From Pecten maximus (Eukaryota), in the NCBI RefSeq assembly GCF_902652985.1, contig NC_047033.1:25482001-25546000 (forward strand): a DNA stretch of 64,000 nucleotides. The letters run 5' to 3'. Position 1 is the stretch's first letter, and each line of letters opens with the position of its first letter. A program made the position numbers and the translations under genes. Below, piece after piece: positions 1-64,000 of the stretch. Below the pieces are notes generated by a model. The model had not been told where the DNA came from. It did no database searches and worked only from the letters and a program-made list of their open reading frames with translations.

Positions 1-253
1 TCGCTGATTGGTCAATAATTTCTAAGCAGAATATGAAAAAAATGGCGGCCGAGAAGGCCATCTCCTGTGAACCGCGACTTTAACCTCAGATTATTTGCAT
101 GACAATAACTATAAACGTCCCACTTTAAGGTAGGATAACATGTTTTTATATTTGTAATGGAGCTGTGAATCCGTTTTTACTACTAGTCATGTGAATAAAG
201 ATGTGTCCATTAGAATGGTGGCAGATAACCGTACGGACCAGTAAATGTCTCCC

Positions 254-473
254 GGGGCCGCGATGGCCGAGTGGTTAATGTGTCCCGACACTTTAACACT
301 AGCCCTCCACCTCTGGGCTGCGAGTTCGAATCCTACGTGGGGCAGTTGCCAGGTACTGACCGTAGGCCGGTGTTTTTCCCCCGGGTACTCCGGCTTTCCT
401 CCACCTCCAAAACCTGGCACGTCCTTAAATGATCCTGGCTGTTAATAGGGCGTTAAACAAAAACAAACAAACA
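254..473 (+). mobile_element. tRNA-derived SINE, full length
   Basis: A box TGGCCGAGTGG, B box GAGTTCGAATCC, core GGGTACTCCGGCTTTCCTCCACC and (AAAC)n tail. 12-bp TSD CAGTAAATGTCT (239-250) / CAGTTAATGTCT (472-483). Four more copies occur in the window. Confidence 0.9.
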
Positions 474-803
474 GTTAATGTCTACCTAACATTTTTCAGG
501 GAAAACTTGACATTCTAGGCATCCTAATACACAATTGTGGTTTTTCAGCACCATGTAGGCCCTTTGGTATCAACGGATATATAAATGTTTCATCTTTGAA
601 ATGAGCCATGCATGATTAAAATCCGATGGTATTTAGCGGAGAAAATAAACTCTGACAGAAAATAGGTCGGTTTTCACGTTCCGGTCAGTTAATTCCCTTG
701 TCAAGGATGTGTAGTCGTGGGTTGGGCCATGCCCGGGAGAGGCTATTTTTTAATATGAAAATTATTTTTTTTGTGATGTAGGTCCGCGCCTACCCACTAT
801 GGG

Positions 804-1013
804 TCAAACTGTTGTAGTCGGTATCTGCGTCTCTTGGGCATTGGCAGTCGGTGATGTCGTTTGTGGCCTGATTTCTTTGAATTGACGGATGAAGATGTAA
901 ATGTTTGGGTGTGCGAGTGGGAACCTGTTCCTAAGCTTGCTTTGCCATCCTTCCAGGTTTCTGGGACCAACATTGTCGAAGTGGTTCCACACTGGCCTGT
1001 CGCCTTCATTCAA
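804..1013 (-). pseudogene. Degraded Mutator-like (MULE) transposase fragment
   Basis: The translation WNHFDNVGPR-NLEGWQSKL...HPNIYIFI resembles the 'WN..PRTNNxxEGWHxxL...HPNIxxFI' segment C-terminal to MULE DDE domains (recalled motif, no search run). The fragment is short and isolated. Confidence 0.6.
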
Positions 1014-2212
1014 CTCATTAAGTAGTGAAATAGTGTCATGTCATGCATGTTCTAGATCTTGACGTCGTTTACAACATGTTACTTACAAATACTGGGTATT
1101 ACGTGTACAACAAACTAACTTTTTGAATGCAGTCTCACGTAATTAGATATGGAGCCCCGTATATAGCAGTAAATTTGAAATCAACACCAATAACATCGCG
1201 AAAGGCTATCTCTTTAGCTCAGTGGGAGGATGTCCACTTAGATAGCAAAAGGTCTCCGAGTTATGTCTCAAGTATAAGTGTTGCATATTCTGAATGTATT
1301 GCTATTAAATCAAACCATGTATAATTCAAAATTGATTTGAAACTGTAGGCATGATAACACAGGCTCTTTTCATTACTGAACATTGGTACAAGGATCATGA
1401 TTTAATCACAGGGACACAATTCCCAACTCACGTATGGACGTAGGTTTTGAGTTCGTGCTGAGTCCCTGAAGCAGCATTCCAGAGCTCAATTATAGTTGAG
1501 ATTCATTCATTACCAATGGCCTTCAAAACTCCAGCTACCGTCAAACACACATGGCACAAAACGAAATATAGGTCCTGTCGACAAGTTTTCTAATTGTCAA
1601 CACGCAGGTTCCGTAGTTTGACTATGTACATGTAATATATAAACAGACTGACGAATCTTTGGTTACACACCGCACACTAAAAGACGTAAGTATTACAGTT
1701 TTATAAAAGTCTTTATTACGTAGTTTTTATAAAATGTTGATATCATGATTACTACTATACAACGGAGTTACAATGACGTAATTTAGAAAACATTGTATTC
1801 GGATACTGATCATTAACACCGTATTACATTACGATCTGTCTTGAAGGAGAATCGAATTATATTTGTACCCAACACAAAATTATTCGGATATCTGGCCATC
1901 AAACCAGCGTAATATGAATTTTGACTCACAAAGAGGTATGGTATATATTGGCCTGTTTTGAACTAGTGGTGACCGTTTTCAGAATAAAAGAATAAATGTA
2001 AAAAATGTCTGTTTATATCTTTAAAATAAAGATATTTTTATTTGCAAAACAAATATGTTTGTTAGTTACAATGGACATTCATTAAATGACTTTAAAGTTG
2101 CATCATCTGGCTATTCGCAACTTTCGAACAGGTCTATTTTACTTCACAATCCATTTTTAACGCAAAGCGCGTATATGGACCATGGCGATCTTTTTGGTAT
2201 GGTGAAAATCAC

Positions 2213-2555
2213 TTGTATTCCAGGATCTTAAATGTATTTTGGGATGTAAAATGAATTTCGGGATCCTAAATATATTCCGGGATCTTAAATGTATTCCGGG
2301 ATCCTCAATATATTCCGGGATCTTAAATGTATTCCGGGATCTAAAATGTATTCCGGTATCCTCAATATATTCCGGGATCTTAAATGTATTCCCGAGAGCT
2401 TTTATGTATTCTTTTGATCATAAATGAATTTCAGGATGTAAAATATATTCCGGGATCTAAAATATATCCATGGATTTCAAATGAATTCCGAAAGTTTCAA
2501 GTATTCATGGAGCTCAAATGTGTTCCGGGATCTTGAATGTATTCTTGGAATCTTC
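2213..2555. repeat. Degenerate 19-bp tandem repeat (AATGTATTCCGGGATCTTA) upstream of ACS copy 1
   Basis: TTCCGGG recurs at 2294, 2313 and 2332. More decayed versions precede every copy (~7570-8010, 12950-13385, 27380-27795, 33080-33545). Confidence 0.8.
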
Positions 2556-2683
2556 AATGCATTAATTATGAGTCCATAAGGTATTTTATGTTGAAGGCCG
2601 AGTATATGAAGTATTTAATGTTTTAAATGGATGTTTTATTCATGATATTCATACTTTATATATTTTCCAGTAGATTACCAACT

Positions 2684-4341
2684 ATGACCGATTTAAGCTT
2701 CATCAACAAACCCCAGTCACAACCGATCAAATACAAGTCCATTATTGACGTTTTCAATGAGAATGCGAGCGAGTTTCCGGAGAAGGAAATATGCATCCAG
2801 CGTTTCCCTGACGGATCTCGACGTCCGATAACCTACAGCGACCTGAAGCGGAAGTCAATGAGGACTGCTTCGTACCTGGTGGGTCAAGGTATTAAAGTAG
2901 GAGATAAAGTAGGAATCGCGGGTCAGAACTCGATAGAATGGATCATCGGGGAGCTAGCTATCCTCATGGCAGGCGCCGTCAGTGTTCATCTGCCAATGTT
3001 CGAAGGGAATTTCCGGAAGACCCTCGAAGGAATACAGATTTCAGAATGTAAGTCAGCTCTACTTGATCCAGAGAACGACGTCAAGTTTTTAGAAGACATC
3101 GAGGAATATGTAAGCAACAATCCATCAAATGAAAGAAGTGGATCAGAGAACCTGGTCTTTGTCCTACTCCGGAAGCATGGGAAATCTACCCTACCTGATG
3201 TGGAATCAATGGAAAAATCAGATGAATCTCACACAGAGCGGAAACTTCCTCGAATCTTTCCGGAGACCACGGCCATTATTTTATGACATCTGGTTCAACA
3301 GGAAAGCCTAAAATGGTTGAATATACACATTTAGCATTAGTTAACACGGGATCCGCTTACATGTTCACTCGCGGTGTCGGCGAGAAAGGGGAATCATTCT
3401 TCAACGATCGACCTTTCTCCTGGATGGGAGGTAGTATTATATACTGTCTACTACAGGCGGACACAAGAGTGTTTCGGGATGGCAGGATAACTGCGAAAGG
3501 AGGCGATATTATGGACCTCTGGAATATCATCATGGAAGAAAAATGCACCAGTGGTCTTTTCCTGCCTTTCACCATCTATGATATGTTGCAGAACAAAGAT
3601 AAAATCGCCAAGACAGGATACCGAATGAAATCCGTCATCACTGGAGGTCAAATAATCAAACGTAAAGAGACAGGGATTCTAGGAGAGGTTTGTGAAAGCT
3701 TGTACATGCTGTATGGGTCAACAGAGGTAGGCATAGTGACTTACTGTCAAATAGACGGACGCATGGAAACTGGACGTCTTGGGTCCGTTTTCCCCGGAGT
3801 TCAAATCAAAGTCGTTGGTGAAGATTTGAATACGGTTGTTCGTGGGGAAATGGGTACACTTTATATAAAATCACCTTGGATGTTGAAAGGATACTTCAAC
3901 GCAACAGAAGATCAAAATAAATCCATTGTAGACGGCTGGATGAATACAGGAGACGTCGGGATTCTAAGGACAGACGGACAACTCATAATCAAAGGGAAAA
4001 TGAACAATATCATCAAACGAGGCACTCTAAAAGTGCTATCGGGGGAGGTTGAAGAATGCATAGCCACAATTGCAGGCGTGAAAGATGCTGTTGTCATCGC
4101 AGTTCCAGATCCCCGGTTGTATGAAGAGGTTTGCGCATGCGTTGTGTTAGATAAAAATACCTCAGTTACCATACAGGATGTTCGGACTCGCTGCGCAGAA
4201 AACCTTGGCGACAATGTCGTAGGACAAGCCCCCACTTTTTATCTCGTGTTTGATACACTGCCACAGCTAGGAACGGGAAAACCGGACAAGGTCAAAATTA
4301 AACAGGACGCAATGAGCAGATTGGGCATCAATACTCAGTAA
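2684..4341 (+). pseudogene. Acyl-CoA synthetase / AMP-binding enzyme (ANL superfamily), copy 1, frameshifted
   Basis: Near-identical to copies 2 and 3. It lacks one C at 3282/3283 (ATTTT^ATGACA vs ATTTTCATGACA) just before the TSGSTGKPK P-loop, giving 1658 bp vs 1659. This could be an assembly indel. Confidence 0.8.
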
Positions 4342-4989
4342 ACTGTTAACGATCTGCAGAGACGTGCTCTTTTACATAATTTTGATAAACTTAGAGTTTT
4401 ATTAATGGTCCTTTAGGTCGAGCAGGATCGCGTACCTTAATTTAGGCGTGATATAGATGATGGAACTCTCCAGATCATATACTTAACCAGGTCTTAAACC
4501 AGATAATACATTTTCAATTTTAACTTTATTGTATTAAAGATATCCAGATCTTTATAACAAAGGAAGCTTTTTTGTTTTTATTTTTGGTATATTAATTTCT
4601 ATGGTTTGTAAAAGCTGCAATTTAGCCAAGGCGGATTAGACCACGTCATCTATTGTTCTTGAATTGTGGAGGATTGCTCATGTGTTTATTAAGTTGCTTT
4701 TGTAACTCGTAACTCGTGACCAATAGGATACTCAGTGTCGGTTGTTGCGTGTGGATGTTTATGTCATGCAGGTAGCTACTGTTATAGACGAACGGCATTT
4801 GTCACTTTGACTACTTTCCCCCTACAGCAGTAGCTACAGGTCCTAACTAATCTAATGACTTCATTAATCCAATTCATCAAAATTTGCACCTTACGTGATT
4901 AACATTTAAGGGGCTAAATAATTGGAGACAACATGTAGACATTTCAAAACACTCGATTAAAGTATGTATCGGTGAATGGTCTCCAAAAA

Positions 4990-6165
4990 AAGACACCAAA
5001 CGTACACCACAACGTCAACACAAGACATCAAACGTACACCACAACGTCAACACACGACACCAAACGTACACCACAACGTCAACACACGACACCAAACGTA
5101 CACCACAACGTCAACACAAGACACCAAACTTACACCAGTGTCAACACAAGACACCAAACTTACACCACAGTGTCAACACAAGACACCAAACTTACACCAC
5201 AACGTCAACACACGACACCAAACGTACACCACAACGTCAACACACGACACCAAACGTACACCACAACGTCAACACACGACACCAAACTTACACCACAACG
5301 TCAACACAAGACACCAAACTTACACCACAACGTCAACACAAGACACCAAACTTACACCACAACGTCAACACAAGACACCAAACTTACACCACAGTGTCAA
5401 CACAAGACACCAAACATACACCAGTGTCAACACAAGACACCAAACGTACACCACAGTGTCAACACAAGACACCAAACATACACCACAACGTCAACACAAG
5501 ACACCAAACGTACACCACAACATCAACACAAGACACCAAACGTACACCACAGTGTCAAAACAAGTCACCTAACGTACACCACAACGTCAACACACGACTC
5601 CAAACGTACACCACAGTGTCAACACAAGACTCAAAACGTACACCACAGTGTCAACACAAGACACCAAACGTACACCACAGTGTCAACACAAGACACCAAA
5701 CATACACCACAATGTCAACACACGACACCAAACATACACCACAACGTCAACACACGACACCAAACGTACACCACAGTGTCAACACAAGACACCAAACGTA
5801 CACCACAACGTCTACACAAGACACCAAACTCACACCACAGTGTCAACACAAGACACCAAACTTACACCACAACGTCTACACAAGACACCAAACGTACACC
5901 ACAGTGTCAACACAAGACACCAAACATACACCATAGTGTCAACACACGACACCAAACTTACACCACAAGATACCAAACATACACCAGAACGTCAACACAA
6001 GACATCATACGTACACCACACTGTCAACACAGGACACCAAACTGACACCACAGTGTCAACATAAGACACCAAAGTTACACGAAAGTGTCAACATACATCA
6101 AATGTACACCACAGTGTCAACACACGAAATCAAACGTACACCATAGTGTCAACACAAGACACGAA
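4990..6165. repeat. 32-bp minisatellite (ACACAAGACACCAAACGTACACCACAACGTCA), array 1
   Basis: 32-nt period, so three units give the 32-aa repeat seen in all three + frames. Confidence 0.95.
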
Positions 6166-8108
6166 ATTTACACAACGAAACAATGCAGCGACAAACTCAT
6201 ATACACTGTATACGATATAAAATAGCCATGTACGGTAATCTTCTTTTTCTGGATACTACGAATTGAAAGAGAAAGTCATTGTTGATAATCGGTATCAGAT
6301 AATGAATGGACATTTCATTGTTAGAAAAACAAATCGTTGCATAACAGAAATTTTAGAATTTGCTCCGACTGGCGAAACAATGTTGGTATTTGAAATAACC
6401 ATGCAGTATTCAGCCACAGGCACGGGCATGGAATAATTTCAAACATCAGTGAAACAAAAAAAAATTAAGAAGCGATACAACATCTTTCTATATCATTATA
6501 TTCATGTACTATGTACACAGATTGACGAATATTAGGTTGCATATCATACACTGGAAGACGTAAGTATTATAGTCGTATAAAAGTTTTTAATTACTTGTTT
6601 TGATGAAATTTTAATTTCATAATTATAACAGTAGAATGGAGTTACAATGACGTAATTTAGAAAACATTGTGTTCCGATACTGATCATTAATACGCGTATT
6701 ACATTACCTTCTATGTGGTATTAATTAGTACGTACATAAAGGCTTTAAGAATAATCAAATTATATTTGTACCCAACACAAAATATCCGGATATCTGGCCA
6801 TCAAACCAGCTTGATATGATTTTTTGTATTCACAAAGAGGAAAGATAAACCTTAAATCTATGAAATATACATATTCTTATTTGCGCAAAAAGTGTTTGTT
6901 AATTGCAATGAATATTCATTAAATGACCGTAAACTTGCATCACCTGGCTATTCGCAACTTTCAAATGAGTCAATTTTAATTCACAATCCGGTCAAAACGC
7001 ACAGCGATCTATTTTGCTACTGTGAAAATCACTGTGGTCACGTGACATTTTACCTGTATTTTCAGCCCAGATTATCGCTGTACGAACGACCATACTTCTT
7101 TACAGGACGACAATCAAAACTGACTTCAAATCCCTACATCGTAACCAGCAAGGTGATTACAGGTATTTATACACATGTGACTTCCTTGATATCATATAGT
7201 TAGTACTACAGATCCGTGTAATCAAAGTTTACAGCCATATTGGCCATATTCCCGGTGGCAGTTTTCCTTTCACGACGTTGTTTTCTGAAAGTCAACCTAA
7301 AGATCGTTACTCGTAGCATATTCCGGGAAACGTTTTCCATCAGTCATTGATAGAAAGATTGTTGACAAATTATTAGTAAGATGCATTGATTTGAAATATG
7401 TGATGTTAAAACAACCTAATCATTGATGGTTTCCAATTGGTTTTGGGACCTAATGGGTAAATTGAAATTGACGAACATTAATTAGGTCTTGAAAACACAC
7501 GGTACTCAGTATCATTTAAGTATCGGAAAAGAGGTTATTCACTTATATATATATTCAAGTTTTATGAACTTGAATTATTCGTGGAAGCTTAAAATTATTC
7601 CGAGAACTTAATTGCATTTGTGGGCGTTCAAATGTGTTCCAGGAAACTTAAACTATTTCATGGATCTTAAATGTATTCATGGGATCTTAATTTTATTCGG
7701 GGATCCAAAAACGTATCCTAGGGAACTTAAATAAATTACCGGAATCTTGAATACATTTCCAGGAGCTTCAATGTATTCCAAGATCAATAATGCATTCCTG
7801 GGAGCTTAAAGTATTACGGGAACTTAAAATATATTCTCGGGAACTTACAGAATTTTTTTTTGGGAGCTTAAATGTATTCCGTGATCTTATATGTATTCCG
7901 GGATTTTAAATGTATTCCGGGATATATATTAAATGTATTGCTTAAGCTAAATGGTATTCCCATGAACTAAAATGCATAAAATGTAACTTGCATGTATTCT
8001 TGGAGTCTTGGAGTACATCATGTATTTCATATTTCAAGTTGAATTATTTAATGTTTTATATTGGTCATGATATTTATACTGTATGTATTTTCCAGTGGAT
8101 TACCAACT

Positions 8109-9767
8109 ATGACCGAGTTAAGCTTCATCAACAAACCCCAGTCACAACCGATCAAATACAAGTCCATTATTGACGTTTTCAATGAGAATGCGAGCGAGTT
8201 TCCGGAGAAGGAAATATGCATCCAGCGTTTTCCTGACGGATCACGACGTCCGATAACCTACAGCGACCTGAAGCGGAAGGCAATGAGGACTGCTTCGTAC
8301 CTGGTGGGTCAAGGTATTAAAGTAGGAGATAAAGTAGGAATCGCGGGTCCTAACTCTATAGAATGGATCATCGGGGAGCTAGCTATCCTCATGGCCGGCG
8401 CCGTTAGTGTTCATCTGCCTATGTTCGAAGGGAATTTCCGGAAGACCCTCGAAGGAATACAGATTTCAGAATGTAAGTCAGTTCTACTTGATCCAGAGAA
8501 TGACGTCAAGTTTGTAAAAGACATCGAGGAATATGTAAGCAACAATCCGTCAAATGAAAGAAGTGGATCAGATAACCTGGTCTTTGTCCTACTCCGGAAG
8601 ATTGGGAAATCTTTCCTACCTGATTTGGAATCAATGGAAATATCAGATGAACCTCACACAGAGCGGAAACTCCCTCGAATCTTTCCGGAGACCACGGCCA
8701 TTATTTTCATGACATCTGGTTCAACAGGAAAGCCTAAAATGGTTGAATGTACACATTTAGCATTAGTAAACACGGGATCCGCTTACATGTTCACTCGCGG
8801 TGTCGGCGAGAAAGGGGAATCATTCTTCAACGATCGACCTTTCTCCTGGATGGGAGGTAGTATTATATACTGTCTACTACAGGCGGACACAAGAGTGTTT
8901 CGGGATGGCAGGATAACTGCGAAAGGAGGCGATATTATGGACCTCTGGAATATCATCATGGAAGAAAAATGCACCAGTGGTCTTTTCCTGCCGTTCACCA
9001 TCTATGATATGCTGCAGAACAAAGATAAAATCGCCAAGACAGGATACCGAATGAAATCCGTCATCACTGGAGGTCAAATAATCAAACGTAAAGAGACAGG
9101 GATTCTAGGCGAGGTTTGTGAAAGCTTGTACATGCTGTATGGGTCAACAGAGGTAGGCATAGTGACTTACTGTCAAATAGACGGACGCATGGAAACTGGA
9201 CGTCTTGGGTCCGTTTTCCCTGGAGTTCAAATAAAAGTTGTTGGTGAAGATTTGAACACGGTTGTTCGTGGAGAAATGGGTACACTTTATATAAAATCAC
9301 CTTGGATGTTGAAAGGATACTTCAACGCAACAGAAGATCAAAATAAATCCATTGTAGACGGCTGGATGAATACAGGAGACGTCGGGATTCTAAGGACAGA
9401 CGGACAACTCATAATCAAAGGGAAAATGAACAATATCATCAAACGAGGCACTCTAAAAGTGCTATCGGGGGAGGTTGAAGAATGCATAGCCACAATTGCA
9501 GGCGTGAAAGATGCTGTTGTCATCGCCGTTCCAGATCCCCGGTTGTATGAAGAGGTTTGCGCATGCGTTGTGTTAGATAAACATGCATCAGTTACCATAC
9601 AGGATGTTCGGACTCGCTGCGCAGAAAACCTTGGCGACAATGTCGTAGGACAAGCCCCTACATTTTATCTCGAGTTTGATACACTGCCACAACTAGGAAC
9701 GGGAAAACCGGACAAGGTCAAAATTAAACAGGACGCAATGAGCAGATTGGGCATCAATACTCAATAA
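8109..9767 (+). CDS. Acyl-CoA synthetase / AMP-binding enzyme (ANL superfamily, ACSF2/4CL/luciferase-like), copy 2, intact, 552 aa
   Basis: Motifs A3 TSGSTGKPK, A5 YGSTE, A7 TGD, A8-like IIKRG..GEVE and A10 PQLGTGK. The ATG lies 13 nt after a TTTTCCAG splice acceptor. The CDS has no introns. Confidence 0.93.
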   Translation: MTELSFINKPQSQPIKYKSIIDVFNENASEFPEKEICIQRFPDGSRRPITYSDLKRKAMRTASYLVGQGIKVGDKVGIAGPNSIEWIIGELAILMAGAVSVHLPMFEGNFRKTLEGIQISECKSVLLDPENDVKFVKDIEEYVSNNPSNERSGSDNLVFVLLRKIGKSFLPDLESMEISDEPHTERKLPRIFPETTAIIFMTSGSTGKPKMVECTHLALVNTGSAYMFTRGVGEKGESFFNDRPFSWMGGSIIYCLLQADTRVFRDGRITAKGGDIMDLWNIIMEEKCTSGLFLPFTIYDMLQNKDKIAKTGYRMKSVITGGQIIKRKETGILGEVCESLYMLYGSTEVGIVTYCQIDGRMETGRLGSVFPGVQIKVVGEDLNTVVRGEMGTLYIKSPWMLKGYFNATEDQNKSIVDGWMNTGDVGILRTDGQLIIKGKMNNIIKRGTLKVLSGEVEECIATIAGVKDAVVIAVPDPRLYEEVCACVVLDKHASVTIQDVRTRCAENLGDNVVGQAPTFYLEFDTLPQLGTGKPDKVKIKQDAMSRLGINTQ

Positions 9768-10481
9768 ACTGCTAACGATCTGCAGAAACGTTCTCTTTTA
9801 CATAATGTTGATAAACTTAGAGTTTCATTAATGGGCCTTTAGGTCGAGCAGGAATGCGTACCTTAATTTAGGCGTGATATATATGATGAAACTCTCCAGA
9901 TCATATACTCAACCAGGTCTTAAACCAGATAATACATTTTCAATTTTAACTTCATTGTATTAAAGATATCCAGATCTTTATATCAAAGGAAGCTTTTGTT
10001 TTGTTTTTATTTTTGGTATATTAATTTCTATGGTTTGTAAAAGCTGTTTATTTAGACATTTTGATTGTTAGCCCAGGCGGATTAGACCACTTCATCTATT
10101 GTTCTTGAATTCGGAGGATTGCTAATCTGTTTATTAAGTTGCTTTTGTAGCTCGTAACTCGTGACCAATAGGATATTCAGTGTCGGTTGTTGCGTGTGGA
10201 TGTTTATGTCATGCATGTATATGTTAAGGGTCATGCAGGTAGCTACTGTTATAAACGAACGGCATTTGTCACTTTGACTACTTTCCCCCTACAGCAGTAG
10301 CTACAGGTCCTAACTAAACTAATGACTTTATTTATCCTATTCATCAAAATGTGCACCTTACGTATTCATGTTAACTTGTAACTAAATGATTAACATTTCA
10401 GGGGCTAAATAATTGGGGACAACATGTAGACATTTCAAAACACTCGATTAAAGTATGAATCGGTGAATGGTCTCCAAAAAA

Positions 10482-11545
10482 AGACACCAAACGTACACCA
10501 CAACGTCAACACAAGACACCAAACGTACACCACAACGTCAACACAAGACACCAAACGTACACCACAACGTCAACACAAGACACCACACGTACACCACAAC
10601 GTCAACACAAGACACCAAACGTACACCACAGTGTCAACACAAGACACCAAACTTACACCACAACGTCAACACAAGACACCAAACGTACACCAAAGTGTCA
10701 ACACAAGACACCAAACATACACCACAATGTCAACACAAGACACCAAACGTACACCACAACGTCAACACAAGACACCAAACGTACACCACAACGTCAACAC
10801 AATACACCAAACATACACCACAACGTCAACACACGACACCAAACATACACCACAACGTCAACACAAGTCATCAAACGTACACCACACTGTCAAAACAAGA
10901 CACCAAACGTACACCACAACGTCAACACACTACACCAAACGTACACCACAACGTCAACACAAGTCCTCAAACGTACACCACACTGTCAACACAAGTCACC
11001 AAACGCACACCACAGTGTCAACACAAGACACCAAACATACACCACAACGTCAACACAAGACACCAAACTTACACCACAGTGTCAACACATGACACCAAAC
11101 ATACACCACAACGTCAACACAAGACACCAAACATACACCAGAACGTCAACACACGACACCAAACGTACACCACAGTGTCAACACAAGACACCAAACGCAC
11201 ACCACAGTGTCAACACAAGACACCAAACATACACCACAATGTCAACACACGACACCAAACGTACACCACAACGTCTACACAAGACACCAAACTTACACCA
11301 CAGTGTCAACACAAGACACCAAACGTACACCACAACGTCAACACAAGACACCAAACATACACCAGAACGTCAACACATGACATCATACGTACACCACACT
11401 GTCAACACAGGACACCAAACTGACACCACAGTGTCAACATAAGACACCAAAGTTACACCAAAGTGTCAACATACATCAAATGTACACCACAGTGTCAACA
11501 CACAAAATCAAACGTACACCATAGTGTCAACACAATACACGAAAT
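10482..11545. repeat. 32-bp minisatellite, array 2
   Basis: Same unit and same flanks (GGTGAATGGTCTC left, GAAATTTACACAA right) as array 1. Confidence 0.95.
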
Positions 11546-13483
11546 TTACACAACGAAACAATGCAGCGACAAACTCATATACACTGTATACGATATAAAA
11601 TAGCCATGTACGGTAATCTTCTTTTTCTGGATACTACGAATTGAAAGAGAAAGTCATTGTTGATAATCGGTATCAGATAATGAATGGACGTTTCATTGTT
11701 AGAAAAACAAATCGTTGCATAACAGAAATTTTAGAATTTGCTCCGACTGGCGAAACAATGTTGGTATTTGAAATAACCATGCAGTATTCAGCCACAGGCA
11801 CGGGCATGGAATAATTTCAAACATCAGTGAAACAAAACAAAATTAAGAAGCGATTCAACAACATCTTTATAATCATTATATTCATGTACTATGTACACAG
11901 ATTGACGAATATTAGGTTGCATATCATACACTGGAAGACGTAAGTATTATAGTCGTATAAAAGTTTTTAATTACTTGTTTTGATGAAATTTTAATTTCAT
12001 AATTATAACAGTAGAATGGAGTTACAATGACGTAATTTATAAAACATTGTGTTCCGATACTGATCATTAATACGCGTATTACATTACCTTCTATGTGGTA
12101 TTAATTAGTACGTACATAAACGCTTTAAGAATAATCAAATTATATTTGTACCCAACACAAAATATCCGGATATCTGGCCATCAAACCAGCTTGATATGAT
12201 TTTTTGTATTCACAAAGAGGAGAGATAAACCTTAAATCTATGAAATATACATATTCTTATTTGCGCAAAAAGTGTTTGTTAATTGCAATGAATATTCATT
12301 AAATGACCGTAAACTTGCATCACCTGGCTATTCGCAACTTTCAAATGAGTCAATTTTAATTCACAATCCGGTCAAAACGCACAGCGATCTATTTTGCTAC
12401 TGTGAAAATCACTGTGGTCACGTGACATTTTACCTGTATGTTTTAGCCCAGATTATCGCTGTGCGAACGACCATACTTCTTTACAGGACGACAACCAAAA
12501 CTGACTTCAAATCCCTACATCGTAACCAGCAAGGTGATTGCAGGTAATTATACACATGTGACTTCCTTGATATCATATAGTTAGTACTACAGATCCGTGT
12601 AATCAAAGTTTACAGCCATATTGGCCATATTCCTGGTGGCAGTTTTCCTTTCACGACGTTGTTTTCTGAAAGTCAACCTAAAGATAGTTACTCGTAGCAT
12701 ATTCCGGGAAACGTTTTCCATCAGTCATTGATAGAAAGATTGTTGACGAATTATTAGTAAGATGCATTGATTTGAATTATGTGATGTTAAAACAACCTAA
12801 TCATTGATGGTTTCCAATTGGTTTTGGGACCTAATGGGTAAATTGAAATTGACGAACATTAATTAGGTCTTGAAAACACACGGTACTCAGTATAATTTAA
12901 GTATCGGAAAAGAGGTTATTCACTTAAATATATTCAAGTTTTATGAACTTGGATTATTCGTGGAAGCTTAAACTTATTCCGAGAACTTAATTGCAATTGT
13001 GGGCGTTCAAATGTGTTCCAGGAAACTTAAACTATTTCATGGATCTTAAATGTATTCATGGGATCTTAATTTTATTCGGGGATCCAAAAACGTATCTTAG
13101 GGAACTTAAATAAATTACCGGAATCTTGAATGCATTTCCAGAAGCTTCAATGTATTCCAAGATCAATAATGCATTCTTGGGAGCTTAAAGTATTACGGGA
13201 ACTTAAATATATTCTCGGGAGCTTACAGATTTTTTTGGGGGGGAGCTTGAATGTATTCCGTGATCTTATATGTATTCCGGGATTTTAAATATATTCCGGG
13301 ATATTAAATGTATTGCTTAATCTAAATGGTATTCCCATGAACTAAAATGCATAAAATGTAACTTGTATGTATTCTTGGAGTCTTGGAGTACATCATGTAT
13401 TTCATATTTCAAGTTGAATTATTTAATGTTTTAAATTGGTCATGATATTTATACTGTATATATTTTCCAGTGGATTACCAACT

Positions 13484-15142
13484 ATGACCGAGTTAAGCTT
13501 CATCAACAAACCCCAGTCACAACCGATCAAATACAAGTCCATTGTTGACGTTTTCAATGAGAATGCGAGCGAGTTTCCGGAGAAGGAAATATGCATCCAG
13601 CGTTTCCCTGACGGATCTCGGCGTCCGATAACCTACAGCGACCTGAAGAGGAAGGCAGTGAAGACTGCTTCGTACCTGGTGGGTCAAGGTATTAAAGTAG
13701 GAGATAAAATAGGAATCGCGGGTCCTAACTCTATAGAATGGATCATCGGGGAGCTAGCTATCATCATGGCCGGTGCCGTTAGTGTTCATCTGCCAATGTT
13801 TGATGGGAATTTCCGGAAGACCCTCGAAGGAATACAGATTTCAGAATGTAAGTCAGTTCTACTTGATCCAGAGAATGACGTCAAGTTTTTAGAAGACGTC
13901 GAAGAATATGTAAGCAACAATCCTTCAAATGAAAGAAGTGGATCGAAGAACCTGGTCTTTGTCCTACTCCGGAAGATTGGGAAATCTTTCCTACCTGATT
14001 TGGAATCAATGGAAATATCAGATGAACATCAGCCAGAGCCACAACTTCCTCGAATCTTTCCGGAGACCCCCGCCATTATTTTCATGACATCTGGTTCAAC
14101 AGGAAAGCCTAAAATGGTCGAATGTACACATTTAGCATTAGTTAACACGGGATCCGCTAACATGTTCACTCGCGGTGTCGGCGGGAAAGGAGAATCATAC
14201 TTCAACGATCGACCTTTCTCCTGGATCGGAGGTAGTATTATATACTGTCTACTACAGGCGGACACTAGAGTGTTTCGGGATGGAAGGATAACTGCGAAAG
14301 GAGGCGATATTATGGACCTCTGGAATATCATCATGGAAGAAAAATGCACCAGTGGTCTTTTCCTGCCTTTCACCATCTATGATATGCTGCAGAACAAAGA
14401 TAAAATCGCCAAGACAGGATACCGAATGAAATCCGTCATCACTGGAGGTCAAATAATTAAACGTAAAGAGACAGGAATTCTAGGCGAGGTTTGTGAAAGC
14501 TTGTACATGTTGTATGGGTCAACAGAGGTAGGCATAGTGACTTACTGTCAAATAGACAGCCTCGTGGAAACTGGAAGTATTGGGTCTGTTTTACCCGGAG
14601 TTCAAATAAAAGTCGTTGGTGAAGATTTGAACACGGTTGTTCGTGGAGAAATGGGTACACTTTATATAAAATCACCTTGGATGTTGAAAGGATACTTCAA
14701 CGCAACAGAAGATCAAAATAAATCCATTGTAGACGGCTGGATGAATACAGGAGACGTCGGGATTCTAAGGACTGACGGACAACTCATAATCAAAGGGAAA
14801 ATGAACAACATCATCAAACGAGGCACTTTAAAGGTGGTATCTGGGGAGGTTGAAGAATGCATAGCCACAATTGCAGGTGTGAAAGATGCTGTTGTCATCG
14901 CAGTTCCAGATCCCCGTTTGTATGAAGAGGTTTGCGCATGCGTTGTGTTAGATAAACATACCTCAGTTACCATACAGGATGTTCGGACTCGCTGCGCAGA
15001 AAACCTTGGGGACAATATCGTAGGACAAGCCCCTACTTTTTACCTCGAGTTTGACACACTGCCACAACTAGGAACGGGAAAACCGGACAAGGTCAAAATT
15101 AAACAGGACGTAATGAGCAGATTGGGCATCAGTACTCAGTAA
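13484..15142 (+). CDS. Acyl-CoA synthetase / AMP-binding enzyme (ANL superfamily), copy 3, intact, 552 aa
   Basis: Open 1659-bp frame with all ANL motifs. Several substitutions relative to copy 2 (GSAN, FSWIGG, SLVETGSIG). Confidence 0.93.
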   Translation: MTELSFINKPQSQPIKYKSIVDVFNENASEFPEKEICIQRFPDGSRRPITYSDLKRKAVKTASYLVGQGIKVGDKIGIAGPNSIEWIIGELAIIMAGAVSVHLPMFDGNFRKTLEGIQISECKSVLLDPENDVKFLEDVEEYVSNNPSNERSGSKNLVFVLLRKIGKSFLPDLESMEISDEHQPEPQLPRIFPETPAIIFMTSGSTGKPKMVECTHLALVNTGSANMFTRGVGGKGESYFNDRPFSWIGGSIIYCLLQADTRVFRDGRITAKGGDIMDLWNIIMEEKCTSGLFLPFTIYDMLQNKDKIAKTGYRMKSVITGGQIIKRKETGILGEVCESLYMLYGSTEVGIVTYCQIDSLVETGSIGSVLPGVQIKVVGEDLNTVVRGEMGTLYIKSPWMLKGYFNATEDQNKSIVDGWMNTGDVGILRTDGQLIIKGKMNNIIKRGTLKVVSGEVEECIATIAGVKDAVVIAVPDPRLYEEVCACVVLDKHTSVTIQDVRTRCAENLGDNIVGQAPTFYLEFDTLPQLGTGKPDKVKIKQDVMSRLGISTQ

Positions 15143-16816
15143 ACTGTTCACGACAGGAAGAGACATTTTCTTTGACATAATTTGGATAAATAGTTTTATT
15201 AATGGGCCTTTAGGTCGAGTAGGACCGTGTACCCTAATTATAGGCGTGATATAGATGATGAAATTATCAAGATCATATACTTAATCAGGTCCAAACCAGA
15301 TAACAGATTTTCTATTTTACGAGGTAAGCTTTTATTTTGCATTGTTGGTATATTAATTTGTATGGTTTGTAAAAGCTGCTACTTTAGAAATTTTGAATGA
15401 GGGAAACAGTGGATTTGTATTAACTACATTTGTATGGTGATTGTCAGCCCCTACGATTTGACGATTTCATCTATTGTTCTTTGTTAGAATTGTGTACAAT
15501 TGTATACATGTTGATGATGTTGCTTTTGTAACTCGTCAAAGATATGATATTCATTGCCGGTTGTTGCGGGTGGACGTTAAGGCCATAGATGTAAATGTTA
15601 AGATCAGAGATGTGGATGTTGATGTCATGCATGTAGATATTAAGGTCATACCAAGTCTGTGTCTTTGTCATAACCCAAGAGTAGGATCACGTGCGTTTGA
15701 TGTTTTTGATAAAAGCGACATAATCAAAGTTGTGACATTGATGTCGAACTCCCAAGATAAAATACATTGTTATATATCATATAGATATCATTAGCCATCA
15801 CATAAATATCCGGATTCTGTCAGTTTTGTATGTTACCGTATTGTGTGACGTAACTTTTGTACATCTCCGGAAGTTGTTTTTATACTTAGGTAGTTGAACA
15901 AATGGTTGAACTCCAACCACGTGTTTGCCGATTCTCTCAATCAAATAACTATCACAAACCAAACTACTTCCCCATACACACAACGTAACTAGACCTTCGT
16001 TCCATCAACGTGACTCAACTTTACTGATATTTTCCCATAGGAAAGCATTACAGAATTGAGAGAAGGTTGCTTACTGAGATATTATCCTTAAATGATGTCA
16101 TGATTTCCTAGAAAAATTAAAGTTAAGGGATTTCCTTAAGTTTAAGAACATTGATGAATGCGCATGCGTATCTGCGTGTTTACGTCAGCTGAGCCACGAA
16201 CATGAATGTGTAGCGTCCTAACGGAGAGATCTAATAAGGCCGATGTGCAGTTAATCGAAAAGTTTCTTTTCCTGCACCAATACCATTACTTAATCAATTC
16301 AAAACCAGTGAGCTTGAATATATTAATTTCAAAGAAACAACGATTTGCTGAACATCCGATATGCAGTTGTTAACATTGTTCAAGATTTTATTGGATTCTG
16401 CAGGTACTGTCGTCGGTCCGTTTGATTAAAAAATGCATCAAACCTTTTGATTTTGTATATTTTTTAAGTAATAGACACCGAGTCAAAATATCATACTAAA
16501 CCCATGGCAAGGCTGACAATGTGTATTTCTTGTCAAGTTATGTTGGGCGAGAAACGGAGAAAAAGCTGCATTAAGTGTATTTGTAATTTAATATAATTGG
16601 GTACTATGGTTATTTTTATCAAATGATATTTTATGTAAATAGAATAAACAATCCGGTAGTGCTGCAAACAAGAGACAAAACGGGCCTGTATTGCTCGCCT
16701 GTTTCTGATAGCTATTGTTAAAGACGAAATGCGTTTGACACTTTGATAACTTTCCCGCTACAGTTCCTAACTAATCTAATGCCTTCATTGATCAAATTCA
16801 TCAAAATTGCACCTTG

Positions 16817-18742
16817 CACACAAGACACCAAATGTAAACCACAACGTCAACACAAGACACCAAACGTACACCACAACGTCAACACAAGACATCAAACGTA
16901 CATCAGTGTCAACACAAGACACCAAACGTACACCACACTGTCAACACAAGACATCAAACGTACACTACAACGTCAACAAAAGACACCAAACGTACAGCAC
17001 AGTGTCAACACAAGACACCAAACGTTCAACACAGTGTCAACACAAGACACCAAACGTACACCAAAGTGTCAACACAAGACAACAAACGTACACCAGTGTC
17101 AACATAAGACACCAAACGTACACCACAGTGTCAACACAAGACACCAAACGTACACCACAGTGTCAACACACGATACCAAACGTACACCAGTGTCAACACA
17201 TGACACCAAACGTACACCAAAGTGTCAACACACATCACACCTACACCACAACGTCAACACAAGACACCAAACGTACACCACAACGTCAACACAAGACACC
17301 AAACGTACACCACAACGTCACCAAAAGACACCAAACATACACCACTCTCAACACATGACACCAAACGTACACCACAACGTCACCAAAAGACACCAAACAT
17401 ACACCACAACGTCAACACAAGACACCAAACGTACACCACAACGTCAACACAAGACACCAAACGTACACCACAACGTCAACACAAGACACCAAACGTATAC
17501 CTCAACGTCAACACAAGACACCAAACTACACCACAACGTCACCAAAAGACCCCAAACATACACCACAACGTCTTGTGGACCCCAAACGTACACCACACTG
17601 TCAACACAAGACACCAAACGTCAACCAGTGTCAACACAAAACACCAAACGTACACCACACTGTCAACACAAGACACCAAACGTCCACCACAGTGTCAACA
17701 CAAGACACCAAAGGTACACCACACTGTCAACACAAGACACCAAACGTTCAACACAGTGTCAACACAAGACACCAAACGTACACCAAAGTGTCAACACAAG
17801 ACAACAAACGTACACCACAACGCCAACACAAGACACCAAACGTACACCACACTGTCAACACAAGACACCAAACGTACACCACACTGTCAACACAAGACAC
17901 CAAACTTCAACCAAAGTGTCAACACAAGACACCAAACGTACACCACACTGTCAACACAAGACACCAAACGTCAACCAAAGTGTCAACACAAGACATCAAA
18001 CGTACACCACACTGTCAACACAAGACACCAAACGTACACCACATTGTCAACACAAGACACCAAACGTACACCACACTGTCAACACAAGACACCAAACGTA
18101 CACCACAATGTCAACACAAGACTCCAAACGTACACCACAGTGTCAACACAAGACACCAAACGTATACCTCAACGTCAACACAAGACACCAAACGTCAACC
18201 AGTGTCATCAACACAAAACACCAAACGTACACCACACTGTCAACACCAGACACCAAACGTCCACCACAGTGTCAACACAAGACACCAAACGTACACCACA
18301 CTGTCAACACAAGACTCCAAACGTCCACCACAGTGTCAACACAAGACACCAAACGTACACCAAAGTGTCAACACAAGACAACAAACGTACACCACACTGT
18401 CAACACAAGACACCAAACATACACCACACTGTCAACACAAGACAACAAACGTACACCACACTGTCAACACAAGACACCAAACTTCAACCAAAGTGTCAAC
18501 ACAAGACACCAAACGTCCACCAGTGTCAACACAAGACACCAAACGTACACCACACTGTCAACACAAGACACCAAACGTCCACCACAGTGTCAACACAAGA
18601 CACCAAACGTACACCACACTGTCAACACAAGACACCAAACGTACACCACAATGTCAACACAAGACTCCAAACGTACACCACAACGCCAACACAAAACACC
18701 AAACGTACACCACAGTGTCAACATATGACACCAAATATACAC
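16817..18742. repeat. 32-bp minisatellite, array 3 (longest, ~1.9 kb)
   Basis: Same unit, dominated by the CACACTGTC variant. Confidence 0.95.
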
Positions 18743-19349
18743 AATTGATATAGATGATGAAACTCTCAAGATCATATACTTAACCAGGTCTTACACCAGA
18801 TAATACATTTTCAACTTTAACTTTATTTGATTAAAGATATCCAGATCTTTATAACAAAGGAAACTTTTATTTTGTTTTTATTTTTGGTATATTAATTTCT
18901 ATGGTATGTAAAAGCTGCTTATTTAGAAATTTTGATTGTCAGCGAAGGCGGATTAGACCACTTCATCTATTCTTGAAATGTGGACGATTGCTAATCTGTT
19001 TATAAAGTTGCTTTTGTAGCTCGTAGCTCCTGACCAATAGGATATTCAGTGTCGATGTTGCGTGTGAATGTTTATGTCATGCATGTAAATGTCAAGGTCA
19101 TGCAGGTATAGCTACTGTTATAGACGAAAGGCATTTGTCACTTTGACTACTTCCCCCTACAGCAGTAGCTACAGGTCCTAATTAATATAATGACTTCATT
19201 TATCCTATTCATGAAAATTTGCAACTTACGTATTCATGTTAACTTGTAACTAAATGATTAACCTTTAAGGGGCTAAATAATTGGGGTCAACAAGTAGACA
19301 TTTCAAAACACTCGAATAAAGTATTGATCGGTGAATGGTCTCAAAAACA

Positions 19350-19922
19350 AAGACACAAAACGTACAACATCCGACATCAAATATACACCACAGTGTCAAC
19401 ACAAGACACCAAACTTACACCACAGTGTCAACACACGACACCAAACGTACAACACAGTGTCAACACACGACACCAAACGTACAACACAGTGTCAACACAC
19501 GACACCAAACGTACAATACAGTGTCAACACACGACACCAAACGTACAACACAGTGTCAACACACGACACCAAACGTACAATACAGTGTCAACACACGACA
19601 CCAAACGTACAATACAGTGTCAACACACGACACCAAACGTAGACCAGTGTCAACACACGACACCAAACGTACACCATAATGTCAACACACGACACCAAAC
19701 GTACAACACAGTGTCAACACACGACACCAAACGTACACCACAGTGTCAACACACGACACCAAACGTACACCAGTTTCAACACACGACACCAAACGTACAC
19801 CATAATGTCAACATACGACACCAAACGTACAACACAGTGTCAACAGACGACACCAAACGTACACCACAGTGTCAACACAAGACACCAAACTTACATCATA
19901 ATGTCAACACAAGACACGAAAT
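19350..19922. repeat. 32-bp minisatellite, array 4
   Basis: Same unit, dominated by ACACACGAC...TACAACACAGTGTC variants. Confidence 0.9.
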
Positions 19923-20330
19923 TTACACAAAGAAACAATACACCGACAAACTCATATACACTGTATACGGTATAAAATAGCCATGTAAGGATACCTTCTT
20001 TTTCTGGATACTACGAATTGAAAGAGAAAGTCATTGTTAATGATCGGTATCAGATAATGAATGAACATTACATTGTTATCAGAAAAAAAATACTCATTTC
20101 TTAACAGAAATTTCAGAATTTGCTCCGACTGGCGAAACAATGTCGACATATTTGAAATAACCATGCAGTATTCAGCAACATGCACGAACGTGGAATAATT
20201 TAAGCATCGGTTGAGTTTGAGCGCTGTATGAAAATTGAAACAAAAAGTATTAAGAAGTGATACAACAACATCTTAAAACCAGAATTCGTTTTTAGGTGCT
20301 TCATGTTGGATCCCAATGTTTTCACTTTAG

Positions 20331-21982
20331 ACAAGAGGCCCAATGGGCCTGTATCGCTCACCTGGCTCTACAGCAAATTTGCAGTTGATTAAGGTCATTT
20401 CTACAGATTCTATGCTGATAGCAACTTTATTCAAATATCAGAGTAAGCTAGGTTTATTCATGTCAATAATTTTTCTAGTCCTTCATTCCAGCATACTATT
20501 GGCCTAAGATCTGGTCTTGGTGACTCTTGGCTCTAAGCATGCTACAGACAGGCCCAATATCAAATCCCTGGGCCTCTTGGTTATTGAGAAGAAGTCTTTT
20601 AAAGATTTTAGCCTATTTGACCCATGTGACCTTGAATGAAGGTCAATGTTATATATCTGAACAAACTTAGTAGCCCTTCACCCCAGCATACTACAGGCCC
20701 AATATTAAGTCCCTGGGCCTCTTGGTTATTGAGAAGTAGTCGTTTGAAGATTATAACCTATTTGACACATGTAACCTTGAATGAAGGTCAAGGTCATTCA
20801 TTTGAACAAACTTGGTAGCACTTCACCCCAGCATGCTACAGGCCCAATATCAAGTCCCTGGGCCTCTTGGTTATTGAGAAGAAGTCGTTTGAAGATTATA
20901 ACCTATTTGACACATGTAACCTTGAATGAAGATCAAGGTCATTCATTTGAACAAACTTGGTAGCACTTCACCCCAGCATGCTACAGGCCCAATATCAAGT
21001 CCCTGGGCCTCTTGGTTATTGAGAAGAAGTCGTTTGAAGATTATAACCTATTTGACCCATGTGACCTTGAATGAAGGTCAAGGTCATTTTTTTAACAAAC
21101 TTGGTAGCACTTCACCCCAGCATGCTACAGGCCTAATATCAAGTCCCTGGGCCTCTTGGTTATTGAGAAGAATTTGTTTGAAGATTATTGCTTATTTGAC
21201 CCATGTAACCTTGAATGAAGGTCAATGTGATTTATTTGAACAAACTTGGTAGCCCCTCACCCGTGCATGCTACAGGCCCAATATCAAGTCCCTGGGCCTC
21301 TTGGTTATTGAGAAGAAGTCGTTTGAAGATTATAACCTATTTGACCCATGTGACCTTGAATGAAGGTCAAGGTCATTTATTTTAACAAACTTGGTAGCAC
21401 TTCACCCCAGCATGCTACAGGCCTAATATCAAGTCCCTGGGCCTCTTGGTTATTGAGAAGAATTTGTTTGAAGATTATTGCTTATTTGACCCATGTAACC
21501 TTGAATGAAGGTCAATGTGATTTATTTGAACAAACTTGGTAGCCCCTCACCCGTGCATGCTACAGGCCCAATATCAAGTCTCTGGGCCTCTTGGTTATTG
21601 AGAAGAAGTTGTTTAAAGAATATAGCCTATTTGTCCCATGTGACCTTGTATGAAGATCAAGGTCATTTATTTGAACAAACTTGGAAGCCCTTTACCCTAG
21701 CATGGTACAGGCCCAATATCAAGTCCCTGGGCCTCTTGGTTATTGAGAAGAAGTCGTTTAAAGATTATAGCCTATTTGACCTTTGTGACCTTGAATGAAG
21801 GTCAATGTCATTCATTTGAACAAACTTGGTAGCCCTTCACCTCAGGATACTACAGGCCTAATATCAAGTCCCTGGGCCTTTTGGTCATTGAGAAGAAGTT
21901 GTTTAAATGAAAAAGTTGACGCCGGACGGACGGACGCCGCACCATGGCATAAGCTCATTTGCCCTTCGGGCAGGTGAGCTAA
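20331..21982 (-). mobile_element. Non-autonomous Helentron-like element (HINE/DINE-1 type), family A, with ~9 internal 145-bp repeats
   Basis: Subterminal IR GCTCACCTG / CAGGTGAGC. Terminal hairpins AGGCCCAATGGGCCT and GCTCATTTGCCC-TTC-GGGCAGGTGAGC. (GGAC)n microsatellite. 145-bp period (20636, 20781, 20926). Confidence 0.85.
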
Positions 21983-22576
21983 CAACAACGATTTGCTTTG
22001 CATTCGATATTTAGTTTTGTTCAAGATTTTGTTGGATTCGGCCGGTATTGTCGTCGGTCCTTTTGATTAGAAAAATTGTGTGAACTCTATGATTTTGTAT
22101 AGTTGTAATAGACACCATATTAAACACATCTGAAGGCTGATAATATTTTTTCCTGGTTATGTTGTTATTTTGGTTGGGAAAAGGAGGAAAATCTGCGTTA
22201 CGTATATTTGGAATTTTGATATAATTGGGTACTATCGTTATTTTTATCAAATGAAATTTAATGTAACAAGAATAAAGAATCCGGTAGTGCTTCAAACAAG
22301 ATACACAACGGGCCTGTATTGCTCGCCTGCTTCTGACAGCTACTGTTATGGACGAAAGGTATTTGTGACTTTGACTACTTTCCCCATACAACAGTAGCTA
22401 CAGCTCCCTACTAATCTAATGACGTCATTAATCAAATTCATCTAAATTGCACCTTATTCATTCATGTCAACTTGTAACTAAATGATTAACATTCCAGTGG
22501 CTAAATGAATGGGGTCAACATGTAGACATTTCAAAACACTCGATTAAAGTATGTATCGGTGAATGGTCTCAAAAAA

Positions 22577-22715
22577 AGACACGAAACGTACAACACAGTG
22601 TCAACACACGACATCAAATGAACACCAAAATGTCAACACACGACACCAAACTTACATCAAAGTGTCAACACATGACATCAAACGTACACCACACTGTCAA
22701 CACAAGACACGAAAT
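22577..22715. repeat. 32-bp minisatellite, array 5 (~4 units)
   Basis: Same unit and flanks, short. Confidence 0.8.
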
Positions 22716-23122
22716 TTACACAAAAAAACGATACACCGACAAACTCATATACACTGTATACGGTATAAAATAGCCATGTAAGGATACCTTCTTTTTCTGG
22801 ATACTACGAATTGAAAGAGAAAGTCATTGTTAATGATCGGTATCAGATAAGGAATGAACATTACATTGTTATCAGAAAAAAAATACTCATTTCTTAACAG
22901 AAATTTCAGAATTTGCTCCGACTGGCGAAACAATGTCGACATATTTGAAATAACCATGCAGTATTCAGCAACATGCACGAACGTGGAATAATATAAGCAT
23001 CGGTTGTGTTTGAGCGCTGTATGAAAATTGAAACAAAAAGTATTAAGAAGTGATACAACAACATCTTAAAACCAGAATTCGTTTTAGGTGCTTCATGTTG
23101 GATCCCAATGTTTTCACTTTAG

Positions 23123-24485
23123 ACAAGAGGCCCAATGGGCATGTATCGCTCACCTGGCTCTACAGCAAATTTGCAGTTGATTAAGGTCATTTCTACAGAT
23201 TCTATGCTGATAGCAACTTTATTCAAATATCAGAGTAAGCTAGGTTTATTCATGTCAATAATTTTTCTAGTCCTTCATTCCAGCATACTATTGGCCTAAG
23301 ATCTGGTCTTGGTGACTCTTGGCTCTAAGCATGCTACAGACAGGCCCAATATCAAGTCCCTGGGCCTCTTGGTTATTGAGAAGAAGTCTTTTAAAGATTT
23401 TAGCCTATTTGACCCATGTGACCTTGAATGAAGGTCAATGTTATATATCTGAACAAACTTGGTAGCCCTTCACCCCAGCATACTACAGGCCCAATATTAA
23501 GTCCCTGGGCCTCTAGGTTATTGAGAAGTAGTCGTTTGAAGATTATAACCTATTTGACGAATGTAACCTTGAAGGAAGGTCAAGGTCATTCATTTGAACA
23601 AACTTGGTAGCACTTCACCCCAGCATGCTACAGGCCCAATATCAAGTCCCTGGGCCTCTTGGTTATTGAGAGGTAGTCGTTTGAAGATTATAACCTATTT
23701 GACACATGTAACCTTGAATGAAGGTCAAGGTCATTCATTTGAACAAACTTAGTAGCACTTCACCCCAGCATGCTACAGGCCCAATATCAAGTCCCTGGGC
23801 CTCTTGGTTATTGAGAAGAAGTCGTTTGAAGATTATAACCTATTTGACCCATGTGACCTTGAATGAAGGTTAAGGTCATTTATTTTAACAAACTTGGTAG
23901 CACTTCACCCCAGCATGCTACAGGCCTAATATCAAGTCCCTGGGCCTCTTGGTTATTGAGAAGAATTTGTTTGAAGATTATTGCTTATTTGACCCATGTA
24001 ACCTTGAATGAAGGTCAATGTGATTTATTTGAACAAACTTGGTAGCCCCTCACCCTTGCATGCTACAGGCCCAATATCAAGTCTCTGGGCCTCTTGGTTA
24101 TTGAGAAGAAGTTGTTTAAAGAATATAGCCTATTTGTCCCATGTGACCTTGTATGAAGATCAAGGTCATTTATTTGAACAAACTTGATAGCCCTTAATCC
24201 TAGCATGGTACAGGCCCAATATCAAGTCCCTGGGCCTCTTGGTTATTGAGAAGAAGTCGTTTAAAGATTATAGCCTATTTGACCTTTGTGACCTTGAATG
24301 AAGGTCAATGTCATTCATTTGAACAAACTTGGTAGCCCTTCACCTCAGGATACTACAGGCCTAATATCAAGTCCCTGGGCCTTTTGGTCATTGAGAAGAA
24401 GTTGTTTAAATGAAAAAGTTGACGCCGGACGGACGGACGCCGCACCATGGCATAAGCTCATTTGCCCTTCGGGCAGGTGAGCTAA
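23123..24485 (-). mobile_element. HINE-type element, family A, duplicate copy with two fewer 145-bp monomers
   Basis: Near-identical termini and flanks to 20331-21982, but 289 bp shorter. Confidence 0.85.
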
Positions 24486-25073
24486 CAACAACGATTTGCT
24501 TTGCATTCGATATTTAGTTTTGTTGAAGATTTTGTTGGATTCGGCCGGTATTGTCGTCGGTCCTTTTGATTAGAAAAATTGTGTGAACTCTATGATTTTG
24601 TATAGTTGTAATAGACACCATATTAAACACATCTGAAGGCTGATAATATTTTTTCCTGGTTATGTTGTTATTTTGGTTGGGAAAAGGAGGAAAATCTGCG
24701 TTACGGATATTTGGAATTTTGATATAATTGGGTACTATCGTTATTTTTATCAAATGAAATTTAATGTAACAAGAATAAAGAATCCGGTAGTGCTTCAAAC
24801 AAGATACACAACGGGCCTGTATTGCTCGCCGGCTTCTGACAGCTACTGTTATGGACGAAAGGTATTTGTGACTTTGACTACTTTCCCCATACAACAGTAG
24901 CTACAGCTCCGTACTAATCTAATGACGTCATTAATCAAATTCATCTAAATTGCACCTTATTCATTCATGTCAACTTGTAACTAAATGATTAACATTCCAG
25001 TGGCTAAATGAATGGGGTCAACATGTAGACATTTCAAAACACTCGATTAAAGTATGTATCGGTGAATGGTCTC

Positions 25074-25172
25074 AAATGAACACCAAAATGTCAACACACG
25101 ACACCAAACTTACATCAAAGTGTCAACACACGACATCAAACGTACACCACACTGTCAACACAAGACACGAAA
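25074..25172. repeat. 32-bp minisatellite, array 6 (~3 units)
   Basis: Same unit and flanks, shortest version. Confidence 0.75.
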
Positions 25173-27894
25173 TTTACACAAAAAAACGATACACCGACAA
25201 ACTCATATACACTGTATACGGTATAAAATAGCCATGTAAGGATACCTTCTTTTTCTGGATACTACGAATTGAAAGAGAAAGTCATTGTTGATAATCGGTA
25301 TCAGATAATGAATGGACATTTCATTGTTATGAGGAGAAAAAAACTCATTTCCTAACAGAAATTTTAGAATTTGATCCGCCTGGCGAAACAATGTCGACAT
25401 ATTTGAAATAGCCATGCAGTATTCAGCCACAGGCACGGGCGTGAAATAATTTCAAACATCGGTTGAGTTTGTGCGCTGTATGAAAAGTGAAACAAAAAAA
25501 ATTAAGAAGCGATACAACAACATCTTTTTAAACCAGACTTCGTTTTTAAGTGCTCCATGTTGAACCCCGGTGCTTTCACTTTAGAAACCCCGCGCCGTGG
25601 TGGGGGTTTTACACGGTGATATACCCCCAGCCCAAACACACAAGGACTTAAATCTCAGGTGAAGTTTGACAATGTCATACATGTCCTAGTTTACAAAATA
25701 TGATTTACATATACTGGGTTTAATAGATGTTGCATATACAGCATTGTATACAGAAAACTGACAACTCAAATGCAGTCTCACGTAATTAGATATGGAGTCC
25801 CGTACACAGCAGAAAATTGAAATCAACACAAACAAAGTCGCGGTACTAACTCAGGTCATTAAGGTCTCCCATTAGCTTGGTGGGAGGATGTCGACTTAGA
25901 TAGCAAAAGGCCACTAAGTTAAGTCTCAAGTATAAGTGTTGCATATTCCAAATTTATTCCTATTCAATTAAAACATGTATAATTCAAAATCGATTTGATA
26001 CTGTAGGCATGATATCACATGCTCTTTTTCATTACTGAACATTGGTAGGAGGATCATGACTTAATCACAGGGACAACATTCCCAACTCACGTATGGACGT
26101 AGGTTTTGAGTTCGTGCCGAGTCCCTGAAGCAGCATTCCAGAACTCAATTATAGTTGAGATTCATACTTTACCGATAGCCTTCAAAACTTCCGCTACCGT
26201 CAAACAGACATGGCACAAAACGAAATATAGGTGCTGTCGACAAGTTTTCTGATTGTCGATACGCAGGTTCCATAGTTTGTCTATCATATATACACAGATC
26301 CATGAATCTGGGTAACACACCACACACTAAAAGACGTAAGTATTAGAGTTTTTTTTAAAAGTCTTTATACGTAGTTTAGATAAAATGTTAATAATATGAT
26401 TACTATAGTAGAATGAAGTTACAATGACGTAATTTAGAAAACATTGTGTTCGGAAACTGATCATTAACACGCCTATAACATTACCTTCTGTGTTGTATTA
26501 ATTAGTACGTACATTAACGCTTTAAGGATAATCGAATTATATTTGTACCCAAAACAAAATATCCGGATATCTGGCCATCAAACCAGCGTGATATGATTCT
26601 TTATTCATAAAGAGGTATGGCACATATTGGTCTGTTTCGAACTAACGGGGACAGTATTGAGAATAAAAAAATAAATGTTAAAAACTGACTGTTTGAAAAC
26701 GAACCTTAAATCTATAAAATATTGATATTCTTTTCTGCGAAAAAATTCCGTAAAGTTGCATCATTTGGCTATTTGCATCTTTCGAATATGTCAATTTTAC
26801 TTCACAATCTGTTCAAAACGCACAGCCACTGTGAAAATCACTGGGGTCATGTGATATTTCACCTGTACTTTTTTTGTGCAGATTATCGCTGTACGAACGA
26901 CCATACCTCTTTACAGGACGATATATATATATTGACTTCAAATTCCAACATCGTAACCAGCAAGGTGATTACAGGTAATTATACACATGTGACTTCCTTG
27001 ATATCATATAGTTCGTACTACAGATCCGTGTAATCAAAGTTTACAGCCATATTGGCCATATTCCTGGTGGCAGTTTTCCTTTCACGACGTTGTTTTCTGA
27101 AAGTCAACCTAAAGATCGTTACTCGTAGCATATTCCGGGAAACGTTTTCCATCAGTCATTGATAGAAAGATTGTTGACGAATTATTAGTAAGAGGCATTG
27201 ATCTGAATTATGTGATGTTAAAACAACCTAATCATTGATGGTTTCCAATTGGTTTTGGGACCTAATGGGTAAATTGAAATTGACGAACATTAATTAGGTC
27301 TTGAAAACACACGGTACTCAGTATAATTTAAGTATCGGAAAAGAGGTTATTCACTTAAATATATTCAAGTTTTATGAACTTGAATTATTCATGGAAGCTT
27401 AAACTTATTCCGAGAACTTAATTGCAATTGTGGGCGTTCAAATGTGTTCCAGGAAACTTAAACTATTTCATGGATCTTAAATGTATTCATGGGATTTTAA
27501 TTTTATTCGGGGATCCAAAAACGTATCCTAGGGAACTTAAATAAATTACCGGAATCTTGAATGCATTTTCAGGAGCTTCAATGTATTCCAAGATCAATAA
27601 TGCATTCCTGGGAGCTTAAAGGATTACGGGAACTTAAATATATTCTCGGGAACTTACAGAATTTTTTTGGGGGAGCATAAATGTATTCCGGGATTTTCAA
27701 TATATTCCGGGATATTAAATGTATTGCTTAATCTAAATAGTATTCCCATGAACTAAAATGCATAAAATGTAACTTGCATGTATTCTTGGAGTCTTGGAGT
27801 ACATCATGTATTTCATATTTCAAGTTGAATTATTTAATGTTTTATATTGGTCATGATATTTATACTGTATATATTTTCCAGTGGATTACCAACT

Positions 27895-29555
27895 ATGACC
27901 GAGTTAAGCTTCATCAGCAAACCCCAGTCACAACCGATGAAATACAAGTCCATTGTTGACGTTTTCGATGAGAATGCGAGCGAGTTTCCGGAGAAGGAAA
28001 TATGCATCCAGCGTTTCCCTGACGGATCTCGACGTTCGATAACCTACAGCGACCTGAAGCGGAAGTCAATGAGGACTGCTTCGTACCTGGTGGGTCAAGG
28101 TATCAAAGTTGGAGATAAAGTAGGAATCGCGGGTCCTAACTCCATAGAATGGATCATCGGGGAGCTAGCTATCCTCATGGCCGGCGCCGTTAGTGTTCAT
28201 CTGCCTATGTTCGAAGGGAATTTCCGGAAGACCCTCGAAGGAATACAGCTTTCAGAATGTAAGTCAGTTCTACTTGATCCAGAGAATGACGTCAAGATTT
28301 TAGAAGATATCGAGGAATATCAAAGCAACAATCCTTCAAATGAAAGATGTGGATCAGAGAACCTCGTCTTTGTCCTACTCCGGAAGATTGGGAAATCTTT
28401 CCTACCTGACGTGGAATCAATGGAAATATCAGATGAACATCACAGAGCGGAAACTTCCCCGAATCTTTCCGGAGACCCCGGCCATTATTTTCATTACATC
28501 TGGTTCAACAGAAAAGCCTAAAATGGTCGAATGTACACATTTAGCATTAGTAAACACGGGATCCGCTTACATGTTCACTCGCGGTGTCGGCGGGAAAGGA
28601 GAATCATACTTCAACGATCGCCCTTTCTCCTGGATGGGAGGTAGCATTATATACTGTCTACTACAGGCGGACACTAGAGTGTTTCGGGATGGAAGGATAA
28701 CTGCGAAAGGAGGTGATATTATGGACCTCTGGAATATCATCATGGAAGAAAAATGCACCAGTGGTCTTTTCCTGCCTTTCACCATCTATGATATGTTGCA
28801 GAACAAAGATAAAATCGCCAAGACAGGATACCGAATGAAATCCGTCATCACTGGAGGTCAAATAATCAAACGCAAAGAGACAGGGATTCTAGGAGACGTT
28901 TGTGAAAGTTTGTACATGTTGTATGGGTCAACAGAGGTAGGCATAGTGACTTACTGTCAAATAGACGGACGCATGGAAACTGGACGTCTTGGGTCCGTTT
29001 TCCCCGGAGTTCAAATCAAAGTCGTTGATGAAGATTTGAACACGGTTGTTCGTGGAGAAATGGGTACACTGTATATAAAATCACCTTGGATGTTGAACGG
29101 ATACTTCAACGCAACAGAAGATCAAAATAAATCCATTGTAGACGGCTGGATGAATACAGGAGACGTCGGGATTCTAAGGACTGACGGACAACTCATCATC
29201 AAAGGGAAAATGAACAATATCATCAAACGAGGCACTTTAAAGGTGGTATCGGGGGAGGTTGAGGAATGCATAGCCACAATTGCAGGCGTGAAAGATGCTG
29301 TTGTCATCGCAATTCCAGATCCCCGGTTGTATGAAGAGGTTTGCGCATGCGTTGTGTTAGATAAACATACATCAGTTACCATACAGGATATTCGGACTCG
29401 CTGCGCAGAAAACCTTGGGGACAATGTCGTAGGACAAGCCCCCAATTTTTTATCTCGAGTTTGATTACACTGCCACAAGCTAGGAACGGGAAAACCGGAC
29501 AAGGTCAAAATTAAACAGGACGTAATGAGCAGATTGGGCATCAAGTACTCAGTAA
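27895..29555 (+). pseudogene. Acyl-CoA synthetase / AMP-binding enzyme, copy 4, disrupted
   Basis: 2-bp deletion at ~28440, P-loop change TSGSTEKPK (G>E), and four 1-bp insertions between 29441 and 29546. Net length 1661 bp. Confidence 0.8.
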
Positions 29556-30953
29556 ACTGTTCACGACCTGCAGAGACATTTCTCATTGACATAATTTGGA
29601 TAAACTTATTAATGGGCCTTTAGGTCGAGTAGGACCGCGTACCCTAATAATAGGCGTGACATAGATGATGAAATTATCAAGATCATATACTTAATCAGCT
29701 CCAAACCCAGATAACAAATTTTCTATTTAACGAGGTAAGCTTTTGTTTTGCATTGTTGGTATATTAATTTGTATGGTTCGTAAAAGCTACTACTTTAGAC
29801 ATTTTGAATGAGAGAAACAGTGGATTAGTACTAACTATGGTGATTGTCAGCCCCTACGGGTTAGACCATTTTATCTATAGCTCTTTGTTAGAATTGTGTA
29901 CGATTGTATATATTTTGATGACTCGTAACTCGTGACAAATATGATATTCATTGCCGGTTGTTGCGTGTGGATGTTAAGGCCATAGGTGTGGATGTTAAGG
30001 TAAGAGATTTGGATATTAATGTCATGCATGTAGATGTTAAGGTCGTATCAAGTCTGTGTCTTTGTCATACCCCAAGAGTAGGATCACGTGCATTTGATGT
30101 TTATGATAAAGGCGACATAATCAAAGTTGTGACATTGATGACGAAACTCCCAAGATAAAATAACTTGATATATACAGCTGTATATCATATTATTATATAT
30201 CATCAGCCATCACATAAGTATCCGGATTCTGTCAGTTTTGTATGTTACCGTATTGTGTAACGTTACTTGTGTACATCTCCGGATGTTGTTTTTATACTTA
30301 GTTGGTTAAACAAATGGTTATTCGCTTACCACGTGTTTGACGATTATCTAAATATTATAACTATCACGAACCAAACTAATTTCCCATACACACAACGTAA
30401 CCAGACCCTCGTTTCATCAACGTGACTCAACTTTACTTACATTTTCCCATAGGAAAGCATTACAGAATTGAGGGAAGGTTCCTTACTTAGATATTTTCCT
30501 TAAATGATGTCAAGATTTCCCATAGAAAAATTAAAATGAAAGTTTTTTCTTAAGTTAAAGAACACTGATGAATGCGCATGCGTATCTGAGTGTTTACGGC
30601 AGCGGGGCCGCGAACATCAAGGTGTAGCGTCCTAAAGGGGAGAACTAATAAGTTCAAGGGCCATGTGTAGTTAATGGGTTATACATCTCTATTCCTGTAC
30701 CAAAACCATTACTTAATCAATTCAAAACCAGTAAGCTTAAATATGTCAATTTCAAAACAAGAACGATTTACTATACATCCGATATGCAGTTGTTAACTTT
30801 GTTCAAGATTTTGTTGGATTCGACGTGTAATGTCGTCGGACTGTTTGATTAAAAAAATGTATCAAATCTTTTGATTTTGTATATCTTTAAGTAACAGACG
30901 CCGAGTCAAAATATCATACTAAATCTCTGGTTAAGTTATGTTGGGCGAGAAAC

Positions 30954-31074
30954 TATGGTGGCTGATTTCTGCCATTTCTTTGTTTCGTTCTGGCGCCCCG
31001 ACAATCTTCGTCTTTTCGCCCCCGATAATTAGCGTCAGAACGAAACAACGAAATGGCAGAAGTCAAGCACCATA
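30954..31074. mobile_element. 121-bp MITE with ~43-bp imperfect TIRs and 6-bp TSD
   Basis: TATGGTGGCTGATTTCTGCCATTTC... / ...GAAATGGCAGAAGTCAAGCACCATA. TSD AGAAAC at 30948-30953 and 31075-31080. The paralogous empty site is at 16550-16555. Confidence 0.88.
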
Positions 31075-31458
31075 AGAAACGGAGAAAAAGCTGCATTACG
31101 TGTATTTGTAATTCAATATAATTGGGTACTATTGCTATTTTATCAAATGACATTTAATGTAACTAGAATAAAGAATCCGGTAGTGCTTCAAACAAGAGAT
31201 ACAACGGGTCTGCATTGCTCGCCTGCTTCTGACCGCTACTGTTATAGACGAAATGCGCTTGACACTTTGATAACTTTCCCGCTACAGCTCCTAACTAATC
31301 TAATGCCTTCATTGATCAAATTCATCGAAAATTCACCTGATTTATTCATGTAAACTTAATTAAATGATTAAAATTTCAGTGGCAAAATGAATGGGGTCAA
31401 CATGTAGACATTTCAAAACACTCGATTTAAGCAAGTATCGGTGAATGGTCTCCAAAAA

Positions 31459-32352
31459 AGACACCAAACGTCCAATACCACGTCAACACAAGACACCAAA
31501 CTTACACCACAGTGTCAACACAAGACTCCAAACGTACACCACACTGTCAACACAAGACACCAAACGTACACCACACTGTCAACACAGGACACCAAACGTA
31601 CACCACGTCAACACATGACACCAAACGTACACCACAACGTCACCAAAAGACCCCAAACGTACACCACAACGTCAACATAAGACACCAAACGTACACCACA
31701 ACGTTAACACATGACACCAAACGTACACCACACTGTCAACACATGACACCAAACGTACACCACACTGTCAACCACACTGTCAACACATGACACCAAACGT
31801 ACACCACAGTGTCAACACAAGACACCAAACGTCCACCACAGTGTCAACACAAGACACCAAACGTACACCACAGTGTCAACACAAGACTCCAAACGTACAC
31901 CACGTCAACACAAGACACCAAACGTACACCACAACGTCAACACACGACACCAAACGTACACCACAACGTCAACACATGACACCAAATGTACACCACAGTG
32001 TCAACACACGACACCAAACGTACACCACAGTGTCAACACAAGACACCAAACGTACACCACAGTGTCAATACAAGACACCAAACGTACACCACAACGTCAA
32101 CACAAGACATCAAACGTACACCACAACGTCAACACAAGACATCAAACGTACATCAGTGTCAACACAAGACACCAAATGTACACTACAACGTCAACAAAAG
32201 ACACCAAACATACACCACAGTGTAAACACAAGACACCAAACGTACACCAGTGTCAACATAAGACACCAAACGTACACCACAGTGTCAACACAACGTCACC
32301 AAAAGACACCAAACATACACGACAACGTCAACACAAGACACCAAACGTACAC
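31459..32352. repeat. 32-bp minisatellite, array 7
   Basis: Same unit and same left flank GGTGAATGGTCTCC. Confidence 0.92.
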
Positions 32353-33134
32353 AAGCCAATGAGTTGCAGTTATAATCATGGACTGAAGCAGTATTCCAGC
32401 GCTTAATTGATAATTGTCTTATAGAATAATTCCTTAATTTTACCATTGGACTTCAAAACTCGCCGTATCGTCAACAGACGTGGCACAAAAATGTGAAGTT
32501 GCTATATGTTTCCCACTTGTTGACACAGAGGTTCCGTAGTTTAACTGATTCGTGTATCTGGGATGACATACCGAACAAAAACAGACGTAAGTATTGCAGT
32601 TTAATTACCTAGCTATGTGGCTTTTATTTTGTAAATATCATGATCACAAGTAGAATGAAGACACTACGATGTAATTTAGAAAACATTGTATTCGGATATT
32701 GACTATTAGCATGCGTCTTACGTTGTGTTCAATGTTTTATAAAGTAGACCGTACATATACGTTCTGAGGCGAGTCGAAATATGTATGTGTACCCAACATA
32801 AGATATGTTAATGTCATCCACCTAGATCTTCACTCTTATCATATTCCGGGAAACGTTTTCCACCAGTCCTTGATCGAAAGATTCTTGAGGAATTTTAAGA
32901 TAGATGCAATGACATGAATTATAAGAAGTTTAAACAATCTAACCGTTGATGTTTTCCTAATGATAAGGTCCTAATGGGTCAATTGAAATTGATAAATATT
33001 AAGGAGGTCTTTAAAGCACACAATGTACTCAGTCTAATTCAATTAAATTGTCAGAAAACAAGATATTTAAGTTTTATCAGCCTAAATGTATTCGTTGGAG
33101 CTTAAAATGATTCGGGGAACTTAAATGCATTTGT

Positions 33135-33183
33135 TAACGCCGCCGTAGCCGGTCCCAAGCCCGTGTTGAGAAAGGAGGAGGGG
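33135..33183 (+). ncRNA. Twister self-cleaving ribozyme core (P1 type, lacking its own 5' P1 strand)
   Basis: T^AACGCCGCCGTAGCCGGTCCCAAGCCCG...AAAGGAGGAGGGG aligns to the rice twister as recalled (U^AACACUGCCAAUGCCGGUCCCAAGCCCGGAUAAAAGUGGAGGG). The catalytic A (33136) and G (33178) and both pseudoknot pairings are present. Confidence 0.82.
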
Positions 33184-33297
33184 AACACCAATTGACAACA
33201 TCTAACAGTCACCCCGGACTAATGTTCTAACCTAGAGTCGCGAGTAGAGATTGTAACCTAAATCGAGACTTTAAACCAGCGACATCAACATCACATC
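33136..33297 (+). mobile_element. 162-bp non-autonomous retroposon headed by a twister ribozyme
   Basis: Perfect 13-bp TSD AAATGCATTTGTT (33123-33135 / 33298-33310) and (ACATC)n-like tail. The insert is absent from the paralogous sites (~7610, ~12990, ~27420). Confidence 0.88.
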
Positions 33298-33909
33298 AAA
33301 TGCATTTGTTGGAGCTTAACTGTATTCCAGGAAACTTAAAACTATTTCATGGATCTTAATTGTATTCTTGGATCTTAAATGCATTCCCTGAGATCTTAAT
33401 TGTATTCCGGTATCTAAAGCGTATTCTCTGGAAATTAAAAATACTCGTGGAAACGTAAATATATTACAGGAGTGTTGAATATAATTCCGGGAGCTTCAAT
33501 GTATTTCCGGGATCTTAAATACATCACGGGAGCTTTAATATATTCAGAAGCATAGTACAGATTTTAACAAACATGTGACATATACATTGTATCTGAAGGT
33601 GAGATAACCTTGCATTTCATTGTATTTTATCTTACACATGACATACCCTTGTTATCTACGCTGAGTATGAGTAAACTCGCAATGCAATACCACTGATAGC
33701 CTACCTAAAATATATAGCTGGTAGGACGAATATCTGACTAACATTTCAATCACAGGTATATATTTAGTATTTTATGTTGATGACCGGGTCCATGAAGTAT
33801 TGGATGTTTTACGCTGAGGCCCGCGTCATTAAAGTATCTAATTATGGTTTATGTCGATGTTTCGCGGATGATAATCATACTTATATCTATTTTCAGTGGA
33901 TTATCAACT

Positions 33910-35567
33910 ATGACCGAGTTAAGCTTCATCAACGAACCCCAGTCACAACCGATCAAATATAAGTCCATTGTTGACGTTTTCAATGAGAATGCGAGCGAGT
34001 TTCCGGAGAAGGAAATATGCATCCAGCGTTTCCCTGACGGATCTCGGCGTTCGATAACCTACAGAGAACTGAAGCAGAAGGCAGTGAGGACTGCTTCGTA
34101 CCTGATGGGTCAAGGTATTAAAGTTGGACATAAAGTAGGAATCACGGGGCCTAACTCGATAGAATGGATCATCGGGGAGCTAGCTATCCTCATAGCCGGC
34201 GCCGTAAGTGTACATCTGCCAATGTTCGAAGGGAATTTCCGGAAGACCCTCGAAGGAATACAGATTTCAGAATGTGAGTCAGTTCTACTTGATCCAGAGA
34301 ATGACGTCAAGTTTGTAAAGGACATCGAGGAATATGTAAGCAACAGTCCATCAAATGAAAGAAGTGGATCAGAGAACCTGGTCTTTGTCCTACTCCGGAA
34401 GATTGGGAAATCTATCCTACCTGACGTAGAATCAATGGAAAATTAGATGAACATCACATAGAGCGGAAACTTCCTCGAATCTTTCCAGAGACCCCGGCCA
34501 TTATTTTCATGACATCTGGTTCAACAGGAAAGCCTAAAATGGTCGAATGTACACATTTAGCATTAGTAAACACGGGATCCGCTTACATGTTCACTCGCGG
34601 TTCCGGCGAGAAAGGGGAATCATACTTCAACGATCGGCCTTTCTCCTGGATCGGAGGTAATATTATATACTGCCTACTACAGGCGGACACAAGAGTGTTT
34701 CGGGATGGCAGGATAACTGCGAAAGGAGGCGATATTATGGACCTCTGGAATATCATCATGGAAGAAAAATGCACCAGTGGTATTTTCCTGCCTTTCACCA
34801 TCTATGATATGTTGCAGAACAAAGATAAAATCGCCAAGACAGGATACCGAATGAAATCTGTCATCACTGGAGGTCAAATAATCAAAAGTAAAGAGACAGG
34901 GATTCTGGGACAGGTTTGTGAAAGTTTGTACATGTTGTATGGGTCAACAGAGGTAGGCATAGTGACTCACTGTCGAATAGACGGACGCATGGAAACTGGA
35001 CTTCTTGGGTCCGTTTTCCCCGGAGTTCAGATCAAAGTCGTTGATGAAGATTTGAACACGGTTGTTCGTGGAGAAATGGGTACACTTTTTATAAAATCAC
35101 TTTGGATGTTGAAAGGATACTTCAACGCAACAGAAGATCAAAATAAATCCATTGTAGACGGCTGGATGAATACAGGGGACGTCGGGATTCTAAGGACAGA
35201 CGGACAACTCATAATCAAAGGGAAAATGAACAATATCATCAAACGAGGCACTCTAAAAGTGCTATCGGGGGAGATTGAAGAAAGCATAGCCACAATTGCA
35301 GGCGTGAAAGATGCTGTTGTCATCGCCGTTCCAGATCCCCGGTTGTATGAAGAGGTTTGCGCATGCGTTGTGTTAGATAAACATACATCAGTTACCATAC
35401 AGGATGTTCGGACTCGCTGCGCAGAAAACCTTGGGGACAATATCGTAGGACAAGCCCCCACTTTTTATCTCGAGTTTGATACACTGCCACAACTAGGAAC
35501 GGGAAAACCGGACAAGGTCAAAATTAAACAGGACGCAATGAGCAGATTGGGCATCAATACTCAGTAA
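33910..35567 (+). pseudogene. Acyl-CoA synthetase / AMP-binding enzyme, copy 5, frameshifted
   Basis: 1-bp deletion in an A-run at ~34441 (ATGGAAAATTAGAT) gives TAG. The rest is open, with all motifs. Length 1658 bp. This could be an assembly indel. Confidence 0.8.
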
Positions 35568-36105
35568 ACTGTTCACGACATGAAGAGACGTTCACTTTAT
35601 CATTATCTTATATCTTTAGGGTTCGTGTCTTTTTTGTACACGCACATGTCCCAACTGAGGATCGCATCATGTGCCTTTTAGGCTTTGGTGTTTAAGCGAC
35701 ATAATTATACCATGTATATTTTATTAGCCTTCAAGTAAGTATTCAGAATATGTTCGTTTTGTATGTTATTGTACTGCATCACGTAACTTGTATCCGTCAC
35801 CGAAAGTTATAGGTGACTCAATCATACAACTTAATCAGACCCTCCTTTCATCAACGTTTCTCAACATTACTTCGATTTCCACATATGAATACGCTAGCAG
35901 AATTTAAGGAAGGCGGCTTAGCTTGTATTTCCCCCTTAAATTCTGAAATACTAATTCCTATATCAAATGTTATCTATGTTCAGGAATTTCCTCAAAGAAC
36001 GTGGATAAAAACAGGACCTGGACTAAAATTAAAACCAGATAACAGGTTTTCAGTAAAGATATCCCGTTTTCTGTAGCAATGGAGAGGTTCATATTTTGGT
36101 AAATT

Positions 36106-37385
36106 GATTTGTATGGGTTGTCAAAGCTGACATAGATTTGTATGGGTTGTCAAAGCTGACAGATTTGTATGGGTTGTCAAAGCTGACAGATTTGTATGGG
36201 TTGTCAAAGCTGACATAGATTTGTATGGGTTGTCAAAGCTGACATAGATTTGTATGAGTTGTCAAAGCTGACATAGATTTGTATGGGTTGTCAGAGCTGA
36301 CACAGATTTGTATGGGTTGTCATAGCTGACATAGATTTGTATGGGTTGTCATAGCTGACATAGATTTGTATGGGTTGTCATAGCTGACATAGATTTGTAT
36401 GTGTTGTCATAGCTGACACAGATTTGTATGGGTTGTCATAGCTGACATAGATTTGTATGGGTTGTCAAAGCTGACACAGATTTGTATGGGTTGTCAAAGC
36501 TGACAGATTTGTATGGGTTGTCAAAGCCGACATAGATTTGTATGGGTTGTCAAAGCTGACAGATTTGTATGGGTTGTCAAAGTTGACATAGATTTGTATG
36601 TGTTGTCATAGCTGACATAGATTTGTAAAGGTTGTCAAAGCTGACAGATTTGTATGGGTTGTCAAAGCTGACAGATTTGTATGGGTTGTCAAAGTTGACA
36701 TAGATTTGTATGGGTTGTCATAGCTGACATAGATTTGAATGGGTTGTCAAAGCTGACAGATTTGTATGGGTTGTCATAGCTGACATAGATTTGTATGGGT
36801 TGTCAAAGCTGACATAGATTTGTATGGGTTGTCATAGCTGACATAGATTTGTATGGGTTGTCATAGCTGACAGATTTGTATGGGTTGTCAAAGCTGACAC
36901 AGATTTGTATGAGTTGTCATAGATGACATAGATTTGTATGGGTTGTCAAAGCTGACACAGATTTGTATGAGTTGTCATAGATGACATAGATTTGTATGGG
37001 TTGTCAAAGCTGACATAGATTTGTATGTGTTGTCATAGATGACATAGATTTGTATGGGTTGTCAAAGCTGACACAGATTTGTATGAGTTGTCAAAGCTGA
37101 CATAGATTTGTATGGGTTGTCAAAGCTGACAGATTTGTATGGGTTGTCATAGCTGACATAGATTTGTATGGGTTGTCAAAGCTGACAGATTTGTATGGGT
37201 TGTCATAGCTGACATAGATTTGTATGGGTTGTCAAAGCTGACACAGATTTGTATGGGTTGTCAAAGCTGACACAGATTTGTATGGGTTGTCAAACCTGAC
37301 ACAGATTTGTATGGGTTGTCAAAGCTGACATAGATTTGTATGGGTTGTCAAACCTGACATCGATTTGTATGAGTTGTCAAAGCTG
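36106..37385. repeat. 27/29-bp minisatellite (GATTTGTATGGGTTGTCAAAGCTGACA[TA]), ~45 units
   Basis: Direct tandem periodicity with an internal palindrome TGTCA-AAGC-TGACA. Confidence 0.95.
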
Positions 37386-38071
37386 TTACTTTAAACAAAA
37401 TGTACATGCAAACATGGGCGATTCCCTATTCACACACCATAGGGCATCATATAGGGGTCGTATGGCGATCCCAGGGTTCAAAGTTCGGATCTTGGTTCTT
37501 TCATAGGTACATACTAATGCCCTATGGTACTGTGTGTCATCACTTCAAATGCTTGTTATTGGCCGTAGATATTGTAGAACGCACGACCGCGGCGGCCAGA
37601 ATGAAAAAAACAACCCTAGGTCAGACTCCTAAGATCATTAATTATTAATAGATAATGGGCGGACTTTAGGGTTAGTTTTCTGGGTCATAGGAAGGTGTCA
37701 AGTCCTTGTGACCATCTGCTATAAATGTCCAGCGGTTGTTGTCTGCAACGTTTTATAAAGTTTCTTTTCCGGTTTTTCCATTTCAATTATTTATTGACTT
37801 TAAATATGTCAAATGGATTGGACATCAGGCTAAGCATATATATAACCTTCCAAATTATTACAATCAAAATTGATATTTACATGTATTGGTATCCACTATT
37901 ACATGTTAGAATGTAAAAGAAATCTATTATATCAATTATCGTCATACCATTTATGCAGATTTACTTTTTCGTTTTGATGTGTGTATGTATACATCTGTTA
38001 GGCCATGTGTTTTCTACCTTGCAAGGTAGGTTGTACATTCATAAAGAAGTCAATATCAATGACAGATAAAA

Positions 38072-38077
38072 TTTATT
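38072..38077 (-). terminator. Candidate polyadenylation signal (AATAAA) of the ankyrin gene
   Basis: TTTATT on + about 1.3 kb downstream of the stop codon. Position only, no transcript evidence. Confidence 0.35.
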
Positions 38078-38604
38078 GACAACAAGTGTATAAATCAAAC
38101 ACCTGAGAATTTGAACATTAACAACACGAGCCTTTCAAATGAAACATTTTATCATAATCAAAATGAAAACAAAATGTATTATGCACCATATCATGGGAAG
38201 AGAAATCACATTATCCGAATAAATATGTATAACGTTGTCTCAATGTATGTATTCAGGTGTGGTCACAATTCATTTACATTATATATCATGACCATTCCCT
38301 ACTCTCATAAGAGGCCGCTGGTCGGCTCTTTTTCTATCGGATATGATTTCGCCGACTGCGACACGGTGCCTGTCAAAAGTATCTCGCCGTGTAAAACCTC
38401 CAACATTGTTGGAGTAGACCATTCCCCCGTCTCCTGTCTGACATCATTTCAACCCTGTGGACCTTTTCCCTCTTACATTACATAATTTTCATTTGTTGTG
38501 TGTGAATGGATGACAGATTTCTTTTCTGATTATATAAGAATATGTCTTTCCTCCAGTAAACCTATCATACACCTAAATAGCGTAATTCGAATTTTCATTC
38601 AAAC

Positions 38605-39265
38605 CATGGAGGTCCAATTATACTTTACTCTATCCCTGAAGGGTGGTTTTCATAGTCTTGCCTACAATACCTGGAGGGTGGTATTCATATCCAAGGCTAC
38701 AATACTTTACTCTAACCATGGAGGGGGTTTTTATATCCTTGACTACAATACTTTACTCCAACCCTGGAGGGGGGTTTTCATAGCCTCGACTACAATACTT
38801 TACTCTAACCCTGGAGGGTGGTTTTATATCCTCGGCTACAATACTTTACTCCAACCCTGGAGGGCGGTTTTTATATGCTATACTACAATACTTTACTTCA
38901 ACCCTGGAATGTAATTTTAATATCCTAGACTACAATAATTTAATCCAACCCTGGAGGGTTGTTTTCATATCCTCGGCTACAATACTTTACTCTATCCCTG
39001 AAGGGTGGTTTTCATAGCCTTGACTACAATACCTGGAGGGTGGATTTCATATTCTCGGCTACAATACTTTACTTCAACCCTGGAGGGGGGTTTTATAGCC
39101 TTGACTACAATACTTTACTTCAAACCCTGAAGGGTGGTTTTCATAGCCTTGACTACAATACTTTACTCCAACCCTGGAGGGTGGTTATCATTACCATGGT
39201 TACAGTACTTTACTCCAACCCTGGAGGGCGGTTTTCATAACCATGGCTACAGTACTTTACTCCAA
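38605..39265. repeat. 46-47-bp minisatellite (CTACAATACTTTACTCCAACCCTGGAGGG...) in the probable 3' UTR of the ankyrin gene
   Basis: TACAATAC recurs at 38744, 38791 and 38837. Confidence 0.9.
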
Positions 39266-39404
39266 CATTTGAGTCACTAGATTTCACACACAAGTAAACA
39301 AGTCATAAACACATGAGGTACGTGTTCGTAATACCTTAACAACAAAACCCAATTTAGTCAATTACCAGCGCTGAAATCATGTCCCTTCATTAAGAAAATT
39401 CAGA

Positions 39405-39588
39405 CTACTTCTTACTAGTGTCTTTGCTCTCTCTGATTTGATGAGAATGTTTGAGCTGTTCGAATCGTTCGTGGACCTTCTCCAGACTAATGGTGGAGCC
39501 TGTCGTACTTGGAGGTTTGTGGTAGCGTGCAGCTTCCGACACTGACGAAGAGGGTGACACCGTAAAGGCAGCATTTGGCATCCTTTGT
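39405..39588 (-). CDS. Ankyrin gene terminal coding exon (QRMPNAAF...KDTSKK*)
   Basis: Acceptor TTGCAG, phase-2 entry matches the previous exon, TAG at 39405-39407. Confidence 0.75.
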
Positions 39589-42500
39589 CTGCAACATTAA
39601 ACAAGGATGGATAGTATTGAAACAGCAATACAAAGTCCCCTGCCTGAGCTAGAAGTGCAGCTATTCATTTCCCATTTTTTTTTTGAAAAATGGTTTTTCG
39701 GAAAAAAAAACAAATGTGGGATGCACAACTACATGTTATACTGATCATGTATACCAAGTTTCGTTAAGATCGGAGTAGTACTTTAGGAGGAGTTGTCCGG
39801 ACAACTATTGCGTGACAGACAGACAGACGGACGGATGGACAGACGGACAGAGGGTAAACCTATAGTCCCCCCGTTTTTCAAACGGCAGGGGACTAATAAT
39901 CACTCCTGTACCTTCAATACAATTCACGTCTCTCAGAAATGGATGTCCTATAGTGCCATTGTTTGGTTAGAAATATTGACCTTGACCTTGATATAGTAAA
40001 AACTGAACATATGCTCAAAAGAAATGAAGTTGCAAGTGCCCTGACAAAGATAATGATCTTGAACTTGGAACCCTGACAGACAAATTTATCTGCCTCATCT
40101 TCGTATCAAGTTAAAATGAAGTCATTAGACTGATGCACAAACGTAATTCTATCGAAGAATTTCTTAAAAAAACCTTACTCCAATGTCTATCTAAATAAAA
40201 CTCTGTAATGTATGTAGCAGAGGTGTAGGGATGAAACCAAGAATGATAATTAACTGGTATAAATGTACATACCTGACTGGGTGGCCTTTACGGGCCTTTT
40301 GTACCATTTTGATGACTGATTTGTTACTGCTTGTTTCCTCAGCTAGCTGACCGGTCAAGGTCAAAAGGTTAATGTCAATACCGTCTGTGGTCAGTAGTTT
40401 GTCCAGAGATTTCTTCCTGACCAATTTACAGGCGAGGTGTAGCGGTGTAAAACCAGCAGAGTTCTGAGTATTGATACATGTAACATCGGCACGAAGCAAG
40501 CTTTCCAATATCAAATGGTTATCTCCCCCTTCTAGGGCATCTGTGAATTGGCATAGAACCATCCAGGAAATTGACTGCACACACATGGCTAACAAATCCA
40601 TCTAAAAATAGATTTTAGATTATTTTAGACGATCTTGCGTTTCCAGCAGCACTAATTGTCACACTTGCCGAACTTGCTTGACATTCTTGAAAATTTTTGT
40701 TTGAAAAATAACTTATATCAAAGCTGTTAAAGATAAAATATCATCATGTAACTTAACCCTTTCAACCCTAAGAAATGTTGGTGGACTCAGCCATTCATTC
40801 ATCATTTGAAGTCCAATACGGTCAGTAGGGGTGAAAAGGTTAAGATTAACATTCATTACAATTAAAATTGTTAAACATATCATCATTACACAAAGGCAGT
40901 TTGATACTTCTAGCAAAAACTCTGATTAAGTACTGTAACAGTACTTCACAGCAAGACAGCTTTATAACATTCATATTATTTTAGGAAAAAAATGAGAAAA
41001 GGGAGAAGAGAAACTTTGTTGTTTTTGTTTGATGTCCTTTTAACAGCCAGGGTCATTTAAGGACGTGCCAGGTTTTGGAGGTGGAGGAAAGCTGGAGTAT
41101 CCAGAGAAAAACCACCGGCCTACGGTCAGTACCTGGCAACTGCCCCACGTAGGTGTCAAACTCGCAACCCAGAGGTGGAGGGCTAGTGATAAAGTGTCGA
41201 GACACCTTAGCCACTCGGCCATCGCGGCCCCAGGAAGAGAGAAACTGTAACAAGAGGCCCATGGGCCTTAACGGTCATCTGACTCAAAATTAAAGACCCT
41301 TATACTATTGTAGTATGCATTCTCTGTAGCATGTATAGTGGCACTGTGGGCCATGGTGGCCATCTTGGATTTCTGACCGACCTGAAAAATAGCAACACTA
41401 GGTCAAGACCATCTCAGGATCATTTCTGGTAAGTTAGAGCTAAATCCCACTGATGGACTTTGAGAAGAAGTTTTAAATAGGTGTTGTTAAGGAAGAACCA
41501 TGATTGTGCAATCATGTTACAAAATGGCCGCCGTGGCTGCCATGTCAAATTTTTTAAGAGGCCGAAAAATAAAAACACTTTGTTGGCTCTCCTTCCTTAA
41601 CATCCACACCAATTTCCAGCTCAATGGCACCAGTGGAACTGGGGAAGAAGTTTAAAATGTGTTTTTCAAGATGGCTGCCATGGTGGCCATCTTGGATTTC
41701 TGACTGACCCGATAAATAACAACACTTGGTCAGGATCATTTCTGGTAAGTTAGAGCTGAATCCCACTGATGGAATTTGAGAAGAAGTTTGAAATAAGTGT
41801 TATTAAGAAGAACCATGATTGCGCAATCATGTTACAAAATGGCCACCGTGGCTGCCATGTCAAAGTTTTTACGGGGCCGAAAAATAACAACACTTTGTTG
41901 CCTCTCCTTCCTTAACATCCTCACCAATTTCCAGCTCAATGGCATGAGTGGAACTAGAAAAGAAGTTTAAAATGTGTTTTTCAAGATGGCTGCCATGGCG
42001 GCCATCTTGGATTTCTGACTGACCCGATAAATAACAACACTTGGCCAGGACCATCTCAGGATCATTTCTGGTAAGTTAGAGCAGAATCACACTGGTGGAA
42101 TTTGAGAAGAAGTTTTAAATAGGTGTAGTTAAGGAAGAACCATGATTGCGCAATCATGTTACAAAATAGCCACCATGACTGCCATGTCAAAGTTTTTACG
42201 GGGCCGAAAAATAACAACACTTTGTTGCCTCTCCTTCCTTAATATCCTCACCAATTTCCAGCTCAATGGCACCAGTGGAACTGGAGAAGAAGTTTAAAAT
42301 GTGTTTTTCAAGATGGCTGCCATGGCGGCCATCTTGGATTTCTGACCGACCTGAAAAATAACAACACTTGGTCAAGACCATCTCAGGATCATTTCTGGTA
42401 AGTAAGAGCTGAATCCCACTGATGGAATTTGAGAAGAAGTTTGAAATAGGTGTTGTTCAGAAGAACAATGATTGCGCAATCATGTTACAAAATGGCTGCC

Positions 42501-45500
42501 GTGGCTGCCATGTCAAAGTTTTTACGAAGCCGAAAAATAACAACACTTTATTGGCTCTCCTTCCTTAACATCCTCACCAATTTCCAGCTCAATGGCATGA
42601 GTGGAACTGGAGAAGAAGTTTAAAATGTGTTTTTCAAGATGGTTGCCGTGGCGGCCATCTTGGATTTCTGACCGACCTGAAAAATAACAACACTTCCTCA
42701 GGACCATCCCAGCATCATTTCAGGCAAGTTTCAGCTCAATCTGACTAGTGGAACTTGAGAAGAAGTTTAAAATGTGTTTTCAAGATGGCGGCTGTGGCGG
42801 CCATCTTGGATTTCAGACCGACCCGAAAAATAACAACACTTGGTCAGGACCATCCCAGCATCATTTCAGGCAAGTTTCAGCTCAATCCCACTGGTGGAAC
42901 TTGAGAAGAAGTTTGAAATGTGAAAAGTTTACGCACGGCGGACGGCGGACGGCGCACGACGACGGACGAAACATGATGACTATAGGTCATCCTGACCCTT
43001 CAGGTCAGATGACCTAACAAGAGGCCCAGGGGCCTTAACGGTCATCTGACTCTAAATTAAAACCCTTATATTATTGTAGTATGTATTCTCTGTAGCAAGT
43101 ATATAGTGGCACTGTTGGCCATGGTGGCCATCTTGGATTTCTGACCGACCCAATAAATAACAACACTTGGTCTGGACCATCTAAGGATAATTTCTGGTAA
43201 GTTAGAGCTGAATCCCACCGGTCGAATTTGAGAAGAAGTTTGAAATAGGTGTTGTTCAGGAAAACCATGATTGCGCAATCATGTTACAAAATGGCTGCCA
43301 TTGCTGCTGCCATGTCAAAGTTTTTACAAGGCCGAAAAAATAACAACACTTTGTTGGCTCTGCTTCCTTAACATCCTCACCAATTTCAAGCTCAATCACA
43401 CCAGTGGAACTGGAGAAGAAGTTAAAAATGTGTTTTTCAAGATGGTTGCCATGGCGGCCATCTTGGATTTCTGACTGACCCATAAATAACAACACTTGGC
43501 CAGGATCATCTAAAGATCATTTTTGGTATGTTAGAGCTGAATCCCCCTGGTGGAATTTGAGAAGAAGTTTCAAATAGTTCAGGAAAACCATGATTGCGTA
43601 ATCATGTTACAAAATGGCCACCTTAGCTGCCATGTCAAAGTTTTAACGATGCCAAAAAATAACAACACTTTGTTGACTATCTTTCCTTAACATCCTCACC
43701 AGTTTCCAGCTCAATTGCACCATTGAAACTGGAGGAAAAGTTTAAAATGTGTTTTTCAAGATGGTTGCCATGGCGGCCATCTTGGATTACTGACTGACCT
43801 GAAAAATAGCAACTCTTGGTCAGGACCATCTCAGGATCATTTTTGGTAAGTAAGAACTGAATCCCATCAGTGGAATTTGAGAAGAAGTTTCAAATAGGTG
43901 TAGTTCAGAAGAACCATGATTGCACAATCATGTTACAAAATGGCCGACGTGGCTGCCATGTCAAAGTTTTTACAAAGCCAAAAAATAACAACCCTTTGTT
44001 GACTCTCCCTCCTTAACATCCTCACCAACTTCCAGCTCAATCGCACCAGTGGAACTGGAGAAGAAGTTTAAAATGTGTTTTTCAAGATGGTTGCCATGGC
44101 GGCCATCTTGGATTTCTGACTGACCTGAAAAATAACAACACTTGGTCGGGATCATCTCAGGATCATTTCAGGCAAGTTTCAGCTCAATAGCACTGGTGGA
44201 ACTCGAGAAGAAGTTTCAAATGTGTTTTCAAAATGGCGGCTGTGGCGGCCATCTTGGATTTCAGACTGACCCGAAAAATAACAACACTTGGTCGGGACCA
44301 TCCCAGCATCATTTCAGGCAAGTTTCAGCTCAATCCCACTGGTGGAACTTGAGAAGAAGTTTGAAATGTGAAAAGTTTACGCACGGCGGACGGCGAACGG
44401 CGGACGGCACACGACGACGGACGAAACATGATGACTATAGGTCATCCTGACCCTTCGGGTCAGATGACCTAAAAAGGGTAGGCTGTTATTTTTGGGGCAC
44501 CTAGTGTAAAGCATTAATTGGTAAAGCCATGGTTATCATCAGCATAGTTCCTCGTTTTGTAATTTTTGGGCACCGATATAGCTTTATTACAGCAACATTA
44601 TCTTCCTTACAAATCCTAGTCCTGTGATTGTCGACAATATATGACATTTGATGGGTTCATTACACAGGAAAGAAACCTACCGTGATAGATTGACAGGCCT
44701 TTTGGCTTCTCCACATCACTCAGAAGGCTCTCTACACGACTTGGAGGCCGAATACTTTCTCCACTCATCTGACCCCTGTAATGTGATAAAAATCTGGAAT
44801 AAATGTTCAGTATGAATAATGGCCTTCCCATGTGCTACCAATCAATCTTTTAATTGTACCAGAAAATAAAACACAAAAATACAGAATATGGTTGTAGTCT
44901 TGACTTAATTTCTCCACTATATGATGCTATACCTAAATTTGTTCGGACAATTATCAGATGTCCAACTCCATTGATAACCCATCTATTTATCCAGCAATAA
45001 GCTTATGCCTGGTAAAAAGTCCATCCATGTCTAAACAGTTCAGTAGACAGTTTGCCCCTTGAGGCCAACTCGATTTGAACACTTCTCAGAAGAGAATTTA
45101 AGCCTTCTCAGAAGATTGCATTCAGTTATATGCAAATCGAGTAAACCGGAAGAACACAACCCAAAACAAACCAGTTTTTAAGTTTTCTCGATCACTGTGA
45201 CATAATACCTGTCCATGTATGTGCCTTAAATCCTTATCTAGTGAAACTCATCACTTTTTTTTTTTTTGCATGTCGCACACTTAAACATGGTCGCCGCCAT
45301 CTTGGAAGATAAATTTTCCAGCGTCGAGAAGGAAGAGGTAGAAGATCTTCCAGAAGCAGAAGGAGAAGAGTGCAAATCAAGTTGGCCTCTGGGCTTATTG
45401 CAGGAAATAAGTTGATAATGATTAATCCTTACCACTGCCCTGTTTGCGTTTCACCGCTGTCTGACTCAGAATTCTTTCTCTGATATGCTGAATTATGCTT

Positions 45501-48500
45501 CTCAAAAGATTCTCCAGAATCTGAAGGGAAAAGTGATATTCAATTTTAAATAAACTACATCTCCGGCCATCATTAAACCTAAGCAGATGTACATACACTA
45601 AGGATGTAAGCTACAATTTGGTTTGGTTTGTTTAACGTCCTATTTACACCCAGGGTCATTTAAGGACGTGGCAGGTTTTGGAGGTGGGGGAAAGTACCCG
45701 GAGAACAAGAATATCAGAGTAAGCTAGGTTTATTCATGTCAATATATTTTTTAGTCCTTCATTCCAGCATACTATTGGCCTAAGATCGGGTCTTGGCTCT
45801 TGGCTCTAAGCATGCTACAGACAGGCCCAATATCAAGTCCCTGGGCCTCTTGGTTATTGAGAAGAAGTCTTTTAAAGATTTTAACCTATTTGACCCATGT
45901 GACCTTGAATGAAAGTCAAGGTCATTTATTTGAACAACTTGGTAGCCCTTCACCCCAGCATGCTACAGGCCAAATATCAAGTCCCTTGACCTCTTGGTTA
46001 TTGAGAATAAGTCGTTTGAAGATTATAACCTATTTGACCCATGTGACCTTGAGTGAAGGTCAAGGTCATTTATTTAAACAAACTTGGTAGCCCTTCACCC
46101 CAGCATGCTACAGGCCCAATATCAAGTCCCTGGACCTTTTGGTTATTGGGAAGAAGTCATTTGAAGATTATAACCTATTTGACCCATGTGACCTTGAATG
46201 AAGGTCAAGGTCATTTATTTTAACAAACTTGGTAGCCCTTCACCCCAGCATGCTACAGGCCCAATATCAAGTCCCTGGACCTCTTGGTTATTGAGAAGAA
46301 GTCGTTTGAAGATTATAACCTATTTGACCCATGTGACCTTGAGTGAAGGTCAAGGTCATTTATTTAAACAAACTTGGTAGCCCTTCACCCCAGCATGCTA
46401 CAGGCCCAATATCAAGTCCCTGGACCTTTTGGTTATTGGGAAGAAGTCGTTTGAAGATTATAGCGTATTTGACCCCTGTGACCTTGAATGAAGGTCAAAG
46501 TAATTTATTTTAACAAACTTGGTAGCCCTTCACCCCAGCATACTATAGGCCCAATATGAAGTTCCTGGGCCTCTTGGTTATTGAGAAGAAGTTGTTTAAA
46601 TGAAAAAGTTGACGCCGGACGGACGACGGACGCCGCACCATGGCATAAGCTCACTTGCCCTTCGGGCAGGTGAGCTAAAAACCACCGGCCTACGGTCAGT
46701 ACCTGGCAACTGCCCCATGTAGGTTTTGAACTCACAACCCAGAGGTGTAGGGCTAGTGATAAAGTGTCAGGACACCTTAACCACTTGGCCACCATGACCC
46801 CCCATAAGCTACAACACTGGAGAAATTACACCCTATCATCAAGAAAGTGTAGACCATGTCTCAAAAAGTTTATACCACCTCCAGATATCCCCATAAACAG
46901 AAACTCCAAAGATTGAGGCACTCTGTTTTGGTAAAGGACAAAAGGCTGGTTTGGGAAATTGCTGTGCATGTGTATTACTTTTTCTTAAAATCAATTATTT
47001 ATTTAAACCACAAAAATGAAACTGATGAATTTAAAGGCAAGACCAAAATATCAAATAGTAACTAAATAATTCACAGACTTGTCTCTCATTTCATTTGTTA
47101 AAGATTTAAAAGATTTTTCTGTCATCCTCTAGGATATGGTACCGATAGAACAAGCTGGCAATAAAACAATGACATATCAACAATTCAATTATGTCACCAA
47201 TAACAATTGTGTTTCATCACAATAACTGGATCATATGTAAATAAGATAGTATGATGGGAGAAAAAGTAATCATCCCCGACTTCAAGTAAGGAAAGATTCT
47301 TTAAATCAATAATCATCCCCACCTCAAGTAAAGAAAGATTCTATTAGTAAGGAAAGATTCTATTAGTAAGGAAAGATTCTATTAGTAAGGAAAGATTCTA
47401 TTAATATATAATCGTCCCCCACCTCAAGTAAGGAAAGATTCTATTAATATATAATTGTCCTCAACCTCAAGTAATGAAAGATTCTATTAATCAATAATCG
47501 TCCCCCACCTCAAGTAAGGAAAGATTCTATTAATATATAATCGTCCCCGACTTCAAATAAGGAAAGATTCTATTAATATATAATCGTCCCCCACCTCAAG
47601 TAAGGAAAGATTCTATTAATATATAATCGTCCCCACCTCAAGTAAGGAAAGATTCTATTAATATATAATTGTCCCCAACCTCAGGTAAGGAAAGATTCTA
47701 TTAATCAATAATTGTCCCCAACCTCAAGTAATGAAAGATTCTATTAATATATAATCGTCTCCCACCTCAAATAAAGAAAGATTCTATTAATATATAATTG
47801 TCCTCAACCTCAAGTAATGAAAGATTCTATTAATCAATAATCGTCTCCCACCTCAAATAAGGAAAGATTCTATTAATCAATAATTGTCCCCCACCTCAGG
47901 TAAGGAAAGATTCTATTAATCAATAATTGTCCCCAACCTCAAGTAAGGGAAGATTCTCTTAATCAATAATCATCCCCCACCTCAAGTAATGAAAGATTCT
48001 ATTAATCAATAATTGTACCCAACCTCAAGTAAGGAAAGATTCTCTTAATCAATAATCATCCCCACCTCAAGTAATGAAAGATTCTATTAATATATAATTG
48101 TCCCCAACCTCAAATAAGGAAAGATTCTATTAAATTATATAATTGTCCCCAATCTCAAGTAAGGAGAGATTCTATTAATCAATAATTGTCCCCCACCTCA
48201 GGTAAGGAAAGATTCTATTAATCAATAATTGTCCCCCACCTCAGGTAAGGAAAGATTCTATTAATCAATAATTGTCCCCCACCTCAAGTAAGGGAAGATT
48301 CTATTAATTAATAAAGCTGTAGACATCACATATTCCAATAGGCCAGATACTCTGACTTAAGATACTACATTCTTCACTTAGACAGTACTTTTAGCTCTAA
48401 TAGTTTGTATGTGAAAATCGTTAATCATGCATAATTCTTCTTTACTCAAAATATTTTTTTGGTTTGATTGACAATTCATTGGTCTCAAATCTAGAAACAG

Positions 48501-51500
48501 ATTTTGAGTTTGTAATTTGATGAATAATCCATTTTAAATTCACCGTGACATTTCTTACATACAATATTATAATCTATTCTACCATGTTTGTTTTGCAACG
48601 GCAGTTTTGATTGGTTTAAAACCATGTATTATTTTCCAATAATACATGCTCGTGCCAATAATACACGCTCGTGAGTCACGGCTGTTACAACTTTATATAT
48701 CTAATATTCACTTATTTCTTAGGTTACAATAGCCGAGTGGGCTAATGGGTTAGTCTTTCATTAATTTTTTATCACGACGCGAGTTCGAATCCTACGGAGG
48801 CCCCCTTCTTTTTTATTTTCTTTATCCCTTTTTTTTAATTTTCATATTCAACGCCATATTATATATGCTCTTGATCGTAGTACTGTAGTGCCTGTAAAGA
48901 AATGTATATTTCATCAACAAATAATGCAATACTCAAGAAATAAATTACAAGGTTTTCCCGGGGTTTCTTTGCTGTTTTTCTATTAGAAAGAGGTCGATCT
49001 CAGAACTAAACAGTACATGGTAGAATAGAACCATATTTTAACTCGGATATTTTGCAATTTTAATTAATAACTCAGGCCTGCGGCCGTCGTTATTAATTTA
49101 ATTGCAAAATATCCTCGTCCTCGTTGTATATCCTGCAACAATACACGAGTCATCGTTAATTATTTCTTAAGTAATTAGCACTGTTTTAATATTAGTTAGT
49201 ATACTGAGTTTACGTATTAGATTTCTCATTCCCCAGTGATGTCAACAAGATATCCACTTCCCATGTATGTGTAATGATAGGACAAACTTATACAAGAACA
49301 GGATCTATATTGACATATCAACAGGCATATGTCACTCAATTGCTCGAACATTTGTTTACCACGAAGAACATACATGTACATGCAATATACACAATGTCAT
49401 GTACATTGTGTTAAGTTACAAGTTTTGAATCTCCAGTTAAATTCTATAATCGCTGCTTGTAAAACTCTTGACTTGCATAGGTATAAATTTGTAATATTTT
49501 TCAGTTAAGACGATAAAAGTTTACCTTCTAGCTTTGTGGTGCCACTGGTGACTGTAGCAGCATCAAGAACACCAGAGTCAGCATCCGAATCTGACCTGTA
49601 ATATAAGCATATCTATTTTTTTATGGCACCATAACACAAAAGTCAGGACTCTAATGGTTTGGTACTACATATATATATATTGGAACAAATTAACCATTCA
49701 TGGGTGAAAATATCCGAGGCTTGAATTACTGAAATACATTTGGAGCTGGTTTTGCTAAAATTGACATACAAGGTATATACACGTGTATATATATATATAT
49801 ATTGGGGGAAATGTGTCCAAACCCAGTAATTATAATGAAAACTCTCACCCAATACATGTGTTATATGAAAGATGACCAAATAATCTATATTGCTGACAAT
49901 GGCAGGTGAAGTCTACGATCACACAAGTATGGGTGCGTAAAATACGTCCTAATACGAGCTTGGCCAAGTGTAGGCTACCCCCTTGTAGTCAGGCATGGCT
50001 GAACATCAGCTTCAGGACGAGGTGACATAAACACATTCTCTTAGAGATGTCAGCTCGTCAGGTACATTCACAACACATATGTATTAACCTACCCAGTATC
50101 AGACTCTGTGGTGTTCTGTTTGTACACAGCTGAAGCTAACAGGAAGTTGGCCACCTCCGTATGACCTACTCTACATGCCACCATCAAAGGTGTGTCGCTT
50201 TTCCTGTCCCGCAGGTTATGGTCAAAAGGAGGCTGGATAATAAAGGTCAATGTCAAGCTTTTAAAATTCAAAATTCAAAATGGTGATTTTATGCACATCC
50301 AGAAGAAAATCATACCGTATACTGTAGCTAAACATAAACTTTACATATCTATATACCGGTATTTATTTTCAAATTGAAATCTTTTCTTGTCAACAATAAA
50401 ATTCAGTGTTCAAATACTCATAGTTTCTCTCCCTTTAAGATGTTTGCCTACACGTGCTTCAAAATAGTTATCTCTCTATTATATAACTCACAAGAGTTAT
50501 CGTTCCTTTATGCAACATTTTGTGTCAAGCTCATGAGAATTTGCGAAGCTTTGCTGATCTGGTTATCCAGTGGAAGACACATGTTTTTTTCAAAATTCAT
50601 CCACCTGATTTTCTCTCTTGCAATGAATAAATAAAAACACTTTAAAGGAATTAAAAAAGAGTGCTATTTTCTTTGTATACAGAATTTAAATGTCACAAAT
50701 AATGATTTTTCTCAAAATGCCAAATTTATAGTAATTATTAAGGATTTTTTGTAGAATGATCTTAGGAATCAATTATCTAAGCTTTTTTCAATTTTTGACA
50801 CTTCATAATCTGGATAATCAGTACAAAATAAATTGAAAATTTTCTACCCACACAAAATTTTGATATGGGTGTAGGCAGCCACCTTAAAGATAGTTTCATT
50901 CATTTTTACAGACAGCTTATAATCATTTGTACACATAAAGCCTACCTTCCATATTTTGCGTAACTCCTGTAGCCTCTTTTTAGACTTGTTCCGAATGAGT
51001 TTCATCACGTCGTTTGTATGTTTGTGTCGATGAGACTCAATCTCGTTAAACACCCCACCGTAGGCATACTCAGGAAGAGAAAACAGGACACCATGGCCGT
51101 CAAGTAGTGCTGTCGTGGCTCCCCGTGACAACAGCAGTTTCACAATCTGCATGTAGCCTGTTAACGTAATGAAAATACTGCTGATGTCGATGATAATATA
51201 ATAGGTCTAACAATAGAACTGTCCATCAAGCCTTAAACTGCTGTTTATCTTACTTGTGGTAAATTCAGCCATGACAAAATTAATTCAAAAATAAACTCTT
51301 GATATCATTGCTCACATGTTATTGTCAGAAGATAATTTGTTCTATTAATAATAATTGATGAATCTAGTTTTGAAATTTCAATTTTATTGACTGAATTCTA
51401 CATTGTTTCTGTTTATAACTTCCATAATTACCTGAAAATTCACATCAACACATTCTATGAAACCTAACTGTTGTTTAATATCTAAACGACATGTGATAAC

Positions 51501-52401
51501 AGAAATATCAATGACATATCAACTGGGTACATTATTAAATATTAAAAAAAACATGTACATGAACACAAAAATGTTTCATCGGCTGAAAATTTACTGTTTG
51601 TCTTTGAATTTGATTTTATCATCGGTGAAGAAAAACCTTTTTCTGCAGCCAGTTGTAGAGCCGTCTTGCCATCTGCATTCACAGCATTAACGTTAAGTTT
51701 GCGACGAGATTGAGAACATCGATCACCAGTATGTTCCGAGTTGCTACATGTGGTGGTGAAATTGAGGAGATATTGGACAACATCCAGTTTGCCCATCCTG
51801 GCTGCAATGTGTAGGGCAGTGGAGCCGGAAGAAACATGGCGCTTTTTCACATCCGCACCCCTCTGTAACACCAAAAACTTTCTAACAACACTTTCTAATA
51901 ACCACACCCCTCTGTAACACCAAAAACTTCCTAACAACACTTTCTAATAACCACACCCCTCTGTAACAACAAAAACTTCATAAAGACACTTTCTCACATC
52001 TTCTCCCTCCCTCCAATGACAAAAAACTTTGATAATGGTGCATCATTTACCCCCCCCCACCAATAAAAACCTCAATAACAGTGATTTCTCATTGCCCATC
52101 CTGGCTGCAATGTGTAGGGCAGTGGAGCCGGAAGAAACATGGCACTTTTTCACATCCGCACCCCTCTGTAACACCAAAAACTTTCTAACAACACTTTCTA
52201 ATAACCACACCCCTCTGTAACACCAAAAACTTCCTAACAACACTTTCTAATAACCACACCCCTCTGTAACAACAAAAACTTCATAAAGACACTTTCTCAC
52301 ATCTTCTCCCTCCCTCCAATGACAAAAAACTTTGATAATGGTGCATCATTTACCCCCCCCCACCAATAAAAACCTCAATAACAGTGATTTCTCACATCCG
52401 C

Positions 52402-52432
<31 letters not shown>

Positions 52433-55400
52433 CACTCCATAATGATAAAAACTCCATAACAGCACTTTGTCACATAATCATAATTGATTTTGTGGAGCCT
52501 TTAGTGATGTATCACAATAATGTGCATTATAAAGGTTAAAGTCAACTACAACTGATAAGTTACTGTTTATTATTTCTTTGGCTTTGATCATATAAAATTT
52601 ATTAATGACATTACACAGCTTAAGATGTAATTATTAGTATGGTCATACCTCACATAGAAGTTTCACGACATCCAAATGGCCATTTTCTGCAGCAAGGTAT
52701 AAGGGATAACTGCCTACTCCAGTCTGTGGGTAAAAACATACTTTATCAGCACGACACAAATGTTTGGTGCAATATACCACAGTCCTCGCTTTGATAGTCT
52801 ACAAAAACCAAGACATCAAACAGAGTAACTGTTGTAATCATTTATCTATTTGTCAATCACGGGGCTACGGTGGCCGAGTGGTTAAGGTGTCCTGACACTT
52901 TATCACTAGCCCTCTACCATCGCGGTGGCCGAGTGGTTAAGGTGTCCTGATACGTTATCACTAGCTCTCCACCTCTGGGTTGCGAGTTTAAAACCTACGT
53001 GGGGCAGTTGCCAGGTACTGACCGTAGGCCGATGGTTTTTCTCCGGGTACTCCAGCTTTCCTCCACCTCCAAACCCTGGCACATCCTTAAATGACCCTGG
53101 CTGTTAATAGGACGTTAAAAAAAATAAACCAATCCAAACATTGCCAACCACTGATGTTGATGTCGGAGATGACCTTCATCATATAGAAGTGCATGGCAAG
53201 TTTAGTAGTATACAGAGAGACACTATTATGATTGCCTTCTACCATTATTTGCTCTAGGGAGAATTTTCCTTAGCTTGATCAGTGGATTGGTGGACAGGAA
53301 CGATGAGGTCGTAGGTTCAATCGCCAGTAGAGGCAAAGTAAAATGTAGATACTCGCTCGATTTCCTGTTACATGTAAATTGATCTTTTGTTTCTCACCTG
53401 TGAATTGATCTTTTGTTTCTCACCTGTGAATTGATCTTTTGTCTCTCACCTGTGAATTGATCTTTTGTTTCTCACCTGTGAATTGAGGTTGTCCCCATCC
53501 TCAAGGAGACGATAAAGTTCCTCAGCTTTCCCACTCATCGCACATGACATCAACTCGGTCATCACGATTTTCTCTTGTCGTCTGTGACAGAAAACAGACA
53601 TATTTAGTTGTAATTATAGTCGGACAACAAGAGATCTGTAGGCTTTAACAGTCACCTGAGATCTGATACACTGAAATATGATTGTTGTTGTGTGTTGACA
53701 TGGAAATTATTAATAATAACATTGCACAACATCTTAGTACATGTCAAGCAAATACAGCAACTTTGAACTAGTAAACAACATAGAAACACCTCTCAGCAAA
53801 CTCTGAATATCTTAGACTAGTAATCACATCAAGATTAAAAGATGTTTTATTTGAACCTAACTAGTGTATCTGTATATCTGGCCATGGTTTGGTCAACGTT
53901 CTTTAACTTAAAATTGTCCATAAAAAAAAAACATTATAAAAAAAATCTGTGTCTACAATTTTGGTGCATCTTTGGTCAGGCATGTTTTCTACGAAATTAT
54001 GTCAAAATGATTATGAAAAGAAGTTGAAAATGTCAATCTTTTACTGAATCAGATGTGCAATTGATTTTTTTGCAGGGTCCGTGACTGTAAAATAGCTTAT
54101 CAATCACAAATTTAAAGTCATTTCTAGATCAGCGTTTGCCAAAACATATATCATCCAATATGTCTGAAGAGGTCAGTTCATGAAATAAAATATTCGCGAA
54201 ATCTAAGTTATTCATAGTAGTATTAAATGATTACATTTTCCAAGCATCTCTCAGTTTTCTGTCTAATGATGTTTTCTTACTGATGGTGCAGGCCTGGTAA
54301 AGTCCCTGTAAATGGAGAAAAAGCTGCTATAAGTATGACAGAAACAAGTACTGTATAACAGAACATACTACACCTGCCCAATACCAAAACCTATCATCTT
54401 AATTCCAAAAAGATTAAACCTATCTGAACTTTGATCGCTTATAGATTTTAAATTCATTGGTCAATTAAGCTTGCATAAAATCAGATAACACTGAAAGAAA
54501 ACAAATTCATACAATACCGTGGATGTATGTAAAATTACTTATGGAAAATAGGCTTCTGCTCATTCCCGATTTCCTTTGTCAATAATTAATAATTATTTAA
54601 GATTAAAATGGGACTTTACCGATGTGTGTATCCATTTATACATGTATTACCTAAACTACATTTCCAGCCTATTATCCTAGGCCTTTTTCGTTTATTGAGG
54701 TACAAATGGTTGGACCCGAGATATTTATTTATGATATCATGACAGACCCAGAGATTGTATGTACAATGCACTGTAGTACAGGGATATAGTTTACTTACAC
54801 TGTATGTACAGGGATATAGTATACTTACACTGTATGTACAGGGATATACTTACACTATATGTACAGGGATATACTTACACTATATGTACAGGGATATAGT
54901 ATACTTACACTGTATGTACAGGGATATAGTTTACTTACACTGTATGTACAGGGATATAGTATACTTACACTGTATGTACAGGGATATAGTATACTTACAC
55001 TGTATGTACAGGGATATAGTTTACTTACACTGTATGTACAGGGATATAGTTTACTTACACTGTATGTACAGGGATATAGTTACACTGTATGTACAGGGAT
55101 ATAGTTTACTTACACTGTATGTACAGGGATAGAGTTTACTTACACTGTATGTACATGGATATAGTATACTTACACTGTATGTACAGGGATATACTTACAC
55201 TATATGTACAGGGATATACTTACACTATATGTACAGGGATATAGTATACTTACACTGTATGTACAGGGATATAGTTTACTTACACTGTATGTACAGGGAT
55301 ATAGTATACTTACACTGTATGTACAGGGATATAGTATACTTACACTGTATGTACAGGGATATAGTTTACTTACACTGTATGTACAGGGATATAGTTTACT

Positions 55401-58400
55401 TACACTGTATGTACAGGGATATAGTTTACTTACACTGTATGTACAGGGATATAGTTTACTTACACTGTATGTACAGGGATATAGTTTACTTACACTGTAT
55501 GTACAGGGATATACTCACACGGTATGTACAGGGATATAGTTTACTTACACTGTATGTACAGGGATATAGTATACTTACACTGTATGTACAGGGATATAGT
55601 TTACTTACACTGTATGTACAGGGATATAGTATACTTACACTGTATGTACAGGGATATAGTATACTTACACTGTATGTACAGGGATATAGTTTACTTACAC
55701 TGTATGTACAGGGATATAGTTTACTTACACTGTATGTACAGGGATATAGTTTACTTACACTGTATGTACAGGGATATAGTTACACTGTATGTACAGGGAT
55801 ATAGTTTACTTACACTGTATGTACAGGGATATAGTTTACTTACACTGTATGTACAGGGATATAGTTTACTTACACTGTATGTACAGGGATATAGTTTACT
55901 TACACTGTATGTAAAGGGGAAATAATCCTGTATCAACATGGCATCCACAACTTCTTCATGGTTCTGTACTACAGCATGGTGTAGGGGCAGATAACCCTCC
56001 ACATCGCCAATCACAGGGTTAGCTCCCCTTCTACAAGGGGCACATTGTGAATTATGGTAAATAATTAATTACAGACTTTGAATTGTATTACTTTTAACAA
56101 TAAGAAAGTAAGAATTAATTTTGAAGATCTTTCTTATAATTCAGAATTTTTAGTTCCATAAAAGCTTTTAATAAAACTTTCATGTATCACCTATTCGAGA
56201 GAAATCTGCAGATCCTTGTCCTCAGACTTAGGACATTTTTGTCCTATGTCAAAGATAGACTTACTGGAGCAGCATCCTAACACACACTGTGTGACCATGG
56301 TAAGCAGCTATAGCCAGAGCGGTCATTCCAGTCCGGAGGCTCCCATCATAGACACCTTGCATCTACACGAACATATCATTTTACATGAATCTCTTAACTT
56401 TACTTGCTAAAAGGTGTTTAATAAAAAATAATTATCATTTTACTGTGTAATTTGTTACTATTTCCCAATTATATGAACAAATTTGATTGTCTTTTACCTC
56501 AAAAGGCTAATGGCAAAGGATTCTGAATTTAACAGTTCTTTCAATTTGGAAGAGGCCAATTTTGACACTTTTTACCACAGCTAGCTTGGGGAGGATAAAG
56601 TTGTTCTGATTTTAACATTCAATATTTACCTGACAATACTGAGCATCGATAAAAGACTTTATTCTGCTGTTATCAAAATCCAGGATGACTTTCATGCTGT
56701 CTACCCTGTCAACAAAATATGGCAAGTTTATTTTTTATACAAAAATTTATCATTATTTTTCTGAAATTCCATGATTAATCATCAATTTATCTACTCAAGC
56801 CTCATACAAAATGAACTTGTTATCTAAAATGAATATAAACTAAAATTGTAAGGTAACAAATATCCTCACCACTACCAAATTTTGACACGAGCTTCAAATT
56901 CAAACTGAGACTGGCTCAATAGGATCCAGATATGACCCAGAACATGTATTGTTATTTTGGGGGTCTGATGGATCCAAGGTGATGGCCGTGGACACCATTT
57001 TGGAAAAGATTTCAAATTTCCTGCTGATTCAGGAGCTATGATCATATGGTGTGATTTTGGCAAATGTTTGTGGGAACATTCATGGACATAGCAGACAAAG
57101 CATTGTTTATCTTCAGCTCTGTTGAAAGTTTGACCTCTACAGAGGATATTATGCTACATGACTGCACTATCATCTATATCAGAATCTTTAAACAATTTAA
57201 CACATTCCTATGTTCTCAAGTTTGAAAAACTTGGGGATTTGAATGAAACTCTCCAGAAGCCGTCCTGAGATAGAGCTGACCAATCAAAGTTGTGTAATGG
57301 GGCAATCTCTACCCCAAGTTGTTGTTCCTTACATGCTGGGTAGTGAATGCTAATGGCCAGTCTGCAACTCAGGATGCCTTTCAGTGGCCGTAACTAAGTG
57401 AACTTGAAAAACACATTTTATACATTTTCAGTCTCAATCAGTGCAATAAAGTAAACAAATTTGAGTGCCTGAACTCAAACCGACAAAGTATTGTAACTTT
57501 ACAGTGTGATCAGAAAATATTCAAAAGGCTGCACAACAAAAGTGTCCACATCCAGGCCATCATTAAAGGTTCTCACCTGTTGTGGAGAGCTGCCACCATG
57601 AGTAACGTAAACCCGTCAGAGTTAACAACACTGATGTCCGATTCTTTCAGCTCTTGAGATCTCAGTTTACCCTGCAAATATATACAAATTATTGAAAGAT
57701 GAATTTTGTTTTTCTTATTCAGAGGTGTTTGAGATTTTCTCAATGGTCAGACGAGTGAGGTTTTCAAATCTCTGGGCCCTGAGGGTAGATATGATATTTA
57801 GACAGTCGTCCCCGTATATCCTTACCTCAATGGTCAGACGAGTGAGGTTTTCACATCTCTGGGCCCTGAGAGTAGATATGATATTTAGACAGTCGTCCCC
57901 GTATATAATTACCTCAATGGTCAGACGAGTGAGGTTTTCACATCTCTGGGCCCTGAGGGTAGATATTACAGTATATTAAGACAGTCGTCCCCGTATATAA
58001 TTACCTCAATGGTCAGACGACTGAGGTTTTCACATCTCTGGGCCCTGAGGGTAGATATTATATTAAGACAGTCGTCCCCGTATGTGCCTGTCCTAGAATC
58101 ATCTGGTCTCATTCCATTGTGATCCTCACGATTAAAGTCAGCTCCTCGTCGGATTAGACAGCTGAAACACAACAATGTACTTTATTATTATCAATAACAA
58201 CACTTTTATCTGAAGTTTGTTATATTAACACAAAGCTGAATGACATTTTAATTTTGTGTCAATTCTGCTCTGCCATTATAATTGCCATAAACATTATGGC
58301 TATATTCTTGCGAAAAAATTTCTTACAAAAAATCTTCAAATTGAAACGCTATACTCAGAGAAATGCTGCCTGCTCTAATAATCAAGTCTATACCTACCAT

Positions 58401-61400
58401 ATTTAGACAGCTATTGAGTTTACTATATTTAGACACCTAAAGAGTTTACCATATTTAGACACCTATTGAGTTTACCATATCTAGACACCTATTGAGTTAC
58501 CATATTTAGACACCTATTGAGTTTACCATATTTAGACACCTATTGAGTTACCATATTTAGACATCTATTGAGTTACCATATTTAGACACTAATTGAGTTT
58601 ACCATATTTAGACATCCATTTAGTTTACCATATTTAGACACCTATTGAGTTTACCATATATAGACACCTATTGAGTTTACCAAATTTAGACACCTATTGA
58701 GTTTACCACATTTAGACACCTATTGAGTTTACCATATTAAGACATCTATTAAGTTTACCATATTTAGACACTAATTGAGTTTACCATATTTAGACATCCA
58801 TTTAGTTTACCATATTTAGACACCTATTGAGTTTAAAAGTAAGATGAGATCTTAGAACAAGGTTATAATTCTTTAAACAAGAGGCCCAGGGGCCTTAACG
58901 GTCATCTGACTCTAAATTAAAGACCCTTATATTATTGTAGTATGCATTCTCTGAAGCAGGTTTAGAGGCACTGTTGGCTATGGTGGCCATCTTGGGTTTC
59001 TGACTGACCCAACAAATAATAACACTTGGTCAGGACCATCCAAGGATCATTGCAGGCAAGTTTCAGTTCAATCTCACCAGTTGAACTTGAGAAGAAGTTT
59101 CAAATGTGTTTTCAAAATGCCGGCTGTGGCGGCCATCTTGGATTTCTGACGGATCCGAAAAATAACAACACTTGGTCAGAATCACCTCAGGATCATTTTT
59201 AGTAAGTAAGAAGTGAATCCCAATGGTGGAATTTGAGAAGAAGTTTGAAATAGGTGTTGTTCAGGAAAACCATGATTGTGCAATCATGTTACAAAATGGC
59301 CGCCATGGCTGCCATGTCAAAGTTTTTATGAAGCTGAGAAATAACAACACTTTGTTGGCTCTCCTTCCTTAACATCCTCACCAATTTCCAGCTCAATGGC
59401 ACTTGTGGAACTTGAGAAGAAGTTTAAAATGTGTTTTTCAAGATGGCGGCTATGGCGGCCATCTTGGATTTCGGACCGACCCGAAAAATAACAACACTTA
59501 GTCAGGACCATCTCGGGATCATTTCAGGCAAGTTTCAGCTCAGTACCACTGGTGGAACTTGAGAAGAAGTTTAAAATGCGTTTTTCAAGATGGCGGCTAT
59601 GGCGGCCATCTTGGATTTCGGACCGACCCGAAAAATAGCAACACTTGGTCAGGCCCTTCTCAGGCTCATTTCAGGCAAGTTTCAGCTCAGTAGCACTGGT
59701 GGAACTTGAGAAGAAGTTTAAAATGTGTTTTTCAAGATGGAGGCTATGGCGGCCATCTTGGATTTCGGACCGACCCGAAAAATAACAACACTTGGTCAGG
59801 ACCATCTCAGGATCATTTCAGGCAAGTTTCAGCTCAGTAGCACTGGTGGAACTTGAGAAGAAGTTTAAAATGTGTTTTTCAAGATGGCGGCTATGGCGGC
59901 CATCTTGGATTTCGGACCGACCCGAAAAATAGCAACACTTGGTCAGGACCATCTCAGGATCATTTCTGGCAAGTTTCAGCTCAATAACACTGGTGGAACA
60001 TGAGAAGAAGTTTAAAATGTGTTTTCAAAATGGCGGCTATGGCAGCCATCTTGGATTTCAGACTGACTCGAAAAATAACAACACTTGGTCAGGACCATCT
60101 CAGGATCATTTCAGGCAAGTTTCAGCTCAATCCCACCGGTGGAACTTGAGAAGAAGTTTGAAATGTGAAAAGTTTACGCACGACGCACGGTGCACGGCGG
60201 ACGGCGCACGACGACGGACGAAGCATGATGACTATAGGTCATCCTGACCCTTCGGGTCAGATGACCTAAAAACAAGGGACAAAAAATTTATCATAAAAAA
60301 ACAGCTGATCACAGCATGACTATTGGTCATGATTATCAAACCCTTCAAAGTTTCATGGATATTTTTTTCTGAATGTGAGGGAGGTAAAAAAGAGGGAAAA
60401 AATTAAAGATCTAAACACATCAATATCATACAAGTACTATCATATTTCAACAATTAGAAAACTTTTGATGGCCATATACAAATTGATGATATATTGATAA
60501 ATATCAGAATTGTCTGAGAGAATCAACTATATAGCTTTGACGAAAGAGGGGTGTACAAAGTACAAGGCATCCCAAATGATACAGATCCCCTTATTTTAAA
60601 CATTTACCAATATGCAACAAAAGATAGTAAGATTTGTCTAATAACAACGTCGATCAGGAGTTGTGAGTAAGAGTTTGAATTAACAACAGCACTATCCAAT
60701 AATTAACAAAGTTGGTAGAGTTAAGATGGTGAAAATCTATAGTACATCTATTTGGATCGGAGGAGATTGAAATGCAAATTCATTCAAAAGAAGTATATTC
60801 TGAAGTTTAAGGACAATCAGATAAAATTAGTGAAGTTGGTAGAGTGAGGAGTTTGAAAATCTATTAATGGCATGTAACACACAAACAGCTAGCAATGACC
60901 TTAATTTTGATCAAAAGAGATTAAAACCCAAATTTGCTCATCAGATGATGGTTGTGTTTACGTGTATGGAGATTTAGGATTACCAGAAAATTAAAACAAG
61001 TTGTTAGAGCACTTTAGTTTGTTTGTTTGTTTTTGTTTAACGTCCTATTAACAGCCAGGGTCATTTAAGGATGTGCCAGGTTTTGGAGGTGGAGGAAAGC
61101 CGGAGTACCCCGAGAAAAACCACCGGCCTACGGTCAGTACCTGGCAACTGCCCCACGTAGGTTTCGAACTCAGAGGTGGAGGGCTAGTGATAAAGTGTCG
61201 GGACACCTGAACCACTCGGCCACTGCAGCCCCTAGGTAAAGAAAGGACACTAGAAACTATTTATAGTAACATTGACCTCATTTTTGACACAAGGTCATTG
61301 AAATGAAAACCTGTAAGAGAGATTAAGTGTAGGAAGTTTCAGGACAATTGGATCATTAATGATGTCAGAAGAACTAAGACATTAAGAATCTATTTATAGT

Positions 61401-61831
61401 AACAGTGACCTCATTTTTGTTTTGAGATGACTGAAATATGAAGTTGTACAAGAGAAAATGGATGTAAGTGTATGAAGTTTCAGTACAACTGGATCATTAA
61501 TGAAGTCAGTAAAGCAAGGATGTCAAAAATCTATTTATAGTAACAGTGACCTCATTTTTGACCCCAGGTGATTTAAACGTGAACTGGTTGCAATTGAGTG
61601 TATGAAATTTCAGGAGAATATGATCATTAATTTGGTTACGTACATACGAGCCCCCACTCAGTCTGAGAGGATAAGAATATGTAAACGTGTGGACAGTTGT
61701 AGTCTTGAAGTGATGATAACATCGTACCTTACGGTGTCTACGTGGTTGTACTGGGCGGCGTAGTGTAGAGGACTCTTTCCGTTATGGACATTACACTTGT
61801 TAGGTCTGGCTCCAAACACACAAATCAGCAC
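39405..61831 (-). CDS. Multi-exon ankyrin-repeat protein, 3' part (17 exons, ~750 aa; 5' end not identified and probably beyond the window)
   Basis: GT-AG exons with compatible phases encode repeated ankyrin motifs (SPLHYAA, TLLMVAA, TALAIAA, LPLHHAV, YPLYLAA, TALHIAA, TALQLAA, TPLMVAC, TPLHLAC). One apparent +1 frameshift at 40535-40537. Confidence 0.88.
39600..39896 (-). mobile_element. Short HINE-type element without a tandem array
   Basis: Subterminal IR AGTCCCCTGCC (39634-39644) / GGCAGGGGACT, hairpin GTATTG..CAATAC, and (GACA/GACG)n microsatellite. Confidence 0.7.
40273..40601 (-). CDS. Ankyrin gene exon (GFVSHVCAVNFLDGSMPIHRC / LEGGDNHLIL...KGHPV)
   Basis: Acceptor TTTTTAG and donor AG|GTATGT. 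Contains GFTPLHLAC. Needs removal of one base at 40535-40537, or use of an alternative acceptor at 40541. Confidence 0.8.
41016..41231 (-). mobile_element. tRNA-derived SINE (same family as 254-473)
   Basis: Full-length reverse-complement match with approximate TSD GAGAAACT. Confidence 0.9.
41249..43017 (-). mobile_element. HINE-type element, family B (internal ~327-bp dimeric repeats), copy 1
   Basis: SubTIR GGTCATCTGA / TCAGATGACC, hairpin AGGCCCATGGGCCT, (GACG)n-like tract. Period 327/326 (41869, 42196, 42522). Confidence 0.85.
43016..44472 (-). mobile_element. HINE-type element, family B, copy 2, head-to-tail with copy 1
   Basis: Junction ...TCAGATGACCT-AA-CAAGAGGCCC... with no spacer. 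Confidence 0.85.
44681..44775 (-). CDS. Ankyrin gene exon (GQMSGESIRPPSRVESLLSDVEKPKGLSIYH)
   Basis: TTACAG acceptor and G|GTAGGT donor; phases 2/1 fit the neighbours. Confidence 0.7.
45433..45520 (-). CDS. Ankyrin gene exon (SGESFEKHNSAYQRKNSESDSGETQTGQ)
   Basis: TTCCCTTCAG acceptor and TG|GTAAGG donor; phases 1/2 fit. Confidence 0.65.
45617..46803 (-). mobile_element. tRNA-derived SINE split by a nested HINE element
   Basis: SINE 3' part at 45617-45704 and 5' part at 46679-46803. Perfect TSD TAAGCTACAA (45607-45616 / 46805-46814). Confidence 0.9.
45705..46678 (-). mobile_element. HINE-type element, family A, nested in the SINE, with a subterminal deletion
   Basis: Same 145-bp repeats and GGGCAGGTGAGCTAA end. 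It is inserted in an A-run without a TSD and lacks ~95 bp that includes one subTIR and hairpin. Confidence 0.85.
47268..48312. repeat. 42-43-bp intronic minisatellite (CCACCTCAAGTAAGGAAAGATTCTATTAAT...)
   Basis: Direct tandem periodicity (e.g. 47591, 47633). Confidence 0.93.
48573..49170. mobile_element. Foldback-type non-autonomous DNA element with internal tRNA-like A/B boxes
   Basis: 15-bp IR TCTATTCTACCATGT (48573) / ACATGGTAGAATAGA (49015). Long hairpin at 49045-49114. TAGCCGAGTGG...GAGTTCGAATCC at ~48730-48792. Confidence 0.55.
49525..49595 (-). CDS. Ankyrin gene exon (SDSDADSGVLDAATVTSGTTKLE)
   Basis: TTACAG / G|GTAAAC; phases 2/1. Confidence 0.75.
50093..50232 (-). CDS. Ankyrin gene exon (PPFDHNLRDRKSDTPLMVACRVGHTEVANFLL...)
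   Basis: Ankyrin motif; ATCCAG / GG|GTAGGT. Confidence 0.85.
50946..51157 (-). CDS. Ankyrin gene exon (YMQIVKLLLSRGA...ELRKIWK)
   Basis: Ankyrin second helix; TAACAG / AAG|GTAGGC. Confidence 0.85.
51637..51862 (-). CDS. Ankyrin gene exon (RGADVKKRHVSSGSTALHIAA...TALQLAAEK)
   Basis: Two ankyrin motifs and a TTACAG acceptor. The donor G|GTTTTT is weak; an in-frame alternative would end the exon at 51595. Confidence 0.85.
51789..52394. repeat. 303-bp tandem duplication spanning an acceptor and partial exon, with internal 49-bp acceptor repeats
   Basis: 51789-52091 is nearly identical to 52092-52394. CCCTCTGTAAC recurs every 49 bp, three times per copy. Confidence 0.92.
52649..52723 (-). CDS. 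Ankyrin gene exon (TGVGSYPLYLAAENGHLDVVKLLCE)
   Basis: Canonical ankyrin repeat; CCACAG / GAG|GTATGA. Confidence 0.9.
52861..53140 (+). mobile_element. tRNA-derived SINE with a duplicated ~60-bp 5' head
   Basis: GGTGGCCGAGTGGTTAAGGTGTCCTGA...ACTAGC occurs twice in tandem. Imperfect TSD TTGTCAATCAC / TTGCCAACCAC. Confidence 0.9.
53377..53486. repeat. 26-bp tandem repeat of an exon end plus splice donor (4 copies)
   Basis: CTCACCTGTGAATTGA at 26-bp spacing. Confidence 0.9.
53476..53581 (-). CDS. Ankyrin gene exon (RQEKIVMTELMSCAMSGKAEELYRLLEDGDNLNSQ)
   Basis: TCACAG / CAG|GTGAGA; phases 2/0. Confidence 0.85.
54235..54305 (-). CDS. Ankyrin gene exon (GLYQACTISKKTSLDRKLRDAWK)
   Basis: TTTACAG acceptor. 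The donor AT|GTAATC gives the phase 2 needed by the next exon. Confidence 0.7.
54770..55912. repeat. 30-bp minisatellite built from an exon end plus a GTAAGT donor (~38 units)
   Basis: The minus-strand unit TACATACAGT|GTAAGTAAACTATATCCCTG begins at the exon boundary 55904. Confidence 0.95.
55904..56030 (-). CDS. Ankyrin gene exon (RGANPVIGDVEGYLPLHHAVVQNHEEVVDAML...FTYS)
   Basis: Ankyrin motif; CCTTGTAG / AGT|GTAAGT. Confidence 0.88.
56265..56362 (-). CDS. Ankyrin gene exon (MQGVYDGSLRTGMTALAIAAYHGHTVCVRMLL)
   Basis: Ankyrin motif; GTGTAG / CA|GTAAGT. Confidence 0.85.
56630..56705 (-). CDS. Ankyrin gene exon (VDSMKVILDFDNSRIKSFIDAQYCQ)
   Basis: TTGACAG / CAG|GTAAAT; phases 2/0. Confidence 0.8.
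57577..57671 (-). CDS. Ankyrin gene exon (GKLRSQELKESDISVVNSDGFTLLMVAALHN)
   Basis: TTTGCAG / AG|GTGAGA; ankyrin motif. Confidence 0.85.
57739..58083. repeat. 87-92-bp tandem repeat of an exon 3' half plus donor (4 copies)
   Basis: CTCAATGGTCAGACGA...GACAGTCGTCCCCGTAT is repeated; one copy is the true exon end. Confidence 0.92.
58005..58161 (-). CDS. Ankyrin gene exon (CLIRRGADFNREDHNGMRP...RLTIE)
   Basis: TTTCAG / GAG|GTAATT; phases 2/0. Confidence 0.85.
58397..58834. repeat. 25-26-bp intronic minisatellite (CATATTTAGACACCTATTGAGTTTAC)
   Basis: About 17 direct tandem units. Confidence 0.93.
58876..60269 (-). mobile_element. HINE-type element, family B, copy 3 (147-bp monomer expanded)
   Basis: Same termini as 41249-44472. 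CAAGATGG recurs at 59439, 59586, 59733 and 59880. Confidence 0.85.
61017..61232 (-). mobile_element. tRNA-derived SINE (same family)
   Basis: Reverse-complement match with (GTTT)n tail and a small deletion next to the B box. Confidence 0.9.
61728..61831 (-). CDS. Ankyrin gene exon (VLICVFGARPNKCNVHNGKSPLHYAAQYNHVDTV), most 5' exon identified
   Basis: Canonical ankyrin motif; TTTTGTGTAG / AG|GTACGA. Confidence 0.88.
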
Positions 61832-62570
61832 CTACACAAAAAAAGAGTGGCAGTTAGGCCCTACTTTAAAAGAGCTGTGGATACATGTATATACATAATT
61901 ATTAATACATTTGGATCTTTTCTGTAACCTCTCTCTGAAAAAGACATACAATGTATCCCTATCCAGTTGTGTAATCCCTTTGTTATATACAATTCTTTAC
62001 ATTTGTGGTCACTCTTGTCTCTAACATAATATCAAAGTACTGAAAGTACTGAAGACACAAACGAAAACAAATTATTTTAACTGCTTTTGTTTAGTGGGGA
62101 CATGGTCAACTTTGTATGGAACATCACCAATACCTGATTAGGACTAGGACAAAATATTGGCAAGAAAAGAAATTCATATCTACTTTTGATTGCAAGTGCG
62201 TCTTGGCAGCTAATTGTCAGAATAGGTACTCGGGTAATCTTATTTGACATCTTCAATGGGTTAATGTATACGTAGTTGTAGATGTAATATGAAGGTCCTA
62301 GATTACCTGTAAAATTAATGAGGCCTTTCTTTTCAAACTTTTGAGGATCCCATGCCTATAAGCGCTTCACAAATTATCATTATCATTAGCATTTGAAAAA
62401 ATATTTATACATTTGATGTAGCGCCCCATCTAGCTACCAGCTTTTAGATATGAGAGAGCTCAGGTTAAAAACTCTTGTGTGATTGTTTTAGGATTTTATC
62501 GTGTGTGTGAGCCCTGGTTTGAATGATGTTATGTCAAGGTTATGAATGATATTTTGTGGCAGATTGTTCT

Positions 62571-64000
62571 ATCCCTTCAGTACCTTCTGTAAAATAGCAA
62601 TAACAAACTTCAATTGTCAAAATACAATATGGCTGCCTGTCGGCCATGTTGTTTTCCGATTAGTCTCAAAATGCAATATCCATAACTAGGCACCGAGGGG
62701 AACCTACATATAAAATTTGAGAAAGATCCCTTCAGCACTTTCTGAGAAATAGTGATAACAAACTTCAATTGTCCAAATCCAAGATGGCTGCCTGTCGGCC
62801 ATATTGTTTTCCGATTGGTCTCAAAATGCAATATGCATAACTAATGTAAGCACCAAGAGGAACCTACATATGAAATTTGAGAAAGATCAATTCAGTGCTT
62901 TCTGAGAAATAGCAATAACAAACTTCAATTGTCAAAACCTAAGATGGCTGCCTGTCAGCCATATTGTTTTCCGATTGGTCTCAAAATGCAATATGCATAA
63001 CCACCCACCAAGGGGAACCTACATATCAAATTTGAGAAAGATCCCTTCAGCACTTTTTGAGAAATAGCGATAACAAACTTCAATTGTCAAAATACAATAT
63101 GGCTGCCTGTCGGCCATGTTGTTTTCCGATTAGTCTCAAAATGCAATATCCATAACTAGGCACCGAGGGGAACCTACATATAAAATTTGAGAAAGATCCC
63201 TTCAGCACTTTCTGAGAAATAGTGATAACAAACTTCAATTGTCCAAATCCAAGATGGCTGCCTGTCGGCCATATTGTTTTCCGATTGGTCTCAAAATGCA
63301 ATATGCATAACTAATGTAAGCACCAAGAGGAACCTACATATGAAATTTGAGAAAGATCAATTCAGTGCTTTCTGAGAAATAGCAATAACAAACTTCAATT
63401 GTCAAAACCTAAGATGGCTGCCTGTCGGCCATATTGTTTTCCGATTGGTCTCAAAATGCAATATGCATAACCACCCACCAAGGGGAACCTACATATCAAA
63501 TTTGAGAAAGATCCCTTCAGCACTTTTTGAGAAATAGCGATAACAAACTTCAATTGTCCAAATCCAAGATGGCTGCCTGTCGGCCATGTTGTTTTCCGAT
63601 TAGTCTCAAAACGAAATATGCATAACTAGGCACCGAGGGGAACCTACTTATGAAATTTGAAAAAGATCCTGTCAAAACTTTCTGAGAAATAGTGATAACA
63701 AACTTCAATTGACAAAATCCAAGATGGCTGCCTGTCGGCCTTATTGTTTTCCGATTGGTCTCAAAATGCAATATGCATAACTAATGTTAGCACCAAGAGG
63801 AACCTATATATGAAATTTGAGAAAGATCAATTCAGTGCTTTCTGAGAAATAGCAATAACAAACTTCAATTGTCAAAACCTAAGATGGCTGCCTGTCGGCC
63901 ATATTGTTTTCCGATTGGTCTCAAAATGCAATATGCATAACTAGAAACCAAGAGAAACCTATGAAATTTTAGAAGATCCCTTCAGTACTTTGAGAAATAA
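62571..64000. repeat. Satellite-like array of ~155-160-bp monomers organised as a 470-bp trimer, running off the window end
   Basis: Near-identical blocks at 62610, 63080 and 63550, with three diverged monomers per block. Confidence 0.9.

What the first reader, a model, noticed from the sequence alone, without database searches (positions are those of the whole stretch)
33123..33310. Tiny retroposon whose 5' end is a twister ribozyme starting exactly at the scissile bond
Seen: a 162-bp insert with a perfect 13-bp TSD and a short-repeat tail, absent from three paralogous sites in this window. Its first ~48 nt fit the twister consensus as recalled: P2 C(G)CC/GG(A)G with one mismatch, P4 CGG/CCG, pseudoknots GC/GC and CC/GG, and catalytic A33136 and G33178. 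The insert starts at AAC, which is the 3' product of U^A cleavage. Known: twisters occur at the 5' ends of RTE-clade non-LTR retrotransposons. Inference: this is a SINE-like family with no tRNA head and no Pol III promoter. It would be cut out of host read-through transcripts by its own ribozyme and mobilised in trans by a LINE (the TSD and tail are TPRT signatures).
Basis: partly seen in the sequence, partly recalled or inferred. Interest (0 to 1): 0.88.

Follow-up and report, generated by a model that had tools for sequence, protein, structure and literature searches.

The report
Twister-headed mini-retroposon of king scallop
A 160-base jumping element in the king scallop genome begins exactly where a built-in twister self-cutting RNA would cut, so it probably trims itself out of host transcripts before being copied back into DNA; this is a small protein-less version of a design already known from a flatworm LINE.

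Summary
Window 33136-33297 is a 162-bp insert with a perfect 13-bp target-site duplication, and it is absent from three paralogous sites in the window.

It belongs to a young dispersed family in this genome (Pecten maximus):
- About 100 copies, roughly 1.7% from their consensus.
- All 30 full-length copies examined start at the same AAC, next to unrelated flanks.
- 24 of 30 have 7-16-bp duplications.
- Tails are (CAACAT)n or (CAT)n.
- 5'-truncated copies carrying their own duplications exist.

The first 47 nt match Rfam twister-P1 over the whole model: 31 bits here and 39 bits for a consensus-like copy (genome-wide E 2e-4), below the curated cut-off of 67.2. Every conserved loop nucleotide is present. 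In the family consensus P2 is a perfect CUCC/GGAG. P3 is missing, and an extended P4 appears to replace it. The U^A cleavage site falls exactly at the insert's first base.

There is no tRNA head and no A or B box. I found no LINE partner sharing either end, and cleavage is untested.

The mechanism is already published for the autonomous Perere-3 LINE of Schistosoma (Liu et al. 2021). I therefore call this a new, non-autonomous, minimal variant of a known kind.

The parts
33123..33135 (+). Left copy of the 13-bp target-site duplication. Its last base (33135) is the nucleotide 5' of the predicted scissile bond.
   Evidence: Read directly. The automated search for direct repeats gave a 13-bp exact repeat abutting the element (L001).
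33136..33297 (+). The whole retroposed element: 162 bp, one copy of a family of about 100.
   Evidence: Absent from three paralogous sites.
33136..33182 (+). Twister ribozyme as its 3' cleavage product (47 nt). AA 33136-7; P2 5' strand 33138-41; GCC 33142-4; extended P4 5' strand 33146-52; loop L4 UCCCAAGC 33153-60; P4 3' strand 33161-3; bulge 33164; GUUG 33165-8; AGAAA 33169-73; P2 3' strand GGAG 33174-7; GAGGG 33178-82.
   Evidence: Rfam alignment. The minimum-energy fold of a consensus-like copy gives P2 plus an extended P4. Segment-by-segment comparison with Table 1 of PMC8501958.
33183..33186 (+). Position of the P1 3' strand (GAAC here). It varies between subfamilies, and no conserved 5' partner exists because the upstream sequence is whatever the target site supplies.
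   Evidence: marks two of the four P1 pairs as non-standard. Subfamily variants fall at consensus positions 48 and 50.
33209..33264 (+). Internal unit (period 54 bp) that is amplified into arrays of about 0.2 to 6.5 kb in other copies of the family.
   Evidence: L064, L065, L066.
33233..33274 (+). Imperfect 3' hairpin just upstream of the tail. It is a candidate recognition element for the reverse transcriptase; this role is inferred.
   Evidence: Fold of 33220-33285: -13.2 kcal/mol, z = -2.3, with 5 of 200 shuffles folding as well. The same hairpin appears in L006.
33280..33297 (+). Short-repeat tail: CAACAT-type hexamer repeats, degenerate in this copy.
   Evidence: Tails across the family are (CAACAT)n or (CAT)n of variable length.
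33298..33310 (+). Right copy of the 13-bp target-site duplication.

Best explanation
This is one copy of a young, ORF-less, LINE-dependent retroposon family of the king scallop. It is SINE-like, but it has no Pol III promoter. Its first 47 nt are a minimal twister ribozyme that lacks P1 and P3.

Proposed cycle:
1. A copy lying inside a host transcription unit is transcribed as part of a longer RNA.
2. The twister cuts between the last flank nucleotide and its own A1. This releases an RNA whose 5' end is exactly the element's first base and which still contains the whole ribozyme.
3. A LINE reverse transcriptase acting in trans primes on the CAACAT-repeat tail, possibly helped by the adjacent 3' hairpin, at a nicked target. 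It copies the RNA to its 5' end, or stops short.
4. Repair creates a 7-16-bp duplication. The new copy carries the complete ribozyme, so it can repeat the cycle wherever it is again transcribed.

Shown: the family, the constant 5' end at the scissile bond, the duplications, the tails, the truncated copies, the empty sites, and the sequence and structure fit to twister.

Inferred: actual cleavage, read-through transcription as the source of the RNA, and the identity of the LINE.
For: 1. Insert, 13-bp duplication and three empty paralogous sites.

2. Family size. End patterns of 28-29 nt find 95 5' ends and 102 3' ends, with zero hits for the reversed control patterns. The best 31 copies differ from their consensus by 1.7% on average. 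An older copy of roughly 80% identity with the same start and a 10-bp duplication also exists.

3. All 30 full-length copies start at AAC next to unrelated flanks. 24 of 30 have exact flanking repeats of 7-16 bp.

4. Truncated copies starting at element positions 8, 15, 17, 32 and 97 keep the 3' end and tail; at least two (those starting at 32 and 97) show clear duplications of their own.

5. Rfam twister-P1 matches over the full model. The U^A site lies at the element boundary. Scores are 31.1 bits for the window copy and 38.8 bits for L006 (genome-wide E 2e-4).

6. In the consensus, P2 is a perfect CUCC/GGAG. All conserved loop nucleotides are present: AA, GCC, GUCCCAAGC, AAA and GAGGG. Segment by segment the head equals the Perere-3 twisters of S. 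mansoni, apart from the missing P3 and a 4-nt insertion (Table 1 of PMC8501958).

7. That 4-nt insertion (GUUG) pairs with UAGC, the remnant of the P3 5' strand. This extends P4. The only subfamily polymorphism inside the ribozyme (position 29, U or C) sits on the bulge of that helix.

8. Literature. P3 is optional and P1 dispensable (PMC6154101). Imperfections in P1, P2 and P4 are tolerated in a mass cleavage assay (PMC11662667). Duplications abutting the AA of active twister variants head the Perere-3 LINE (PMC8501958).

9. No tRNA, no other Rfam family, no A or B box.

10. Contigs of RNA-labelled runs hold family copies embedded in longer sequence with different upstream flanks. This is compatible with co-transcription.
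Against: - The covariance score is well under Rfam's gathering score (31-39 bits against 67.2).
- Minimum-energy folds of the head are no better than shuffles. This is expected for a pseudoknotted fold, but it gives no support.
- The window copy has a G.A mismatch in P2 and does not form P2 in its minimum-energy fold, so this particular copy may cut poorly.
- The outermost Rfam P4 pair is C.U or C.C.
- No autonomous LINE with the same head, the same 3' end or the same tail was found.
- RNA evidence consists of assembled contigs only. They show uncut read-through forms, or possibly DNA carry-over, and cannot show a 5'-OH end at A1.
- Five copies have one extra T between the duplication and AAC. 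That fits untemplated addition by the reverse transcriptase. It would also fit an RNA starting one base upstream, which cleavage does not predict.
Confidence: 0.72

Rival explanations
1. Ribozyme relic. The head was inherited from a twister-headed RTE-type LINE but no longer cuts, because of the P3 deletion and the weak P4. The constant 5' end is kept because a few master copies are transcribed from a start site that coincides with A1, or lies one base upstream.
For: The score is below threshold and P3 is missing. There is an extra T before AAC in 5 copies. Cleavage has not been shown directly.
Against: - A start site coinciding to the base with the ancestral scissile bond, with no recognisable promoter, is an unlikely coincidence.
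- All conserved twister nucleotides, and P2, are intact in the consensus of a family that stayed active from about 80% to about 99% copy identity.
- The changes relative to Perere-3 twisters are structurally compensating, giving an extended P4.
- P1 and P3 are dispensable or optional in published work.
Confidence: 0.17
2. An ordinary Pol III SINE whose internal promoter happens to overlap the twister-like motif. The L4/P4 segment GTCCCAAGC differs from a loose B-box pattern at only one specified position.
For: The 150-nt consensus contains no run of four T. The resemblance to a B box was judged by eye.
Against: - No A or B box by pattern search, no tRNA by ARAGORN, and no tRNA, 5S or 7SL match in Rfam.
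- The B-box-like segment lies at +17 to +25, far from the usual spacing, and there is no A box upstream of it.
Confidence: 0.04
3. Chance resemblance to twister. The element is a plain LINE-dependent retroposon with an unrelated 5' region.
For: The score is below Rfam's gathering score, and fold z-scores are not significant.
Against: - Genome-wide E of 2e-4 for consensus-like copies.
- A full-length model match with every invariant loop nucleotide.
- Near identity, segment by segment, to validated Perere-3 twisters.
- The element's terminus falls on the one scissile bond out of about 160 possible positions.
Confidence: 0.04
4. A DNA transposon or MITE, or a segmental-duplication artefact.
For: None specific.
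Against: Variable duplication length (7-16 bp), no terminal inverted repeats, a microsatellite tail at one end only, 5'-truncated copies with duplications, and dispersal over all 19 chromosomes.
Confidence: 0.01

Closest known systems
Twister variants (T-variants) heading the Perere-3 RTE-clade LINE of Schistosoma mansoni (Liu et al. 2021, NAR, PMC8501958). A remark on truncated twisters at 5' ends across the RTE superfamily appears in PMC7761336.
   Same: - Twister at the extreme 5' end.
- Target-site duplication directly abuts the AA of the cleavage site.
- P1 is not conserved because the flank supplies it.
- Short-repeat 3' tail and insertion that is not site-specific.
- Nearly identical ribozyme segments: P2 CUCC/GGAG, GC, CCG-GUCCCAAGC-C.., AAA, GAGGG.
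   Different: - The scallop element has no ORF and is only about 150 nt plus tail, so it must borrow its enzymes.
- P3 is deleted, and a 4-nt insertion creates an extended P4.
- The tail is (CAACAT)n rather than (GTAA)n.
- The host is a mollusc.
[quoted passage not shown]
R2 SIDEs (short internally deleted elements) and NARTc/L1Tc: non-autonomous non-LTR elements that keep their parent LINE's HDV-like 5' ribozyme (reviewed in PMC6765202).
   Same: ORF-less derivatives processed from co-transcripts by a 5' self-cleaving ribozyme and mobilised in trans.
   Different: - The ribozyme class differs (HDV-like against twister).
- HDV-like ribozymes cut at their own 5' edge by design, whereas twister-P1 normally leaves its P1 5' strand behind.
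- For SIDEs and NARTc the parent LINE is known. Here it is not.
Sm-alpha SINE-like elements of schistosomes with hammerhead ribozymes, and plant and metazoan retrozymes.
   Same: Small non-coding retroelements carrying a self-cleaving ribozyme.
   Different: Sm-alpha has a Pol III promoter, and its hammerhead resolves multimers. Retrozymes use paired hammerheads and circular RNA. Here a single twister defines a linear RNA's 5' end.
Minimal twister architectures: Osa-1-4 (no P0, P3 or P5; PDB 4OJI) and the 'mini-twister' without P1 (Kosutic et al. 2015), as summarised in PMC6154101.
   Same: They show that twisters lacking P3, or lacking P1, can fold and cleave.
   Different: Those are laboratory or plant sequences studied in isolation. 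The scallop head lacks both P1 and P3 at once and is part of a mobile element.

Membership tests
Twister ribozyme, type P1 (Rfam RF03160) | Covariance-model score at or above Rfam's gathering score (67.2 bits) | tested here: not met
   31.1 bits for the window copy and 38.8 bits for the consensus-like copy L006. For scale, a canonical twister in this genome with intact P1 and P3 reaches only 62.6-66 bits. The E-values are still significant: 7.2e-5 locally and 2e-4 genome-wide.
Twister ribozyme, type P1 (Rfam RF03160) | Invariant loop nucleotides: AA 3' of the scissile bond, GC(C) after P2, L4 GUCCCAAGC, AAA before the P2 3' strand, GAGGG | tested here: met
   All are present at 33136-7, 33142-4, 33152-60, 33171-3 and 33178-82. 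They are identical in the family consensus and match the Perere-3 twisters.
Twister ribozyme, type P1 (Rfam RF03160) | P2 helix | tested here: met
   CUCC/GGAG, 4 of 4 pairs, in the family consensus. The window copy has CGCC/GGAG, 3 of 4 pairs. Between families in this genome P2 covaries: UGCU/AGCA in the 2.65-kb-unit twister.
Twister ribozyme, type P1 (Rfam RF03160) | P4 helix closing the L4 loop | tested here: met
   Two or three standard pairs in the Rfam register, with the outermost pair C.U. The minimum-energy fold of a consensus-like copy extends the helix through UAGC/GUUG with one bulged U.
Twister ribozyme, type P1 (Rfam RF03160) | Complementarity for pseudoknots T1 (L4 CC(C) with the GG(G) of GAGGG) and T2 (GC after P2 with the GC of L4) | tested here: met
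   The complementary bases are present in the sequence. The tools do not model pseudoknots, so this test is on sequence only.
Twister ribozyme, type P1 (Rfam RF03160) | P1 helix flanking the cleavage site | tested here: not met
   Upstream flanks are unrelated between copies. In the window copy 2 of 4 P1 pairs are non-standard. P1 is reported to be dispensable (PMC6154101, PMC11662667).
Twister ribozyme, type P1 (Rfam RF03160) | Site-specific self-cleavage giving a 5'-OH at A1 | not testable with these tools
   Only indirect evidence: all 30 full-length copies examined begin at A1. The available sequencing runs are assembled contigs and cannot show RNA ends.
LINE-dependent (target-primed) retroposon | Dispersed multicopy family with target-site duplications of variable length, a 3' repeat tail and 5'-truncated members | tested here: met
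   Empty paralogous sites.
LINE-dependent (target-primed) retroposon | An autonomous LINE partner sharing the 3' end or tail (and the head, if the element is an internally deleted derivative) | tested here: inconclusive
   - 3' ends: every match to the 21-29-nt 3' end that was inspected is the element itself, and the rest are at background level.
- Heads: no further twister heads with the exact core.
- Tails: the (CAACAT)n hits are coding sequence or other repeats.
- These searches needed near-exact words and were capped, so a partner with a diverged 3' end is not excluded.
SINE in the strict sense | Internal Pol III promoter derived from tRNA, 7SL or 5S | tested here: not met
   No tRNA, no Rfam match other than twister, no A or B box.
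Perere-3-type ribozyme-headed LINE | Endonuclease/reverse-transcriptase ORF downstream of the twister | tested here: not met
   The element is 162 bp with no ORF. The longer copies of 1-6.7 kb are arrays of its own 54-bp unit, not coding sequence.

The most novel reading that the evidence does not exclude
A class of 'ribozyme-SINE'. In this reading, a promoter-less, ORF-less retroposon of about 150 nt has a 47-nt twister without P1 or P3 as its only functional head. The twister replaces a Pol III promoter as the device that defines the RNA's 5' end. The element lives on host read-through transcripts and is copied by a LINE with which it shares no recognisable head or unique 3' sequence, recognition going through the hexamer tail or the 3' hairpin alone. 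It would be the smallest known natural ribozyme-processed mobile element, and it was active recently in a bivalve.
Probability: 0.45. Interest if true: 0.65.

Novelty: new variant of a known kind. Interest (0 to 1): 0.55.

Why it matters
Twister is one of the most widespread self-cleaving ribozymes, yet it has one demonstrated biological role: 5' processing of the Perere-3 LINE in a flatworm.

This family would extend that role in two ways. It takes it to a second phylum, and to a non-autonomous element so small that little more than the ribozyme, a 3' hairpin and a tail remains.

That makes it a compact natural system for several questions:
- What is the minimum a retroposon RNA needs?
- Can a twister without P1 and P3 cut next to arbitrary upstream sequence?
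- Does the retained ribozyme fold serve a second purpose, such as protecting the 5' end or recruiting the reverse transcriptase?

It also warns annotators. Rfam's gathering score misses these heads entirely: all three twister families in this genome score below it.

Tried and rejected
1. Hunt for a LINE partner by the 3' end. A 29-nt end pattern with up to 2 mismatches gave 102 hits. A 21-nt end pattern with up to 3 mismatches, plus positions set to disfavour the element itself, gave 82 hits against 19 for the reversed control. Every inspected hit that lacked a matching head about 124 bp upstream proved to be a truncated or mutated copy of the element.

2. Hunt by the head. Patterns for the exact twister core with every class of P4 closing pair, and with downstream constraints to exclude the element, found only three things: this family, a second repeat ('family B'), the 2.65-kb-unit twister, and one lone degenerate motif next to remnants of a pogo-like DNA transposon.

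3. Hunt by the tail. (CAACAT)2.7 not preceded by the element's own sequence gave three small repeat groups. All are internal to coding or other sequence and are not LINE ends.

4. Apparent long elements of 1-6.7 kb between a head and a 3' end are arrays of the element's own 54-bp unit and contain no ORFs.

5. Family B was considered as a second, independent case of 'twister at the 5' end'. I rejected this because its A-rich upstream flank is conserved between copies, so the twister is internal there.

6. L067/L085, where element positions 1-65 are joined to the 3' part of a LINE ORF, was considered as a template-switch chimera that might name the partner. No duplication and no remainder of the element was found within 1.9 kb, so this is left open.

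7. RNA evidence. Only Logan contigs were on offer. They show copies embedded in longer contigs and very high word depth in one run of uncertain type. They give nothing about RNA ends.

8. Minimum-energy folding as a test of the ribozyme is not informative, with z between +0.4 and +1.3, as expected for a pseudoknotted fold.

10. One fetched locus (L066) runs into an assembly gap written as N. It was left as it is.

Full report
THE OBSERVATION

In the window, the 13-bp string aaatgcatttgtt occurs at 33123-33135 and again at 33298-33310. It encloses 162 bp that end in a degenerate CAACAT-type repeat.

I joined the two flanks with the insert removed. That construct aligns without a break, at about 70% identity, to three other places in the window: about 7379-7836, 12760-13214 and 27191-27645. 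These are the upstream regions of paralogous genes. The window carries at least five tandem AMP-binding (acyl-CoA-synthetase-like) genes on the + strand, each preceded by 27-32-bp minisatellites.

THE RIBOZYME MATCH

Rfam's default scan of the window finds nothing. A scan of 33000-33450 at the E-value threshold finds twister-P1 (RF03160) at 33131-33186 on the + strand. The match covers model positions 1-68 of 68, at 31.1 bits and E 7.2e-5, against a gathering score of 67.2.

The alignment deletes P3 and inserts four bases between P4 and the AAA. It places the U^A cleavage site between 33135 and 33136. The insert therefore starts with the exact 3' cleavage product.

THE FAMILY

The genome is 918,306,378 bp in 3,983 scaffolds. 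Its scaffold lengths equal the maximum, N50 and N90 published for Pecten maximus (PMC7191990).

Copy number and age:
- A DNA search returned 41 scored copies at 93-100% identity, out of 161 candidates.
- End patterns count 95 heads and 102 3' ends, with no hits to the reversed controls.
- The best 31 copies differ from their consensus by 1.7% on average.

Ends of the copies:
- All 30 full-length copies fetched begin with AAC directly after unrelated flank. 24 have exact flanking repeats of 7-16 bp.
- Tails are (CAACAT)n or (CAT)n of variable length.
- Copies that lacked a head in the pattern search are mostly 5'-truncated members. They start at element positions 8, 15, 17, 32 and 97 and keep the 3' end and tail; those starting at 32 and 97 show clear duplications of their own.
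- An older copy of roughly 80% identity has the same start and a 10-bp duplication with one mismatch.

These are the standard marks of target-primed reverse transcription by a LINE enzyme.

WHAT THE CONSENSUS ADDS

Position 4 is T in the family and G only in the window copy. In the consensus, P2 is therefore a perfect CUCC/GGAG. A consensus-like copy scores 38.8 bits, with E 2e-4 for the whole genome.

I compared the head segment by segment with the S. mansoni twisters listed in Table 1 of Liu et al. 2021. It has the same P2, the same GC, the same CCG-GUCCCAAGC-C.. segment, the same AAA, the same GGAG and the same GAGGG.

The differences are three:
- P3 is reduced to GUAG, apparently the start of the P3 5' strand CUGUAGC.
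- GUUG is inserted after P4.
- No conserved P1 follows.

In the minimum-energy fold of a consensus-like copy, the remnant UAGC pairs with the inserted GUUG. This lengthens P4 to seven pairs with one bulged U.

Four variants are shared by several copies and so arose in lineages that stayed active. They lie at that bulge (position 29), just after GAGGG (positions 48 and 50), and in the body (position 66). None touches a conserved twister nucleotide or pair. With so few variants this is consistent with selection on the ribozyme but does not prove it.

Published work supports the plausibility of such a head:
- P3 occurs in 78% of twisters and is optional, and P1 is dispensable for cleavage (PMC6154101).
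- A mass assay of natural twisters found imperfections in P1, P2 and P4 well tolerated (PMC11662667).

WHAT THE ELEMENT IS NOT

- There is no tRNA and no other Rfam family at E up to 10.
- There is no A or B box.
- There is no ORF and there are no inverted terminal repeats.
- The longer 'elements' suggested by widely spaced head and 3'-end hits (1.0, 1.1, 2.7 and 6.7 kb) are copies in which an internal 54-bp unit (consensus 74-129, window 33209-33264) has been amplified into long arrays. They contain no ORF of 80 aa or more.

THE MISSING PARTNER

I looked for an autonomous LINE in three ways, each limited to near-exact words by the tools.

1. By 3' end. All inspected matches to the last 21-29 nt are the element itself, and the remainder equal the background of the reversed control.
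2. By head. Exact-core twisters in this genome fall into this family, a second repeat ('family B', 48-53 bits), a 2.65-kb tandem unit carrying a canonical twister (62.6-66 bits), and one lone degenerate motif.
3. By tail. (CAACAT) runs outside the element are coding or other repeats.

Family B's twister is almost identical to the Perere-3 type. Its upstream flank is conserved between copies, so it is not a second case of a terminal twister.

The partner is therefore unknown. It may share only the tail or the hairpin, or it may have a diverged 3' end. Notes from this scan mention RTE-X and I/Nimb-type LINEs in this genome. I could not test these.

RNA

Only assembled contigs of public runs were available. 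In four runs, one of them a declared RNA-seq library, family copies lie inside longer contigs with several different upstream continuations at 33136.

That is what read-through transcription would give. DNA carry-over is not excluded, and contigs cannot show RNA ends.

MECHANISM AND STANDING

The simplest account is the one published for Perere-3 (PMC8501958). It is also noted for the RTE superfamily (PMC7761336). In that account a co-transcript is cut by the 5' twister, the processed RNA is reverse-transcribed at a nicked target, and the new duplication abuts the AA.

What is new here:
- The element is non-autonomous and tiny.
- The ribozyme lacks both P1 and P3, with an extended P4 that appears to compensate.
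- The host is a mollusc.

Non-autonomous elements headed by a ribozyme are known for HDV-like ribozymes (R2 SIDEs, NARTc) and for hammerheads (Sm-alpha, retrozymes) (PMC6765202). In the searchable literature I found no description of a twister-headed ORF-less retroposon. Liu et al. note only that 18.6% of their T-variants had no conserved domain downstream.

I rate this a new variant of a known kind, with moderate interest. My confidence in the full mechanism is about 0.7. The family, the boundaries and the twister homology are close to certain.

One detail remains unexplained. Five copies have a single extra T between the duplication and AAC. This fits untemplated addition of A to the cDNA end. 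It would also fit an RNA that starts one base upstream.

Noticed in passing
L031-L062 (for example G000:C2:15327304-15332666, G000:C63:19279-27399); twister at L031:1501-1562: A canonical twister-P1 with intact P1 and P3 scores 62.6-66 bits, just under Rfam's cut-off. It occurs at 49 or more places, often in tandem units of about 2.5-2.7 kb that have no ORF of 150 aa or more. The unit also holds a tRNA-like gene about 340 bp downstream and 27-bp inverted minisatellites. In L031, 5S rRNA copies lie on the other strand. Its upstream sequence is conserved, so the ribozyme is internal to the unit.
   Followed up: partly
L087:134-560 and L092-L099: 'Family B' is a repeat of about 420 bp or more whose twister (48-53 bits) is almost identical to the S. 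mansoni Perere-3 twisters and shares AACUCCGCC and P2 with the element studied here. It has about 6 long copies plus 5'-shortened ones, and it ends in ..T8ACACCCCTG. The A-rich sequence upstream of the twister is conserved between copies, so its true 5' boundary lies further upstream and was not found.
   Followed up: partly
L064 (G000:C2:53139255-53141948), L065 (G000:C3006:645085-651772), L066: Copies of the element in which the internal 54-bp unit is amplified to about 47 and about 120 tandem units (2.5 and 6.5 kb), with intact head and tail at the two ends. This is a retroposon-born minisatellite. L066 runs into an assembly gap (N), which was left as it is.
   Followed up: yes
L088:114-192 (G000:C11:23695513-23695591): A lone 79-nt twister-like motif (40.6 bits) with a poor P2. 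It lies after an A-rich stretch and upstream of remnants of a pogo/Tigger-like DDE transposase.
   Followed up: partly
window 2627-35567, + strand: A tandem array of at least five apparently intron-poor AMP-binding (acyl-CoA-synthetase-like) genes, each preceded by 27-32-bp minisatellite arrays. The copy downstream of the insert (33844-35567) is split into two ORFs. The insert lies about 550 bp upstream of it in the same orientation.
   Followed up: partly
L005, L006, L011, L016, L021 (5' junctions, about locus position 1500): There is one extra T between the target-site duplication and the element's first A. L022/L023 have an extra G and L026 an extra C. This probably reflects untemplated addition by the reverse transcriptase, but it was not tested.
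   Followed up: no
L067 + L085 (G000:C12:32027600-32029530, - strand): Element positions 1-65 are joined directly to the 3' part of a LINE ORF (a C-terminal Cys/His knuckle, with a frameshift). No duplication and no remainder of the element was found within 1.9 kb. This could be a template-switch chimera or a rearrangement.
   Followed up: partly
L087:1694-2433: An unrelated repeat of about 740 bp at 93-96% identity, with 916 first-look candidates in the genome.
   Followed up: no
G000:C11:5517710-5521497: Four copies of the element lie within 4 kb, two of them only 14 bp apart (L019), next to C-rich and CA-rich simple repeats. This is probably a local duplication.
   Followed up: no
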